In this document: in pieces, positions 1-26,357 of the stretch | Layout of the letters: every line of letters starts with the position of its first letter | Position numbering within the stretch: position 1 is the first letter of the stretch | DNA from: a virus | Lineage: Duplodnaviria; Heunggongvirae; Uroviricota; Caudoviricetes | IMG/VR virus record: IMGVR_UViG_2541047815_000002 | Coordinates: 1-26,357 of that record | Length of the DNA: 26,357 nucleotides | Direction: 5' to 3' (one strand) | Translations under genes and position numbers: made by a program | The notes under the pieces: model-generated | Databases searched by the model: none | What the model was told of the DNA's origin: nothing | What the model saw: only the letters and a program-made list of their open reading frames with translations

Positions 1-1053
1 TTACGGGGTAATGCCAACCGCTGCCGCCACTTTGTCGCCACTTGGCAGCGTTGCCAGAGGATTGAAACGGAGCGCCGTTTCCAGATGATCCGGTGCCAGA
101 TGTGCGTAACGCATAGTCATTTTTATATCGTGGTGTCCGAGAATTTTTTGTAAGGCCAGAATGTTTCCACCCGACATCATGAAGTGCGCCGCAAACGTAT
201 GGCGCAGAACGTGTGTGAGTTGACCGCGAGGGAGCACGATAGACGTTTTTTCCATCACGGATAAAAATTGAAAATAGCAGTCTGTGAAGAAATTGAACCC
301 ATCAAGCGCCATGATCTCTTCGTAAAGCTCTTTACTGATAGGGATGCTTCTGTTTTTCTTCCCCTTCGTTCTTACAAAGGTAATTCGGTATTTGGTCACC
401 TGTGAACGAGTAAGATTTACGGCTTCTCGCCAGCGTGCGCCTGTGCTTAAGCATATCTTAACTACCAGTGCCAGAATTGGGTCCTGACGTTTGCAATCAG
501 CCAGTAATTCAACAATCTGCTCATGGGTAAGCCATGCCATCTCTTTTTCTGCGATGGTGAATTTTCGCATGTTCTCCAGTGGGTTCGGATACGACCATTC
601 GCCCAGGCGGGATAGTTCGCTAAAAACACTACTTAGATAGCTTTGCTCCAGGTTAATGGTGACCGGGCTTGCTCCTTTCTTCCATTTCTCGCTGAAGTAG
701 ATCTCACCTGTCAGGCGTTTATCTCGATAGTGGGCAAACATTTTAGAGGTTAGATCAGTTGCAAGGGGATTGCCCAGAGCGTCAACCATCAGCAGCAATT
801 TGTCATAGACATGCTGCCCAGCAGTCAGTGATTTACCATGTAGTTTGAACCATAGCTCAACCACGTCTTTCAGTGTTCGACGATCCACTGATTCACCTAG
901 CCAGGGCTTTGCTTCGGTTTCTTCCATCGTGTGACGCTCAAAAGCCAGTGCTTCGCCTTTGGTGGCGAATTGTTTACGCACACGACGCCCACTACGTCCG
1001 GCGGGGTAACATTCGCAAAGCCATTTTCCTGTGGTGAGTTTTCGTACAGCCAT
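1..1053 (-). CDS. int: Tyrosine integrase (P2/186-type site-specific recombinase)
   Basis: Minus-strand ORF. The preferred start is the ATG at 1051-1053 (protein MAVRKLTTGKW...), preceded by GGAGGG about 7 nt upstream on the coding strand. C-terminal region has the tyrosine-recombinase pattern (HVLRHTFA ... GHHDIKMTMRYAHL). The stop codon is at the very start of the window, so attL, if present, lies outside. Confidence 0.9.
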   Translation of the reverse strand: MAVRKLTTGKWLCECYPAGRSGRRVRKQFATKGEALAFERHTMEETEAKPWLGESVDRRTLKDVVELWFKLHGKSLTAGQHVYDKLLLMVDALGNPLATDLTSKMFAHYRDKRLTGEIYFSEKWKKGASPVTINLEQSYLSSVFSELSRLGEWSYPNPLENMRKFTIAEKEMAWLTHEQIVELLADCKRQDPILALVVKICLSTGARWREAVNLTRSQVTKYRITFVRTKGKKNRSIPISKELYEEIMALDGFNFFTDCYFQFLSVMEKTSIVLPRGQLTHVLRHTFAAHFMMSGGNILALQKILGHHDIKMTMRYAHLAPDHLETALRFNPLATLPSGDKVAAAVGITP

Positions 1054-1241
1054 AAAAAATGCCCTCCAATAGAGAGCATTTTTACTGTATGTATAACCAG
1101 TGTCAATGTATGAAATCCTGCGACCATACATCTCACTGAAGCCATAATGAAGTAGGCTATTCTTTTTGCTATGTGATCATGTAACTTTTGCGGTTAACCT
1201 GTGGCTCATTTTTATTTTAGGCGCAGATATAAAAGCAAAAG

Positions 1242-1433
1242 TTATCGTGAGTTTTTAGTACAGATTTTTTTGGATTTACTAATAGTTCCATCATTGCAAA
1301 CGAATTTGCCATCAGAGGTACAGTGAGAAACACCTCCCTTTTTCCCTGAGCAGGGATAATTTCTAGCATAGGTAGCTAGTGGGTTTAATAACAAAGAACA
1401 TGACAAAACCACAAAAAATACCTTACCAAGCAT
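1242..1433 (-). CDS. Small secreted cysteine-rich peptide (63 aa precursor), function unknown
   Basis: ATG at 1431-1433 with GGGAGA 7 nt upstream. N-terminal hydrophobic signal-like segment [23 protein letters not shown] with an AxA-like cleavage context, then a Lys-rich roughly 40-aa part with four Cys. Lies in a visibly AT-rich stretch between the cI stop and the int start, on the same strand as both. Confidence 0.4.
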
Positions 1434-1448
1434 AATTTTCTCCCGGTA

Positions 1449-2024
1449 CTATTTAACATACTTGACTGTTAAACTTATAATTTTACCAATTATTTCAATG
1501 TCTTCTATCTTACATTCAAAGGCTCTGTTTCCACCCTCGACGAAGATTCTTCCACCGGGTAAACGAGTAATGTCACGGATCGTTATTTCGCCATCAATAC
1601 TTATTACCCATTTACCATCACGTATATCATCAAATTCCTTATCACAAATAAATTCAGAATTATTATCTGTGATTACAAAAAGATTCTTGAATGCCGACGG
1701 TAGAAATTCTCTATCGAAAATATAAAAACCGTCTTCACACAAGGCCCCATCAGATAATACATATTTAGCAACTTCCATAGTATTTGTATTACCTGAAGTT
1801 TGCTTTGAACCATGCCCGGTTGTGAGCCAATTAAGCGAGGTGCCTGTTTCAAGGGCGCACTGGATTACCCATTCTGCTGGGAATGAGTCACGCATGTAGC
1901 GTGTGGCGAGTGTACTTTTAGAGATTCCTAAATGATCGCACAACGCCTGTCGAGTCTTGAATCCATAAGCTTCTACCATGCGCTCTATGGCGCCTCGTCC
2001 GCCTTTCTCCAAATTCATGGTCAC
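1449..2024 (-). CDS. cI: Immunity repressor CI (phage 186-type)
   Basis: 191-aa minus-strand ORF divergent from the lytic operon. N-terminal HTH-like segment (ALCDHLGISKSTLATRYMR). Position immediately upstream of int matches the P2/186 C-int arrangement. RBS GGAGTG lies just before the ATG at 2022-2024. Confidence 0.8.
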   Translation of the reverse strand: MTMNLEKGGRGAIERMVEAYGFKTRQALCDHLGISKSTLATRYMRDSFPAEWVIQCALETGTSLNWLTTGHGSKQTSGNTNTMEVAKYVLSDGALCEDGFYIFDREFLPSAFKNLFVITDNNSEFICDKEFDDIRDGKWVISIDGEITIRDITRLPGGRIFVEGGNRAFECKIEDIEIIGKIISLTVKYVK

Positions 2025-2042
2025 TCCAAGTGAACTTTTATC

Positions 2043-2071
2043 TTGACGATTTCACCGTGCGATCGTATGTT
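2043..2071 (+). promoter_or_regulatory. Candidate lytic promoter pR (-35 TTGACG, 17-bp spacer, -10 TATGTT)
   Basis: TTGACG at 2043-2048 and TATGTT at 2066-2071 with a 17-nt spacer, in the divergent cI/apl intergenic region, oriented toward apl-cII-A. Confidence 0.45.
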
Positions 2072-2143
2072 TATGGTGTTCACAAAATACAAACGATCCG
2101 TATTCGTCCTGATTAATCATCATTAAACGAGGAATGTTGCATC

Positions 2144-2365
2144 ATGAGACCTAACATTTCAATCACTCTTACCACGCCTCATGTGACTATTGAACGCTAT
2201 AGCGAGCTGACAGGGCTATCCATCGATACCATCAATGACATGTTGGCTGATGGACGCCTTATCCGTCACCGTCTGCGCAAAGATAAAAAACGCGAAAAAG
2301 TGATGATCAACATAGCAGCAATGACCGTTGATGCGCTTTCAGAATGCAATCTAAACCTTAATTAG
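2144..2365 (+). CDS. apl: Apl/Cox-like small DNA-binding excisionase/transcriptional regulator
   Basis: 73-aa basic protein and first gene of the rightward early operon, divergent from cI. This is the position of apl in 186 and cox in P2. ATG at 2144 with GAGG about 10 nt upstream. Confidence 0.6.
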
Positions 2366-2397
2366 TTCGATTCTGAAATACATCAGAGGCATTGACC

Positions 2398-2907
2398 ATG
2401 TTTGATTACCAAGTTTCCAAACATCCACATTTTGATGAAGCCTGTCGTGCATTTGCACTGCGCCACAATCTGGTGCAACTGGCAGAACGTGCAGGCATGA
2501 ATGTGCAGATTCTGCGGAACAAGCTGAACCCAGCTCAGCCTCATTTATTAACCGCACCAGAAATCTGGCTGCTTACCGATCTGACTGAAGATTCAACGCT
2601 GGTAGATGGTTTTCTGGCACAGATTCATTGTCTGCCATGTGTACCGATTAATGAGGTGGCAAAAGAGAAACTGCCACATTACGTCATGAGTGCAACCGCA
2701 GAGATCGGGCGTGTTGCTGCAGGTGCGGTGTCTGGCGATGTAAAAACCTGTGCCGGTCGTCGTGATGCTATCAGCAGCATTAACTCTGTAACACGACTGA
2801 TGGCGCTGGCGGCTGTTTCATTGCAGGCCCGTTTACAGGCTAATCCTGCGATGGCGAGTGCAGTTGATACCGTGACTGGCCTCGGTGCTTCATTTGGTTT
2901 GCTGTGA
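2398..2907 (+). CDS. cII: CII-like lysogeny-establishment activator (phage 186 CII family)
   Basis: Protein [45 protein letters not shown]... closely matches my recollection of 186 CII over its full length, including the HTH segment. ATG at 2398 is preferred over the upstream TTG at 2392. Confidence 0.8.
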
Positions 2908-2914
2908 GGTGCTT

Positions 2915-3115
2915 ATGCTGACGAAAGAACCATCATTTGCATCGCTGCTGGTTAAACAAAGCCCGGCAATGCATTACGGTCACGGCTGGATCATGGGGGA
3001 GGATGGTAAACGCTGGCATCCGTGCCGTTCACAAGATGAATTGCTGGCAGAACTATCTACGAAAAAACGGGGGAACAAATGGCTATTGAAGGCACTGCGG
3101 CGACTGTTCCATTAA
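2915..3115 (+). CDS. Hypothetical small early protein (fil-like position after cII)
   Basis: ATG at 2915 preceded by GAGGTG, which overlaps the cII stop. 66-aa basic protein. Identity not recognised. Confidence 0.45.
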   Translation: MLTKEPSFASLLVKQSPAMHYGHGWIMGEDGKRWHPCRSQDELLAELSTKKRGNKWLLKALRRLFH

Positions 3116-3420
3116 GCCCCGGTGAACGCCTGAATGGACTTAATCACATTGCGGAGTTAAGGGCGAAAGTTTTTGGCCTGAATATTGAGTCAGAGCTTGA
3201 GCGGTTTATTAAAGATATGCGTGATTCACGGGATATTAATAGCGAACAAAATAAACGGGCACTGGCTGCCATATTCTTTATGGCAAAAATTCCAGCTGAA
3301 CGTCATAGCATCAGCATTAATGAGCTGACCACTGACGAAAAGCGGGAGTTGATTAAAGCAATGAATCATTTTCGTGCAGTGGTGAGCTTATTTCCCAGAC
3401 GGCTAACCATGCCGAATTAA
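3079..3420 (+). CDS. Hypothetical early protein (113 aa)
   Basis: ATG at 3079 with GGGGA upstream, in the early operon. No recognisable motif. Confidence 0.5.
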   Translation: MAIEGTAATVPLSPGERLNGLNHIAELRAKVFGLNIESELERFIKDMRDSRDINSEQNKRALAAIFFMAKIPAERHSISINELTTDEKRELIKAMNHFRAVVSLFPRRLTMPN

Positions 3421-3487
3421 CCAACTAATGAAATTAATGGCGTAAACCCGCCGGGCATCCCTTTATCTAAATTCAGGAGAATTGATT

Positions 3488-3721
3488 ATGCGTAATATTG
3501 AAACCCTCTCGACCAAAACCGGACCGGATGACGCAGGGCTTAATATTTTACTGACAGAGGCTCGTCTGGAAGAACGCCGGGCAAGGGCTGAAGCAATGGC
3601 AGCTCGCCTTGATAGCCTGGCGTGTCATATCACATCCCGCCAGCTAACCCACGTCGAAGCGGCAGAACTGCTTCGTGTGACTGCTGAAGCAATCCAGAAC
3701 GAAGCGCAGGAGATCCACTAA
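3488..3721 (+). CDS. Hypothetical early protein (77 aa)
   Basis: ATG at 3488 with CAGGAGA upstream. Stop TAA overlaps the next start (TAATG). Confidence 0.5.
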   Translation: MRNIETLSTKTGPDDAGLNILLTEARLEERRARAEAMAARLDSLACHITSRQLTHVEAAELLRVTAEAIQNEAQEIH

Positions 3722-3948
3722 TGGCTGATGCAATGGATCTCGTACAGCAGCGCGTTGAAGAAGAACGCCAACGCCATATCCGTGCTGCCCGTGCCAAAAC
3801 GCCGGGCGTGTCCCGCGTGCTTTGCATTGAGTGTGAAGCGCCAATTCCGCCAGCACGCCGCCGTGCCATTCCGGGTGTGCAGCTTTGCATTACCTGTCAG
3901 GAAATCGCAGAGCTGAAAGGCAAACATTACAACGGAGGTGCTGTATGA
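3721..3948 (+). CDS. TraR/DksA-family C4 zinc-finger protein
   Basis: 75-aa protein with CxxC-(17 aa)-CxxC (CIECEAPIPPARRRAIPGVQLCITCQ), typical of phage TraR/DksA-like zinc fingers. Stop overlaps the Dam start (ATGA). Confidence 0.75.
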   Translation: MADAMDLVQQRVEEERQRHIRAARAKTPGVSRVLCIECEAPIPPARRRAIPGVQLCITCQEIAELKGKHYNGGAV

Positions 3949-4802
3949 GCACCATCCTGAAATGGGCGGGAAATAAAACTGCCATAATGTCCGAACTAAA
4001 AAAACATCTTCCTGCTGGCCCGCGACTGGTTGAACCTTTCGCGGGTTCCTGTGCTGTGATGATGGAGACGGATTATCCCAGCTATCTGGTTGCGGATATT
4101 AATCCTGATTTAATCAACCTTTATAAAAAGGTTGCCGCTGATTGTGAATCGTTTATATCTCGCGCCAGAGTTTTATTTGAGATCGCAAACAGGGAGGTGG
4201 CTTATTACAACATAAGGCAGGAGTTTAATTACTCAACTGAAATTACTGATTTCATGAAAGCGGTATATTTCCTGTATCTCAATCGTCACGGTTACCGTGG
4301 TTTATGTCGCTATAACAAGAGCGGGCATTTCAACATTCCCTACGGTAATTATAAAAATCCGTATTTCCCTGAAAAAGAAATTCGCGCATTTGCAGAAAAG
4401 GCCCAGCGAGCAACGTTTATCTGCGCCAGCTTTGATGAAACGCTGGCGATGTTGAAGGCGGGGGATGTGGTGTATTGCGATCCGCCGTATGACGGTACGT
4501 TTTCCGGCTATCACACTGACGGCTTCACTGAAGATGACCAGTATCACCTGGCATCTGTTCTTGAACATCGGTCATCAGAAGGACATCCGGTCATTGTTTC
4601 TAACAGTGACACATCCCTGATCCGTTCGCTGTATCGCAATTTTACTCACCACTACATCAAGGCAAAACGCAGCATCGGTGTGGCAGCTGGCGAGGGTAAA
4701 TCAGCAACAGAAATCATTGCTGTTTCCGGGCCGCGCTGCTGGGTGGGATTTGATTATTCGCGTGGCGTGGATAGTTCTGCCGTGTACGGAGTACGTGCAT
4801 GA
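3945..4802 (+). CDS. dam: Dam-type DNA N6-adenine methyltransferase (orphan, no cognate nuclease seen)
   Basis: ATG at 3945 with GGAGG upstream. N-terminal SAM-binding motif (KWAGNK ... EPFAGS) and the catalytic DPPY tetrapeptide at 4479-4490. Translationally coupled to gene A (ATGA overlap at 4799-4802). Confidence 0.85.
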
Positions 4803-7213
4803 GTCATGCCGATATGAACAACTGCTGCGGCTTTAACGAAGCTGCCGCATCGTTCTCATGGAACAGCTCGAAAAAGGCCATTAACCCTTATCTGGACCCG
4901 GTGGAAGTTGCGCCGGTTTCTACGCTTTCAAACCTGATCACTCTGTACGCTGCCGATAACGAGCAGGAACAGCTGCGCCGTGAGGCGCTGAGTGATCAGG
5001 TCTGGGAGCGTTATTTCTTTAATGAATCCCGTGATCCTGTCCAGCGCGAAATGGAACAGGATAAGCTCATTAGTCGGGCAAAGCTGGCGCATGAGCAGCA
5101 GCGTTTTAATCCGGATATGGTCATTCTGGCGGACGTCAACGCCCAGCCTTCCCATATCAGCAAGCCGCTGATGCAACGTATTGAATACTTCAGCAGCCTG
5201 GGCAGGCCAAAGGCTTATTCCCGCTATTTACGTGAGACGATTAAGCCATGTCTGGAACGACTGGAGCATGTACGCGACAGTCAGCTATCTGCATCTTTTC
5301 GCTTTATGGCAAGCCATGAAGGGCTGGACGGCCTGCTGATCCTGCCTGAAATGAGTCAGGATCAGGTGAAACGCCTGTCCACCCTGGTAGCTGCGCATAT
5401 GAGTATGTGCCTTGATGCCGCTTGTGGCGATTTGTATGCCACCGATGACGTTAAGCCAGAAGAAATCCGCAATACATGGGAAAGGGTGGCAGCGGAAACC
5501 CTGCGTCTGGATGTCATCCCGCCTGCGTTTGAGCAACTCCGTCGGAAAAGAAACCGCCGTAAACCCGTGCCCTATGAACTCATTCCGGGTTCGCTGGCGC
5601 GTATGTTGTGCGCCGACTGGTGGTATCGGAAATTATGGAAGATGCGTTGCGAATGGCGGGAAGAGCAGTTGCGTGCTGTCTGCCTTGTCAGCAAAAAAGC
5701 ATCTCCCTATGTCAGCTATGAAGCCGTGTTGCATAAACGTGAGCAGCGCCGTAAGTCGCTGGAGTTTTTCCGTTCTCATGAACTGGTGAACGAAGACGGC
5801 GACACGCTGGACATGGAGGATGTGGTAAACGCCAGCAGCAGCAACCCTGCGCATCGCCGCAATGAGATGATGGCCTGTGTTAAAGGTCTGGAGCTTATCG
5901 CGGAAATGCGCGGTGACTGCGCCGTTTTCTACACCATCACCTGTCCGTCACGTTTCCATTCCACGCTAAATAACGGCAGGCCCAACCCAACCTGGACAAA
6001 TGCGACGGTAAGACAAAGCAGTGATTATCTGGTCGGCATGTTTGCTGCATTTCGTAAGGCGATGCACAAAGCCGGATTGCGGTGGTATGGCGTGCGGGTG
6101 GCTGAGCCGCATCATGACGGTACAGTTCACTGGCACCTGTTGTGTTTTATGCGCAAAAAAGACCGCCGCACCATCACTGCATTACTGCGTAAGTTTGCCA
6201 TCCGTGAAGACCGCGAGGAGCTGGGCAATAACACTGGGCCGCGCTTTAAGTCTGAGTTGATTAACCCGCGCAAAGGTACGCCAACAAGCTACATCGCGAA
6301 ATACATCAGTAAGAACATTGACGGGCGTGGTCTGGCTGGCGAGATCAGCAAGGAAACGGGGAAATCCCTGCGTGATAATGCTGAATACGTTAATGCCTGG
6401 GCGTCTCTGCATCGTGTTCAGCAATTCCGCTTCTTTGGCATTCCGGGGCGTCAGGCTTACCGTGAACTGCGATTGCTGGCTGGTCAGGCGGCAAGGCAAC
6501 AGGGGGACAAAAAAGCAGGTGCGCCGGTACTGGATAACCCGCGCCTTGATGCCATTCTGGCTGCTGCTGATGCTGGTTGTTTTGCCACCTACATCATGAA
6601 GCAGGGTGGCGTACTGGTTCCCCGCAAATATCACCTCATCAGAACTGCTTATGAAATCAACGAAGAGCCGACCGCCTATGGCGATCACGGCATTCGTATT
6701 TATGGCATCTGGTCACCTATTGCAGAGGGCAAGATCTGCACTCATGCCGTGAAGTGGAAAATGGTTCGTAAGGCCGTTGACGTTCAGGAGGCGGCAGCCG
6801 ACCAGGGCGCTTGCGCCCCTTGGACTCGTGGCAATAACTGTCCCCTTGCTGAAAATTTGTACCAACAAGGGAAAGACAAATCAGCTGATGGGGATACCAG
6901 AACGGATATCACCCGTATGGATGACAAGGAGTTGCACGATTACCTGCACAGTATGAACAAAAAAGAACGCCGGGAACTGGCTGCAAGGTTACGCCTGGTG
7001 AAACCGAAACGGCGTAGAGACTACAAACAGCGAATTACAGACCATCAACGACAGCAGCTCGTCTATGAACTGAAGTCCAGAGGATTTGATGGCAGCGAGA
7101 AAGAGGTCGATTTACTCCTTCGCGGCGGCAGTATTCCGTCAGGAGCAGGCCTGCGTATCTTCTATCGGAACCAGCGTTTGCAGGAAGATGATAAGTGGCG
7201 GGATCTGTATTAA
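4799..7213 (+). CDS. A: Rolling-circle replication initiator (P2 gpA family endonuclease)
   Basis: 804-aa protein. HUH-type motif HWH at 6128-6136 and paired active-site tyrosines YIAKY at 6290-6304, as in P2 A and phiX174 A. Lies in the expected position after the early genes. Confidence 0.9.
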
Positions 7214-7305
7214 TTACGCGGGTTAACAATTCGTGCTCTTAATAATACCAGGCATATCAGGCTGATGAACGTAAAAAAACGTTTTACATCAGTAAGATTA
7301 TTATA

Positions 7306-7325
7306 TACTGTAAATATAAACAGTG
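7306..7325. promoter_or_regulatory. LexA (SOS) box TACTGTAAATATAAACAGTG
   Basis: Near-consensus CTGT-N8-ACAG operator (consensus TACTGTATATATATACAGTA) about 40 bp upstream of the 7367 start. A TTTACA -35-like hexamer sits at 7283-7288. Confidence 0.6.
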
Positions 7326-7366
7326 GTTATGTGTACAGTATTGCTTGTGGTGTCATAGGAGGAAAA

Positions 7367-7555
7367 ATGCAGGACTATTTTTTGGAGTCTTTGAAGCTCC
7401 AGCGCATTGATTTTTTTCTTAAGCTTGTAGCGGCTAGTGAGTGTAGTGATGAAGAGAAGGGGCTGGCTCTGCAGTGGGTTTCTGAATTGACTGATGAACT
7501 CATGGCAAAAATCAGAAGCCACGAATACAACCGCTCAATGGATGTCATCAGCTGA
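7367..7555 (+). CDS. Small acidic protein downstream of LexA box (candidate Tum-like antirepressor component)
   Basis: ATG at 7367 with AGGAGG 4 nt upstream. 62 aa. Functional call is by position and the LexA box only. Confidence 0.4.
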   Translation: MQDYFLESLKLQRIDFFLKLVAASECSDEEKGLALQWVSELTDELMAKIRSHEYNRSMDVIS

Positions 7556-7565
7556 GGTGACTTTT

Positions 7566-7799
7566 ATGCGCATTGAAATAATGATCGATAAAGAGCAGAA
7601 AATTAGCCAGTCTACCCTGGACGCCCTTGAATCCGAGCTTTACCGCAATCTGCGCCCCCTGTATCCCAAAACGGTAATTCGTATCCGCAAAGGTAGCTCT
7701 AACGGTGTGGAACTGACCGGACTGCAACTGGACGAAGAAAGAAAACAAGTGATGAAAATTATGCAGAAGGTGTGGGAAGACGACAGCTGGCTGCATTAA
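7566..7799 (+). CDS. DinI-family protein
   Basis: 77-aa protein beginning MRIEIMIDKEQ..., with an acidic C-terminus typical of DinI-like proteins. GAGGTGA RBS. Follows the LexA-boxed small gene. Confidence 0.75.
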   Translation: MRIEIMIDKEQKISQSTLDALESELYRNLRPLYPKTVIRIRKGSSNGVELTGLQLDEERKQVMKIMQKVWEDDSWLH

Positions 7800-8304
7800 G
7801 AAACGTTGCTGGCGTCTGAACTTGCTTCTGGCGTCAGCAAGGTTGAACAACGAGCTGTGCGAGGCGTTAGCCATCTGATCAAAAGACATCAAATATCATA
7901 TTGTATATCGTGGTCAAACGCTGGAAACAATCATTCCCGGTCAGAGGGGCTTCTTTCAATGTCCAAAAGAGTGAGATAGAGGATACAGGATGGGAAGAGC
8001 TTATGATGATTGTTCTTGGATTGACTTGGAATATTTGATGTCCATTATCTAATGGACTTGGTCTTGATAGTTATCACGAAAGAGGAAGCCAACGTCATGT
8101 ATTTGAAGAGTATCTCTTACCTTTTGATTAATTATTGTCCAAGTTTTTCAAAAGCTTCTTATCTGGCGGTCGATACATGATTTACTGTTGGATATGGTAT
8201 TTAAAATTAATCTTTACACTGTGGTATATGCAGAATAGGATATTATCAATACAATCAAACCGTTTTCATACGGTTGTTAATATTGCAATGTTATAGGTAA
8301 TGTC

Positions 8305-9423
8305 ATGTATCTTTTCAAGTATTACCGTCCGGACTTCTTCTTCGAGAAAGCTATTCGTTATAATGAATTATATTTTTCCGCTCCTGCGCAATTGAATGAT
8401 CCTAATGATCTCAATATAGATTATCGTTTTGATAATAAATTGAAATTATGGGATATTTTATTGCGTTCTCCTTGCGATAAATCCTATGAAAATTTGAGTC
8501 ACATATTAGATTTGAGTAATTTGAAGATACATAAGGGATTGAATCGTATTTTTAGAGGAAAAAAAATAAAAAGTAGCATTGAGTCATTAGATAGCCTGTT
8601 TGACTCACACGTTGATGAGATACGTAAGATCATAAATGATGGTTTACTACCTATCAATGTGATTAATTCCGCTATTTATGGGAATATTCCTGAACCACGC
8701 CAATTTTTGGTCTCACTTTGCGAGAACAGTATCAAAGAAAGGTTGTATAGGAAAATAGTTCCTGCAGTATTCAGTGTGTCATTTTCAGCTAATGCGTTAG
8801 ATCGTATGATGTGGGCGCATTATGCTGCAGGCTTTAGTGGTTGTGTTGTGATTTATGAAACGCAGGATTTTAATATTAATGGCGTGCCACATCCTGGAAT
8901 GAAGCTAAGAGAAAATTTATTTTCATCAGATAAATTTAATTTTCCAGTTAAGCAAATAAAATATAGTAATCAGGCTAAAGAGGTTTCACTTCTAGACCCA
9001 AGCGCAAATGTTGCAGAGTTATTTTTAACTAAAAATAGATTTTGGAGATATGAAGCTGAATATCGAATGTTTATTCCAGAGGCAAATGCAGGAATAGGGA
9101 GTGAGCGGCATGTTCAAAGACGCGTAAATCGAAATATTGGACATATTTTTCATCATGATGCTAATGTTGTTAAAGGGATCATTTTTGGTCCTAGAATGTG
9201 TGAAATGAAAAAAGAAAGCATATGGAATTGTATCAAGTCAAATATGGAGAATTCAAATTCAACAATATGTTATTTTTTTGACTCTGAGTTATCAGCATCA
9301 GGAAAGATTACTATTTCAAAAGGGCAACGAGCGGAAAAAATGAAAAATTTCCCTTTGTTCAGGAACAAGTTAAGTCAGACGGAAATGGCTAAAGTTTTGA
9401 AGGAAATTGGCATTACGAACTAA
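8305..9423 (+). CDS. DUF2971-like protein (372 aa), accessory cargo gene, candidate anti-phage/abortive-infection factor
   Basis: Lies in a strongly AT-rich island (by eye) that contrasts with the phage backbone. From memory it resembles the DUF2971 pattern: N-terminal LFKYYR ... LYFSAPAQLNDPND, then MWAHYA and RYEAEYRMF. It occupies the tin/old-equivalent hotspot downstream of A. Confidence 0.6.
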   Translation: MYLFKYYRPDFFFEKAIRYNELYFSAPAQLNDPNDLNIDYRFDNKLKLWDILLRSPCDKSYENLSHILDLSNLKIHKGLNRIFRGKKIKSSIESLDSLFDSHVDEIRKIINDGLLPINVINSAIYGNIPEPRQFLVSLCENSIKERLYRKIVPAVFSVSFSANALDRMMWAHYAAGFSGCVVIYETQDFNINGVPHPGMKLRENLFSSDKFNFPVKQIKYSNQAKEVSLLDPSANVAELFLTKNRFWRYEAEYRMFIPEANAGIGSERHVQRRVNRNIGHIFHHDANVVKGIIFGPRMCEMKKESIWNCIKSNMENSNSTICYFFDSELSASGKITISKGQRAEKMKNFPLFRNKLSQTEMAKVLKEIGITN

Positions 9424-9488
9424 CCTAACAACAGTGCATGCCTATGCTGCCTGAATTTGCATGACCGTTTGAGGATCGTTTTTGCTAA

Positions 9489-9513
9489 GGCCCGCCAGAA
9501 CTGGCGGGCTTTT
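9489..9513 (+). terminator. Rho-independent terminator after the 372-aa cargo gene
   Basis: GC-rich hairpin (GGCCCGCCA / loop GAAC / TGGCGGGCT) followed by a TTTT run. Confidence 0.5.
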
Positions 9514-9558
9514 GCGTGGATCAGGCACCTGCATGAAAACCACTACACAAAGCGGGCA

Positions 9559-9577
9559 GGCGTGGCGGGGATACGAG
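9559..9577. other. Candidate cos (cohesive-end) core
   Basis: GGCGTGGCGGGGA matches the first 13 nt of the 186/P2 19-nt cohesive end as I recall it (GGCGTGGCGGGGAAAGCAT / GGCGAGGCGGGGAAAGCAC). It sits in a short GC-rich patch inside the AT-rich island. The distal 6 nt differ from memory, so this is uncertain. Confidence 0.35.
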
Positions 9578-9679
9578 CGCGCGCTAACTCATAAATCCTA
9601 GATTATTAGTGGATTTATCTCATTGAAATGTGCACTATTCCCAGCATTGAGTTGTACCAGATGTCTTTATGGAGGGACT

Positions 9680-11446
9680 GTGGCTTTTGTAACTGATATT
9701 CGGCTTGAAGATAATGCTATTGCTGCACCTGCGACAGCACAGGTTATGGCTCAGAGGCTAGGATCTGTATTACGTAAGAGATATGAAGAATTCATCCATA
9801 AAAGAGAGTGTGCACCAGGCCAAGCAGACTATGATGTAAAAATGGCTAGCAGGGCTTTAGCTGCATTCACTATGTATCAGTTAGGATGTGTGGATGATAA
9901 GTATGCAGGGGAGTCTGTATGTGATAGTAGTGAAGATGGTGGTATAGATGGAATAGCAATCAACCATAACGAAAAAATCGTTGTTGTTGTTCAATCAAAA
10001 TTTCACCAATCGGGAAACGGCACTTGGACAAGAGCCGATTTTATGTGTTTTAAGGATGCTTGTGAGAAGCTACAAAGTGAAAGATACGAATTATTTGATT
10101 CCATATTGCAAAATAAAAGCGGGGAAATAAGTGCGGCTTTAAGTAGTTTTGAATACAAGTTCATCTTTGCGATGGCGCATACAGGTAAAAAAGGTGCTGC
10201 AGAGGAAATATTAAATGATATGCGGGAATGGCAATATCAATTAAACGCTGCAGCTTTTACACCTGAGGATGAGCCTAAAGAGAACTGGGGATTTCAGGTT
10301 CATTTAATATCCTCTGAAGATATGATGCATTGGTTACAGAATGGCTCTCGAAATCAAATTGATCTTAACAGGGTTGAAATTGAGCGTTTTGGATTTTTGA
10401 ATGAACCATATCAAGCTTTTTACGGGGCTATTAGTGGTGATCAAGTTGCAGAATGGTGGGAAGAGCATGGTGCTCGATTATTTACAAAAAACATAAGGAA
10501 TATGCTTGGTAAAACAGAAGTGAATGAGGAAATAAAAAAGACAGCTATAGATAATCCTGATATGTTTTGGTTTTATAATAATGGGATTACTGTACTGGTT
10601 AAGGAAGTTGTTCCTCATAGACGAAACGCAGCTCCTAATATAGAGAGAGGGATTTTTGATTTTCGTGATGTAAGTGTCATTAATGGTGCACAAACAGTCA
10701 GTAGTATTGGCGCATGTAAAGATGCGCTTGGTGAAAACATATATAGACTCAAAGTGCCAGCTAGATTCATTGTTATAGATGATGATACTGATAATTTAAC
10801 TGCAAATGCAATTACAAAAGCTAACAATTTCCAAAATAGAGTATTGGGAAGAGATTTTGCATCGCAGCAGGCAGATCAACATAGATTGGCAAGGGAGTTA
10901 GTGCTTGAAGGATATCAATATCAGTTACTAAGAACAGATGAAGATCATTCACAGACAAATACGAAAGTCATTGACTTGGATGAGGCGCTCAATGCACTCG
11001 CATGTTTAAGTAAAAATAATACGGTTGTATCGACACTAAAATCAAATCGCGGTAGGTTTTTTGAAAATTTTGAAGGCTCTCTATATAAAACTATTTTCAA
11101 TCCAAGATTAAGTGGTTTAAAACTTATCAATACTGTTCTACATTTTAGAGTTATAGATAAGTTGATCGGTAAAACATTACTATCAGTAGATAAAACGACC
11201 CATAGTCGCAAGCATTTAATTATTACGCATGGTAATAGATACTATGCGTCTGTACTATTGAGCAACGTTTCTGGGATACATAATAGCTCAGAAATTCTTG
11301 TTCCAGATGAAAAAAATCTTTCCGAAGAATTAAGTGCATTAATTCAACGTGCTGAAGAGTACATTGAAGATAATTACCCGAATGCCTATCCGGCAAGATT
11401 TTTTGCAAATCCAACGAAAATACAAGAGTTATACGATAATGTTTAA
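9680..11446 (+). CDS. AIPR-like (abortive infection phage resistance family) protein with putative N-terminal PD-(D/E)xK-like motif
   Basis: Long ORF in AT-rich DNA. Start is uncertain: TTG at 9623, GTG at 9680 with GGAGGG upstream, or ATG at 9746. Motifs DGGIDGI ... VVVVQSK (D...QxK, nuclease-like) and NNGIT ... INGAQT, which I associate with the AIPR family. Followed immediately by a strong terminator. Confidence 0.55.
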   Translation: MAFVTDIRLEDNAIAAPATAQVMAQRLGSVLRKRYEEFIHKRECAPGQADYDVKMASRALAAFTMYQLGCVDDKYAGESVCDSSEDGGIDGIAINHNEKIVVVVQSKFHQSGNGTWTRADFMCFKDACEKLQSERYELFDSILQNKSGEISAALSSFEYKFIFAMAHTGKKGAAEEILNDMREWQYQLNAAAFTPEDEPKENWGFQVHLISSEDMMHWLQNGSRNQIDLNRVEIERFGFLNEPYQAFYGAISGDQVAEWWEEHGARLFTKNIRNMLGKTEVNEEIKKTAIDNPDMFWFYNNGITVLVKEVVPHRRNAAPNIERGIFDFRDVSVINGAQTVSSIGACKDALGENIYRLKVPARFIVIDDDTDNLTANAITKANNFQNRVLGRDFASQQADQHRLARELVLEGYQYQLLRTDEDHSQTNTKVIDLDEALNALACLSKNNTVVSTLKSNRGRFFENFEGSLYKTIFNPRLSGLKLINTVLHFRVIDKLIGKTLLSVDKTTHSRKHLIITHGNRYYASVLLSNVSGIHNSSEILVPDEKNLSEELSALIQRAEEYIEDNYPNAYPARFFANPTKIQELYDNV

Positions 11447-11450
11447 ACTA

Positions 11451-11475
11451 AAGGGAGGTTGCCTCCCTTTTTTTT
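11451..11475. terminator. Bidirectional rho-independent terminator between AIPR-like gene and portal gene
   Basis: AAGGGAGG-loop-CCTCCCTT hairpin followed by a T8 run on the + strand, with an A-rich run on the other side serving the convergent Q gene. Confidence 0.7.
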
Positions 11476-11477
11476 AA

Positions 11478-12506
11478 TTAGAAATGGTATTCTTGGAATT
11501 CAATAACACCTTCTTCTATGAAATTGTTTATTTCTTGTAATCTTTTTTGCAATGGCAATAATTCATTACGTACAAATACTTTACTCGCCTTCTCTACATC
11601 TCCAAAGCCCCCAACATTATTAGGCATTATCCCCATCATTTGCGGCGGCACACGGTGTGCCGCCATCATGTCGTCCCGACTCACGTTCTTGATATTCAGA
11701 AACTCATCCTTCGCCGCGACTTCTGACAACGGGATAATCTGAAGCCCGTCCTTTTTGCCGTTAGGAGAGTACATAAACAGGTTGCGGAAGTTGCCTGGCC
11801 CTTTGGCGCTTTTCATTGCGTTGCGGAGGTTGTTCACATCTTCTTGGTTCTGCGCGGCATCGGTCATGTACATGATGAAACCTGCATGGCTGCCGTTGAT
11901 GTAATACTTACGGCGGAACAGTGTGGCGGACTCGTTGAGCAGGGCTGACGGGATGGCAGAAAGATAACCTGGCAGGCCGTAGATCTCCTGGTTGATGTCC
12001 GGTTCCATCAGATGAAAAATGCTGCCTTTCGTGAACTGATACGGCTGGGCTGTCATACCGTATTGCACAAACCAGTAGGTATCCAGGTCTAATCCGCGTC
12101 GGGTGTATTTTGCCAAAGCTGGCTCAAGGGCGATAACTTCACCAAAGCGGTTCGTGCGTTTCTCCAGGTAGGCGTTACCAAATACCAGATAGTCCTGCAC
12201 AAAACGCGAAAAAGCCTGCTGGCTAAGCAGCGGATGAGGGATATAGGTACTGGTCAGAATGTTGCACTTTACTGCAATCGGGGAACTGTGATGCACGGCG
12301 GCGCGGAAGGTGCGCGCCAGTCCATTAAAGCTGACGGGCGGCTCATACCAGCGATCCATCTGTACGCATTCCACATAGTCCAGCAGTTCGCGGCGGTCCA
12401 GCACGGGGATGGGATCACCAAAGCTGAAAGCCTCAGCCGTTGGGCCGTTGCTTGGTTTTGTGTCGTGATCAACTGTTACCTGCTTGGTGTTTTTACGTTT
12501 GCTCAT
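11478..12506 (-). CDS. Q: Portal protein (P2 gpQ family)
   Basis: 342 aa, the size and position of P2 Q. Last gene of the leftward P-Q late operon. Start ATG at 12504-12506 overlaps the stop of the upstream paralog. Confidence 0.9.
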   Translation of the reverse strand: MSKRKNTKQVTVDHDTKPSNGPTAEAFSFGDPIPVLDRRELLDYVECVQMDRWYEPPVSFNGLARTFRAAVHHSSPIAVKCNILTSTYIPHPLLSQQAFSRFVQDYLVFGNAYLEKRTNRFGEVIALEPALAKYTRRGLDLDTYWFVQYGMTAQPYQFTKGSIFHLMEPDINQEIYGLPGYLSAIPSALLNESATLFRRKYYINGSHAGFIMYMTDAAQNQEDVNNLRNAMKSAKGPGNFRNLFMYSPNGKKDGLQIIPLSEVAAKDEFLNIKNVSRDDMMAAHRVPPQMMGIMPNNVGGFGDVEKASKVFVRNELLPLQKRLQEINNFIEEGVIEFQEYHF

Positions 12507-13210
12507 TCTGCCAGTTCCTTGCTAGCGAGAGGCCATTCGCACATAAACAGCATTTTCCAGTCCTCTTCTGATAATTCTTTTTTCATATCGTTCAGCCAGT
12601 TATCAGTAAACAACATTGCTCCAGATGCTGCTGCGTCATCTGCGGTGAACACCATGCTGGTTACGCTGTTGTTTCTGCATAGCTTTTTATATTCCTGCCG
12701 TGCCTCTGGGTTAGGGCTGGGAGTGGTGTAGTAGGTGGCGTGGTAGTGTGCGTGCATAGAAATCCCTTTAGCGATGGCAATCATATTTCTCGGTGATTCA
12801 CTCCAGGCATACTCTGACACGTAAACATTTCCACTGAGTGCGGAGGTGAGACTGCTGAGGTCGGTAAAATAAATTACTGCACCATTCGGAAGCTCCAGAT
12901 GACTTTTGCCTGATTTTATTTTTCCAGTGTGCGTATAAGCTGCGGCCTGGCTTAAGAATGCTGATACACAGGCTTTGATTGCCTGCGCAGATGCTGTGCT
13001 GCAGCAGAGGAAAATCTGGTTACGCCCGGTATGCAGTGCATCGTTCAGGGCTTCATAGGAAAAAAAGAAATCCGCGCCTGCCTGGCGCATTTTTGTGAGT
13101 ACACGGTTTCTACTCTTTGGGCCAGTGTTCCACTCATACTGGTAAGCAAAGAAAAAGCTATCCACCGGAAGTCCCGCGATAGTCATGAGGTTAGTTGGGA
13201 TTGGGGGCAT
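12503..13210 (-). CDS. Terminase large-subunit ATPase-domain paralog (truncated, degenerate Walker motifs)
   Basis: 235-aa ORF inserted between P and Q, overlapping both by a few nt. It aligns by eye to the central ATPase core of the adjacent gpP (EALNDALHTGRNQIFL vs EALIDALLTGRNQIFL; LPNGAVIYF vs LPNGATLYF; TYYTTPS vs TYFSTPS; LFMCEWP vs LLMCEFV). It lacks the gpP N-terminal roughly 150 aa and the C-terminal nuclease domain. Walker A-like KSRQIGAT in gpP is KMRQAGAD here (13070-13093), and Walker B LYLDE is VYVSE (Ser codon 12815-12817). Confidence 0.7.
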   Translation of the reverse strand: MPPIPTNLMTIAGLPVDSFFFAYQYEWNTGPKSRNRVLTKMRQAGADFFFSYEALNDALHTGRNQIFLCCSTASAQAIKACVSAFLSQAAAYTHTGKIKSGKSHLELPNGAVIYFTDLSSLTSALSGNVYVSEYAWSESPRNMIAIAKGISMHAHYHATYYTTPSPNPEARQEYKKLCRNNSVTSMVFTADDAAASGAMLFTDNWLNDMKKELSEEDWKMLFMCEWPLASKELAE

Positions 13211-14976
13211 CAAAAAATCTCCACAATATTGCTGGTATTGGCGGATTCGCCCTGCAGCGGTTCGTTAAACAGTGCGTGCATCGTTGCCCAGGCCAGATCG
13301 GCGTGGCTGGCTTCTTCGCTGCGGCTGGCTTCATAGGTTGGGCGGTTGCCGCTCGCGGTGGTGGCGCGACGGATTGCCATGAATGACTGCGCTATGTCGG
13401 TGTGTCCGGCGTCAAACTCCAGACGGCGGTGGCTGATAATGTCGTAGGCCTTGAGTACCAGGGCGTTTTTAACATTGGGGTTATAGACAAACTCCCGGAC
13501 GGCTGGAAAAAACGCTTTCACGTTCTCGTAAACCCCGTGGCCGACACCTGTCGAGTCGATGCCGATGTAGGTCACGTTGTACTGCTCGGTCAGTTTTTTG
13601 ATGGCGTCAGCCTGGGCGCGGAAGTCCATCCCACGCCACTGGTGACGCTCAAGAATGCGGAACTTACCACCAGGCACGGCTGGCGGTGCCACCACTACGC
13701 ATCCGGCGCTGTCGCCGTTTTGCGTACCTTTTGCCGGGTCATAACCGATCCACACTTCGCGCCAGCCAAACGGGCGCAGAGCCAGTGCATGAAAGTCGGT
13801 CCAGACTTCCCAGCTGTCCACCATGCACGCCTGCAGCTCGCTGAGCGGGAACACGGACGCGAGATCGTCCACAAACTCGCACATCAGCAGGTTCTGGTAT
13901 TCGTCCGGGCTGTACTCCATGCGCAACTGGTCAAGGTCGAACAGGTTACAGCCGCCGCGCACCGCATCTTCCACGGTGACTATCTGGCGGTATTGCCCGT
14001 CTGCGCACAGCAGGCCGGGGGCCAGATTGCTGTGGGACAGGTCGATGTCCACCTTGTCGGCCTTGTTGCGCCCACGGTTGAACAGCGCACCGGACCAGAA
14101 CGGATAAGCACTGTGTGTCAGGCTGGATGGCGTGGAAAAATAGGTTTGTCGCCATTTTTTGTGAATAGCCATACCGGAAGCCACTTTGCGCAGCTCCTGG
14201 AATTTCGGTATCCAGAAATATTCATCCAGATACAGGTTGCCGTGATAACTCTGGGCCGTGCGGGCATTGGTGCCGAGGAAGTAAAGCGTGGCTCCGTTAG
14301 GAAGCACCATCGGATCGCCTTTCAGCTCCACCTCGACTTCTTTGGCGAAGTCTATGATGTACTGCTTAAAGACGTGAGCCTGTGCCTTACTGGCAGAAAG
14401 GAAAATCTGGTTACGTCCGGTAAGCAGGGCGTCAATCAGGGCTTCACGGGCAAAGTAAAAGGTCGCGCCGATCTGGCGTGACTTCAGCAGGTTGCGGATG
14501 CGGTTGGTTTTTCCGGCTTCCCACCAGTGGCGCTGGTAGTTGAACATGGAGGAATGGAAAATTTCTTCCAGCTTCTCAATCTGTTCATCGGTGAAAACAT
14601 TCTTTTCCGGCTGACGGCGCGGGCCTTTGTTGCGGTTGGCGACGTTAGGGTTTAAGTCGGCTTCGTTACCGCCATTGTTAAACTTGCCGATCCGCGCGTG
14701 GCGCTCCGACTGGCGCGCCAGCAGGTCAATTTCTTTGAAATCTTTCCCTTCTTTGTGCTCCTTCATAATGAGCTGGCAGTAGCGTGCGGCGGTGGTGAGC
14801 TGCATCTGATCCAGCGGCCCATAGTCACCCCACTTGTCGCGTTTTTTCCAGCTGTGAACGGTTGCAACTTTCTCGCCCAGCATTTCAGCAATGCGGGCTA
14901 CGCGGTATCCCTGAAAGTACAGCAGCATGGCCTGCCGACGGGGATCGAGATCTGCGGGTGTCAGTGTGGTGTTCAT
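13210..14976 (-). CDS. P: Terminase large subunit, ATPase (P2 gpP family)
   Basis: 588 aa. N-terminal HTH-like region, deviant Walker A KSRQIGAT (lambda gpA-like), Walker B LYLDE, C-terminal nuclease region. Divergent from O across the late-promoter region. Confidence 0.9.
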   Translation of the reverse strand: MNTTLTPADLDPRRQAMLLYFQGYRVARIAEMLGEKVATVHSWKKRDKWGDYGPLDQMQLTTAARYCQLIMKEHKEGKDFKEIDLLARQSERHARIGKFNNGGNEADLNPNVANRNKGPRRQPEKNVFTDEQIEKLEEIFHSSMFNYQRHWWEAGKTNRIRNLLKSRQIGATFYFAREALIDALLTGRNQIFLSASKAQAHVFKQYIIDFAKEVEVELKGDPMVLPNGATLYFLGTNARTAQSYHGNLYLDEYFWIPKFQELRKVASGMAIHKKWRQTYFSTPSSLTHSAYPFWSGALFNRGRNKADKVDIDLSHSNLAPGLLCADGQYRQIVTVEDAVRGGCNLFDLDQLRMEYSPDEYQNLLMCEFVDDLASVFPLSELQACMVDSWEVWTDFHALALRPFGWREVWIGYDPAKGTQNGDSAGCVVVAPPAVPGGKFRILERHQWRGMDFRAQADAIKKLTEQYNVTYIGIDSTGVGHGVYENVKAFFPAVREFVYNPNVKNALVLKAYDIISHRRLEFDAGHTDIAQSFMAIRRATTASGNRPTYEASRSEEASHADLAWATMHALFNEPLQGESANTSNIVEIF

Positions 14977-15022
14977 GGCACAAACCTACAGCCTTGAATG
15001 AAGGCTTTCCCCGCCTGCGGTT

Positions 15023-15040
15023 TGTGTGGTTGTCGGTACA
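15023..15040. promoter_or_regulatory. Ogr/Delta-type late-promoter activator site (TGT-N12-ACA) in the P/O divergent region
   Basis: TGTGTGGTTGTCGGTACA. The dyad centre is about 55 bp upstream of the P start codon, the same geometry as the site upstream of V. Confidence 0.5.
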
Positions 15041-15118
15041 AATACCGCGCATTGTTTCACTGCCCCCATCACCGCAACCATAAGGCTCCAGTAAGTTTTT
15101 TCTAACGGAGCACGGCTC

Positions 15119-15952
15119 ATGACAGTGAAAGCAAAGCGTTTTCGCATCGGGGTGGAAGGTGCCACCACCGACGGACGCGAAATCCAGCGTGAATGGCTGG
15201 AACAGATGGCAGCCAGCTACAACCCGGCGGTGTATACCGCGCTGATTAACCTTGAGCACATCAAGTCTTATCTGCCGGACAGCACCTTTAACCGCTACGG
15301 CAAGGTGACGGCGCTGTTTGCTGAAGAAATCACGGAAGGTCCGCTGGCAGGCAAGATGGCGCTGTATGCCGACGTTGAGCCAACGGAGTCCCTGGTGGAA
15401 CTGGTGAAAAAAGGCCAGAAATTATTCACCTCTATGGAAGTCAGCCCGAAGTTCGCTGATACGGGCAAAGCCTACCTGGTCGGCCTGGCTGCCACTGATG
15501 ACCCTGCCAGTCTGGGCACTGAAATGCTGACATTCAGCGCCAGTGCAGCCCATAACCCGCTGGCAAACCGCAAGCAGAATCCTGCCAATCTCTTTACCGC
15601 TGCAGAGGAAACGGTGATCGAACTGGAAGAAATCCAGGATGACAAACCGTCCCTGTTTGCCCGTGTCACGGCGCTGTTCACCAAAAAAGAGCAGTCCGAT
15701 GACGCCCGGTTCTCTGATGTGCATAAGGCCGTGGAGCTGGTCGCCACTGAGCAGCAGAACCTGAGCGCACGCACCGAAAAATCCCTGTCTGAGCAGGAAG
15801 AACGTCTGTCTGAGCTGGAGACTGCCCTGCAGGCACAGCAGACCGCCTTTAACGAACTGGTGAATAAGCTGAGTCATGAAGACAGCCGCCAGGACTACCG
15901 CCAGCGTGCAACAGGCGGTAACGCCCCCGCTGACACTCTGACCAATTGCTGA
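15119..15952 (+). CDS. O: Capsid scaffolding protein (P2 gpO family)
   Basis: 277 aa, first gene rightward of the P/O divergent region, with an acidic/coiled-coil C-terminal half. Matches P2 O in size and position. Confidence 0.85.
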   Translation: MTVKAKRFRIGVEGATTDGREIQREWLEQMAASYNPAVYTALINLEHIKSYLPDSTFNRYGKVTALFAEEITEGPLAGKMALYADVEPTESLVELVKKGQKLFTSMEVSPKFADTGKAYLVGLAATDDPASLGTEMLTFSASAAHNPLANRKQNPANLFTAAEETVIELEEIQDDKPSLFARVTALFTKKEQSDDARFSDVHKAVELVATEQQNLSARTEKSLSEQEERLSELETALQAQQTAFNELVNKLSHEDSRQDYRQRATGGNAPADTLTNC

Positions 15953-15968
15953 TGGAGCACAAAACCTG

Positions 15969-17027
15969 ATGAAGAAGAATACCCGCTTTGCTTTTAACGC
16001 TTACCTGCAGCAGCTGGCGCGTCTGAACGGTGTGGCAGTTGAAGAACTGTCCAGCAAGTTCACCGTGGAGCCGTCTGTGCAGCAGACGCTGGAAGACCAG
16101 ATCCAGCAATCCGCCGCTTTCCTGACGCTGATTAACGTCACGCCAGTGACCGAGCAGTCTGGTCAGCTGCTGGGGCTGGGTGTTGGCAGCACCATTGCCG
16201 GAACCACTGATACCACCGCAAAAGAGCGTGAGCCTGTCGATCCGACGCTGATGGTCGATGTGGAATACAAATGCGAGCAGACCAACTTTGACACGGTGCT
16301 GACCTACGCGAAGCTGGACCTGTGGGCGAAGTTTCAGGATTTCCAGGTGCGTATTCGTGACGCGATCGTGAAACGTCAGGCACTGGACCGCATCATGATC
16401 GGCTTTAACGGCGTGAAGCGTGCGAAAACCTCAAACCGTAGCGAAAACCCGCTGCTGCAGGATGTGAATAAAGGCTGGCTGCAGAAAATCCGTGAAGATG
16501 CACCGGATCACGTCATGGGCAGCACCACCACGGGCGGTGAAACCACACCGGGTGCGGTGAAAGTCGGGAAAGGTGGCGAATATGCCAACCTGGACGCCGT
16601 GGTGATGGATGCCGTCAATGAGCTTATCGACGTGGTCTACCAGGACGATGACGATCTGGTGGTGATTTGCGGTCGTGAACTGTTGTCTGACAAGTATTTC
16701 CCACTGGTCAACAAAGAGCAGGAAAACAGTGAAAAACTGGCTGCCGATATGATCATCAGTCAGAAACGCATGGGTGGCCTGCAGGCGGTGCGTGCGCCGT
16801 TCTTCCCGCCGAATGCGCTGCTGATCACCCGTCTGGATAACCTGTCCATCTACTGGCAGGAAGATACCCGCCGCCGTTCAGTTATCGACAACCCGAAACG
16901 TGACCGGATTGAAAATTTTGAATCCGTTAACGAAGCCTATGTGGTTGAGGACTACCGCTGCGCCGCACTGGTGGAAAACATCCAGATTGGCGATTTCAGC
17001 GCCGCTGCAGCAGAAACCGGAGCGTAA
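15969..17027 (+). CDS. N: Major capsid protein (P2 gpN family)
   Basis: 352 aa immediately after O. Size and order match P2 N. Confidence 0.9.
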   Translation: MKKNTRFAFNAYLQQLARLNGVAVEELSSKFTVEPSVQQTLEDQIQQSAAFLTLINVTPVTEQSGQLLGLGVGSTIAGTTDTTAKEREPVDPTLMVDVEYKCEQTNFDTVLTYAKLDLWAKFQDFQVRIRDAIVKRQALDRIMIGFNGVKRAKTSNRSENPLLQDVNKGWLQKIREDAPDHVMGSTTTGGETTPGAVKVGKGGEYANLDAVVMDAVNELIDVVYQDDDDLVVICGRELLSDKYFPLVNKEQENSEKLAADMIISQKRMGGLQAVRAPFFPPNALLITRLDNLSIYWQEDTRRRSVIDNPKRDRIENFESVNEAYVVEDYRCAALVENIQIGDFSAAAAETGA

Positions 17028-17030
17028 TCC

Positions 17031-17681
17031 ATGAGCCTGAGTCCCGCACGGCAGCATCGCCTGCGCGTTCAGGCTGAACAGGCCGCCCGCGAGGGCGGCA
17101 GTGTTCGCCACGCATCGGGCTATGACCTGATGCTGCTGCAACTGGCGGAAGACCGCCGCCGTCTCAAGGGCGTTCAGTCCACGGTCAAAAAAGCGGAAAT
17201 CAAGGTGGAGCTGCTGCCGAAGTACACCGCCTGGGCAGAGGGTGTCCTGGCTGCCGGAGGCGCTCAACAGGATGACGTGCTGATGTACGTGATGCTGTGG
17301 CGCATTGATGCCGGAGATTATGCCGGAGCGCTGGAGATCGGGCGTCATGCCCTGCGTCATGGCTGGGTGATGCCGCTGGGTAACCGCAACGTGCAGACCG
17401 TGCTGGCAGAGGAAATGGCAGACGCCGCGCAGAGCGCAATGCTTGCCGCCACCGGCTTTGATGCCGATCTGTTGCTGCAGACGCTGGAGCTGACAGACGG
17501 TCTGGATATGCCGGACCAGTCACGGGCGCGTCTGCATAAAGCGATTGGCGCTGTCCTGAGTGAAAGCAATCCGGCGTCCGCCCTTAATCATCTCAACCAT
17601 GCGTTACAGCTCGATCCCCGCTGTGGCGTGAAAAAAGACAAACAGCAGCTGGAGCGCAGACTGCGCAATGACAGCCGCTGA
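17031..17681 (+). CDS. M: Terminase small/endonuclease subunit (P2 gpM family)
   Basis: 216 aa after N. Conserved segments resembling P2 M (QDDVLMYVMLWRIDAGDYAGALEIGRHAL). Confidence 0.8.
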   Translation: MSLSPARQHRLRVQAEQAAREGGSVRHASGYDLMLLQLAEDRRRLKGVQSTVKKAEIKVELLPKYTAWAEGVLAAGGAQQDDVLMYVMLWRIDAGDYAGALEIGRHALRHGWVMPLGNRNVQTVLAEEMADAAQSAMLAATGFDADLLLQTLELTDGLDMPDQSRARLHKAIGAVLSESNPASALNHLNHALQLDPRCGVKKDKQQLERRLRNDSR

Positions 17682-17776
17682 CAGAACGTGCCCCCGCGCA
17701 CGGGCGGCACGGGGTGGCGAAAGGCACAGCCTCATCAAAACCCCGTCCACCGCCCTCTATTTCAGGAGAAAGCAGC

Positions 17777-18241
17777 ATGAAGTTTGTTGCGCCAGAACAG
17801 GCACCGGAACAGGCGGAAATCATCAGAAATACGCCGTTCTGGCCTGATGTGGACCTGTCGGAGTTTCGCAGTGTCATGCGCACTGACGGCACGGTGACGC
17901 AGCCGCGTTTAAAGCAGGTTGCCCTGTCGGCAATTTCGGAGGTCAACGCAGAGCTGTATGAGTTTCGCAGACGCCAGCAGATGCTGGGGTATGCCTCGCT
18001 GGCAGAGGTTCCGGCGGAACAGCTGGACGGGAAAAGTGAGCGCATTCAGCACTATTTCAACGCGGTTTACTGCTGGGCACGCGCCATGCTCAACGAACGA
18101 TACCAGGACTATGACGCCACGGCATCCGGTGTGAAGCGAGGCGAAGAACTGGCGGAAGCCAGCGGTGATTTGTGGCGTGACGCCCGCTGGGCCATCAGCC
18201 GGGTGCAGGATGCGCCGCACTGCACAGTGGAGCTTATCTGA
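17777..18241 (+). CDS. L: Head completion/stabilisation protein (P2 gpL family)
   Basis: ATG at 17777 with CAGGAGA upstream; the longer 17714 start is rejected. Position after M. Confidence 0.8.
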   Translation: MKFVAPEQAPEQAEIIRNTPFWPDVDLSEFRSVMRTDGTVTQPRLKQVALSAISEVNAELYEFRRRQQMLGYASLAEVPAEQLDGKSERIQHYFNAVYCWARAMLNERYQDYDATASGVKRGEELAEASGDLWRDARWAISRVQDAPHCTVELI

Positions 18242-18444
18242 TGAAAGTGCGTGCGTATCAGTATGACACGGTGGACGCGCTTTGCTGGCGTCATTACGGG
18301 CGCACGCAGGGTGTCACGGAGCAGGTACTGAAGGCAAATCCGGGGCTTGCCGAATACGGCCCCTTTTTACCTCACGGGCTGCAGGTGGAGCTGCCGGACA
18401 TACCGACCACCACCACCGTGCAGACCGTCCAGCTATGGGACTGA
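18241..18444 (+). CDS. X: Tail protein X (P2 gpX family)
   Basis: 67 aa, the same length and position as P2 X. Confidence 0.75.
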   Translation: MKVRAYQYDTVDALCWRHYGRTQGVTEQVLKANPGLAEYGPFLPHGLQVELPDIPTTTTVQTVQLWD

Positions 18445-18447
18445 ATT

Positions 18448-18663
18448 ATGACGCTTGAGCGAATCAGCGCCTTTATCACGTATTGCATCGCCGTCGTGCT
18501 GGCCTGGCTGGGCGATTTGTCCATCAAGGATGCCTCAACGCTGGGCGGCCTGATGATTGGTGTGCTGATGCTGGCTATCAACTGGTACTACAAACACAAA
18601 GCCTACCAGCTTCTGCGCGACGGGCAGATCTCGCGGGAGGACTATGAATCCATCAATCGTTAA
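18448..18663 (+). CDS. Y: Holin (two predicted TM segments)
   Basis: 71-aa protein with two hydrophobic helices and a charged C-terminus, directly upstream of the endolysin. Confidence 0.65.
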   Translation: MTLERISAFITYCIAVVLAWLGDLSIKDASTLGGLMIGVLMLAINWYYKHKAYQLLRDGQISREDYESINR

Positions 18664-19156
18664 ACGCTGCCTTGTCGGGGCCGTGCTGGCTATTGCTGCC
18701 ACGCTGCCGGGTTTTCAGCAGCTTCACACCTCCGTGGAGGGGCTGAAACTGATTGCCGATTACGAAGGCTGTCGTCTGCAGCCGTATCAGTGCAGCGCGG
18801 GTGTCTGGACCGACGGCATTGGTAATACATCGGGCGTCATTCCCGGCAAAACAATCACGGAACGACAGGCAGCAGAAGGGCTGATCTCCAACGTGCTGCG
18901 TGTGGAGCGGGCACTGGAAAGGTGTGTGAAGCAACAGCCACCACAGAAGGTGTATGACGCTACGGTGTCGTTTGCCTTCAACGTGGGGACGGGCAATGCC
19001 TGTAGTTCCACGCTGGTGAAATTGCTCAATCAGCGGCGCTGGGCGGATGCGTGCCGACAGTTGCCGCGCTGGGTTTATGTAAAAGGTGTGTTTAATCAGG
19101 GGCTGGATAACCGCCGTGCGCGGGAGATGGCCTGGTGTTTACAGGGAGCAAACTGA
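18644..19156 (+). CDS. K: Endolysin, T4-lysozyme-like (GH24), possible N-terminal SAR segment
   Basis: Catalytic signature EGLKLIADYEG ... WTDGIGNT (E/D/T triad pattern of the T4 lysozyme family). N-terminal Gly/Ala-rich weakly hydrophobic segment CLVGAVLAIAATLPG. Confidence 0.85.
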   Translation: MNPSIVKRCLVGAVLAIAATLPGFQQLHTSVEGLKLIADYEGCRLQPYQCSAGVWTDGIGNTSGVIPGKTITERQAAEGLISNVLRVERALERCVKQQPPQKVYDATVSFAFNVGTGNACSSTLVKLLNQRRWADACRQLPRWVYVKGVFNQGLDNRRAREMAWCLQGAN

Positions 19157-19157
19157 A

Positions 19158-19535
19158 ATGAAAAAGAAATTAATCAGCGGGCTGTTTCTGATGTTATGGA
19201 TGGCGCTGTTAATCGCAGCAATGGTGTATCCGCAGGGGATCTTTCCGGTACTGGCAGCGTCCGGCGTTTGGGTAGCCTGTTTGCTGACATGGGCGGTAAT
19301 TCCGGTAGCACTGGCTGCGTTAATTCAGAATGGCCCGCTCTGGCAGGAGTTAAGGGCATCTTTGCTGAAGACAATTACCCGAAAAGAAAACGTATTTATC
19401 TGTTGGGTGATGCGATTGCTGATTGTTGTAAGTCTCGCATGGACGGGGTGGGCTATTACCCTGGTCTTTTATCTACTGACCGTTATTGCCTTCTGGATCA
19501 CCCGTAATCAGATGGCGCAACAGGTAGCAGCATGA
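19158..19535 (+). CDS. lysA: LysA-like membrane protein (lysis timing)
   Basis: ATG at 19158. Multi-pass hydrophobic 125-aa protein in the P2 lysA position. Confidence 0.6.
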   Translation: MKKKLISGLFLMLWMALLIAAMVYPQGIFPVLAASGVWVACLLTWAVIPVALAALIQNGPLWQELRASLLKTITRKENVFICWVMRLLIVVSLAWTGWAITLVFYLLTVIAFWITRNQMAQQVAA

Positions 19536-19960
19536 ACCGGTTGCTGCTGGTTGTGCTGGCGTTATTACTGGCGGCGCTGGGCTGGCAGACGTGGCGGCTG
19601 GCTGATGCCAGCCAGACCATCAGCACGCAGGCAAACGAGCTGCAGAGCAAAAGCCAGGCACTGGCAAAGAGCAACAGCCAGCTTATCAGCCTGTCCATTC
19701 TGACTGAAACCAATAACCGGGAGCAGGCGCGGCTCTATGCCGAAGCAGAACAGACCAGCGCACAGCTGAGACAACGACAACGCCGGATCGAGGAACTGAA
19801 ACGTGAGAACGAGGATTTACGCCACTGGGCTGATACTCCTTTGCCTGCTGACATTATCCGGCTGCGGGAACGTCCGGCACTCACCGGAGGTGCAGCTTAC
19901 CGTCAGTGGTTGTCCGCGAGTGACGCCGTGTCGGCTGGAGCAGGCAGCACCGCGCACTAA
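19532..19960 (+). CDS. lysB: i-spanin (Rz-like, P2 LysB)
   Basis: N-terminal TM anchor followed by a coiled-coil-like Q/E/R-rich periplasmic domain. ATGA overlap with lysA. Confidence 0.7.
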   Translation: MNRLLLVVLALLLAALGWQTWRLADASQTISTQANELQSKSQALAKSNSQLISLSILTETNNREQARLYAEAEQTSAQLRQRQRRIEELKRENEDLRHWADTPLPADIIRLRERPALTGGAAYRQWLSASDAVSAGAGSTAH

Positions 19961-20093
19961 CGGTGATCTGAATGCGTTGCTGGATGAAACGGAGGCCGCC
20001 TGGGCGGTCTGTGCAGACAAAGTGGACATGATTATTGCGTGTCAGGAGCGAAACAGTGAACAAACCACAATCCCTGCGCCACGCCCTCAATAA
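19803..20093 (+). CDS. lysC: o-spanin lipoprotein (Rz1-like, P2 LysC), embedded/overlapping
   Basis: Alternative-frame ORF starting at GTG 19803 with lipobox LTLSGC. Overlaps the 3' end of lysB and the 5' end of R, as in P2. Confidence 0.6.
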   Translation: MRTRIYATGLILLCLLTLSGCGNVRHSPEVQLTVSGCPRVTPCRLEQAAPRTNGDLNALLDETEAAWAVCADKVDMIIACQERNSEQTTIPAPRPQ

Positions 20094-20487
20094 AGCGGTG
20101 CCTTATGTCCGCAATAACCCGGACAAACTGCATCTGTTTGTGGATAACGGTTCGCTGGTTGCCACGGGGGCCAGCTCCATGTCATGGGAGTACCATTATA
20201 CCCTCAACGTGGTGATTGAGGATTTCAGCGGCGACCAGAATCTGCTGATGGCCCCGGTTTTGCTGTGGCTGAGGGATAACCAGCCCGATGCCATCAATAA
20301 CCCGGCGTTACGGGAAAAGCTATTCACCTTTGAGGTGGATATTCTGCGCAACGATGTCTGTGATATCAGCCTGAACCTGCAACTGACGGAACGTGTGCTG
20401 GTCAGCACTGACGGCAGTGTGTCGAGCGTTGAAGCTATAGCGGAACCTGATGCACCTGAAGAAATGTGGACGGTGAAACGTGGCTGA
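20056..20487 (+). CDS. R: Tail completion protein R
   Basis: GTG at 20056 with AGGAGCG upstream. Sequence resembles P2 R (SLRHALNKAV ... FVDNGS ... YTLNVVIEDFSGD). Confidence 0.8.
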   Translation: MNKPQSLRHALNKAVPYVRNNPDKLHLFVDNGSLVATGASSMSWEYHYTLNVVIEDFSGDQNLLMAPVLLWLRDNQPDAINNPALREKLFTFEVDILRNDVCDISLNLQLTERVLVSTDGSVSSVEAIAEPDAPEEMWTVKRG

Positions 20488-20926
20488 ACTGCAGAAGGTG
20501 GACGACTGGCTGAGTGCCTTGCTGGCGAATCTGGAACCAGCCTCGAGAAGCCGCATGATGCGCCAGCTGGCGCAGGAACTTCGCCGGACACAGCAGCAGA
20601 ATATCAGGATGCAGCGCAACCCTGACGGCAGCAGCTATGAACCGCGACGGGTAACAGCACGCAGTAAAAAAGGCCGTATCAAACGTCAGATGTTTGCAAA
20701 GCTGCGCACCACAAAATACCTGAAAACTGCCGCCAGCACCGACTCTGCCAGCGTGCAGTTTGAAGGCAAGGTGCAGCGCATTGCCCGCGTTCACCATTAC
20801 GGCCTGCGAGATCGCGTCAGTCGTAAGGGACCGGAGGTGCGTTACGCAGAGCGTCGCCTTCTGGGTGTAAATGATGATGTTGAGGCAATGACCCGCGACA
20901 TGATTCTGCAATGGCTGGCGGGGTGA
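20480..20926 (+). CDS. S: Tail completion protein S
   Basis: GTG start overlapping the R stop. Conserved RMMRQLAQELRRTQQQNIRMQRNPDGS segment, as in P2 S. Confidence 0.8.
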   Translation: MAELQKVDDWLSALLANLEPASRSRMMRQLAQELRRTQQQNIRMQRNPDGSSYEPRRVTARSKKGRIKRQMFAKLRTTKYLKTAASTDSASVQFEGKVQRIARVHHYGLRDRVSRKGPEVRYAERRLLGVNDDVEAMTRDMILQWLAG

Positions 20927-20930
20927 TCTT

Positions 20931-20948
20931 TGTATCAGCACTGATACA
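20931..20948. promoter_or_regulatory. Ogr/Delta-type late-promoter activator site upstream of V (perfect TGT-N12-ACA dyad)
   Basis: TGTATCAGCACTGATACA, a perfect extended palindrome centred about 55 bp upstream of the V ATG. Confidence 0.55.
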
Positions 20949-20994
20949 AGTTGCAGCACTGCCGCCTTTCTTCCCCTGATGGCAACCTTTCCCT

Positions 20995-21573
20995 ATGAAC
21001 GCACAATTAACCGAAATCATGCGCCTTATCACCAACCTGATCCGCACAGGGGTAGTCACCGAAGTGGACAGGGAAAACTGGCTTTGCCGGGTGAAAACGG
21101 GCGAGCTTGAAACCAACTGGATCAGCTGGCTGACGCTGCGTGCCGGGAATGCCCGTACATGGTGGCGACCATCGGAAGGTGAGCAGGTGGTGCTGCTGAG
21201 TCTGGGCGGCAATCTGGAAACCGCCTTTGCGCTGCCCGCTGTCTATTCGAATCAGTTCGCACCACCGTCGACGTCGGCGGATGCCTGCGTGACAGAATAT
21301 CCTGACGGTGGCTGGTTTGAATACGAACCCGCCACCGGGCGCTGGTATGTCAGGGGCATCAAATCAATGGTCATTGAGGCTGCTGACAACATCACCATGA
21401 AAACCAGTGAGTTTGTACTGGAGGCTGACCGCACGCGCATTAACAGCGAAGTGGTGATCAATGGTGGCGTTACCCAGGGCGGCGGAGCGATGAGTTCTAA
21501 CGGGATCGTGGTTGATGCGCATCAGCATACTGGCGTCCTGAAAGGCGGCGATACAACCGGAGGCCCGGTATGA
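20995..21573 (+). CDS. V: Baseplate spike/assembly protein V
   Basis: 192 aa. N-terminus and WISWLTLRAGNARTWW segment resemble P2 gpV. Confidence 0.85.
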   Translation: MNAQLTEIMRLITNLIRTGVVTEVDRENWLCRVKTGELETNWISWLTLRAGNARTWWRPSEGEQVVLLSLGGNLETAFALPAVYSNQFAPPSTSADACVTEYPDGGWFEYEPATGRWYVRGIKSMVIEAADNITMKTSEFVLEADRTRINSEVVINGGVTQGGGAMSSNGIVVDAHQHTGVLKGGDTTGGPV

Positions 21574-21929
21574 CGCTTTATAGCGGGATGAACAATACCA
21601 GCGGCAAAGTCATTACTGATATTGATCATCTGCGCCAGTCGGTGCGGGACATTCTGCTGACACCGCAGGGTAGCCGTATTGCCCGCCGGGAATATGGTTC
21701 CCTGCTGTCTGCACTGATAGATCAGCCACAAAATCCGGCATTACGCCTGCAGGTCATGTCGGCTGTGTATGTTGCACTGAGTCGCTGGGAGCCACGGCTG
21801 ACGCTGGATTCCATCACTATTAACAGCAATTTTGACGGTTCAATGGTGGTGGAGCTGACCGGACGGCGGAATAACGGTGTGCCTGTGTCCCTTTCAGTAT
21901 CAACAGGAGCAGAGAATGGCAGTGATTGA
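21570..21929 (+). CDS. W: Baseplate protein W (GPW/gp25 family)
   Basis: 119 aa, ATGA-coupled to V. Position and size match P2 W. Confidence 0.85.
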   Translation: MTLYSGMNNTSGKVITDIDHLRQSVRDILLTPQGSRIARREYGSLLSALIDQPQNPALRLQVMSAVYVALSRWEPRLTLDSITINSNFDGSMVVELTGRRNNGVPVSLSVSTGAENGSD

Positions 21930-22824
21930 CCTTTCGCAGTTGCCTGCACCGCAGATTGTGGATGTGCCGGACTTTGAGACGCTGCTTGCCGAACGCAAGG
22001 CAGAATTTGTGGCGCTTCATCCGAAAGATGAGCAGGAAGCAGTGATCCGCACGCTGGAACTGGAATCTGAACCCGTCACCAAATTGTTGCAGGAGAACGC
22101 TTACCGTGAGTTGCTTCTGCGCCAGCGCATTAATGAAGCCGCGCAGGCGGTAATGGTGGCTTACGCGATGGGCGGCGATCTTGACCAGATCGCTGCCAAC
22201 TACAACGTGAAACGCCTGACGGTGACGCCTGCTGATAATGACGCTGTGCCGCCCGTTGCAGCAGTGATGGAAAGCGATGAAGCGTTACGCCTGCGTGTGC
22301 CTGCAGCCTTTGAGGGGCTTTCAGTTGCGGGGCCAACTGCAGCTTATGAATTTCATGCCCGAAGCGCCGACGGTCGGGTGGCGGATGCCAGTGCAACCAG
22401 CCCGGCACCTGCAGAGGTGGTGCTGACTGTCCTTAGCCGCGAAGGCGATGGAACTGCAGAAAAAGACCTGCTGGACGTGGTGGAAAAAGCTCTGAACAGT
22501 GAGAACGTCCGCCCGGTGGCTGACCGTCTGACGGTTCGCAGCGCAGAAATCATCCCGTATCGCGTGGAAGCCACCATTTTTCTCTATCCGGGACCGGAAG
22601 CAGAGCCGGTAATGGCAGCGGCAAAAGCCAGCCTGCAGAAGTACATCGCCAGTCAGACGCGTCTTGGTCGGGATATTCGCCGTAGCGCCATCTTTGCCGC
22701 CCTGCATGTTGAGGGTGTGCAGCGTGTGGAGCTGGCTTCTCCTCTGGCGGATGTGGTCCTGAACAAAACACAGGCGGCATCATGTACGCAGTGGAGCGTA
22801 ACCAACGGAGGAACGGATGAATAG
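21916..22824 (+). CDS. J: Baseplate assembly protein J
   Basis: ATG at 21916 with AGGAGC upstream. About 302 aa, as P2 J. Confidence 0.85.
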   Translation: MAVIDLSQLPAPQIVDVPDFETLLAERKAEFVALHPKDEQEAVIRTLELESEPVTKLLQENAYRELLLRQRINEAAQAVMVAYAMGGDLDQIAANYNVKRLTVTPADNDAVPPVAAVMESDEALRLRVPAAFEGLSVAGPTAAYEFHARSADGRVADASATSPAPAEVVLTVLSREGDGTAEKDLLDVVEKALNSENVRPVADRLTVRSAEIIPYRVEATIFLYPGPEAEPVMAAAKASLQKYIASQTRLGRDIRRSAIFAALHVEGVQRVELASPLADVVLNKTQAASCTQWSVTNGGTDE

Positions 22825-23422
22825 TCTGCTGCCACCGGGTTCAACTTCACTGGAGCGCCGACTGGCGCAAACCTGTAGCGGGATTTCTGATCTGCAGGTG
22901 CCGCTGCGTGACTTGTGGAGTCCGGCTACCTGTCCGGTCAGCTTCCTGCCTTATCTCGCCTGGGCGTTCTCTGTGGATCGCTGGGACGAGGGCTGGACAG
23001 AAAGCGTCAAACGCCAGGTAGTGAAGGATGCTTTTTATATTCATCAGCATAAAGGAACCACCAGTGCCGTGCGGCGGGTGGTGGAACCGTTCGGATTCCT
23101 GATCCGCATTATTGAGTGGTGGCAGACCGGAGAAACACCGGGCACGTTTCGCCTGGATATCGGCGTGCAGGACCAGGGCATCACTGAAGATACCTATCTG
23201 GAACTTGAGCGGCTGATAAGCGATGCCAAACCATGTAGCCGTCACATGATCGGCATGTCCATCAATCTGCAGACCAGCGGTCCGCATTGGGTGGGGGCCG
23301 CCAGCTATCTTGGCGAAGAAATCACGATCTATCCGTATATCAACGAAACAATTATTTCTGGCGGCACCGCGCATGAAGGCGGGGCGGTCCATGTTATTGA
23401 CACAATGAGAGTGAATCCATGA
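22817..23422 (+). CDS. I: Baseplate protein I
   Basis: 201 aa, overlaps the J stop. Position matches P2 I. Confidence 0.85.
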   Translation: MNSLLPPGSTSLERRLAQTCSGISDLQVPLRDLWSPATCPVSFLPYLAWAFSVDRWDEGWTESVKRQVVKDAFYIHQHKGTTSAVRRVVEPFGFLIRIIEWWQTGETPGTFRLDIGVQDQGITEDTYLELERLISDAKPCSRHMIGMSINLQTSGPHWVGAASYLGEEITIYPYINETIISGGTAHEGGAVHVIDTMRVNP

Positions 23423-24948
23423 GCACAAAATTTTATACCCTGCTGACGGATATTGGCGCGGCGAAACTTGCCAGCGCCGCCGCGCTCGGTGTGCCGCTAA
23501 AAATTACCCATATGGCGGTCGGCGATGGCGGCGGAGTATTGCCAACGCCAGACTCAAAGCAGACTGCACTGGTAAATGAGAAACGCCGGGCTGCGCTGAA
23601 TATGCTCTATATCGACCCGCAGAACAGCAGCCAGATTATTGCCGAACAGGTGATCCCTGAAAACGAGGGCGGTTGGTGGATACGTGAAGTGGGCTTGTTT
23701 GATGAGTCCGGGGCATTGATTGCCGTGGGCAACTGCCCGGAAAGCTATAAGCCGCAACTGGCTGAAGGTAGCGGGCGCACTCAGACCGTGCGCATGGTGC
23801 TGATTACCAGCAGCACGGACAATATCACCCTGAAAATCGACCCTGCCGTAGTGCTGGCAACCCGCAAGTATGTGGATGACAAGGCACTGGAGCTGAAGGT
23901 GTACGCGGATGATCAGATGGCAAAACATCTTGCCGCACCGGACCCGCATTCACAGTATGCACCCAAAGAAAGTCCGACGTTTACCGGGACACCCAAAGCG
24001 CCAACGCCAGCCGCAGGGAATAACACCACGCAGATTGCGACCACCGCGTTTGTTCAGGCGGCTCTGACGGCTCTTATTAATGGTGCGCCAGCCACGCTGG
24101 ACACGCTGAAAGAAATAGCCGCAGCCATTAACAATGATCCGAAATTCAGTACCACCATTAACAATGCGCTGGCACTGAAAGCGCCGCTGTCGAGTCCGGC
24201 ACTCACCGGAACGCCAACCGCACCTACTGCGGCACAGTCGGTCAACAATACACAGATTGCCACCACGGCATTTGTGAAATCGGCGATTGCGGCAATGGTG
24301 GGTTCTGCACCTGCGGCACTGGATACACTGAACGAACTGGCGGCAGCGCTGGGGAATGACCCGAACTTTGCCACGACAATGCTTAATGCGCTGGCAGGTA
24401 AACAACCGCTGGACAATACGCTGACTAATTTGAGTGGAAAGGATGTAGCTGGTCTTCTCACATACCTTGGTTTGGGAGAAGGTTCAGCATTACCTGTTGG
24501 TGCGCCTGTTCCGTGGCCTTCAGAGACACCTCCAACAGGCTGGCTGAAATGCAACGGGGCGGCTTTTTCTGCTGAAGAATACCCGGAACTGGCAAAGGCT
24601 TACCCGACAAATAAATTGCCTGATTTACGAGGTGAATTTATTCGTGGCTGGGATGATGGGCGCGGTATTGATACAGGACGTGCTTTATTGAGCCTTCAGG
24701 CTGGGATGCTGGAAAAGCACCGTCATATTGTTGTTGCCAATGATGGTTACGACACAAAAGATGAATGGGAACTGGCTACGATTTTCAAAAAGACATACAC
24801 ACAAGGACGGGGACTTGATGCCACAAATACAGGAGGGAGTCTGATCCCATCACCGACACTTCATTCACGAGGGAGTATCGGTAATACTGGCGGGAGTGAA
24901 ACCCGTCCACGAAATATTGCATTTAACTTTATCGTGAGGGCTGCATAA
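23419..24948 (+). CDS. H: Tail fibre protein H (constant N-terminal part plus invertible C-terminal part with tail-collar-like domain)
   Basis: 509 aa. Internal tandem repeats of about 70 aa (roughly 23968-24402, each with GTP.APT ... NNTQIATTAFV ... LDTL ... NDP.F). C-terminal PTGWLKCNGAAFSAEEYPELA resembles a phage tail-collar motif. Confidence 0.85.
   Translation: MSTKFYTLLTDIGAAKLASAAALGVPLKITHMAVGDGGGVLPTPDSKQTALVNEKRRAALNMLYIDPQNSSQIIAEQVIPENEGGWWIREVGLFDESGALIAVGNCPESYKPQLAEGSGRTQTVRMVLITSSTDNITLKIDPAVVLATRKYVDDKALELKVYADDQMAKHLAAPDPHSQYAPKESPTFTGTPKAPTPAAGNNTTQIATTAFVQAALTALINGAPATLDTLKEIAAAINNDPKFSTTINNALALKAPLSSPALTGTPTAPTAAQSVNNTQIATTAFVKSAIAAMVGSAPAALDTLNELAAALGNDPNFATTMLNALAGKQPLDNTLTNLSGKDVAGLLTYLGLGEGSALPVGAPVPWPSETPPTGWLKCNGAAFSAEEYPELAKAYPTNKLPDLRGEFIRGWDDGRGIDTGRALLSLQAGMLEKHRHIVVANDGYDTKDEWELATIFKKTYTQGRGLDATNTGGSLIPSPTLHSRGSIGNTGGSETRPRNIAFNFIVRAA
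24455..24480. repeat. Gin/Pin/Cin-type inversion crossover site (26 bp, imperfect palindrome) inside H
   Basis: TTCTCACATACCTTGGTTTGGGAGAA. Half-sites TTCTCACATACC and TTCTCCCAAACC (reverse complement of the right half) resemble gix/cix/pix-type sites. The site encodes LLTYLGLGE of H. Confidence 0.6.
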
Positions 24949-25550
24949 TGGATAACGCCGTATTAAATAGCGAGCTTATTGCCACGAAGGCGGGGAATAT
25001 TACCGTCTATAACTATGATGGTGAAACTCGGGAATATATTTCCACTTCAAATGAATATCTTGCCATTGGTGTCGGTATCCCTGCATATTCCTGTTTAGAT
25101 GCCCCTGGCACACATAAGGCGGGTTATGCTATCTGCCGTTCGATGGATTTAAATTCATGGGAATATGTGCCAGATCATCGCGGTGAAATCGTCTATAGCA
25201 CCGAAACAGGAGAATCGAAAGAAATCACAGCTCCGGGTGATTATCCTGAAAATACAACCACTATCGCCCCGTTAACGCCATACGATAAATGGAATGGTGA
25301 GAAATGGGTGACAGATACCGAGGCACAGCACGGCGCAGCAGTAGATGCAGCAGAAGCACTGCGCCAGTCGCTGATTGATACTGCAATGGCCTCCATCAGT
25401 CTGATTCAACTGAAATTACAGGCCGGACGGAAGCTGACGCAGGCAGAAACAACCCGCCTTAACGCTGTGCTGGATTACATTGACGCGGTGACGGCAACAG
25501 ATACCAGCACAGCGCCGGATGTCATCTGGCCTGAACTGCCGGAGGCGTAG
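24948..25550 (+). CDS. G: Tail fibre assembly protein (Tfa, P2 gpG-like)
   Basis: 200 aa directly after H. C-terminal region resembles the tail-fibre-assembly domain shared with the opposite-strand paralog (LDYIDAV ... APDVIWPELP vs LDYLDAL ... APDIEWPTPP). Confidence 0.8.
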   Translation: MDNAVLNSELIATKAGNITVYNYDGETREYISTSNEYLAIGVGIPAYSCLDAPGTHKAGYAICRSMDLNSWEYVPDHRGEIVYSTETGESKEITAPGDYPENTTTIAPLTPYDKWNGEKWVTDTEAQHGAAVDAAEALRQSLIDTAMASISLIQLKLQAGRKLTQAETTRLNAVLDYIDAVTATDTSTAPDVIWPELPEA

Positions 25551-25974
25551 GCCATTCAATATCTGGCGCACCGGAAGTATCGATCAGCTCCAGTGCGTCC
25601 AGATAATCCAGCCACAAATTATATTGCGCCAGTTCATCACCTTTCAGACGACCAATAGCGGCTTTACCGGGCCATTGCTTACTGTTCATGTATTCGTTGG
25701 CCTGGTTAATTAGTAGCTGTCTTTCTGATTCAGTAATTTCAATAAGCTCTTCATGAGTAGGTGGAGGAATATCTGCCCACGTAGGTAGTCCATCCTCTCC
25801 GGCAATACGGACTTTTCCTTGTGGCGGTTCAGCCATAAACTCACTGACAATATTTTGATTCACCTCCTTAGCATCTGATAAATCCCATCCTACTGATTTA
25901 TATTTATCAATCATATCCACAGGGAAAAAAGCATTATGCCTGGCACTATAAACATATTCGTTCATATAAATCAC
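25522..25974 (-). CDS. Alternative tail fibre assembly protein (Tfa') in inverted orientation
   Basis: 150-aa minus-strand paralog of Tfa, convergent with G. This is the typical arrangement inside an invertible host-range segment. Confidence 0.75.
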   Translation of the reverse strand: MIYMNEYVYSARHNAFFPVDMIDKYKSVGWDLSDAKEVNQNIVSEFMAEPPQGKVRIAGEDGLPTWADIPPPTHEELIEITESERQLLINQANEYMNSKQWPGKAAIGRLKGDELAQYNLWLDYLDALELIDTSGAPDIEWPTPPAVQAR

Positions 25975-25985
25975 CCTGAATAAAA

Positions 25986-26357
25986 TTACTCACCAACAGC
26001 CCACCAACTGTAATGCATAGATACCGTGTCGCTGGTTGATGACGTTCTGTAAGCAGAATTAAAGCCGGTTAACGTAGGGCCTTCTGCAGTCATCACGAAC
26101 CCTCGCCCAGCGCCTAAAGGCGCACCGCCATCACCAGAATGGGTAAGAATGGCGCAGTCCGCTTTTTTAGGGAAAGGGATAGGAAATGTAATCCTCATTG
26201 TTTGCGTCGATAATTTCGGCATAGCCTCACCTCGACCATATTGCAGAATTTTACCGTTGGGTAATTTCATCCATCCATCACCACTGGCAAAAGAAGCCAT
26301 GTCCGGTATCTGATTTTCCCCTGTTCCCACACCCCGTTTCGCTGCTTCTCCCAAACC
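25986..26357 (-). CDS. Alternative tail-fibre C-terminal segment (promoterless; expressed only after inversion)
   Basis: Minus-strand ORF with no start of its own. Its reading frame runs through the partner inversion site at the window end (encoding ...GLGEAAKRG...), so inversion would fuse it in frame to the constant part of H at LGLGE. Confidence 0.65.
   Translation of the reverse strand, partial: GLGEAAKRGVGTGENQIPDMASFASGDGWMKLPNGKILQYGRGEAMPKLSTQTMRITFPIPFPKKADCAILTHSGDGGAPLGAGRGFVMTAEGPTLTGFNSAYRTSSTSDTVSMHYSWWAVGE
26346..26357. repeat. Partner inversion site (partial, truncated by window end)
   Basis: TTCTCCCAAACC is an exact match to the first 12 nt of the reverse complement of the 24455-24480 site. 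Confidence 0.55.

Follow-up and report, generated by a model that had tools for sequence, protein, structure and literature searches.

In the vibriophage K139, a P2/HP1-like member of the Peduoviridae, the gene for the small periplasmic protein Glo lies between cI and int within the lysogenic operon that begins at PL, in the order cI, orf2, glo, int. According to the K139 record, Glo is periplasmic and takes part in phage exclusion; a later paper regards glo as the immunity or exclusion gene of the family. Other P2-like phages are known to contain moron or defence slots, that is, fixed junctions at which a gene is present or absent and at which relatives carry unrelated genes.

On the bacterial chromosome, E. 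coli K-12 encodes YdcA (b1419) at the cybB-ydcA-trg locus. An E. coli W strain lacking ydcA is hypersensitive to 300 mM 3-hydroxypropionate, and ydcA was reported to be induced at pH 5 under YdcI; the 3-hydroxypropionate phenotype, a single observation, is overridden by deletion of yieP (PMC7642389). A 2026 paper still calls the YdcA family "poorly characterized". Among proteins of known structure, Dis2 of Legionella pneumophila is a component of the outer-membrane cap in Dot/Icm, a type IV secretion system (T4SS), where it lies under the outer membrane and touches the lipoproteins DotC, DotD and DotK. It consists of two similar lobes pinned by five disulfides, is dispensable, and is treated in the literature as Legionella-specific.

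The locus analysed here belongs to a 186-like (Peduoviridae) prophage of E. coli and carries a YdcA-family gene in the slot that glo occupies in K139, the order on one strand being cI, ydcA-like, int. Like Glo, the product is predicted to be a small periplasmic protein, but Glo is 137 aa long, has no Cys framework and shows no similarity to the YdcA-like protein (hhalign probability 0.1%). Judged by sequence, Glo is an analogue of the YdcA-like protein and not a homologue. With E. coli YdcA, the window protein shares a cleavable leader and a single core of about 35 residues that starts with PCSGxKGG(V/I)SHC and has four invariant Cys; the chromosomal protein is 57% identical to window residues 10-59 (tblastn). 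The two differ in their setting, the window gene being phage-borne in a cI-int operon.

Results

A YdcA-like gene lies between the repressor and integrase genes

The window, that is, the whole stretch of 26,357 nucleotides analysed (IMG/VR record IMGVR_UViG_2541047815_000002), is a prophage that adjoins rcdA/ybjJ in sequenced strains. The features around the ydcA-like gene are listed in Table 1. The integrase matches the Pfam models Int_N (3.4e-32) and Phage_integrase (1.1e-21), and RefSeq annotates an integrase of 1053 bp on near-identical DNA. The repressor matches Phage_CI_repr (2.8e-33) and Phage_CI_C (2.7e-27). Downstream of cII are DUF5347, dam, and the replication and structural genes. 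No tRNA was found in the window. PADLOC matched no defence model to the ydcA-like gene; PDC-S31 and AbiU/AIPR candidates are present in another variable slot of the same window.

Table 1 Features of the cI-int region and its surroundings in the window.
Feature	Position	Strand	Remarks
Tyrosine integrase gene	1..1053	-	Probable start ATG 1053 (MAVRKLTTGKW...); mechanical ORF extends to 1131
Spacer between ydcA-like stop and probable int start	1054..1241	-	188 bp; no terminator-like hairpin
ydcA-like CDS	1242..1433	-	63 codons + TAA; small, predicted exported protein of the YdcA family; ORF listing and HMM matches
Predicted mature peptide	1245..1364	-	40 aa; 4 invariant Cys; net charge +7
Predicted Sec signal peptide	1365..1433	-	Residues 1-23; cleavage after Ala23; rule-based
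Shine-Dalgarno sequence GGGAG	1440..1444	-	6-nt spacer to the ydcA-like ATG; read from sequence
cI immunity repressor gene, 186/P2 CI type	1449..2024	-	RefSeq start two codons later, ATG 2018
apl/cox-like gene	2144-2365	+	
cII	2392-2907	+	

The ydcA-like ORF runs on the minus strand from an ATG at 1433-1431 to a TAA at 1244-1242. Reading along this strand, the stop codon of cI (TAG, 1451-1449) is followed by TACC, GGGAG, AAAATT and the ATG, which places the start of the ORF 15 nt past the cI stop. A crude consensus scan detected no minus-strand terminator between cI, the ydcA-like ORF and int, and no dedicated minus-strand sigma-70-like promoter upstream of the ORF. Within the spacer that separates the ORF from int, a consensus scan found a promoter-like TTGACA-17-AAAAAT at 1106-1078. 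Since the records of 186 and K139 treat cI and int as a single lysogenic operon starting at pL, the YdcA-like product is expected whenever CI is made, and by analogy with these phages the gene is likely to be expressed in the lysogen.

The first-pass annotation of this DNA had proposed a 63-aa ORF at 1242-1433 with a good ribosome-binding site, located inside the cI-int transcription unit. The ORF coordinates are exact, the gene is borne out by HMM matches and purifying selection, and the GGGAG site with its 6-nt spacer and the same-strand arrangement without a predicted terminator agree with the remainder. The same annotation had described the gene as part of an AT-rich insert. The GC content is indeed 0.31-0.37 across the ORF, as it is over about 1050-1500, and the ydcA-like segment is lower in GC than the flanking int; however, cI is just as AT-rich in its C-terminal half (to about 1800), so that the low GC content characterizes the immunity region and does not delimit an insert.

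Homology and selection identify the ORF as a YdcA-family gene

Because the ORF listing has 41 entries of 30 aa or more within the first 4 kb of the window, the length of the ydcA-like ORF alone is not beyond chance, and the case for a real gene is made by homology in NCBIfam and PHROG together with purifying selection. NCBIfam represents the YdcA family by the PRK10040 models NF007462, NF007463 and NF007464. The window protein matches NF007463 (PRK10040.1-2) over profile positions 1-58 of 58 with a score of 114.6 bits, above the cutoff of 93, and E 1.3e-33. With the sister model NF007462 it reaches 68.5 bits, under the cutoff of 118, and it therefore represents a distinct subfamily; the score with NF007464 is also under the cutoff. 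In PHROG, the protein matches phrog_6000, labelled as function unknown, at E 3.1e-34. Pfam PF27300 (PF27300.1) is a precomputed label on the 100%-identical protein P0001; this family is newer than the Pfam-A copy used for our scan, in which the ORF matched nothing beyond a GULLO2-like model, by chance (E 0.076). The family, which had gone unrecognised in the first-pass annotation, is the YdcA family (NF007463, PHROG 6000, PF27300); it is already named and present in three HMM libraries, and the window gene is a phage-borne member of it.

Labels attached to this protein and to its namesakes vary. RefSeq entries on identical DNA read "hypothetical protein" or "YdcA family protein". An identical protein is named "Conjugal transfer protein" in UniRef, a probable misnomer, as none of 80 loci showed a T4SS neighbour. 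Other genes named ydcA, namely the one for the rhomboid YdcA of B. subtilis, ydcA of the gonococcal genetic island and a plasmid ydcA, are name collisions and unrelated. A circularly permuted relation between YdcA and DUF3761, the motif of which we take to be C.DG..S.S...CS.HGGV, was also considered; Pfam scans of the ORF gave no DUF3761 match.

The window allele and the allele of E. coli B differ in the 34-codon core by 8 synonymous and 0 non-synonymous substitutions (dN/dS about 0). Between genera, dS is saturated and dN of the core is 0.12-0.19. In the homologue alignment the 34-residue core, unlike the freely diverging leaders, is nearly fixed, and it hardly changes from Escherichia to Rhizobium. 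These codon and residue comparisons show strong purifying selection on the protein. That the ORF arose by chance in an AT-rich spacer, or that the region acts as RNA or DNA instead of protein, would fit the abundance of short ORFs and the AT-rich surroundings. The chance-ORF reading is refuted by the curated HMM matches at E 1e-33, by the 455 representative clusters of the family, by conservation that tracks the reading frame and the Cys pattern, and by the ratio of 8 synonymous to 0 non-synonymous differences; an RNA is further disfavoured by an Rfam scan of the whole window that matched no family. We accordingly give this explanation practically no credence and regard the ORF as almost certainly a real gene and a member of the YdcA family.

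The family is widespread. An exhaustive profile scan recovered 455 clusters (50% identity) at E<=1e-3. Relatives occupy 125 places in GTDB species representatives, which belong to the Alpha-, Beta- and Gammaproteobacteria, and 485 IMG/VR contigs and 58 plasmids carry them as well; the best 80 of the 485 IMG/VR relatives are all near-identical E. coli prophages and add no diversity. In a collection of 5.8 billion proteins, the cluster of 100%-identical sequences comprises 355 members, which lie on at least 1000 contigs. The 317-bp segment 1132-1448 is present in 595 of 5426 complete E. coli genomes, and in the E. coli B lineage (B/BL21) int, the ydcA-like gene and cI persist in a decayed prophage. 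Chromosomal copies are found in E. coli, Citrobacter and Atlantibacter, and all seven Escherichia/Shigella species representatives examined have the paralogue at the same cybB-trg site. On small plasmids of Acinetobacter and Psychrobacter (3.9-5.4 kb), a YdcA-family gene is apparent cargo; in one small (3.9-kb) MOBQ plasmid, a TraD-family gene adjoins the YdcA-family gene.

The product is predicted to be an exported, disulfide-rich module

The signal peptide was called with heuristic rules on the n-, h- and c-regions and on the residues at -3 and -1. The N-terminus of the YdcA-like protein consists of MLGK, 12 hydrophobic residues and NPLATYA, followed by R after the predicted cleavage site; the residues at positions -3 and -1 are both small. 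In all of the 23 aligned homologues, an Ala immediately precedes the conserved core. With that Ala as -1, the residue at -3 is small in 18 of the 23, and the remaining five have an AxA site one residue upstream (AHA/AQA). The n/h/c-region layout and an AxA-type site are kept in 23 of 23, while the leader sequence itself is free to vary. A lipobox with an invariant +1 Cys, the criterion for a Cor/Llp-like exclusion lipoprotein, is absent from the product: Cys12 of the leader lies in the h-region, too near the N-terminus, and is not conserved among the homologues.

The precursor is within the size range of the YdcA family (about 55-65 residues). The predicted mature peptide has a mass of 4.3 kDa and a pI of 9.7, with nine K+R against two D+E. 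The invariant columns among the 23 homologues are P27, C28, S29, K32, G33, G34, C38, F44, C46, D48, G49, S52, S54, K55 and C58, and all invariant columns of the core motif PCSGxKGG..C..F.C.DG..S.SK..C are found in the window protein. The signal-peptide-like N-terminus and the Lys/Cys-rich mature part of the first-pass annotation are thus recovered, the former by the rule-based call and its conservation, the latter as nine K+R and four Cys in 40 aa. The AF2 model of the full-length protein is a small beta-hairpin module with pLDDT 82-90 over the core, and the model of the mature part alone is likewise a beta-hairpin (pLDDT 79.8 overall). From its sequence, the product is probably periplasmic and disulfide-bonded.

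The cI-int junction is a variable cargo slot

The content of the cI-int junction differs among related phages. In 186, cI and int share a boundary base, and in Fels-2 they are 3 nt apart, leaving no gene between them. PSP3 has one gene of 112 aa at this position, HP1 four genes, K139 orf2 and glo, the Klebsiella phage 4LV2017 a 349-aa gene, and vB_EcoM-813R9 a 558-aa ATPase. Since positions 1001-1112 of the window are conserved at 95.5% in 4LV2017 despite its different cargo, the left edge of the variable segment lies near 1112.

The ydcA-like gene is optional cargo in the cI-int lysogenic operon. It resembles the occupants of P2-like moron and defence slots in its presence or absence at a fixed junction and in the unrelated genes that relatives carry there. 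It differs from a Hendrix-type moron in that the crude consensus scan detected neither a promoter nor a terminator of its own, and it is therefore not a self-contained moron cassette. The term moron, used in the first-pass annotation, is apt as far as the gene is optional at the junction (absent in 186 and Fels-2), but not for what is operon-embedded cargo.

A comparison of related prophages at this junction, which had been suggested as a check, found that the association is recurrent. Among 80 species-representative loci, eight (Escherichia, Yersinia, Haemophilus/Pasteurellaceae) have a cI-type repressor gene directly upstream of the YdcA-like gene on the same strand and an integrase gene downstream, and in a ninth, from Buttiauxella, cI is followed by one extra gene and then by ydcA. 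Nine more P2-like prophages, from Betaproteobacteria (Comamonas, Iodobacter, Deefgea, Aquabacterium, Hydrogenophilales) or Oceanisphaera, encode a same-strand HTH or HTH+S24 repressor at most 1.9 kb upstream of the ydcA-like gene, often with other small secreted or lipoprotein genes between the two. The Haemophilus phages HP2 and S2 contain an unannotated homologue, the ATG of which overlaps the cI stop. The repressor linkage of YdcA-like genes is not universal: the gene belongs to the tail module in the Mcat phages of Moraxella and the Vieuvirus phages of Acinetobacter, and in Neisseria it is found in a Mu-like early region, after a Mu-like gam. A membrane-anchored protein with a conserved C-terminal domain, encoded next to ydcA-like genes in six elements, was considered as an obligatory partner and rejected, its HMM having matched no additional case in the 80 loci and nothing in the window.

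YdcA modules are fused to nucleases and probably related to Dis2

Among the best 150 representatives of the family, 17 are at least 150 aa long. In five of these 17, a signal peptide and a Ser/Pro-rich linker precede the YdcA module, which is followed by a nuclease-type domain; this domain is Endonuclease_NS in three proteins (P0170, P0153 and P0198), SNase in one (P0114) and a single-HKD PLD-like domain in one (P0185). Of the other long representatives, some repeat the module two or three times in tandem, and others have an additional basic module rich in Cys or a VasL C-terminal domain. The occurrence of the YdcA module with three unrelated secreted nuclease folds suggests nucleic-acid binding or tethering at an envelope site.

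The best PDB match of the family profile and of both AF2 models is chain AN of 7MUC/7MUD, which is Legionella Dis2 (Lpg0823). The profile match has E 1.3e-4 with the leader included and E 0.082 for the mature part only, level with LDL-receptor class A repeats. In Foldseek, Dis2 is the top match for both models, with TM 0.42-0.62 and E 0.33-0.65; for the mature model, E is 0.65 and TM 0.62, with 36% identity over 39 columns. A direct hhalign comparison gave 73% probability and a pairwise E of 3e-5. PF27300 is found on 6 of 120 among the listed Dis2 homologues, and YdcA and Dis2 have in common the framework C(C)SxxGGxxxC-x6-VCNxGxxS-C. Because removal of the leader took the E-value from 1.3e-4 to 0.08, we downgraded Dis2 to a probable remote relative of YdcA, and homology between the two is probable at this level.

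Dis2 and the YdcA-like protein are alike in having a signal peptide, the Cys framework, disulfide-stapled small lobes and a site under the outer membrane, the last two being predictions for the window protein. Dis2 differs in having two tandem lobes with ten invariant Cys, whereas the window protein has a single lobe with four mature Cys; Dis2 also has no Lys-rich SKSKK tail, and it belongs to a 13-fold T4SS assembly. No T4SS genes are present in the ORF set of the window or beside the homologues in the 80 loci.

Discussion

We lean, with slightly more confidence than doubt, towards the explanation that the YdcA-like protein is a lysogen-made periplasmic conversion or exclusion factor. In the lysogen, the pL/pE transcript from which CI is made would continue through the ydcA-like gene, and the GGGAG site would drive its translation. 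The Sec pathway would export the precursor, signal peptidase I would cut after Ala23, and the 40-residue, +7 product would fold in the periplasm into a beta-hairpin module with two disulfides. On the periplasmic side of the outer membrane, the free module may then bind a conserved partner that is anionic or part of the envelope, such as DNA, an outer-membrane lipoprotein or the membrane surface. It would act as a lysogenic-conversion factor that shields the lysogen, most likely by interfering with the entry of foreign DNA or of a superinfecting phage.

The steps of this proposal differ in strength. Lysogenic conversion by the YdcA-like product is plausible. The role in exclusion or entry interference is our single best guess and the weakest step; it is modelled on the unrelated periplasmic Glo in the same slot of K139, and we regard it as tentative and rather doubtful. 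The main point against a narrow exclusion function is the invariance of the core across proteobacterial classes, which argues for a universal ligand and not for a phage-specific target. A more specific version is that the YdcA module is an extracytoplasmic binding mini-domain for DNA or a conserved outer-membrane partner, attached to secreted nucleases and duplicated into Dis2, and that its free form, which temperate phages from several families would co-transcribe with the repressor, intercepts periplasmic nucleic acid, be it from a superinfecting phage, transforming or conjugative; we offer this as a speculation of low probability.

A nearly invariant core and the existence of chromosomal copies are no less compatible with a general role in the envelope or in stress than with a phage-specific one, and the gene could instead be a host-fitness factor that supplies an extra constitutive dose of an envelope stress function of the chromosomal YdcA type, for example acid or organic-acid tolerance. 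The sensitivity of the ydcA deletion strain to 3-hydroxypropionate and the induction at pH 5 (PMC7642389) point in this direction, as do the near identity of chromosomal and phage cores across classes of Proteobacteria, implying a universal ligand, and the apparent cargo status of family members on the small Acinetobacter and Psychrobacter plasmids. However, the host already has ydcA and the gain from a second copy is not evident, the published phenotype is the single observation overridden by deletion of yieP, and the repeated position behind prophage repressors, in the slot of the K139 exclusion gene, points to a phage-oriented function. We consider host fitness a rather unlikely explanation.

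The comparison with Dis2 raises another possibility, that the module attaches, as a docking subunit, to outer-membrane lipoproteins of a trans-envelope machine (a secretin, T4SS, pilus or Bam/Lpt-type complex) and modulates it, for example by blocking conjugative or pilus-mediated DNA entry. The rank of Dis2 as top PDB match for the profile and both AF2 models, the hhalign probability, the same Cys framework, the PF27300 labels on listed Dis2 homologues, the contacts of Dis2 with DotC, DotD and DotK beneath the outer membrane, and the TraD-family neighbour in the 3.9-kb MOBQ plasmid are all consistent with such a role. Yet no Dis2 similarity score is significant once the leader peptide is removed, T4SS or secretin neighbours are absent in the 80 species loci examined, and Dis2 itself is dispensable and has no assigned function, which makes a docking role improbable. 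A secreted toxin, bacteriocin or antimicrobial peptide directed against competitors, an option raised in the first-pass annotation, would be in keeping with a small, cationic, disulfide-rich, defensin-like product borne on mobile elements, but it is very improbable and can largely be set aside. The Sec leader takes the product only as far as the periplasm, there is no double-glycine leader, and no ABC exporter, lysis or immunity gene adjoins the gene in the window or in related loci. Moreover, the chromosomal cybB-trg paralogue is present without an immunity partner in seven Escherichia/Shigella species representatives, and the module also serves as the N-terminal domain of larger periplasmic or secreted enzymes and occurs in tandem repeats, which is atypical for bacteriocins.

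In the literature searched, we found no description of the placement of YdcA-like genes behind repressors across Peduoviridae of two proteobacterial classes, of the unannotated copy in HP2 and S2, of the YdcA nuclease fusions, or of the probable kinship of YdcA and Dis2. We know of no member of the YdcA family with an established biochemical function, and the place behind the repressor, the glo slot, the fusions with three secreted nucleases and the probable relation to Dis2 are leads on what that function may be. The relation to Dis2 also hints at the origin of this "Legionella-specific" T4SS component. The gene is present in a prophage lysogenic operon in about one in nine complete E. coli genomes, the laboratory B/BL21 lineage among them, and many other Proteobacteria, such as Haemophilus, Moraxella, Acinetobacter and Neisseria, have relatives of it in prophages and plasmids. 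Should the function prove to be ordinary stress protection, the finding would be a routine one; if the module blocks DNA entry, it would represent a new kind of prophage-encoded exclusion and a widespread periplasmic class.

Domain architecture of the YdcA family and its resemblance to Dis2

Beyond stand-alone proteins such as the predicted exported product of the window ORF, the YdcA family includes fusions in which a signal peptide is followed by a YdcA module joined to Endonuclease_NS, SNase or single-HKD PLD-like domains (representatives P0170, P0153, P0198, P0114 and P0185). Other members, such as P0081 and P0079, are two- or three-fold tandem repeats, and still others possess an additional basic module, CxCx6CxGPRGGxYC, that weakly matches PBCV_basic_adap.

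According to the literature, Dis2 (Lpg0823), a component of the Legionella Dot/Icm secretion system, is confined to Legionella and has no structural relatives. We found that Dis2 is the top Foldseek match for two YdcA models, that hhalign aligns YdcA with Dis2 at a probability of 73%, and that a cysteine framework is common to YdcA and the Dis2 family (alignment A4; PDB 7MUC chain AN). The resemblance, which gives Dis2 the appearance of a tandemly duplicated YdcA-like lobe, is suggestive but not significant.

The UniRef entry identical to the window ORF product (P0001) is labeled 'Conjugal transfer protein'. Because no conjugation or type IV secretion genes lie beside YdcA-family genes in the 80 loci examined, this name is probably a propagated misannotation.

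Genomic neighborhoods of ydcA-like genes

The slot between cI and int was compared among Haemophilus phages. HP2 contains an unannotated YdcA-family ORF of 60 aa, as does phage S2 (Z71579.1), and in both phages the cI stop codon shares one base with the ATG of this ORF. Next comes orf1(S), whose product combines a signal peptide with a tRNA_anti-like OB-fold domain. The corresponding slot of HP1 is occupied by four different small genes.

In six unrelated elements, namely a 3.9-kb MOBQ plasmid of Acinetobacter, a 5.4-kb plasmid of Psychrobacter, Moraxella phage Mcat15, P2-like prophages of Comamonas and Oceanisphaera, and a Neisseriaceae MAG, the ydcA-like gene is directly adjoined by a gene for a membrane-anchored protein. 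Its conserved C-terminal domain of ~150 aa has no match in Pfam, and the protein was found neither in the window nor in the other 77 species loci.

Two promoter-like sites occur near the window ORF, one on the plus strand in antisense orientation at the cI 3' end and the other on the minus strand, preceding the int start by ~25 nt. Neither is counted as functional evidence because such sites are exactly as numerous in this region as expected from shuffled sequence.

Elsewhere in the window, two cargo genes, which we consider a candidate anti-phage defense pair, are located between the replication gene and the portal-side structural genes, a known kind of variable slot in P2-like phages.

Coordinates of features in the window and in retrieved genomic loci (L)
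Feature	Position	Strand	Details
Promoter-like site	window 1453-1481	+	TTAACA-17-TATAAT, 11/12 matches
Promoter-like site	window 1106-1078	-	TTGACA-17-AAAAAT
Replication gene	window 4799-7213
Cargo gene 1	window 8305-9423	+	PADLOC PDC-S31, Pfam DUF2971
Cargo gene 2	window 9623-11446	+	AbiU, Pfam AIPR protein
Portal-side structural genes	window 11478 onward	-
HP2 YdcA-family ORF	L001 2944-3126	+	NC_003315.1 2486-2668, minus strand
Membrane-anchored neighbor	L175 966-1697
Membrane-anchored neighbor	L176 1281-2240	-
Membrane-anchored neighbor	L005 3626-4264
Membrane-anchored neighbor	L016 5255-6007
Membrane-anchored neighbor	L024 6202-7200
Membrane-anchored neighbor	L059 6159-7028

A disrupted copy and a decayed prophage in E. 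coli

The ydcA-like ORF of E. coli O19:H7 730V1 is split by a copy of the IS5-like element ISKpn26 (locus L090, 1373-2655); disrupted copies such as this are few across the 595 genomes. In the laboratory E. coli B lineage (C3029, NEBExpress), a decayed prophage adjoining rcdA/ybjJ has truncated cII and replication genes and retains int, the ydcA-like gene, cI and apl (L088; strain C3029, NZ_CP014269.1, 1685316-1690630). The E. coli B lineage is a convenient natural strain background for expression testing of the ydcA-like gene.

Follow-up and report, generated by a model that had tools for sequence, protein, structure and literature searches.

What a phage gains from a DNA adenine methyltransferase of its own, encoded directly in front of its replication initiator gene, is the question raised by the locus described here, since the Escherichia coli host already has Dam and methylates GATC. 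The stretch of DNA analysed, 26,357 nt in length and referred to as the window, contains such a gene between a TraR-like gene and gene A. For phages whose hosts have Dam already, the function of a further copy is regarded as still unsettled (PMC7556043).

Genome context of the TraR-Dam region

The window was a 186-like (Peduoviridae) prophage of E. coli, with the region sharing 97.5% DNA identity with 186/P2-type Klebsiella phages (e.g. KP12 and H13) and 99.9% with E. coli prophages. The early lytic operon had the order cI on the minus strand and apl-cII-fil-...-DUF2732-TraR-...-A on the plus strand, followed by P2-type late genes. The DUF2732 gene (nt 3488–3721, plus strand), identified by PF10809 (E = 1e-28), phrog_128 and the annotation of relatives, is a homologue of P2 Orf80 and of the DUF2732 gene of phage 186. 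Gene A (nt 4799–7213, plus strand) encoded a replication initiator of 804 aa, a rolling-circle nicking endonuclease (PF05840 Phage_GPA, E = 3e-127; phrog_91). Placement of the methylase in the replication operon, as claimed in the sequence-only reading, was borne out. The operon also carried homologues of 186 fil and dhr, which block cell division and host replication, respectively. In the cargo region after A were a DUF2971 gene and an AIPR/AbiU-like gene; a near-identical annotated E. coli prophage, which matched the whole window, possessed standard 186/P2 genes together with genes for a DUF2971 and an AIPR protein.

Of 5426 complete E. coli genomes, 1244 had the TraR-Dam module, and its annotation is routine. 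TraR and Dam just before A are an ordinary, long-known accessory gene pair of 186/P2-type prophages, already known as such. That the module is common and had been described was missed in the sequence-only reading.

TraR-family protein

The gene at nt 3721–3948 (plus strand) encoded a TraR/DksA-family C4 zinc-finger protein of 75 aa, confirming its initial designation as a TraR/DksA zinc-finger gene: it scored above cutoff with both PF01258 zf-dskA_traR (E = 3e-11; 43.5 bits, cutoff 24.9) and the TIGR02419 TraR family (65.8 bits, cutoff 59.7), and belonged to phrog_54. The PDB TraR structures 5w1s and 6n57 matched the protein with E of about 3e-9. It shared 68% identity with the 186 homologue, 46% with P2 Orf82 and 39% with F TraR, and residues D3, D6, C35, C38, C56 and C59 were invariant across these proteins. 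In the N-terminal DxxDxA motif, which the family needs for function, D3 and D6 were kept, and position 8 was V instead of A.

P2 Orf82 has been shown biochemically to bind RNA polymerase, to compete with DksA and to inhibit rrnB P1; together with four other homologues it binds RNA polymerase and inhibits rRNA promoters without ppGpp (PMC9239242). A8 is missing from P2 Orf82 as well, and this protein is active in vitro, but more weakly (PMC9239242). The window protein resembles P2 Orf82, lambda Orf73 and F-plasmid TraR in size, in the C4 zinc finger and in the N-terminal D3 and D6, and its operon position equals that of P2 Orf82. It departs from the motif by V8, and its function is predicted from homology. 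The RNA polymerase secondary channel is its predicted binding target.

Dam-family methyltransferase

The gene at nt 3945–4802 (plus strand) encoded a Dam-family (alpha group, D12 class) N6-adenine DNA methyltransferase of 285 aa, with GATC as the predicted target. The protein matched PF02086 (E = 1e-76; 258.5 bits, cutoff 22) and TIGR00571 dam (321.9 bits, cutoff 114.85), and its DPPY motif occupied residues 179–182 (nt 4479–4490), in agreement with the adenine methyltransferase initially recognised by this motif. TTG at nt 3885, the start of the program-predicted ORF (nt 3885–4802), was rejected in favour of ATG at nt 3945, because the gene is 858 nt long in annotated relatives, alignment with E. 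coli Dam (EcoDam) begins at residue 4, and GGAGG lies 7 nt upstream of this ATG.

Motif I, the recognition hairpin (residues 114–136) and DPPY followed one another in the order of the Dam family, which is shared with the chromosomal Dam of E. coli (PDB 2G1P; 47.5% identity over 257 aligned residues, E = 2e-73). F32-x-G34 of the AdoMet-binding motif I and D51, the acidic residue after strand 2, aligned with EcoDam F35, G37 and D54, and the second glycine of FxGxG was C36; like DPPY, these positions did not vary among 66 homologues. The roles of the EcoDam recognition and catalytic residues were taken from PMC4417163. Six of the seven GATC-recognition residues (K9, Y119, N120, L122, R124, P134 and Y138) were identical, as was DPPY, the exception being N120, replaced by R118 both here and in every one of the 66 homologues. 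Since two EcoDam DNA-contact residues differ in the window protein (N120 to R and R137 to N), an altered flanking preference is possible. Specificity for GATC, with m6A as the product, is nevertheless predicted, given the strong homology, the conservation of recognition residues and 98% identity to a protein that takes its name from the retron-Ec67 Dam.

Among the 66 homologues, the catalytic and recognition residues were essentially invariant, and dN/dS was 0.145 for dam and 0.089 for A. Judged by this ratio, dam is under purifying selection; dN/dS and motif conservation together ruled out a reading of dam as a pseudogene or pure spacer. The protein scored 288.1 bits with the host-Dam equivalog NF008152, missing its cutoff of 441, which indicates a prophage-borne Dam-family paralogue and not the host dam gene. 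It differs from the chromosomal enzyme in possessing a 22-aa C-terminal tail and, by analogy with phage 186, its gene is presumably kept off by CI in lysogens. No restriction endonuclease was found in the window, either in the neighbours TraR and A or among all genes of the near-identical annotated prophage, and the best PADLOC model was "orphan methyltransferase"; the view that the enzyme is an orphan with no restriction partner was thus upheld.

Related phage-borne Dam proteins

The 98%-identical protein is named "retron EC67 DNA adenine methylase", and both proteins are of 285 aa. Its gene lies in the order DUF2732-TraR-Dam-A in a 186-like prophage, as here. The retron-Ec67 element (retronphage phiR67), whose Dam methylase is M.Eco67Dam (P21311), differs in its cargo region after A, which contains the retron in place of the DUF2971 and AIPR/AbiU-like genes. 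Dam methylase function was reportedly found for this element by Hsu, Inouye and Inouye in 1990 (PNAS 87:9454), and Dodd and Egan are said to have shown in 1996 that it is a 186-related prophage.

Salmonella phage SopEPhi and Fels-2-type phages (Felsduovirus) such as SEN8 had the same early operon. SopEPhi has orf7 (TraR-like), orf8 and orf9 (A) in the same order as the window, with orf8 annotated as "similar to retron EC67 DNA adenine methylase". SEN8 encodes a Dam 73% identical to that of the window and differs in two respects: its TraR and Dam genes are separated by an additional 3'-5' exonuclease gene, and its overlap with A is 10 nt long and involves a GTG start. For M.EcoMIV, a prophage Dam homologue in E. 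coli EC958, transcription is reported to be absent in the lysogen (PMC4659465); its gene was not found in two 50-kb stretches of the EC958 chromosome. Papers on the global diversity of P2-like viruses and on phages of E. coli HS contained nothing on the TraR-Dam module.

Gene junctions

As read from the sequence, stop and start codons overlapped at three successive junctions: TAATG at nt 3719–3723 (DUF2732/TraR), ATGA at nt 3945–3948 (TraR/Dam) and ATGA at nt 4799–4802 (Dam/A), the last being retained in 45 of 60 loci scored for the Dam/A junction. Coupling of the methylase to both TraR and A had been proposed at the outset; the ATGA overlaps on both sides stand as observed, and translational coupling of TraR, Dam and A is what we infer from them.

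A hairpin at nt 3934–3957 (plus strand; MFE -14.3 kcal/mol) would pair the dam Shine-Dalgarno sequence (GGAGGUGCU) with dam codons 2–4, leaving the AUG of dam in the loop and enclosing the TraR stop codon. Its z score was -3.17, and none of 200 shuffled sequences was as stable. Among the relatives, RNAalifold returned neither a consensus structure nor compensatory pairs, and shuffled alignments performed equally; support for the hairpin is the thermodynamic signal in the window sequence alone.

According to the GenBank record of phage 186, ribosomes appear to have to translate the upstream orf84 to its end for A to be translated, and an untranslated A is subject to the terminator tM1 in its early part. 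Coupling of A to the gene upstream thus has an experimental precedent. In the window, too, A had terminator-like hairpins within its first 130 nt. The place immediately in front of A, taken by Dam in the window, is occupied in 186 by orf84 (PAPS-reductase-like), also with an ATGA overlap, and in P2 by Orf83 (DUF5405), with a longer overlap. Both proteins are unrelated to the window Dam, and translational coupling to A is reported for orf84 in 186.

Variable slot between TraR and A

In the relatives, Dam was found upstream of A in 66 of 77 loci. Other genes occupying this slot encoded Dcm-like, DpdA-like (phrog_887) and PAPS-reductase-like proteins, an exonuclease and an ASCH protein, and TraR was present in all loci having upstream sequence. 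Eight close relatives had nothing between TraR and A, TraR abutting A directly, and in one close relative dam was frameshifted. As phage 186 itself also has no dam, the gene is dispensable. Dam is an optional cassette, the slot being held by other modification genes in some relatives and some having no Dam. The position upstream of A has the appearance of a swap site for DNA-modification cassettes.

Early promoter, GATC sites and origin

A putative early lytic promoter, pR, was located by a consensus scan at nt 2043–2071 (plus strand), in a position relative to cI and apl as in the annotated pR of 186. It consisted of a -35 TTGACG, a 17-nt spacer and a -10 TATGTT, and the operon with TraR, Dam and A would be transcribed from it. 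A GATC was present at nt 2061–2064 (-17 to -14), one base before the -10. The arrangement TTGAC[AG]-N12-GATC-N-TAnnnT was found in 12 of 15 promoter types, among which the other spacer and flank bases varied; information content was 1.3–1.6 bits at the GATC columns and at most 0.9 bits at the other spacer columns. Most relatives have a conserved GATC next to the early-promoter -10, and the spacer of P2 Pe has one as well, overlapping operator O1. The element was absent from 186, SEN5 and ST16-OXA48phi5.4, and SopEPhi, differing from the window in this respect, has GATT. Since it was equally frequent in relatives lacking Dam, the element is independent of the phage enzyme. Excision of SopEPhi is favoured by Dam methylation (PMC7380047); with GATT at its pR, this site is ruled out as the cause.

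Over the whole 26-kb window 96 GATC sites were counted, evenly spread, with an observed/expected ratio of 0.80 (Markov), in the middle of the range for 4-base palindromes; window counts compared with the Markov expectation gave no signal of GATC avoidance or enrichment. The probable replication origin (nick region) inside A, located at nt 6803–6845 (plus strand) by similarity to the nick sites annotated in P2 and in 186, contained no GATC, the nearest being at nt 6733 and 6683.

Proposed role and alternatives

The most likely mechanism, to which we assign a probability of roughly 0.6, is early lytic co-expression of a TraR that reprograms host transcription with additional capacity for GATC methylation that is linked to replication of the phage. 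As in phage 186, transcription of the operon would start at pR once CI repression is lifted. As inferred from the tested homologues, TraR would act at the RNA polymerase secondary channel without ppGpp, lowering the activity of rRNA and ribosomal-protein promoters and raising that of amino-acid promoters, and would in this way divert host resources in lytic growth. The window Dam is predicted to form m6A at GATC. Given the ATGA overlaps to TraR and A and a ribosome binding site within a hairpin, it is probably made in step with A, and would add GATC methylation just when copying of phage DNA outpaces the scarce host Dam. Because the host is already Dam-positive, the phage enzyme adds capacity and no new mark, and its benefit must be quantitative. 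Progeny genomes may thus leave fully methylated at GATC, which would protect them in the next host against methylation-sensitive enzymes that cut at GATC-containing sites; intermediates in the hemimethylated or unmethylated state may likewise escape MutH and SeqA. The two functions put forward with caution in the sequence-only reading, protection from restriction and an influence on the host in the lytic cycle, are both compatible with these observations; protection from restriction is the one favoured by the other DNA-modification genes found in the slot of relatives.

Those same slot genes bear on an unlikely alternative in which the main target of Dam is the host chromosome. Excess Dam would remove the hemimethylated interval on which SeqA depends for oriC sequestration and MutH for mismatch repair, and would alter Dam-sensitive host promoters, so that, with TraR, host physiology is reshaped for the phage. 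Co-expression of Dam with TraR and with fil and dhr homologues suggests an operon rich in host-directed functions, and a gain for phage DNA is not obvious when host GATC is already methylated; however, the slot also accommodates enzymes directed at the genome of the phage itself (such as the DpdA-like transglycosylase and the Dcm-like methylase), and with TraR in all loci having upstream sequence and Dam in 66/77, pairing of the two is not obligate. An explanation resting on the gene position itself, in which selection acts chiefly on a translated ORF ending at the start of A and methylase activity is secondary, appears improbable, the least so favoured of those considered here. Such an ORF would deliver ribosomes to A and avoid premature termination inside it, as is consistent with the 186 record on orf84 translation and tM1, the terminator-like hairpins early in the window A, and the unrelated genes found at this position in different phages. 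The constraint on dam (dN/dS 0.145, against 0.089 for A) and the near-invariance of its catalytic and recognition residues in the 66 homologues argue for selection on the enzyme, and no extra gene is needed in the eight relatives in which TraR itself abuts A.

The conserved GATC of the pR spacer opens a further possibility, somewhat more doubtful than the host-directed one, that phage and host Dam together set its methylation and thereby tune apl, cII and the replication genes. Parental (fully methylated) and newly replicated (hemi- or unmethylated) templates would be read differently at pR, and Dam, being encoded by the pR operon, would reset the methylation state of its own promoter. The position of the site at -17 to -14, its recurrence in 12/15 promoter types, the high information content of its columns and the GATC in the P2 Pe spacer speak for such control, yet the element is as frequent in Dam-less relatives, is missing from 186, SEN5 and ST16-OXA48phi5.4 and reads GATT in SopEPhi, and its sharing may stem from common ancestry of the promoters. 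A related reading, in which the position just upstream of A is a dedicated plug-in site for interchangeable modification cassettes, is, like this epigenetic loop, held with about as little confidence as action on the host chromosome. The cassettes (Dam, Dcm-like, DpdA-like and PAPS-reductase-like) would be bounded by a shared SD-stop-start junction (GGAGGTGCTGTATGA), and this junction would both couple translation and provide microhomology for cassette exchange.

Compared with these alternatives, added methylation capacity in step with phage replication is the reading we prefer. The significance of the locus is limited in that the module is standard and widely annotated, with the methylase described in 1990 and a TraR relative characterised in 2022. 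As part of a very common E. coli prophage, it offers a convenient system for testing the role of Dam in phages of Dam-positive hosts. The modification slot and the conserved promoter GATC raise testable questions on how modification is linked to replication and to the lytic switch in temperate phages.

The TraR-Dam-A module and its genomic setting

The window covered the left-hand two thirds of a Peduoviridae prophage of the 186 type. Gene assignments were based on profile matches and on annotated, near-identical E. coli prophages that lie beside rcdA. Genes for an integrase (nt 1–1053) and the CI repressor (nt 1449–2018) were assigned to the minus strand, and the plus strand encoded an Apl/Cox-like excisionase (nt 2144–2365), CII (nt 2398–2907), Fil (nt 2915–3115), a DUF5347 protein (nt 3079–3420), a DUF2732 protein (nt 3488–3721), a TraR-like protein (nt 3721–3948), Dam (nt 3945–4802) and the replication initiator A (nt 4799–7213). 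The last three are named by PGAP 'TraR/DksA family transcriptional regulator', 'DNA adenine methylase' and 'replication endonuclease', respectively. A was followed by a DinI/Tum-like operon under LexA control, then by two cargo genes of low G+C content and the late genes of P2 type. A 1.7-kb stretch around TraR and Dam was 99.9% identical to many E. coli chromosomes: of the 5426 complete E. coli genomes, 1244 gave some match and 1225 matched it at a coverage of 80% or more. A group of temperate phages of Klebsiella matched this stretch with 97% identity.

In the gap separating the integrase gene from cI, a 36% G+C stretch contained a 63-aa ORF (nt 1242–1433, minus strand; 'hypothetical' in relatives) with a hydrophobic, signal-peptide-like N-terminus, which may be a moron expressed in lysogeny. 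A perfect LexA box, CTGTAAATATAAACAG, was observed at nt 7308–7323, overlapping the -10 of a promoter-like site (TTTACA ... TATACT, nt 7282–7325) that precedes a small ORF and a DinI/Tum-like gene (nt 7367–7799); this arrangement matched that of p95-tum, an antirepressor operon which in phage 186 is under SOS control. The cargo (nt 8305–11,446; 36.5% G+C), with the replication genes on one side and the portal gene on the other, encoded an AIPR/AbiU-like (Abi alpha-like) protein and a DUF2971 protein, the latter matching the candidate defence family PDC-S31. These genes probably serve in anti-phage defence, and their site is that of retron Ec67 and of P2 old/tin in other phages.

Identity of the methylase and the TraR-like protein

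The methyltransferase with a DPPY motif recognized in the sequence-only reading was confirmed by matches to PF02086 (E = 1e-76) and to the Dam model TIGR00571 (322 bits). Its orphan status was upheld, the top PADLOC model being 'orphan methyltransferase', and no restriction partner was present among the other genes of the window, which were standard phage genes plus the two cargo genes (DUF2971 and AIPR). The first in-frame start codon of the ORF was a TTG at nt 3885; the ATG at nt 3945 was taken as the real start because relatives are annotated at 858 nt, the alignment with the E. coli chromosomal Dam (EcoDam) begins at residue 4, and a GGAGG lies 7 nt upstream. The protein shared 47.5% identity with EcoDam (PDB 2G1P), and its DPPY motif occupied residues 179–182, encoded by GATCCGCCGTAT (nt 4479–4490), which opens with a GATC. 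The residues with which EcoDam reads GATC (K9, Y119, L122, R124, P134 and Y138; PMC4417163) were all identical in the window Dam, whereas N120 was replaced by R and the phosphate contact R137 by N. Among 66 Dam homologues from related phage contigs (60% to 100% identity), the GATC-reading residues and DPPY were invariant or nearly so. Median pairwise dN/dS was 0.145 for Dam, 0.106 for TraR and 0.089 for A; the value for Dam, together with the conserved residues, therefore indicates purifying selection on the methylase.

The upstream gene encoded a 75-aa protein scoring above the cutoffs of PF01258 and TIGR02419 and matching F-plasmid TraR in PDB, in agreement with its earlier designation as a TraR-like zinc-finger gene. 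Identities of 68%, 46% and 39% were shared with the phage 186 homologue (marked 'not essential' in the phage 186 record), P2 Orf82 and F TraR, respectively. Five homologues, P2 Orf82 among them, occupy the DksA site on RNA polymerase, can substitute for a deleted dksA and need no ppGpp to inhibit rrnB P1, and lambda Orf73 requires D3 and D6 of the DxxDxA motif (PMC9239242). The window protein possessed D3, D6 and the four cysteines, with V at position 8; P2 Orf82, which likewise lacks A8, is a weaker inhibitor (PMC9239242).

More than 1000 contigs encoded the exact window Dam protein. One member of its 90% cluster (98% identity, same gene context) bears the name 'retron EC67 DNA adenine methylase', and Salmonella phage SopEPhi, sequenced in 2003, has the same TraR-Dam-A order, annotated in these terms; the module was therefore already known. 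The retron name traces to Hsu, Inouye and Inouye in 1990, whose title assigns the function of a Dam methylase to the 34-kb Ec67 element; Dodd and Egan showed in 1996 that this element is a 186-related prophage. TraR-Dam-A is a well-known, widely annotated module, which the sequence-only reading placed at the right coordinates, observed and interpreted correctly.

Gene junctions and translational coupling

Overlapping stop and start codons were read at the DUF2732/TraR (TAATG), TraR/Dam (ATGA) and Dam/A (ATGA) junctions. The 4-nt Dam/A overlap was found in 45 of the 60 related loci with Dam directly before A, and the TraR/Dam ATGA in 52 related loci. As to the claim that dam is coupled to both neighbours, the overlaps on its two sides were verified; coupling itself would follow from the architecture and, at the Dam/A junction, from a precedent in phage 186, whose record indicates that A appears to be translated only when translation runs to the end of the preceding gene, and that a terminator early in A is active when A is untranslated. 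On these grounds, coupling of TraR, Dam and A appears well supported. Two hairpins were also observed within the first 130 nt of A (nt 4823–4849 and 4898–4930, the second followed by a T-rich run), at a position similar to that of the tM1 terminator annotated in phage 186.

The Shine-Dalgarno sequence of dam was predicted to pair with codons 2–4, leaving the AUG in the loop (-14.3 kcal/mol, z -3.2, none of 200 shuffles as stable). Judged solely by thermodynamics, such pairing would make dam translation depend on ribosomes completing TraR; no compensatory changes for this hairpin were found in relatives.

The variable slot upstream of A

The gene content of the traR-A interval was classified in 80 viral contigs with an A protein at least 78% identical. 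Among the 77 loci with upstream sequence, 66 carried Dam, TraR directly adjoined A in eight, and dam was frameshifted in one (L043). The frameshift in this close relative (A 95% identical) leaves dam (nt 5148–6004 of L043) as two ORFs, 169 and 117 aa long, of which the latter still ends at the start of A; here the methylase has been lost naturally. The interval in related loci may also hold a 3′-5′ exonuclease or a DUF3850/ASCH protein, and in some relatives it contained a PAPS-reductase-like protein (186 itself included), a Dcm-like cytosine methylase, or a phrog_887 protein ('queuine tRNA-ribosyltransferase', of the DpdA-like transglycosylase type). In the more distant Peduoviridae SEN5 and ST16-OXA48phi5.4, the arrangements were Dam-Dcm-A and exonuclease-small ORF-Dam-A, respectively, with Dam proteins sharing only about 41% identity with the window Dam, whereas P2 has only Orf83 (DUF5405) at this position.

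A 15-nt junction, GGAGGTGCTGTATGA, encoding the C-terminal residues GGAV, the stop, a Shine-Dalgarno sequence and the next start, was common to several cassette borders (TraR/Dam, TraR/ASCH and ASCH/Dam), and near-variants of it occurred in 186, SEN8 and P2. The G+C content was 46.6% for Dam, 56.6% for TraR and 53.0% for A. Taken together, the slot contents, the shared junctions and the G+C content of Dam indicate that dam is a cassette, optional and exchangeable, and that its slot, which is expressed with A, collects DNA-modification functions by preference.

A GATC in the putative early promoter

A putative early lytic promoter, designated pR after that annotated in phage 186, was observed at nt 2043–2071 (TTGACG-17 nt-TATGTT), with a GATC at nt 2061–2064, one base before the -10. 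Promoters of related contigs, anchored on the -35 and -10 hexamers only, fell into 15 types whose variable parts shared less than 60% identity. The pattern TTGAC[AG]-N12-GATC-N-TAnnnT was present in 12 of these types, the GATC columns (spacer positions -17 to -14) carrying 1.3–1.6 bits and the rest of the spacer no more than 0.9 bits per column; nothing on this conserved GATC was found in the literature searched. In P2 Pe the spacer GATC lies 3 nt further upstream and overlaps operator O1, and among the promoters compared those of 186, SEN5 and ST16-OXA48phi5.4 had no GATC at the pR position. Excision of SopEPhi is reportedly favoured by Dam (PMC7380047), but its pR position carries GATT, ruling out this element as the explanation. 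A pR with GATC is possibly a Dam-sensitive lytic promoter, a lead rather than a result.

Possible role of Dam

By analogy with 186, the operon would be transcribed from pR only in lytic growth; no other plus-strand promoter-like site was seen between pR and A in the window. The TraR-like protein would reprogram host RNA polymerase, and during A-driven rolling-circle replication Dam would add to the capacity for GATC methylation. The genomes of the progeny would thus be fully methylated at GATC, which is proposed to protect them from methylation-sensitive restriction at GATC-containing sites, and would escape MutH and SeqA, whose substrates are hemimethylated or unmethylated GATC sites. That Dam may act in this way on the phage's own DNA is supported by the slot content in relatives. 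Against a strong requirement for it are the Dam already present in the host, the ordinary GATC frequency in the window and the natural Dam-less relatives.

Host takeover, with Dam acting beside a TraR-like protein predicted to target RNA polymerase, is a rather unlikely alternative, given a slot content that points to phage DNA. Self-regulation through the promoter is unlikely as well; it would draw on the recurrent pR GATC, yet this element was alike in Dam-plus and Dam-less phages, and its conservation may instead stem from shared promoter ancestry. That dam might be a mere translational coupler is very improbable, an idea weakened by the purifying selection on the catalytic residues. Action on phage DNA is the most likely role. 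An epigenetic loop between phage Dam and the pR GATC, with the position upstream of A serving as a slot dedicated to DNA-modification cassettes, is itself rather doubtful, and would be of moderate interest if true.

Follow-up and report, generated by a model that had tools for sequence, protein, structure and literature searches.

LexA-controlled tum operons have been described for phage 186 and its relatives. In coliphage 186 the p95-tum operon encodes a Tum protein of 146 aa, which binds and inactivates the 186-type repressor according to the summary given in PMC3121763. The DinI-like part of 186 Tum is additionally produced from internal starts, and the 186 record lists a truncated Tum, started at the residue 71 GTG, that 'modulates SOS induction'. 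The tum gene is split by a stop codon in Fels-2 and PsP3, with the antirepressor activity carried by the upstream PsP3 gene (Lemire 2011, PMC3121763). The PsP3 record describes tumA as 'similar to 5' end 186 tum; UV induction of prophage' and also holds a tumB, while in the Fels-2 record a similarity to 'TumB [PsP3]' is noted for the DinI gene. Treatment with the mutagen MX induces the Fels-2 operon STM2726-2728, and the expression of STM2727 rises 5.5- to 14.8-fold. For DuoHS, a prophage of E. coli HS, one strain lacking 'tum' (ECHS_RS04495) through an in-frame deletion and another with the lexA(Ind-) allele G85D have been studied, and neither lysed or formed virion foci after mitomycin C treatment (Ortiz de Ora et al., Nat Microbiol 2025, PMC12055606). 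The same logic of a LexA-controlled small antirepressor instead of repressor cleavage is followed by the Gifsy-type GfoA/GftA and N15 AntC systems, although their antirepressor and repressor families are unrelated to those of the prophage studied here. The Gifsy phages also have a dinI homologue in the antirepressor operon, but it comes first so that the gene order is reversed.

The window analysed here is the whole stretch of 26,357 nucleotides from IMG/VR record IMGVR_UViG_2541047815_000002. From the whole window, the early region was read as that of a P2/186-like (Peduoviridae) prophage, and the tum module was located directly 3' of gpA, the position of the LexA-controlled p95-tum operon in phage 186 (Table 1). 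A LexA-repressed promoter after gene A and a 186-type CI are features of coliphage 186 as well as of the window. The Tum halves are fused in 186, unlike the window where a stop codon and a 10-nt gap lie between them. Scans against Rfam and for tRNA genes across the whole window gave no match. The first-pass annotation of the region had described a near-perfect LexA operator over a promoter-like region, followed by a 62-aa acidic protein and a DinI-family protein, and all of these elements were found where it had placed them. Its comparison with the 186 Tum arrangement was borne out by the position after gpA, the location of the box over the -10 and the homology of the two ORFs to the two halves of Tum. 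It had also cautioned that the two-ORF organisation may differ from the single tum gene of 186; this is so, and the difference had already been noted for Fels-2 and PsP3.

Table 1. Features of the early region and tum module, in window coordinates
Feature	Position	Strand	Basis or remark
int	1-1053	minus	
Leader hairpin AAAAAUGCUCUCUAUUGGAGGGCAUUUUUU	1054-1083	minus	3' arm holds the int Shine-Dalgarno; directly before the int ATG (1053)
Second LexA-type box, reading CACTGGTTATACATACAGTA on the int strand	1083-1102	none	In the promoter spacer 5' of int
Promoter-like site at int	TTGACA 1106-1101, AAAAAT 1083-1078	minus	17-nt spacer, 10/12 match
63-aa ORF between cI and int	1242-1433	minus	
cI, 186-type immunity repressor, presumed TumA target	1449-2024	minus	Phage_CI_repr and Phage_CI_C
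ORF in apl/cox position	2144-2365		
cII	2392-2907		
gpA, 804-aa replication endonuclease	4799-7213		
-35-like hexamer TTTACA of the putative tum promoter (186 p95 equivalent)	7283-7288	+	Aligns with the annotated p95 -35, TTCACA
LexA operator (SOS box) TACTGTAAATATAAACAGTG	7306-7325	none	First six bases are the probable -10
Shine-Dalgarno AGGAGG of tumA	7357-7362	+	4 nt before the ATG at 7367; read from the sequence
tumA, 62-aa acidic putative antirepressor	7367-7555	+	phrog_698 match, Tum N-terminal homology
tumB, 77-aa DinI-family protein	7566-7799	+	PF06183
Stem-loop after tumB, no U-run	7802-7844	+	RNA folding; region z-score only -1.4 (weak evidence)

DuoHS was the closest of the named systems, with TumA, TumB and CI each 100% identical to those of the window, the same gene order and an identical LexA box. 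The two differed in a few bases between the box and the ATG and in the cargo 3' of tumB, and it was on account of this cargo that an origin of the window in E. coli HS itself was rejected. The deletion primers given in PMC12055606 were located on the window at 7347-7369 (one mismatch) and 7553-7575 (exact), and the ORF deleted in DuoHS is therefore precisely the tumA ORF (ORF62), leaving the DinI gene intact and its Shine-Dalgarno and start in place. In E. coli HS these two genes are ECHS_RS04495, whose 62-aa product is called a 'hypothetical protein', and the DinI-like ECHS_RS04500. The switch is already known in that induction in E. coli HS has been shown to depend on identical proteins. Added here are the profile homology between ORF62 and Tum, the invariance of the LexA half-sites and the non-cleavable type of the CI.

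Gammaproteobacterial LexA operators were sought as a CTGT-N8-ACAG palindrome with an A/T-rich spacer, near the consensus TACTGTATATATATACAGTA. The box upstream of tumA matched this consensus at 17 of 20 positions, its spacer was made up of A and T throughout, and it was the only CTGT-N8-ACAG palindrome in the 26 kb window. It was also the sole match in the window when up to three mismatches to the 20-mer consensus were allowed, compared to 0.00 expected from 100 dinucleotide shuffles. The -35-like hexamer TTTACA is 17 nt apart from TACTGT (7306-7311), the hexamer annotated as the p95 -10 in the phage 186 record, and TATACT (7304-7309) is an alternative -10. A generic promoter scan did not call this site because TACTGT matches at only 3/6 positions and TATACT has a 15-nt spacer. 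The predicted core promoter is overlapped by the LexA box. As the box starts on the equivalent of the p95 -10, LexA bound there would occlude the -10 and the start region. Physical binding of LexA at this site would be expected.

Conservation of the box was followed in ten upstream regions, those of the window, DuoHS, Fels-2, ESSI-2, ev015, 186, PsP3, YenM324, ENT90 and YenM06.16-2. TACTGT and ACAGT held the only invariant columns among these diverged regions. A LexA box with 17 to 19 matches in 20 was located just 5' of a TumA-like ORF in every relative examined (nine loci), and the order gpA, box, tumA was likewise found in the nine relatives. An additional ACAGT half-site (TGTGTACAGT) is located at 7330-7339, some 10 nt 3' of the LexA box, has no left half and is kept in DuoHS and Fels-2; it may be the vestige of a second box.

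ORF62 has twelve D/E and seven K/R residues for a net charge of about -5, which fits the acidic protein of the first-pass annotation. A longer reading of 96 aa from an ATG at 7265 was set aside as its start lies 5' of the promoter and it is not the RefSeq annotation in E. coli HS. The ORF belongs to phrog_698, a family of unknown function. Nothing meaningful was matched in Pfam, no NCBI-type name was assigned and a PDB sequence search gave no match, while no alignment to 186 Tum or to PsP3 TumA was obtained for ORF62 by pairwise BLASTP, the relationship to 186 Tum being visible to profiles only. The family was collected by searching 1.84 billion representative proteins exhaustively. The best 120 homologues were near-identical sequences, and the diversity came from the 50%-representative set, in which the family formed 67 clusters of small proteins that were almost all 55-75 aa long.

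A family HMM was made from 29 diverse sequences that did not include any of the 186 type, and it matched residues 6-48 of 186 Tum at 35.0 bits, while the best of 10,000 shuffled decoys reached 11.6 bits. Alignment with hhalign placed residues 4-44 of ORF62 on residues 4-44 of Tum with a probability of 94.9% and an E value of 4.4e-8. A continuous series of intermediates (ENT90, YenM324, YenM06.16-2, ev015 and ESSI-2) was found, and a Yersinia phage 'tum protein' was matched by ORF62 and by the 186 Tum N-terminus in the same frame and register. This profile homology identifies ORF62, which is homologous to residues 4-48 of Tum, as the N-terminal domain of that protein in free-standing form. An AlphaFold (AF2) model of ORF62 was a two-helix hairpin (H2-23 and H28-61, pLDDT 87.8), and a Foldseek search with the model returned generic helical hairpins only, none at E <= 0.001.

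Among the relatives, the TumA of Fels-2 (STM2728) was 97% and that of SopE-phi 90% identical to the protein of the window. Fels-2 of Salmonella LT2 (STM2728/STM2726.1) shares the two-ORF layout and has an identical LexA box, while its CI is only 41% identical to that of the window. PsP3 also carries the module after gpA, with a 19/20 LexA box, an upstream ORF of 60 aa and a DinI ORF of 77 aa. PsP3 TumA scored 3.6 bits against the family HMM, which is not significant, and aligned with the window protein in the expected register at a marginal hhalign probability of 9.5%; a C-x5-LAL-x-LIA pattern common to both was recognised by eye. Five related phages had the LexA box and a TumA-like ORF without a DinI ORF, which argues that TumA is the indispensable part. 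Many TumA-like proteins, chiefly from phages lacking a DinI gene, share a conserved C-terminal tail rich in glycine, ...NPQxGGxxSGxGxx(L/F)Q, that is absent from the TumA of the window. The module was present in 1,125 of 5,426 complete E. coli genomes, about a fifth, where it is annotated as 'hypothetical protein' followed by 'DinI-like family protein'. As the RefSeq name for tumA is still 'hypothetical protein', the practical value of the assignment lies in annotation, where phrog_698 would become TumA, a Tum-type antirepressor.

The second ORF of the module matched PF06183 over the entire profile (positions 1-63 of 63) at 81.3 bits and an E value of 6.6e-23, the cut-off being 24.2 bits, and the DinI structures PDB 1GHH/7YWA at 2.7e-6. 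It was 41% identical to residues 71-145 of 186 Tum, and the alignment began exactly at the residue 71 GTG, the internal start of the truncated 186 Tum. The DinI ORF is by homology the free-standing C-terminal domain of Tum. Its start is located 10 nt past the tumA stop, and its ribosome-binding site GAGGTG overlaps that stop. A weak 6-bp hairpin identified by a generic scan at 7544-7561 covers the tumB Shine-Dalgarno and is not conserved in PsP3. The stem-loop downstream of tumB, which is not a canonical terminator, is possibly a transcript-end or processing structure; PsP3 has the same loop motif, AACTTGCTT, at the corresponding position.

The CI of the window matched Phage_CI_repr at 114.5 bits and Phage_CI_C at 95.4 bits and was 33% identical to 186 CI, which also provided its closest solved structures (PDB 2FJR at 2.6e-31, and 2FKD). 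Judged from these matches, CI is a repressor of the 186 type and non-cleavable, and for a CI of this type the expected route to induction is an antirepressor and not self-cleavage. In phages whose TumA was 90-100% identical to that of the window, the CI proteins shared only 34-63% identity among themselves and with the CI of the window. Conservation among them was concentrated at residues ~30-70 of the N-terminal domain (SKSTxAxRxxRDxFPAxWxIQCxLETG), a block that takes in the presumed recognition helix, while the linker and the C-terminal oligomerisation domain diverged. This block could be a TumA-binding surface or could reflect a shared operator specificity. If it is the surface for TumA, a single TumA could act on several P2-like prophages in the same host and induce them.

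The assignment of the locus to the 186/Fels-2 type of SOS module was based on the conservation of the box, the homology to Tum, the CI type and the identity with DuoHS. It is very likely that the operon is repressed by LexA, that DNA damage removes LexA, that TumA inactivates CI by binding and that TumB modulates RecA and the SOS response. In the lysogen, host LexA on the operator would cover the -10 and the start region and keep tumA-tumB silent. After DNA damage, active RecA would lead to the self-cleavage of LexA, the promoter would fire and both small proteins would be made. By analogy with 186 Tum, TumA would then bind the 186-type CI and take it off its operators, and with CI gone the early lytic promoter would open and lytic growth would follow. 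TumB most likely acts on RecA filaments, tuning the strength or duration of the SOS response, and would not itself be the trigger.

The roles of the two proteins would be different if TumB were the real trigger and ORF62 were accessory or needed for tumB expression, the deletion phenotype then reflecting polarity or coupling. Translational coupling is plausible from the 10-nt distance, the Shine-Dalgarno overlapping the tumA stop and the hairpin over it, and the DuoHS tum deletion was reported without complementation (PMC12055606). That deletion retains the tumB Shine-Dalgarno and start, however, and the five phages with a box and a TumA-like ORF do without a DinI ORF. Antirepressor activity in PsP3 was assigned to the upstream gene (PMC3121763), and the truncated, DinI-only Tum of 186 is annotated as a modulator and not as an inducer, all of which makes a triggering role for TumB very improbable.

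An even smaller likelihood is attached to a lambda-like switch in which RecA stimulates the self-cleavage of CI and the LexA-controlled operon is an SOS moron unrelated to the switch. The faint match of the CI C-terminal region to Peptidase_S24 (16.3 bits, E 0.008) that would speak for such a switch is below the cut-off of 23.3 bits and stands against a Phage_CI_C match at 95 bits; in addition, the best structural matches are to 186 CI, and deletion of tum abolishes induction in a prophage with an identical CI (PMC12055606). Least credible of all is that the LexA-like palindrome arose by chance or is vestigial, with the operon under other control. While the -10 of the tum promoter is indeed non-canonical, a chance origin is at odds with the 0.00 matches expected and with half-sites that are invariant amid diverging surroundings, and lexA(Ind-) blocks induction in DuoHS, where the box is identical (PMC12055606); the Fels-2 operon, moreover, is mutagen-induced. 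Induction through TumA as a LexA-controlled antirepressor is thus the preferred reading, as the first-pass annotation had proposed in place of CI self-cleavage, and it agrees with the 186-type CI, the S24 score below the cut-off and the experiments on the identical DuoHS proteins.

A second LexA-type box is located about 30 nt 5' of the int ATG, within the spacer of a promoter-like site. When the pattern ACTGK-W8-MCAGT was searched with up to one mismatch, the int box and the tum box were the only matches in the window compared to 0.01 expected. Between the -10 of this site and the ATG is a leader hairpin (dG -14.5 kcal/mol, z -4.4) that ends in a U-run just before the int ATG. Related Int loci (48-100% identical) were gathered from a species-dereplicated genome collection, the viral contigs with Int having yielded only copies that were 99-100% identical. 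In 39 of the approximately 71 loci a box was present 47-54 nt 5' of the int ATG, while a control search of 226,790 nt of flanking sequence gave two matches. The loci with a box ranged across the Enterobacterales from Escherichia to Rahnella, Pantoea, Pectobacterium, Brenneria, Yersinia and Serratia. Among 31 distinct int boxes, positions 2, 13, 14, 15 and 19, which the pattern leaves free, were nearly invariant while the spacer varied, and several boxes reached 18/20. The leader folded in 29 of 32 distinct cases (mean z -4.4) with quite different stem sequences, which amounts to extensive covariation. In the loci without a box, int begins immediately behind the cI stop codon. Fels-2 has this layout, with int adjacent to cI and lacking its own LexA box.

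These patterns suggest a LexA-repressed int promoter, which would supply Int on DNA damage in parallel with derepression, and the leader hairpin may insulate int from read-through or limit its translation. A search of the accessible literature found no description of this arrangement of LexA box and hairpin at int, which is not proof of novelty. We put at about even chances the broader proposal that the SOS response is wired into the prophage at two points, the antirepressor operon and int via the box at 1083-1102, and that the nearly invariant TumA may in addition cross-induce co-resident P2-like prophages with different CI proteins. If int does have its own LexA-repressed promoter, excision and derepression would receive the damage signal in parallel, a testable addition to the 186/P2 paradigm. 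The int box and leader hairpin are the less ordinary part of the locus and are worth follow-up, while the tum switch itself adds little that is new.

Other genes of interest included the 63-aa ORF that parts int from the cI transcript. Its product begins with what resembles a signal peptide and contains several cysteines; the annotation in E. coli HS is hypothetical, and the ORF probably represents a small secreted moron. A low-GC island (31-38%; 8305-9423 and 9623-11446) separates tumB from the portal gene and is a variable cargo hotspot of P2-like prophages. In the window it encodes a DUF2971 protein, a PADLOC PDC-S31 candidate for a defence function, and an AIPR/AbiU-like abortive-infection protein, while at the same spot 3' of tumB in E. 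coli HS there are other genes, encoding two hypothetical proteins.

Follow-up and report, generated by a model that had tools for sequence, protein, structure and literature searches.

The stretch of viral DNA analysed here (26,357 nucleotides, referred to as the window) is 100 % identical to sequence from E. coli ARL09/232 (NZ_CP049967.1) and covers the greater part of a P2-family prophage (about 35.8 kb) located between ybjL and rcdA. The order of the elements is CI, cII, Fil, Dam, A (4799-7213), a small ORF, DinI, DUF2971, the predicted cos site, AIPR, Q, an extra ORF, P, O, N and M onward. The DinI-like gene (Tum-type, 7566-7799, plus strand) is the last conserved backbone gene before a first slot for cargo genes, which is occupied by a DUF2971 gene (8305-9423, plus strand; Pfam DUF2971). 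Its product is a candidate single-gene defence protein according to PADLOC (PDC-S31, E 3e-23). The second cargo gene (9680-11446, plus strand) codes for an AbiU-like protein of the AIPR family (Pfam AIPR, E 7e-35; PADLOC AbiU, E 6e-25); it has a GTG start at 9680 preceded by GGAGG, and the RefSeq coordinates are identical. It converges with Q, and a terminator scan located a bidirectional terminator-like hairpin between the two genes (11450-11470), which replaces the native tQ terminator.

The portal gene Q (11478-12506, minus strand; Pfam Phage_portal) is 86 % identical to Q of Fels-2 and 62 % identical to the portals of P2, 186 and PSP3, thus the head module is of the Fels-2 type. The genes for the large terminase subunit gpP (TerL; 13210-14976, minus strand; Pfam Terminase_5, Terminase_6N and Terminase_6C) and for the small terminase and endonuclease subunit gpM (17031-17681, plus strand; Pfam Phage_term_smal) are both intact, and all head, packaging and morphogenesis genes of the prophage are annotated as intact. 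An additional ORF of 236 amino acids with a match to the Terminase_6N ATPase domain is present between Q and P (12503-13213, minus strand). Its identity is 31 % both to the N-terminal region of P from this prophage and to PSP3 orf2. Equivalents are found in 186, PSP3 and phage 500465-1 and are absent from P2, Fels-2, HS phage 1 and strain 98206; the Q/P junction is thus a third variable position. A link of this ORF to the AIPR cassette was rejected, since strain 98206 carries the AIPR gene without the ORF. At the other end of the window, positions 1-1181 (minus strand) contain the start of a 558-amino-acid DUF4041 gene between CI and int, not the integrase. This site is a further accessory slot, at which HS phage 1 has only a small ORF.

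A preliminary description of this DNA had noted a short GC-rich patch between the two AT-rich cargo genes. The patch (9433-9585) has 57.5 % GC and is flanked by genes of 33.5 % (8305-9423) and 36.5 % GC (9680-11446). It contains the 13-mer GGCGTGGCGGGGA (9559-9571, plus strand), for which a match to the cohesive end of 186 and P2 had been proposed. For 186 this is exact: the annotated cohesive end of 186 and PSP3, GGCGTGGCGGGGAAAGCAT, begins with the same 13 nucleotides. The end of P2 and P4, GGCGAGGCGGGGAAAGCAC, differs from the 13-mer by one base. The alignment to the 186 and PSP3 end is gap-free and 13 of 19 positions, all contiguous, are equal; positions 14-19 of the end read TACGAG in the window, as in the Fels-2 type, and not AAGCAT or AAGCAC as in the 186 or P2 type. 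An exact copy of the 13-mer occurs only once in the 26-kb window, and a scan allowing up to two mismatches found a single other match at 4759.

A 13-mer match taken alone is poor proof of a cos site. However, when the window was searched with a profile of the cos region (-130 to +27 relative to the nick; nhmmer), one match was obtained, at 9430-9584 (145 bits; E about 1e-42). The same profile gave only one strong match in a 43-kb genomic stretch that contains the entire prophage. Together with the homology over approximately 150 bp described below, this unique match rules out a chance occurrence of the 13-mer. The site is present in a single copy, between DinI and the Q-P late operon.

The predicted product of terminase cleavage is the 19-nucleotide 5′ cohesive end GGCGTGGCGGGGATACGAG (9559-9577, plus strand), which aligns without gaps to the annotated ends of P2, 186 and PSP3. 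The context of the top-strand nick is GCGGGCA^ (9552-9558, plus strand), and GCGGGCA^GGCG is found in 47 of 58 relatives. In the alignment of the 58 relatives the bottom-strand context, GCGCGCG^CTCG, is symmetric with the top strand; in the window it lies in the right flank CGCGCGCT (9578-9585, plus strand), and conservation across the family stops here, at +26/+27. The SEN8 record stops at the base equivalent to window position 9558, the predicted 3′ terminus of the right arm in virion DNA.

In P2, the terminase cuts cos to generate 19-nt 5′ overhangs, and packaging depends on a conserved core of about 55 bp; the signal used by P4 is the same. Ends of this kind have been described for P2, 186, PSP3 and P4 (Ziermann and Calendar, 1990, as reported in citing papers). 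We rebuilt the cos junctions of these four phages by joining the ends of their records and aligned them with the window and three phages of the Fels-2 type. The homology of the window to the P2, 186, PSP3 and P4 sites extends from about -125 to +26 around the nick, and the flanking packaging-recognition sequences, which the preliminary description had proposed to look for by such an alignment, are all present. Common to the window and the four phages are GCATG repeats, a dyad or hairpin, the motif TGCAT(T/G)AAAACC, the nick region AAAG(C/T)GGGC(A/G)^GGCG(A/T)GGCGGGGA and GCGCGC at +20 to +25. They also have in common that the site lies between the end of the early region and the Q-P operon.

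The left edge of the block is formed by three repeats of the type (T/C)GCATG with a spacing of about 11-12 bp (9436-9465, plus strand; about -123 to -94). They are kept in P2, 186, PSP3, P4 and the 58 relatives of the Fels-2 type, and the onset of conservation is abrupt at this point; the repeats are a putative terminase recognition region. The second repeat of the window reads GCCTG. Closer to the nick, the window reads CAGGCAccTGCATGAAAACC (9524-9541, plus strand), comprising a proximal GCATG pair and an A-tract, where the family alignment reads CATGCA..TGCATGAAAACC. Window position 9524 is G, the consensus being T in 93 % of the sequences, and TGCATGAAAACC itself (9530-9541) is almost invariant throughout the family. 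In the alignment the nick context is AAAGCGGGCA^GGCGTGGCGGGGA.

In the 58 distinct relatives, drawn from different species, conservation reaches 90 % or more in 94 columns, all of them located within the block. Conservation extends from about -125 to +26/+27 and is lost at once beyond either edge. P4 shares only the span of the cos block with P2, and the homology between the two ends exactly at +26. P4 is packaged by the P2 terminase (Rousset et al., 2022, PMC9122126). Since P4 can be packaged with P2 homology reaching only up to +26, the sequence to the right of this position is not needed.

At three positions where conservation among the relatives is 90 % or higher, the window has a different base (9451 A>C, 9465 T>C and 9524 T>G), and two of these substitutions are inside GCATG repeats. 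An effect on function is possible. Such departures number between 0 and 22 per relative with a median of 2, thus the window is no outlier. Two GATC (Dam) sites 11 bp apart, contained in GCATGATCGTTTGAGGATCG (9461-9476, alignment columns about 45-60), are nearly invariant in cos blocks of the Fels-2 type; both are present in about 44-50 of the 58 relatives, and the cos regions of P2, 186 and P4 lack them. The window is the sole sequence in which the first site reads GACC. These phages encode a Dam methylase of their own (RefSeq; window-equivalent 3945-4802), and the pair of sites recalls the Dam-dependent cleavage of pac in phage P1.

In agreement with the preliminary description, which placed the cos-like sequence just downstream of a hairpin, the block contains the hairpin AAGGCCCGCCAG-AA-CTGGCGGGCTTTT followed by TTTT (9487-9512, plus strand), 47 nt upstream of the nick. 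Its folding energy is -24.5 kcal/mol (z -4.3). Across the 58 relatives, 82 % of the cells are paired compared to 25-53 % when the partners are slid, and seven of the 11 pairs have changed on both sides. The hairpin was not among the terminators listed by the consensus terminator scan, perhaps because A/T pairs lengthen the stem. It resembles an intrinsic terminator and may end rightward transcripts before they reach cos. In 186, PSP3 and P4 the dyad is present without a clear T-run. It could equally well be a dyad-symmetric protein-binding site or have a role in cos at the DNA level. An Rfam search of positions 9300-9800 gave no match to a structured RNA at E values up to 1.

Experimental support for the identity of the site comes from a sibling prophage, HS phage 1 of E. 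coli, whose cos has been mapped after mitomycin induction by analysis of read starts and PhageTerm (Zund et al., 2021, Microbiome 9:77, PMC8008629, Suppl. Table S4). The mapped site is 5′-GGCGTGGCGGGGATACGAG-3′ at 926016-926034 (PMC8008629), determined from read starts and not from direct sequencing of the ends. This cohesive end is identical to window 9559-9577 at 19 of 19 positions. The terminase and capsid proteins of the two prophages are nearly the same, with identities of 100 % for TerL, 99.1 % for TerS (gpM) and 99.4 % for the capsid protein. Both prophages use the same integration site adjoining rcdA and have the same order of DinI, left cargo, cos, right cargo and Q. In HS phage 1 the cos site lies 1,531 bp from the Q stop, with the left cargo gene on one side and a right cargo gene coding for 463 amino acids on the other. 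The end mapping that had been proposed as a check on the embedded site has thus, by analogy, in effect been carried out on this sibling, and the ends fall at the homologous embedded position.

The two prophages differ in several respects: the recognition region is 86 % identical (137/160), the cargo in both slots is unrelated, the extra TerL-like ORF at the Q/P junction is absent from HS phage 1, and the HS phage 1 genome has 31.5 kb compared to about 35.8 kb. The backbone of the window is 97.7 % identical to HS phage 1 (L099) up to position 7797 and again from 13208 on. In the interval between these positions only the cos block (89 %; 9436-9584) and Q (90.5 %; 11497-12440) can be aligned, from which we conclude that the region from DinI to Q is a recombinational mosaic with cos and Q as islands of homology. 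At both ends of Q the identity is only 53-66 %. The alignment suggests that breakpoints of recombination may lie within Q and that cos and Q may have been exchanged along with the cargo.

Sites homologous to the one described here are also found in SEN8 (Salmonella), Cartapus (Escherichia) and Smp131 (Stenotrophomonas), where they are annotated as cos or coincide with the start of the record and where one to five genes lie between the site and the portal gene. The Smp131 record begins and the SEN8 record ends exactly at the homologous nick; the Cartapus record begins about 35 nt upstream. The Smp131 end, GAGACGAG, has one different base. Among the GenBank records with this cos subtype, we found none with experimentally mapped ends: cos is labelled only as "putative" in SEN8 and Cartapus, and the ends of Smp131 were set by analogy to P2 and not mapped, as stated in the corresponding paper. 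A literature search for PhageTerm analyses of P2-like phages returned nothing relevant.

The distance between cos and Q had been regarded as the unusual property of this locus. The nick is located 1,919 bp from the Q stop (11478), which agrees with the estimate of about 1.9 kb of intervening cargo. The value of about 100 bp that had been given for P2 is too low; the distance is 186 bp in P2 and 195 bp in 186. In P2, 186 and PSP3 the nick lies about 186-197 bp from the Q stop and no gene intervenes, whereas the window has 1.9 kb and a gene. The direct adjacency of cos to the Q terminator that is seen in these three phages is absent from the window. To see how common each layout is, we surveyed 80 loci anchored on Q, with one genome per species, in which cos was located by the profile to measure how far the nick lies from the Q stop. 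A confident cos match was obtained for 60 of the 80 loci. The distance exceeds 700 bp in 49 of these 60, is between 271 and 700 bp in two and, as in P2 and 186, does not exceed 270 bp in nine, with a median of 1,686 bp and a maximum of 3,518 bp. Between gpA and cos the spacing varies as well (461-4,391 bp). A gene between cos and Q is thus the majority layout in this lineage and not, as had been implied, an exception, and the embedded cos can also be seen in the deposited annotations of Fels-2, SEN8 and Cartapus. We regard the adjacency of cos and Q as a habit of the type phages and not as a defining feature. Two loci of the survey gave two profile matches each, L063 at 2232-2365 and 2713-2865, about 0.5 kb apart, and L080 at 2368-2504 and 8001-8150, 5.6 kb apart (all in reversed coordinates). 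These might be duplicated cos sites, tandem elements or adjacent satellites.

Two explanations had been offered for the distance in the window, namely that cargo was inserted between cos and Q or that the true cos differs. There is strong support for the first, an insertion of cargo. In "empty" relatives a native spacer of approximately 150 bp, which includes the tQ terminator, connects cos with the Q stop; in the window this spacer has given way, from +27 up to the Q stop, to the AIPR cassette. The flanks are present, and HS phage 1 has its mapped ends in the same arrangement. The second explanation holds only for positions 14-19 of the cohesive end (TACGAG), and no other cos-like block is found in the prophage. 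A second cos beside Q was rejected, since the AIPR stop and the Q stop are separated by only 31 bp, which are filled by the terminator.

The region between gpA and gpQ of P2-like phages is known as a hypervariable, "cos-adjacent" hotspot for defence genes (Rousset et al., 2022, PMC9122126; NAR 2026, PMC13586616). The window has the same locus with variable content between gpA/DinI and gpQ, and its cargo belongs to known or candidate defence families. The relevant sections of the two papers treat the hotspot as a single one, whereas here cos splits it into two slots, and we found no statement in these sections on the side of cos at which the cargo sits. In P4 the variable genes (gop, beta, cII) begin directly to the right of +26, as does the right slot of the window.

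The distribution of the two cassettes was examined in 5,426 complete E. coli genomes with the 3.7-kb DinI-Q region as query. About 1,249 of these genomes match only the cos islet of approximately 155 bp, and the full arrangement occurs in only four. The AIPR cassette was found in 12 E. coli genomes with various partners in the left slot, among them E423 with DarTG and 98206 with a ComF pair. The DUF2971 cassette was found in 27 E. coli genomes, mostly with a different partner in the right slot, for instance a 557-amino-acid hypothetical protein in p10A and a PIN-domain protein in NS-NP030. In strains with exchanged partners the cos block lies between the two cassettes, where this was checked, and the coordinates of the cos matches in L096, L097 and L098 fit intergenic gaps. 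The left (DUF2971/PDC-S31) and the right (AIPR/AbiU) cassettes thus assort independently in E. coli. The right-slot cargo of 30 loci falls into 26 unrelated clusters, and nine of ten sampled right-slot proteins match PADLOC defence models, including bSEFIR, Old, IetS, AbiLi and PtuA-like. The cargo at these 30 loci (L012-L073) is almost always encoded on the strand that runs from cos to Q and is convergent with Q; in one of the 30 the longest ORF has the opposite direction.

Based on the conserved sequence, positions 9436-9585 are very probably the cos site of a P2-family prophage of the Fels-2 type, with a second cargo slot to the right of +26. The comparison with HS phage 1 shows at the sequence level that the block is orthologous to a mapped cos and that the prophage also encodes a nearly identical terminase; by analogy, it is likely to function as cos in this particular strain as well. 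The prophage's own terminase (gpP and gpM) would recognise about 125 bp to the left of the nick, a stretch that contains the GCATG repeats, the hairpin or dyad and TGCATGAAAACC. The two subunits are predicted to bind to the GCATG repeats and the A-tract, and staggered nicking of the top strand before G9559 and of the bottom strand after 9577 would leave GGCGTGGCGGGGATACGAG as a 19-nt 5′ overhang. Since nothing is needed to the right of +26, this position has become the second cargo slot. It is here filled by the AIPR/AbiU-like gene with its own terminator, and the left slot is the classical one that holds tin and old in P2 and DUF2971/PDC-S31 in the window. The cos site thereby divides the gpA-gpQ hotspot into two positions at which cassettes are swapped independently. 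In the virion DNA the two genes would come to lie at the extreme ends, with 122 nt between the left end and the start of the AIPR gene and 135 nt between the end of the DUF2971 gene and the right end.

It is improbable, but the best of the alternatives, that the block is a true cos orthologue that has been weakened or has lost its function, the prophage being cryptic or poorly packaged due to the substitutions, an over-length genome or both. The three departures at positions conserved to at least 90 % fit this explanation, since two affect GCATG repeats and one destroys the nearly invariant GATC site. The prophage is also longer than HS phage 1 (about 35.8 kb compared to 31.5 kb) with an almost identical capsid protein, and the longer genome could lower the efficiency of packaging. 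However, three departures are close to the median of two and many relatives have more, the 19-mer and both nick contexts are perfect, the morphogenesis genes are all intact, and relatives of 35.2-35.6 kb have been deposited as phages.

Far less probable is a relic cos that was carried in with the cargo, with the functional site elsewhere, for example beside Q or outside the window. The stronger divergence of the block (89 %) and of Q (90.5 %) compared to the backbone (97.7 %) indicates that the block was moved by recombination, but the 31 bp between the AIPR and Q stops are taken up by the terminator, the 43-kb search revealed no second strong site, and every element common to P2 and P4 has been retained. 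We give equally little credence to an islet maintained mainly as a terminator or insulator between operons or as a recombination anchor, with a secondary resemblance to cos: conservation of the hairpin and its T-run includes some compensatory changes, and the islet is the sole sequence common between the two swapping cassettes, but the most invariant columns are those of the nick region and TGCATGAAAACC and not those of the hairpin, the identical 19-mer is the mapped cohesive end of HS phage 1, and such roles would be compatible with cos function and are not alternatives to it.

Returning to the block as a functional cos, we suggest tentatively, and with slightly less than even confidence, that its approximately 150 bp also serve as a portable homology anchor. 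In this case the two slots would recombine independently, the block would sometimes travel with the cargo, the right slot would correspond to the position of the P4 hotspot (+27), and the hairpin would shield cos and the right slot against read-through of the early operon.

The same cohesive end has already been reported in the literature for HS phage 1. What is added here is modest: the explicit picture of two slots, the sharp boundaries of the block at -125 and +26, and a right slot that is positionally equivalent to the P4 hotspot. This refines the current understanding and does not overturn it, since the layout is ordinary for the lineage and a gene between cos and Q is no anomaly in these phages. 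The identification would fix the ends of the virion genome for a family of prophages that is common in E. coli, the cos islet being present in about 23 % of the complete E. coli genomes. Surveys of the gpA-gpQ hotspot could gain resolution if the region were split at cos, because its two sides turn over independently and lie at opposite ends of the virion DNA. In one of the AIPR-carrying strains, E. coli E423 (L096, locus 6388-7056), the cassette resides in a decayed prophage. Its portal gene is truncated and fused beside a fragment of a tail gene, which points to a deletion of the head genes, but the cos block and the two defence slots are still present.

Follow-up and report, generated by a model that had tools for sequence, protein, structure and literature searches.

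The gpA-gpQ region of P2-like prophages, beside cos, is a defence hotspot for which 1,650 arrangements at 18,150 loci have been catalogued (Rousset et al., 2022; PMC9122126). One entry of that catalogue, system #74, is labelled "AIPR" and has 56 occurrences (Table S5B of Rousset et al., 2022; PMC9122126); the sequence printed for it covers roughly residues 1-400, agrees at every position with the protein described here, and likewise comes from a gpA-gpQ locus (PMC9122126). The accession of our protein, WP_021542068, appears at least 12 times in the accessible part of Table S5A of the same paper (PMC9122126). The exact protein at the exact locus is already known, having been both annotated and catalogued. 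System #74 was not cloned in that work, and the hotspot was not split there into parts before and after cos (Rousset et al., 2022; PMC9122126).

[quoted passage not shown] It shares 33% identity over 400 residues with our protein, has the same D..GID, VQSK, NNGIT, NGAQT, and NNxQN motifs, and stands in the same layout, with cos, then TGCGCG, then cargo. The P4 gene sits on a satellite, whereas the gene described here is carried by a helper-type phage.

The family also takes in AbiU of Lactococcus lactis (AbiUi/AbiU1), the original study of which is reportedly that of Dai et al. in 2001. The lactococcal protein provides the only phenotype recorded for the family, and the protection is modest: AbiU alone lowers the efficiency of plating 10- to 100-fold and delays phage transcription (PMC13064643). 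AbiU has also been reported, in a 2026 study, from P2 elements as well as from P4 ones. Set beside these systems, the gene that we describe is likely to be a self-contained AIPR/AbiU cargo in the cos-portal half of the gpA-gpQ hotspot, encoding a putative single-gene anti-phage nuclease.

The window (the whole stretch of DNA that was analysed, 26,357 nucleotides) is a 186/P2-like Escherichia coli prophage, and its interval 9430-11480 recurs at 100% identity in NZ_CP049967 and in three further complete genomes. The RefSeq annotation of NZ_CP049967 begins with an integrase, a DUF4041 gene, CI, CII, Fil, and other early genes, and continues with a Dam methylase, a replication endonuclease homologous to P2 A, a small hypothetical gene, and a DinI-like (Tum-like) gene. 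Next are a DUF2971 gene and the AIPR gene WP_021542068. The portal gene follows, together with a short gene resembling terminase, both read in the opposite direction, and the terminase ATPase and the head, lysis, and tail genes complete the order. The run of replication endonuclease, DinI-like gene, DUF2971 gene, cos, AIPR gene, and portal gene places the locus in the gpA-gpQ hotspot.

The reading frame is uninterrupted on the plus strand from 9623 to 11446, 607 codons when the translation is counted from a TTG, and at 36.5% G+C against 54.5% for the structural genes it is the long AT-rich frame that the earlier note had described. That note had begun the gene at 9623, and here it has to be corrected. 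All 38 aligned homologues (52-87% identity) start with MAFV or MALV at the position of a GTG at 9680, the ribosome-binding site GGAGGG (9671-9676) precedes this codon, and RefSeq also places the start of WP_021542068, named "AIPR family protein", there. TTG 9623 was rejected as the start on the agreement of the 38 homologues and RefSeq on GTG 9680, and by the same agreement the first 19 codons of the mechanical frame are taken as noncoding. The AIPR/AbiU-family gene therefore occupies 9680-11446 on the plus strand and encodes 588 residues between a GTG start and a TAA stop.

The gene lies between cos and the portal gene, in surroundings that can be delimited by comparison. Upstream, a conserved cos-flanking block on the right-end side of the packaged genome (9430-9558, plus strand) includes, at 9487-9515, a hairpin rich in G+C that runs into TTTT (-23.6 kcal/mol, z -4.8), and the roughly 160 bp from 9430 to 9589 have a counterpart, 80-100% identical, in 1249 of 5426 E. 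coli genomes. The block ends at a 19-mer on the plus strand, GGCGTGGCGGGGATACGAG (9559-9577), which is homologous to the cos of phage 186: the 186 record annotates GGCGTGGCGGGGAAAGCAT, at its positions 1-19, as cos, with 13 of 19 bases in common. The same 19-mer is present in nine of the ten other E. coli loci examined, and the tenth (L010) differs at the last base. Since the annotated cohesive end of 186 aligns here and the 70 bp preceding our 19-mer find their counterpart in the final 70 bp of 186, the cos call is sound, and the terminator and cos-like element that had been proposed upstream of the gene are both confirmed. By homology with 186, the proposal that the gene lies between cos and Q at the extreme left of the packaged genome is also right, and on that analogy the gene would begin about 120 bp from the left end once packaged. 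A left-end packaged position is common to all cargo in the cos-portal interval.

The last conserved bases after cos are CGCGCGC (9578-9584, plus strand); in an alignment of 11 loci with 186 and P2, similarity ends 6-7 bp past the 19-mer, which puts the left edge of the variable cargo at about 9585. From there a leader containing GGAGGG runs to 9679 on the plus strand, and it is the same in four loci that carry the AIPR gene (L001 and L012-L014) except for one base in L012; a consensus scan found no promoter between cos and the start codon. Downstream, the AIPR and portal genes converge on a terminator-like hairpin and T-run that could serve both strands (11450-11477), in which a terminator scan finds a 9-bp stem followed by TTTTTTT, with a folding energy of -14.6 kcal/mol on one strand and -13.5 kcal/mol on the other. 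The portal gene, a homologue of P2 Q and 186 W with a Pfam Phage_portal match, occupies 11478-12506 on the minus strand. Its C-terminal 20 or so residues vary with the neighbouring cargo and match in three AIPR-carrying loci (the window, L013, and L014) except for one E/K difference, and DNA similarity to other portal genes begins only about 40-120 bp inside the gene. The last 20 or so portal codons (about 11478-11540) belong to the exchanged cassette.

Assignment to the AIPR family, made in the earlier note from motifs, is borne out by a profile search: Pfam AIPR (PF10592) matches at 121.5 bits against a cut-off of 25 (E 7e-35) over profile positions 1-305 of 308. The PADLOC AbiU profile (PDLC02357), for which the library gives no curated threshold, matches residues 77-563 over profile positions 45-512 of 537 (E 7.4e-25, 86 bits), and PHROGs phrog_1841, "Abi alpha-like abortive infection mechanism", matches over the full length (E 7e-173). 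All four motifs that had been quoted are in the protein: in the numbering of the 588-residue form, DGGIDGI is at residues 86-92, VVVVQSK at 101-107, NNGIT at 300-304, and INGAQT at 334-339. The NNG, NGxQ, and NxQ motifs that mark AIPR proteins lie on a ParB/sulfiredoxin-like core. Assignment to MzaE (NCBIfam NF041935) was rejected, with 58 bits against a cut-off of 1050 and a match to the AIPR core only; an MZA system was likewise rejected, as the gene is flanked by cos and the portal gene, with no MzaA-D genes beside it.

An AlphaFold2 model built on a 38-sequence alignment (mean pLDDT 84, pTM 0.67) has three parts: a PD-(D/Q)xK domain resembling those of FokI and MspJI at the N-terminus, an AIPR core of the ParB/sulfiredoxin type, and a C-terminal region made of helices. 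The first of these, a predicted PD-(D/E)xK-type endonuclease domain of about residues 20-225 (9737-10354, plus strand), contains the catalytic-type motif D82-x3-D86-G-G-I-D90 (9923-9949, plus strand) and Q105-S-K107 (9992-10000, plus strand). The AIPR domain, residues 268-563 in the Pfam match (10481-11368, plus strand), takes in the ParB/sulfiredoxin-like core, with NNGIT at 10577-10591 and INGAQT at 10679-10696 on the plus strand, and then the helical C-terminal region. The best structural matches of the model are DNA endonuclease domains (AspBHI, FokI, MspJI, and N.BspD6I), and a second, weaker group of matches has the ParB/sulfiredoxin fold. In the model D90 stands immediately before the strand of residues 91-95 and Q105-S-K107 lies inside the strand of residues 100-107, a predicted placement that is usual for PD-(D/E)xK catalytic residues; that fold is defined by a core in which strand 2 is preceded by an acidic residue and strand 3 carries (D/E/Q)xK, and the model has both.

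Conservation falls on the same places. Among 58 relatives of 18-40% identity, D82, D86, G88, and D90 of the nuclease motif are invariant, as are N271, R273, N300, N301, G302, N335, G336, Q338, N383, Q385, Y414, and Y469 in the AIPR part, and Q105 and K107 are among the positions conserved in at least 90%. Conservation in the family is thus highest in the nuclease motif and in the ParB-like motifs. Profile and structure databases give less. Pfam Mrr_cat matches exactly over D82-K107 at 13.7 bits against a cut-off of 21 (E 0.068), below threshold; searches of PDB sequences with the protein and with the 38-sequence profile returned chance matches only (E >= 0.46), and a Foldseek search of the PDB found nothing. 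The nuclease-like D...QxK that the earlier note had pointed to is therefore upheld as a motif that is present, conserved, and in keeping with the fold, but not as a profile match, and the nuclease is a predicted one, assigned on fold and motif. The build agrees with the domain description of Makarova et al., a 2026 review superimposed an AbiU model on FokI (PMC13064643), and a 2024 preprint counts AbiU-1 as a PD-(D/E)xK system of a single gene. On the AIPR half, Pfam gave no ParBc, DUF262, or DndB match at E values up to 10, so the link to ParB rests on the fold and the literature. In DndB and DUF262 proteins the corresponding motifs, DGQHR and DGQQR, contain an arginine. NGAQT is without it, and nucleotide binding by our protein is accordingly uncertain.

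The prediction of a DNA-cutting domain bears directly on the strongest of the competing explanations, namely that the protein acts on RNA or on transcription rather than by cutting DNA, and that its effect is a delay of phage transcription. AbiU is indeed listed as delaying phage RNA transcription (PMC13064643), and older comparative work tied AIPR proteins to HEPN RNase domains. The best structural matches nevertheless are the DNA endonuclease domains of AspBHI, FokI, MspJI, and N.BspD6I, inspection by eye saw no R-x4-6-H motif of HEPN proteins among the conserved C-terminal residues, and delayed transcription could itself result from DNA damage. We regard an RNA target as improbable, if the most credible of the alternatives, and favour a nuclease that acts on DNA.

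The distribution of the family helps to judge a different proposal, that the gene serves the prophage in some way other than defence, either by interfering with the P4-type satellites that share cos or in the phage's own DNA metabolism. The gene adjoins cos, the sole sequence in common with P4 (Rousset et al., 2022; PMC9122126), and the absence of protection by the related P4 AIPR gene against eight phages would fit such a role. P4 satellites, however, themselves carry AIPR genes, and the name of the family comes from a phage-resistance phenotype (PMC13064643). In a search of 1.84 billion representatives of clusters at 50% identity we found 4026 AIPR relatives at E <= 0.001, 425 of them at E <= 1e-30, and most are 550-590 residues long and align over nearly their full length. 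Full-length relatives of 52-87% identity occur in many genera; a Klebsiella homologue, 81% identical, lies in the replication region of a lambdoid prophage, and a Pseudomonas homologue is a lone chromosomal gene among metabolic genes. Close homologues in settings such as these last two count against a function tied to P2-type phages and their satellites. Moreover, the gene is missing from about 99% of the prophages that have this cos (it is present in 12 of 1249 genomes), and the phage must therefore be able to grow without it. A role outside defence thus seems unlikely, slightly more so than an RNA target, and defence remains the preferred reading.

Whether the gene works alone is answered by what lies on the other side of cos. 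In the window the upstream cargo is the DUF2971/PDC-S31 gene (8305-9423), on the same strand as the AIPR gene; the two are adjacent and AT-rich, and both match defence-candidate profiles, as the halves of a two-gene system might. Between them, however, stand the conserved cos block and the strong hairpin, and the two genes assort independently. The identical AIPR protein is found downstream of DarT with a macro domain (locus L012), an AAA ATPase with HNH (L013), a ComF-like gene with a hypothetical one (L014), and, in the accessible part of Table S5A of Rousset et al., a KAP NTPase, and the DUF2971 gene is followed past cos in another strain by DprA instead of the AIPR gene. With at least four other upstream cargos, this independent assortment contradicts the two-gene system, which we consider very improbable, and it agrees with the earlier expectation of an independent unit; by these comparisons the AIPR gene is a self-sufficient single-gene module. 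Equally improbable is a decaying or inactive passenger, an idea that the rarity of the gene (12 of 5426 complete E. coli genomes) could suggest but that is contradicted by its full length in all 12 of these genomes, by three alleles that differ from the window by 5, 7, and 8 bases, all at third codon positions, with no amino-acid change among the alleles compared, and by the full-length relatives across many genera (4026 cluster representatives at E <= 0.001). Such synonymous-only variation is evidence of purifying selection. Pseudogenization and truncation, which the earlier note had named as grounds for doubt, were looked for in the same 12 genomes without being found, and from these alignments we take the gene to be real and intact.

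The position of the gene had seemed unusual for this phage family, an impression that holds only against the P2 and 186 reference genomes. In these, the distance from the 19-mer to the stop codon of the portal gene is 167 bp (P2) or 176 bp (186). All eight of the other E. coli prophages that we sampled, six picked at spaced ranks from a composite search plus two more, have a gene-containing gap between cos and the portal gene, of 926-2194 bp (0.9-2.2 kb of cargo). The interval is occupied by different genes in every sampled prophage: DprA, a TIR-domain protein, an HNH endonuclease with hypothetical genes, or several other hypothetical proteins, and, in BL21(DE3), a retron St85-family effector with a reverse transcriptase. 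The composite query, which joined the cos block to the 3' part of the portal gene, matched 1269 genomes, and the two parts lie within about 900 bp of each other in only 133 of them; among the short-gap places listed, all seven still contain an additional small gene, such as DUF4145, SieB, or DUF6953. In P2/186-like prophages of E. coli, the cos-portal interval is normally occupied by cargo.

These observations, together with the change of partners across cos, support a view of the P2 gpA-gpQ hotspot as two independently exchanging slots divided by cos, the second of which extends from 6-7 bp past the cohesive end to the last 20 or so codons of the portal gene. In a limited search of the hotspot literature we found no statement of this two-slot reading. 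The survey also corrects what is a natural misreading of the cos-portal interval from the P2 and 186 reference genomes.

How the protein would act can be sketched from its parts. A lysogen that expresses it would be protected against other phages, with the ParB-like core and the helical part serving as a sensor or a nucleotide-dependent switch and the N-terminal D...QxK domain as the effector, which may cut nucleic acid, most likely DNA. By analogy with FokI and MspJI, the nuclease domain is probably active after dimerisation, and the outcome could be either abortive infection or direct restriction. A more specific version, which we put forward tentatively and regard as rather doubtful, is that AIPR/AbiU proteins make up a class of restriction enzyme, as yet uncharacterised, in which a single chain is gated by a nucleotide. 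The AIPR core would bind NTP and clamp or sense foreign, possibly modified, DNA, and sensing would license dimerisation of the FokI/MspJI-type D...QxK cleavage domain. Limited searches of the literature and the PDB found no solved structure or defined mechanism for the AIPR/AbiU family. The discovery value of the locus is low, given its RefSeq name, the published hotspot catalogue, and the report of AbiU in P2 and P4. The remaining interest lies in the biochemistry of a family of about 4000 cluster representatives at 50% identity, for which the copy in E. coli, whose native cassette is compact (9585-11477), would be a convenient model.

The arrangement has a parallel in Salmonella phage RE-2010 (Felsduovirus, NC_019488), in which an AIPR gene, gp14, occupies the same slot between cos and the portal gene. 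There the cos core is at 9832, the AIPR gene follows at 9972-11636 (121 bp after the cos core), and the portal gene comes next on the opposite strand; PMC4661946 does not mention the Abi gene of this phage. The RE-2010 protein keeps D...QxK, NNGIT, and NGxQT but is only 23% identical and has 554 residues, which shows that the likeness is one of arrangement and not of recent common descent of the cassette. Lactococcal AbiU and our protein are both single proteins of similar size whose models superimpose on FokI. Their relationship is distant, visible only through profiles, and AbiU differs in being plasmid-borne in a Gram-positive host with a second gene, AbiUii (HEPN), that is absent here. Among restriction enzymes, FokI, MspJI, and AspBHI differ in the partner of the cleavage domain, which in them is a sequence-specific or an SRA-like modified-base reader and here is an AIPR domain. 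Membership of GmrSD/BrxU was considered and rejected: the protein has no DUF262 domain, no DGQQR motif, and no DUF1524 nuclease domain. GmrSD/BrxU proteins join DUF262 to an HNH-type DUF1524, in the reverse of the domain order seen here, whereas our protein has a predicted PD-(D/E)xK rather than an HNH nuclease and NGAQT in place of DGQQR. The shared pairing of a ParB-like domain with a nuclease may still offer an analogy for how the protein works, and, if AIPR/AbiU proteins were restriction enzymes of the kind proposed, they would be a functional counterpart of GmrSD/BrxU with a different nuclease and the domains in reverse order.

The gpA-gpQ hotspot, the variable cargo region of P2-like prophages that runs from replication gene A to portal gene Q, is made up of two slots that are divided by cos and exchanged independently. 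This follows from the edge of the conserved cos block, which in the window and in the E. coli comparison loci L002 and L006-L014 stops 6-7 bp past the 19-nt cohesive end, at CGCGCG[C] (window 9559-9584), with unrelated cargo directly 3' of it. In E. coli BL21(DE3), a defective P2-like prophage carries its retron St85-family effector and reverse transcriptase in this same slot between cos and the portal gene (L007; NC_012971, 877796-879955). The 3' end of the portal gene (window 11478-11540, minus strand) encodes a C-terminal stretch of ~20 residues that varies among prophages and tracks the neighbouring cargo, so the cassette recombination boundary falls within this gene. In the three AIPR-carrying loci compared, this C-terminal tail agrees (...RLQEINNFI[E/K]EGVIEFQEYHF).

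The AIPR module also travels between unrelated genomic contexts: one close homologue (81% identity) lies in a lambdoid Klebsiella prophage, beside replication genes (GCA_034865185), and another close one (58% identity) is isolated among metabolic genes on a Pseudomonas protegens contig. The window's prophage has a third cargo site, between the integrase and CI genes, occupied by a DUF4041-domain gene (window 1-1131, minus strand) that is partial here, as the window begins inside it, and whose product is 558 aa in the complete genome NZ_CP049967.

The cargo gene upstream of cos (window 8305-9423, plus strand; 33.5% G+C) encodes a member of the DUF2971 family, which scores 22.4 bits in Pfam, where the cut-off is 22, and has profile hits to PDC-S31, a candidate defence family in PADLOC (3e-23), and to phrog_1762. 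In phage 186 the equivalent position is occupied by orf97, which blocks infection by 186 when expressed from a plasmid. An additional 236-aa ORF (window 12503-13213, minus strand) separates the portal gene from the terminase gene; it resembles the large terminase in its ATPase part, with profile matches to Pfam Terminase_6N (3.7e-16) and phrog_3746 (2.5e-84). None of the ten other E. coli prophages in which the portal and terminase genes were inspected carries a counterpart; phage 186 has the same additional ORF, named 'similar to Orf12'.

Follow-up and report, generated by a model that had tools for sequence, protein, structure and literature searches.

Gene W of coliphage 186, a named gene of the head-gene cluster defined by conditional-lethal mutants, lies between the homologs of the P2 terminase gene P and the portal gene Q. 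Its product (AAC34147.1 / NP_052250.1, 248 aa, annotated as 'similar to Orf12') is a stand-alone Terminase_6N core with neither an HTH domain nor a nuclease, and the homolog in PSP3 (NP_958057.1, 'similar to 186 W') is likewise a stand-alone ATPase core between P and Q homologs. The corresponding full-length large terminases (TerLs), P2-family gpP and 186 Orf12, combine Terminase_5, Terminase_6N and Terminase_6C domains. P2 itself has no such short gene, and its annotation bears out that P and Q are adjacent there. Full-text literature searches found nothing on the function of 186 W or on the mechanism of its class.

A gene of this kind is present in the window, the complete 26,357-nt caudoviral stretch analysed here (IMG/VR record IMGVR_UViG_2541047815_000002). 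As a preliminary description of this DNA had observed, a 235-aa open reading frame, here called X, is located between P and Q and overlaps both neighbors through its start and stop codons. It is on the minus strand (13210..12503). One base is common to the X ATG (13210-13208) and the gpP stop TGA (13212-13210), while the portal ATG (12506-12504) is overlapped by the X stop TGA (12505-12503), giving ATGA. X was originally presented as a novel extra gene; however, 186 and PSP3 carry the 248-aa W at the same position and on the same strand, with equal 1-nt stop/start overlaps, so the arrangement is already known. For 186, this is one of the findings that the preliminary description had itself named as grounds for refutation. 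X appears to be a divergent subfamily of the class typified by 186 gene W.

Table 1. Coordinates of X, its sequence motifs and the neighboring features in the window
Feature	Position	Strand	Basis
X, 235-aa stand-alone TerL ATPase-domain protein (W-like)	12503..13210, including stop codon	-	ORF list
gpP, large terminase, full-length, 588 aa, HTH + ATPase + nuclease	13210..14976	-	Pfam Terminase_5, Terminase_6N, Terminase_6C
gpQ portal, 342 aa	11478..12506	-	Pfam Phage_portal; phrog_68, E 2e-173
TGATG, gpP stop overlapping X start	13208..13212	-	Sequence and junction comparison
ATGA, X stop overlapping portal start	12503..12506	-	Sequence and junction comparison
GGAG, candidate Shine-Dalgarno-like motif 8 nt upstream of X ATG, within last gpP codons; putative function	13219..13222	-	Sequence reading
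Y23-Q24, adenine-binding Q-motif	13139..13144	-	Q24 invariant across X family, also in gpP
Walker A KMRQAGAD (K40, R42, G45, A46, D47 invariant); D47 in place of full-length TerL Thr/Ser	13070..13093	-	Alignments
Walker B VYVSE (S132 in place of Asp; catalytic E133 invariant)	12812..12826	-	Alignments
C (coupling) motif region TYYTTPS	12716..12736	-	Alignment; gpP counterpart TYFSTPS
Putative divergent late-promoter region between gpP and gpO	14977..15118	.	Position, compared with annotated pP/pO of P2 and p12/pV of 186

The coding junctions are conserved. All 13 X loci examined have a T(G/A)ATG junction at P/X (TAATG in 186), and 12 of the 13 keep an ATGA-type overlap at X/Q, for which the 186 counterpart is GCATGA. 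At the empty site of E. coli C2, P is joined directly to Q by TGATG, as at the P/X junction. This coupling supports co-expression of X with terminase and portal; the stoichiometric synthesis proposed in the preliminary description goes beyond that support. The P-X-Q operon is presumably transcribed from the divergent region between gpP and gpO. A weak consensus scan detected no sigma-70-like promoter directly upstream of X, and an internal promoter for lysogenic expression was dropped as a candidate. A programmed -1 frameshift joining gpP to X, in which a slip on the T-run of ATT TTT TGA TG would enter the X frame, was ruled out because the T-run is not conserved (other lineages have TTC TGA, TAT TAA or AAC TAA) and because the identical junction precedes Q in the empty site. 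A portal N-terminus that tracks X (MSKRKN.. in X-plus prophages versus MKEHIAPDE... in X-minus C2) was also rejected, since W-less P2 starts with MSKKKGK too.

X is homologous to the ATPase core of the neighboring gpP (BLASTP: 32% identity over 238 columns, E 6e-31, covering gpP residues 142-368), and both proteins possess the Q-motif, the P-loop with its upstream lysine (KSRQ..), the catalytic glutamate and the C-motif. X lacks about 140 N-terminal residues of gpP (the HTH / Terminase_5 region) as well as the whole RNase-H-like nuclease domain. Its sole Pfam domain is Terminase_6N (residues 42-227 of 235; 59.9 bits against a cut-off of 22); Terminase_6C is absent, and the alignment with gpP ends at residue 368 of 588. 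Both the homology and the domain losses claimed earlier are thereby upheld. X also matches phrog_3746 (E 2.9e-84). A PDB sequence search with the X family profile returned no match at E <= 0.01, and a fold search was used instead. AlphaFold2 models X as a complete TerL ATPase-domain fold (pLDDT 79, pTM 0.80), and the best Foldseek matches of the model are the TerL ATPase domains of P74-26, T4 gp17 and D6E. The fold match to P74-26 TerL 1-256 and to the T4 gp17 N-terminal domain extends over nearly all of X (TMq 0.59-0.65, probability 1.0) at 12-16% identity. These two domains are laboratory truncations of full-length enzymes, whereas X is a natural separate gene.

X differs from a functional TerL in two respects. 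Firstly, its ATPase domain is not fused to a C-terminal RNase-H-like nuclease domain. Secondly, Asp and Ser-Glu replace the Walker A Ser/Thr and Walker B Asp-Glu, a combination (Thr/Ser with Asp-Glu) found in all 63 full-length TerL representatives. Both Walker changes reported in the preliminary description, from KSRQIGAT to KMRQAGAD and from LYLDE to VYVSE relative to gpP, are confirmed from the sequence. Catalytic motifs are non-canonical in 38 of 49 short forms and in none of the 63 full-length TerLs. The two substitutions in X go together: every short protein with a Walker A Asp (25/25) also has a non-Asp Walker B, as against 5/24 of the other short proteins. The Walker B Asp position is occupied by Ser in X and by Pro, Gly or Ala in other GAD-type short proteins. 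Thirty residues are invariant across the X family, down to about 35% identity, among them F21, Q24, R36, K40, R42, G45, A46, D47, S132, E133, T159 and S165; within the C-motif region, Y161, T162 and P164 are at least 90% conserved alongside the invariant T159 and S165. Since both substitutions are fixed and co-vary across the subfamily, in members as distant as about 35% identity, and the rest of the ATP site does not change, the earlier label of a 'degenerate' paralog is misleading. Judged from its sequence, the ATP site of X is rewired rather than degenerate. Plainly inactivating changes do occur in other short paralogs, namely PSP3 W (catalytic Glu to Asp), P0134, P0142, P0188 and P0195.

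In architecture, X is a W-type protein: a single Terminase_6N domain within about 225-255 aa, no Terminase_5 HTH or Terminase_6C, and a location between P/Orf12 and Q/Orf2 homologs on one strand with overlapping stop/start codons. It departs from the type in its Walker motifs. All 28 full-length 186-type W homologs scored (50-95% identity to W; P0234-P0259, two fragments excluded) carry canonical KSRQIGAT or KARQIGAT with DE, unlike the KxRQxGAD and VSE of X, which sets X apart as a distinct subfamily. X is also shorter than 186 W, with a deletion of roughly 15-25 residues after the C-motif. X and 186 W share 32% identity (E 7e-33), and X is no nearer to W than to the gpP cores (34% versus 36% identity). 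Intermediate between X and W are proteins of a Yersinia enterocolitica group (P0061, P0260, P0261), which have 43-49% identity to W but X-type motifs. In neighbor-joining trees, the clade uniting W and X has a bootstrap of 46/100, and the short clades (W/X and Morganellaceae) separate from the full-length TerLs as a whole with 90/100.

The Morganellaceae clade (100/100 bootstrap, 22-31% identity to X) comprises short cores from P2-like prophages of Proteus, Morganella, Providencia and Xenorhabdus. At about 221-231 aa, these proteins resemble X in size and domain-only architecture and have also lost the Walker B Asp (SE or PE); those of Morganella and Xenorhabdus share the Walker A Asp of X (KGRQIGAD). 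Unlike X, they are encoded directly after the replication gene gpA, in early-gene orientation, and P and Q are adjacent in these prophages.

X is a genuine late gene of P2/186-like prophages, accessory but conserved. The order P-X-Q holds without exception in 21 complete E. coli genomes (79-100% DNA identity), in the Yersinia phage MLG42, a plaque-forming isolate (PMC11126057), and in seven further genera of Enterobacterales. The overlapping stops and starts are found in E. coli, MLG42, Pantoea, Phytobacter, Citrobacter, Yersinia, Serratia and Buttiauxella. The reading frame is intact in isolated phages as well as in at least eight genera, with products of 225-241 aa down to 33-39% identity. 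The distribution of the gene is patchy: 21 E. coli genomes are X-type and 8 are 186-W-type, versus 1,222 whose P2-like P/Q junction matches that of the window. X is accessory, because an identical gpP protein (WP_001098431.1) is encoded by an X-less prophage in which Q directly follows P. The dN/dS of X, computed by Nei-Gojobori code, is about 0.2 (range about 0.13-0.43), indicating purifying selection, and is 3-10 times that of P and Q. In the comparison of the window with L018, dS is about 0.2 for gpP, about 0.77 for X and about 1.7 for Q, a mosaic divergence boundary at the P/X junction. Prophages with X proteins 10-23% apart have gpP sequences that are 99.5-100% identical, and this gives no sign of tight co-evolution between X and gpP. 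A link to particular hotspot defence cargo was rejected, since the cargo differs among X-plus prophages: AIPR+DUF2971, TIR, a DEAD helicase, DarT/macro, or none at all. As a separate observation, the neighboring DUF2971 and AIPR genes match PDC-S31 and AbiU in PADLOC-DB v2.

The preliminary description had speculated that X might be a packaging modulator, a factor against P4-like satellites or a decoy for host sensors. We hold with moderate confidence that X is a W-class accessory, a nucleotide-binding protein that acts as an auxiliary or regulatory subunit of the packaging machinery. In this model, X is a separately encoded version of the large-terminase ATPase domain, presumably transcribed in the P-operon, with its translation coupled between terminase and portal. 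X retains every element of the nucleotide-binding apparatus (the Q-motif, the Lys and Arg of the P-loop, the catalytic Glu and the C-motif) and combines it with a metal-binding site altered in a coupled way, from Thr to Asp in Walker A and from Asp to Ser in Walker B. It may bind nucleotide and serve as a subunit without nuclease activity on the gpP ATPase ring, the portal or both. Lacking the N-terminal domain, X would not bind gpM or cos through it, and it would not cut DNA. Several factors point to such a role: the ATPase fold, the lone Terminase_6N domain, the conserved P-X-Q overlaps and the presence of W in 186 and PSP3, together with purifying selection, constant length, invariant residues, the Walker A/B pairing and the presence of X in plaque-forming MLG42. 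Any motor role is not essential, given the identical gpP in an X-minus prophage and the lack of an X-like gene in P2, and X is probably dispensable for basic gpP activity. The missing co-evolution signal and the elevated dN/dS relative to P and Q both count against a motor accessory. The early-operon position of the related Morganellaceae clade fits poorly with a strictly stoichiometric motor subunit, and support for X and W as a single family is weak.

A role in phage-host or phage-phage conflict is possible but doubtful. X and its relatives would then mimic TerL, either drawing off immune sensors that recognize it (Avs1-3), as a decoy or competing ligand, or acting as a dominant-negative subunit on the terminase of competing P2-like phages or satellites. 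TerL is an established target of Avs1-3 (PMC13581612), which counts in favor of mimicry, and Foldseek matches the X model to the terminase bound by Avs3 (8dgc_E, TMq 0.68). The patchy accessory spread, the faster evolution of X relative to its neighbors, the repeated remodeling of catalytic motifs in short forms only and the placement of the Morganellaceae sister clade in the variable gpA-Q region, beside cargo genes, are in line with conflict as well. However, X is encoded in the late structural operon, shows no separate promoter in the consensus scan, does not co-vary with particular cargo, and has no PADLOC or NCBIfam match; with PADLOC-DB v2 profiles, neither X nor 186 W nor the Proteus short protein gave a match at E <= 0.01. 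Our literature searches found no precedent for a terminase decoy, and a simple decoy needs no strict conservation of its ATP site. A more specific version proposes that 186 W, the X subfamily and the Morganellaceae early-operon clade may all blunt Avs1-3 immunity or sabotage rival P2-like or satellite motors, the coupled Walker change preserving ATP-bound mimicry while stopping action in, or poisoning of, the phage's own motor. We consider that version improbable.

It is similarly unlikely that X is an ATPase-dead filler, retained mainly so that portal translation can be coupled to its own, or as an inert scaffold. The loss of the Walker B Asp, the replaced Walker A Thr, the inactivating changes in other short paralogs and the conserved start/stop overlaps could all be read in this way, but neither a dN/dS of about 0.2 nor 30 residues held invariant (including K40, R42, E133 and Q24) across about 35% identity is expected of a spacer. 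No spacer is needed, because the empty site couples P directly to Q by the identical TGATG. Finally, a non-functional remnant of duplication or recombination, or an assembly artefact, is very improbable and effectively already refuted: patchy distribution and the mosaic boundary at P/X would suit it, but in isolated phages as in at least eight genera the reading frame is intact and keeps its length, dN/dS is clearly under 1, the motif residues are invariant, and 21 independent complete genomes carry the gene at P/Q, which excludes the assembly duplication that the preliminary description had allowed for.

The W/X class entered GenBank with the 186 sequence; X is an under-studied gene, but one already catalogued. 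If W and X are motor auxiliaries, they would provide a naturally occurring example of a ring ATPase that works together with a paralog altered in its catalytic site and lacking the nuclease, and the paired Walker A/B change would lend itself directly to probing how the metal site is constructed in this ATPase family. If they are instead mimics deployed in conflict, they would constitute a new type of counter-defence.

Between the large terminase gene gpP (P) and the portal gene Q lies a 235-aa open reading frame, here called X, whose codons overlap those of its neighbours at both ends; the gene is real, and the preliminary description observed it correctly. A GGAG motif stands 8 nt 5' of its ATG. 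X is placed by its context in the late P-operon, where the kept stop/start overlaps imply translational coupling. RefSeq/PGAP starts for X vary from genome to genome and can be internal (663-708 nt; 12503-13210 in the window, 14204-14887 in L001, the CH4794 locus). Kept in all lineages, the ATG that overlaps the gpP stop is a likelier start than these internal ones.

Coordinates of X, its neighbours, cargo genes and related loci (window positions unless another record is named)
Feature	Coordinates	Strand	Remark
X, ORF, 235 aa	13210..12503	minus	
X ATG	13210-13208	minus	one base shared with gpP TGA
X TGA	12505-12503	minus	overlaps Q ATG
gpP, large terminase	13210-14976		upstream of X
Q, portal gene	11478-12506		
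DUF2971 cargo gene	8305-9423		PADLOC candidate PDC-S31 match, E 3e-23; gpA-Q variable region
AIPR-family cargo gene	9623-11446		AbiU match, E 6e-25; gpA-Q variable region
186 W, 248 aa	186: 1215-1961		"similar to Orf12" in U32222, NC_001317
186 Orf12, P2 P homolog	186: 1961-3730		overlaps W
186 Orf2, P2 Q homolog	186: 196-1218		overlaps W
Morganellaceae-type short core	L012: 5811-6506	minus	compared locus
Morganellaceae-type short core	L024: 10001-10681		compared locus
Morganellaceae-type short cores	L025 and L026: 10001-10693		compared loci

X aligns by BLASTP with residues 142-368 of the neighbouring gpP (32% identity, 238 columns, E 6e-31). Pfam finds only Terminase_6N in X (59.9 bits), and Terminase_5 (HTH), Terminase_6N and Terminase_6C (nuclease) in gpP; both searches agree with the claimed homology to the gpP ATPase core without its N-terminal and nuclease parts. 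An AlphaFold2 model built from 25 family members (pLDDT 79, pTM 0.80) matches the solved TerL ATPase domains of P74-26, T4 gp17 and D6E over its whole length (TMq 0.59-0.67, probability 1.0), so that by its predicted fold X is a complete ATPase domain rather than a piece of one.

The motif changes had also been read correctly: Walker A KSRQIGAT becomes KMRQAGAD, and Walker B LYLDE becomes VYVSE. A profile search run exhaustively over 1.84 billion representatives gave 512 hits at E <= 0.001, and the best 150 of these include ~50 short stand-alone proteins (215-262 aa) covering the whole profile. In an aligned set, the canonical residues (P-loop Lys and Arg, Walker A Thr/Ser, Walker B Asp and catalytic Glu) are present in 63/63 full-length TerLs (at least 490 aa) versus 11/49 short proteins (Fisher 3e-20, uncorrected for phylogeny). 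All 25 short proteins with a Walker A Asp have a non-Asp Walker B (Ser 19, Pro 4, Gly 1, Ala 1), compared with 5 of the 24 others (p 2e-9). These Asp-type proteins retain Q24 and R42 in 25/25 and K40 and E133 in 24/25. In the X family proper, no variation occurs at F21, Q24, R36, K40, R42, G45, A46, D47, S132, E133, T159 and S165, even in sequences whose identity to the window protein is only 33-39%. With these residues invariant at such distances, the site is not in decay but has reached a settled alternative configuration with coupled changes, and the earlier label "degenerate" is misleading. A carboxylate involved in holding Mg2+ would have shifted out of Walker B and into Walker A, to the residue that ordinarily coordinates this metal, a change that would keep nucleotide binding and alter catalysis.

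Three clades show the Asp-type state: the X clade, a group from Yersinia enterocolitica that is closest to 186 W (KSRQIGAD / LGE), and a third clade in its Morganella and Xenorhabdus members. True 186-type W proteins, unlike X, have uniformly canonical motifs. In PSP3 W (L023 1217-1963) Asp replaces the Walker B catalytic Glu (GNVYLDDFGW), which is kept in 186 W and in 28 further close homologs of full length. Neither the coupled change in the two Walker motifs nor the way short proteins differ from full-length ones appears to have been described in the literature searched.

P2 has P and Q adjacent, as the preliminary description says, but in 186, the other canonical group member, their homologs are separated by the W gene. 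186 W is, like X, a stand-alone TerL ATPase core (32% identity to X, E 7e-33), with junctions TAATG and ATGA comparable to the T(G/A)ATG and ATGA of X, and PSP3 has the same gene in place, annotated "similar to 186 W". A gene at this position is thus routine in 186 and not in P2, and the idea of a novel extra gene is unsupported since 186 and PSP3 carry W there; the P-X-Q architecture is a long-catalogued feature of 186-type phages. W is a genetically defined 186 head gene; an amber mutation in it might in addition exert polarity on the portal gene to which it is coupled. Run by tblastn against 50,697 phage records, X matched 506 places in 485 records, the ~21 extra places being in 186, PSP3, EtG, Midge, Yersinia YenM phages, MLG42 and 500465-1.

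In a neighbour-joining tree of 112 ATPase cores, the full-length TerLs group together with a few short proteins among them, and the X clade, 186 W and their relatives branch outside. Bootstrap support is 90/100 for separating the full-length TerLs from the W/X and Morganellaceae clades together, and only 46/100 for a W+X clade. As X is about as far from 186 W (34% identity) as from gpP cores (36%), we call it a homolog of W in position and architecture, in a distinct subfamily, a single origin of the two being putative. 186-type W DNA occurs in 8 complete E. coli genomes. Among these eight, E. coli ARL09/232 (NZ_CP049967.1) is a natural polylysogen with both subfamilies: its X-type prophage (~1,300,376) shares 99.9% identity with the window stretch, and its 186-W-type one (~4,269,738) 94.5% with 186 W.

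Short TerL ATPase cores are also found at another place in the prophage. The P2-like prophages of Proteus, Morganella and Providencia have P next to Q, and their core lies in the gpA-portal region, directly 3' of the replication gene gpA in early-gene orientation (Morganella, Providencia) or beyond Q, adjoining a KAP-like NTPase (Proteus). With Xenorhabdus members, these 221-231-aa proteins form one clade (100/100); Walker B is SE or PE, and Walker A is GAD (Morganella, Xenorhabdus) or G[SG]S (Proteus, Providencia). Deposited phage genomes yielded no counterpart. Their location away from P-Q argues that a fixed ratio to terminase and portal is unneeded, and leaves room for X as a terminase mimic in conflict, for instance against the terminase-sensing Avs1-3 (PMC13581612) or competing P2-like elements. 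X is accessory, fast-evolving and motif-plastic, as such a mimic might be, but it has no PADLOC match and no precedent was found in the literature searched; we consider this role unlikely, though the strongest of the alternatives.

In E. coli C2, P joins Q directly through TGATG, as at the P/X junction, and its annotated gpP (WP_001098431.1) has the same accession as in the closest X-plus genome; X is therefore dispensable for the existence of its cognate gpP in an otherwise ordinary prophage. That P and Q are already coupled without X, and that the X family keeps invariant residues, makes inert filler an improbable account of the gene. Compared with one another, X-plus prophages share 99.5-100% identity in gpP, 77-90% in X and 86-94% in Q. 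Synonymous divergence climbs from ~0.2 in P to 0.77 in X and 1.7 in Q, which marks the P/X junction as a recombination boundary; co-evolution of X with gpP is not indicated. The gpA-Q cargo of X-plus prophages differs (AIPR+DUF2971, TIR, DEAD helicase, DarT/macro, or none), so X is no part of a hotspot system, and no one type of cargo goes with it.

A cos-like GGCGTGGCGGGGATACGA lies at window 9559-9576 (context 9470-9590), with 3 mismatches to the P2/186 cohesive-end consensus, inside a conserved block that E. coli C2 also has (L015 about 890-1010). Cargo separates it from the portal gene (AIPR in the window, GTP pyrophosphokinase in C2), whereas P2 and 186 have only ~190 nt from cos to portal. 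CH4794, the genome that matches best, carries an ISVsa5 (IS4-like) element inserted between gpA and the DinI-like gene; between window about 7213-8305 and L001 7576-10006 the coordinate offset grows by 1338 bp, from 363 to 1701. The window lacks the insertion and is therefore a different, IS-free copy of the CH4794-type prophage.

Among 5,426 complete E. coli genomes, 1,222 match the P and Q flanks of a 1.1-kb X-spanning stretch; only 21 hold the whole insert (79-100% DNA identity), enough to set aside an assembly duplication. A search of 5.8 billion proteins gave 58 relatives, most of 225-241 aa and down to 38% BLASTP identity, in Escherichia, Citrobacter, Salmonella, Leclercia, Klebsiella, Phytobacter, Pantoea, Yersinia and Buttiauxella. 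All loci examined have P, X and Q in that order on one strand, in Yersinia phage vB_YpM_MLG42, Escherichia phage 500465-1, and Pantoea, Phytobacter, Citrobacter, two Yersinia, Serratia and Buttiauxella loci. Leaving out the frameshifted 500465-1, the P/X junction is T(G/A)ATG throughout and the X/Q junction ATGA in all but Phytobacter. The 500465-1 record (L003 6001-7758) splits the X homolog, portal and IstB genes into two CDSs each, which suggests sequencing frameshifts rather than real pseudogenes. MLG42 is a plaque-forming isolate (PMC11126057), so X-carrying phages are viable. Pairwise Nei-Gojobori dN/dS is 0.13-0.43 for X (typically ~0.2), 0.00-0.08 for gpP and 0.01-0.13 for Q; X is under purifying selection, 3-10 times weaker than on these neighbours. 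Given the 21 genomes, the kept gene order, viable MLG42 and this selection, X can hardly be a remnant or artefact.

We give an even chance to X being a nucleotide-binding protein that would serve as an auxiliary or regulatory subunit acting on the packaging machinery.

Follow-up and report, generated by a model that had tools for sequence, protein, structure and literature searches.

Does the tail-fibre gene near the end of this viral DNA carry a switch that exchanges its tip? The sequence analysed, here called the window, is the whole stretch of 26,357 nucleotides of IMG/VR record IMGVR_UViG_2541047815_000002, from a virus of the Caudoviricetes. An earlier note had proposed that positions 24455 to 26357 form an invertible host-range segment with crossover sites of the Gin/Pin/Cin type. 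The sites themselves, the invertase genes of relatives and natural genomes in the flipped state all support this reading, the exchange of a receptor-binding tip being what the family would lead us to expect. The region is very probably an invertible tail-fibre segment with two states, about 1.89 kb long and of the Pin/Gin/Cin (Din) type, in a P2/186-like E. coli prophage; the locus is a well-known kind of phage DNA switch, already known. The window contains the body of the segment, its left arm, and the first 12 nt of its right arm.

The left crossover site lies inside the fibre gene H, at 24455..24480. It reads TTCTCACATACC TT GGTTTGGGAGAA, or TTCTCACATACCTTGGTTTGGGAGAA over its full 26 bp, with the core dinucleotide TT at 24467-24468, and, like its partner, it is assigned to neither strand. 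The imperfect palindrome that had been described at this place is present: the two 12-nt halves are symmetric about the central TT in 10 of 12 positions. A consensus, TTCTCNNAAACCNNGGTTTNNGAGAA, derived from the Mu gix, P1 cix and e14 sites as given in public records, matches the window once, exactly here, with one mismatch (19/20 specified positions); none of 100 shuffled sequences contains a match, and none is expected by chance. The left site also contains the 16-nt repeat TTGGTTTGGGAGAAGG, the reported inversion site of the e14 P segment (PMC12529663), and 23 of its 26 positions are identical to the e14 site inside stfP.

Only the first 12 nt of the right 26-bp site, TTCTCCCAAACC at 26346..26357, are in the window. 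They are indeed the exact reverse complement of 24469-24480, and the exact inverted repeat in fact extends over 13 nt, pairing 24469-24481 with 26345-26357 (repeat I3). Past 26357, the remainder of the site would be expected to read AACGTTTATGAAAA. In relatives, the full right site is TTCTCCCAAACC AA CGTTTATGAAAA: it is complete in the prophage of E. coli ST130 and in 8/8 contigs that encode the window's exact Tfa protein, where the partner site does continue as anticipated, and these complete sites are identical to the e14 site beside pinE in all 26 positions. The two cores match in inverted orientation, the left one being TT at 24467-24468 and the right one AA on the + strand at 8959-8960 of L001, the ST130 relative; the latter would be window positions 26358-26359, outside the window, and was read in this 99.9%-identical sequence.

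A third site, or complexity of the shufflon kind, was sought in the window and in the ST130 prophage region, and none was found: the 38.7-kb prophage region contains exactly two such sites. A shufflon, with its Rci tyrosine recombinase and more than two repeats, is ruled out, since only two sites exist and the recombinase next to them is a serine enzyme. Inversion of the RecA type between the repeats was discounted on general knowledge, because their shared identity is only 15 nt.

What do these sites separate? The gene H is a 509-aa open reading frame on the + strand (23419-24948), with the Pfam domain Phage_tail_fib at amino acids 1-150. Its constant part, about 349 codons at 23419..24466 on the + strand, is transcribed in either orientation, and homology to other phages breaks off at the site, at window positions 24479-24481 (query 1080-1082). 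The expressed variable tip follows at 24481..24948 (+ strand): it is StfE-like, with a Pfam Collar domain at amino acids 361-408 of H, and is 60% identical to StfE of e14, its first 70 amino acids being near-identical. Next to it, at 24948..25550 on the + strand, lies the TfaE-like assembly chaperone for this tip, a protein of 200 aa (Pfam Caudo_TAP, 7.6e-32) that is 91% identical to TfaE of e14.

On the - strand, an alternative tail-fibre assembly chaperone of 147 aa occupies 25522..25965 (Pfam Caudo_TAP, 4.1e-29) and is annotated in ST130; it is silent in the window orientation and shares 29 nt at its 3' end with the + strand tfa, and its C-terminal half is 54% identical to TfaP of e14. The length of 147 aa is counted from the RefSeq ATG, and the open reading frame reaches 25974 (150 aa). 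The alternative tip cassette, at 25986..26345 on the - strand, encodes a Gp53-like C-terminal domain (Pfam Gp53-like_C, 1.8e-13), 119 aa after the residues GLGE. It lacks its own start within the segment, and its frame crosses the site and is still open where the window ends. There is one Caudo_TAP chaperone per tip, on opposite strands, and Pfam agrees with the gene content first proposed for the interval between the sites: the C-terminus of H and a Tfa on one strand, a second Tfa and an alternative fibre C-terminus on the other. The reading frame, which was said to be preserved across the site, is kept in both orientations: native H reads TYLGLGEGSALP and ends at 509 aa with the Collar tip, and H after inversion in silico reads TYLGLGEAAKRG, intact and in frame, and ends at 473 aa with the Gp53-like tip.

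The gene of the recombinase, expected just past the window, and 14 nt of the right site (the core and the distal half) lie outside the window, where relatives suggest that they are present. The ST130 prophage is 99.9% identical to the last 8,958 bases of the window, with 10 differing positions; when the whole window is compared with complete E. coli genomes, the best matches reach 99.1-99.2% identity, with a differing cargo region, and a 56-mer containing a SNP specific to the window had no exact hit in the species-representative genomes. In ST130, a gene for a serine recombinase of 188 aa begins 55 nt past the right site. The protein has the domains Resolvase (2e-53) and HTH_7 (1e-15), with Ser9 in the motif YVRVSTNDQ. 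Its identity is 85% with PinE, 77% with Cin and 75% with Gin, and its top match among solved structures is a 193-aa 'DNA-invertase' chain, 3uj3 (2e-92). A recombinase gene adjoins the right site in 7/7 P2-like contigs that encode the window's exact Tfa, and an intact gene of 188 or 190 aa is found in these seven contigs as well as in ST130, MB20 and ECONIH5. The stretch that corresponds to the enhancer annotated in P1 cin (+19 to +90) lies outside the window; it shares 78% identity with P1 and 88% with pinE, but since it also codes for the conserved catalytic N-terminus, this conservation says nothing about an enhancer. A crude scan for Fis motifs in the 5' 120 nt of the invertase, with four genes aligned, was non-discriminating, this region being coding and conserved regardless.

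Both orientations of the segment occur in natural genomes. The ST130 locus, flipped computationally, matches the genome of E. coli ECONIH5 in one contiguous alignment of 3,700 bases with 2 mismatches (99.9% identity). Among complete genomes, at a coverage of at least 80%, 100 have the native orientation of the window and 76 the flipped one. The seven P2-like contigs with the exact Tfa divide into five in the window orientation and two in the flipped orientation with the 473-aa H fusion, whose gene is called in contigs L012 and L013. These counts describe differences between genomes, not heterogeneity within one culture of the window's strain.

The element that carries the segment is a temperate phage of E. 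coli, of the P2/186-like (Peduoviridae-type) group, and is apparently complete, as judged from its genes. In RefSeq, the late genes of the near-identical ST130 prophage run V-W-J-I-H-G and then sheath and tube, as in P2, and its head, lysis and regulatory genes are of the P2 family. The open reading frames of the window itself include the Phage_tail_fib gene H and, at the window start, the integrase, CI and CII (CP76). Taken together, the prophage genes include those for integrase, CI, CII, replication, head, lysis, baseplate, sheath, tube, tape measure, D and ogr.

A mechanism can be proposed on this basis. A small serine invertase, encoded directly downstream of the right site and outside the window, would pair the two inverted 26-bp sites, cut at their common 2-bp core (TT/AA) and rotate the segment, while the constant 5' part of H and the late promoter would stay in place. 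In the window orientation, H would end in the Collar-domain, StfE-like tip, followed by the TfaE-like chaperone; in the flipped orientation, it would end in the Gp53-like tip, followed by the second chaperone. Virions released by a population of lysogens would then be of two receptor specificities. From what is established for the family, we expect the adjacent invertase to be the catalyst, the reaction to depend on Fis and on an enhancer, and inversion to change the host range.

Could the match at the window end be a coincidence of 12-13 nt, with no inversion at all? A 13-nt inverted repeat is by itself unremarkable: perfect repeats of this length are not rare at the 3-kb scale, and the same 3 kb contain a second perfect pair (I2). 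Likewise, the 12-mer half-site occurs four times in the window, allowing up to two mismatches, against two expected; the isolated matches at 132-143 and 13523-13534 were rejected as sites, being without a partner half and at chance level. The non-random element is the whole 26-bp site. The complete left site fits an independent consensus that chance is not expected to produce, the right site completes to the 26/26 match with the e14 pix site in every relative and falls at the very point where two fibre tips join with the frame kept, and genomes with the exact inverted product exist. On account of the flipped genomes, the consensus match and the completed right site, coincidence is effectively refuted. 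The switch might, on the other hand, be a fossil, its sites and cassettes inherited but its segment frozen in the window's genome, the adjacent invertase being absent or inactivated. The invertase does lie outside the window, and the e14-like element L008 keeps the same cassettes and the right site but has no called invertase gene, its pin-like frame looking disrupted on reading the sequence. However, the recombinase gene is intact in every P2-like contig with the exact Tfa and in ST130, MB20 and ECONIH5, both orientations are common in close relatives, and such segments can also be inverted in trans by other Pin-type invertases that the cell contains (PMC12529663), all of which makes a frozen segment very doubtful.

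A different question is whom the switch serves. It might chiefly benefit the lysogen, if inversion altered a tip protein made by the prophage that blocks the receptors of other phages. Such a receptor-blocking role has been reported for the homologous P segment of e14, which has the same inverted repeat, the chimera StfE2 acting in this way against phage T2 (PMC12529663). In ST130, moreover, a short open reading frame has its ATG in the spacer beside the invertase gene, past the window end, and continues across the right site to enter the silent tip; its annotation is a gp53-like protein of 136 aa in the window orientation and a Collar protein of 172 aa in the other. Against this, no consensus promoter on the - strand reading into the silent cassette was found between the invertase gene and the right site, and the Shine-Dalgarno spacing before the spacer ATG seems poor by eye. 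The prophage, unlike e14, looks complete, and the classical role in virion host range is therefore sufficient; a switch that works chiefly for the lysogen is unlikely. It seems more improbable still that, besides its part in virion host range, the cassette silent for H is translated alone in the lysogen from the spacer frame, its free tip blocking the adsorption of competing phages. If it were so, the switch would double as an invertase-controlled defence toggle, as was recently claimed for StfE2 of e14.

Read as an invertible tail-fibre segment, the locus is of little importance beyond its correct annotation: it would be a textbook bet-hedging device, by which one prophage yields virions with two receptor specificities. 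Automatic annotation, however, mislabels the flipped form; in ECONIH5, the intact 473-aa H is entered as two features, a 'partial' pseudogene and a distinct gp53-like gene. The two orientations should count as one allele in assemblies and comparative analyses. The crossover site also gives the exact boundary of tip-plus-chaperone cassettes that are common to unrelated P2-like, e14-like, Klebsiella and Citrobacter phages, a boundary useful for host-range prediction or engineering.

We finally compare the segment with known systems. By phage family and by position, between H/G and the sheath gene FI, it resembles loci of P2-like prophages in EPEC E2348/69 and in Salmonella (Fels-2, with Fin). 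Invertases with inverted neighbouring genes are common at the P2 fibre locus (bioRxiv 10.1101/2024.10.15.618418), and the fibre loci of the P2-like prophages of E2348/69 were found, by sequencing and PCR, to phase-vary within clonal cultures (PMC4272514); one locus of E2348/69 has three repeats and four states, whereas there are only two sites here. With the G segment of Mu (Gin) and the C segment of P1 (Cin), the segment shares a constant 5' fibre part, a 26-bp site in the gene, a second site, an adjacent invertase gene and two opposed tip-plus-chaperone cassettes; the invertase has 75-77% identity with Gin and Cin, and the sites fit the common consensus TTCTCNNAAACCNNGGTTTNNGAGAA. It differs from them in its size, 1.9 kb against about 3 kb in Mu and about 4.2 kb in P1, in phage backbone and tips, and, for P1, in the location of cin, which is on the other side of the segment.

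The comparison with the P segment and PinE of e14, in E. coli K-12, extends to more details. There, the element is defective, whereas here the prophage is apparently complete and P2/186-like; the constant part is a short StfP N-terminus, instead of an H-type fibre of P2 with a Phage_tail_fib N-terminus; the second tip here, a Gp53-like domain, shares just 26% identity with the StfP tip; and the K-12 reference has the StfP type ON, when the window has the StfE type ON. On the other side, the right and left sites agree in 26/26 and 23/26 positions and share the same repeat of 15-16 nt, TTGGTTTGGGAGAAG(G). PinE shares 85% identity with the invertase of the near-identical prophage, and TfaE 91% with the Tfa; the expressed tip is StfE-like, at 60%. 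In each element, the two convergent tfa genes have an overlap of 29 nt, and the segment measures 1,891 nt from core to core here and, by the same count, 1,827 nt in e14 (published size 1,797 bp). The P segment of e14 is inverted in culture by PinE, PinQ and PinR (PMC12529663).

The 26-bp site TTCTCACATACC TT GGTTTGGGAGAA, at positions 24455-24480 of the window, lies inside the 509-amino-acid ORF of the tail-fibre gene H, and the window closes on 12 bases, TTCTCCCAAACC, that match positions 24469-24480 exactly when reverse-complemented: both ends are as the earlier note described them when it proposed an invertible host-range segment, and the observation of such a segment is confirmed. The exact inverted repeat at the segment ends (pair I3) is 13 nucleotides long; a second perfect 13-nt inverted pair is present within the same 3 kb, and loose matches to the end 12-mer occur in the window at background level only. 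By itself, the 13-nt repeat is no more than chance. The complete 26-bp site is beyond chance, because the consensus TTCTCNNAAACCNNGGTTTNNGAGAA, derived from the public records of Mu gixL and gixR, P1 cixL and the e14 sites, has, with at most three mismatches, a single match in the window, at 24455-24480 with one mismatch, and matches 0 of 100 shuffled windows. Matches to the half-site consensus number 5, against 1.6 expected, and 4 of 100 shuffles reach 5. A lone perfect half-site match, TTCTCGTAAACC at 13523-13534, has no partner half alongside; being at chance level, it was rejected as a real site.

Pfam assignments bear out the gene content that had been read from the sequence, with a tip and a chaperone on each strand. 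On the plus strand, H (23419-24948) has a P2-type N-terminus (Phage_tail_fib, amino acids 1-150) and, downstream of the left site, a Collar domain (amino acids 361-408); a 200-amino-acid Caudo_TAP chaperone follows 3' of the H tip (24948-25550). The minus strand encodes another Caudo_TAP chaperone (25522-25965/25974) and, from 25986 onward, a Gp53-like_C tip whose frame stays open across the site and past the window end. The convergent tfa genes share 29 nucleotides at their 3' ends (25522-25550), where one strand reads ...PDVIWPELPEA* and the other ...EWPTPPAVQAR*. No consensus promoter was found on the minus strand leading from the invertase side into the silent cassette; as evidence this is weak, but it agrees with the idea of a promoterless cassette.

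The remainder of the right site can be read in relatives. The prophage of E. coli ST130 (NZ_CP043478.1) shows 10 differences from the window in the final 8,958 positions of the latter, and carries the whole right site, TTCTCCCAAACC AA CGTTTATGAAAA. Aligned in inverted orientation, the right and left sites have TTGGTTTGGGAGAAG in common, central dinucleotide included, and the right site is identical at 26 of 26 positions to the K-12 e14 site adjoining pinE. Fifty-five nucleotides past it starts the gene of a 188-amino-acid recombinase, which has the domains Resolvase and HTH_7 and carries Ser9 within YVRVSTNDQ. The protein shares 85% identity with PinE, 77% with Cin and 75% with Gin, and its best match among solved structures is a 193-amino-acid ‘DNA-invertase’ chain (3uj3, 2e-92). 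Sheath and tube genes come after the recombinase gene. The 38.7-kb ST130 prophage region holds only two crossover sites, thus a simple two-state switch.

The ST130 tfa differs from that of the window by two nucleotides. As a more direct proxy for extending the window, contigs encoding exactly the window's Tfa protein were used: among the matches listed, the right site is complete in 8 of 8 places, and a Resolvase+HTH_7 gene of 188 or 190 amino acids adjoins it in 7 of 7 P2-like contigs. The rest of the partner site and the Pin/Cin/Gin-like gene that the earlier note expected past the window are thus present in its relatives; its interpretation is supported, with an invertase predicted here from those relatives.

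The ST130 segment was flipped in silico at the core dinucleotide. The flipped H reads ...TYLGLGEAAKRG... and is open to a stop at 473 amino acids; the frame is therefore preserved, as had been proposed. When the flipped 3,700-nt query was compared with complete E. coli genomes, strain ECONIH5 matched it contiguously at 99.9% identity, with 2 mismatches and both junctions exactly as predicted. Between genomes both orientations are found: at coverage of at least 80%, 100 complete E. coli genomes are native, in the window's orientation, and 76 flipped; of the listed P2-like contigs with the exact Tfa, 5 have the native orientation and 2 the flipped one, the latter with a called 473-aa H fusion. 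At positions 3020-4441 of the ECONIH5 locus (NZ_CP026202.1), RefSeq gives H as an ‘incomplete’ pseudogene with a separate gp53-like gene. The 473-aa fusion ORF is intact despite this label, and the split annotation is an artefact of the inversion.

Serine invertases of this well-studied family bind both sites and cleave at the 2-bp core; subunit rotation then inverts the segment, and the reaction depends on Fis, bound to an enhancer that lies within the invertase gene near its 5' end. The predicted invertase would do likewise here, cutting both sites at the core and rotating the segment, and may depend on Fis at a putative enhancer of its own. The counterpart of the enhancer annotated in P1 shows 78% identity to it, but these bases are at the same time conserved coding sequence. 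A single lysogen population would release virions with either the StfE-like Collar tip or the Gp53-like tip, if the analogy with Mu and P1 and a published statement on the E. coli loci (PMC4272514) apply. In the least conventional reading, the tip cassette facing the invertase might be expressed alone in the lysogen and block other phages, as has been claimed for StfE2 of e14; we consider this unlikely here.

Besides inverting, the segment also acts as an exchangeable module, since homology to other phage genomes is interrupted precisely at the crossover site: matches end at query positions 1080-1082 or start at 1068, which correspond to window positions 24479-24481 and 24467. Klebsiella phage Kp4865-2 and Escherichia phage Cartapus have the constant part alone in common with the window, and Citrobacter phage Omnitron and Escherichia phage pro483 the segment alone; the site is therefore a boundary of cassette exchange between phages. 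An e14-like element (4231-7040 of its locus; GCA_012289705.1, contig AASDBO010000017.1) encodes exactly the window's Tfa. Its baseplate genes are of Mu type and its fibre has a short N-terminus of StfP type; it also carries a tip with a Collar domain, a chaperone of 147 amino acids, a Gp53-like cassette of 136 and the right site of the window's relatives, so that the window's cassette pair is common to unrelated prophage backbones. No called recombinase gene adjoins that right site and the pin-like frame appears disrupted; decayed switches thus seem to exist.

The backbone opens with a 376-aa integrase (1-1131, minus strand; Int_N and Phage_integrase), at whose stop codon the window exactly starts; CI and CII are also at this end, and the remaining P2/186-like gene set was read from the ST130 annotation. 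The other end falls 12 nucleotides into the right site. It may be an arbitrary cut, or else the contig may have broken there because of the inverted repeat or of heterogeneity of orientation. Upstream of the portal gene, two cargo genes (8305-11446) occupy what is apparently the old/tin hotspot, classical in P2: one of 372 amino acids (marginal DUF2971; PADLOC candidate PDC-S31, 3e-23) and an AIPR/AbiU-like abortive-infection gene of 607 amino acids (Pfam AIPR, 7e-35; PADLOC AbiU, 7e-25). In the prophage of ST130, otherwise near-identical, an ‘LA2681 family HEPN’ gene replaces the first between the replication endonuclease and the portal: cargo has been exchanged at this hotspot.

An invertible segment of this kind is already known, and is widespread. 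The repeat TTGGTTTGGGAGAAGG, found verbatim at window positions 24467-24482, is where PinE, PinQ and PinR invert the P segment of e14 (PMC12529663); in clonal cultures, the fibre loci of e14 and of two P2-like prophages phase-vary (PMC4272514); and a survey records invertases with inverted neighbour genes at the P2 hotspot that holds this fibre locus (bioRxiv 10.1101/2024.10.15.618418). Of known systems, the locus is most closely related to the P segment of e14 and its PinE. The two have the same sites and the same 29-nt convergent overlap, of tfaP and tfaE in e14; TfaE is 91% identical to the 200-aa chaperone, the StfE tip 60% identical to the expressed tip, and the C-terminal half of the second chaperone is TfaP-like. 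Unlike e14, the locus sits in a complete-looking P2/186-like prophage, and its second tip shares just 26% identity with that of StfP.
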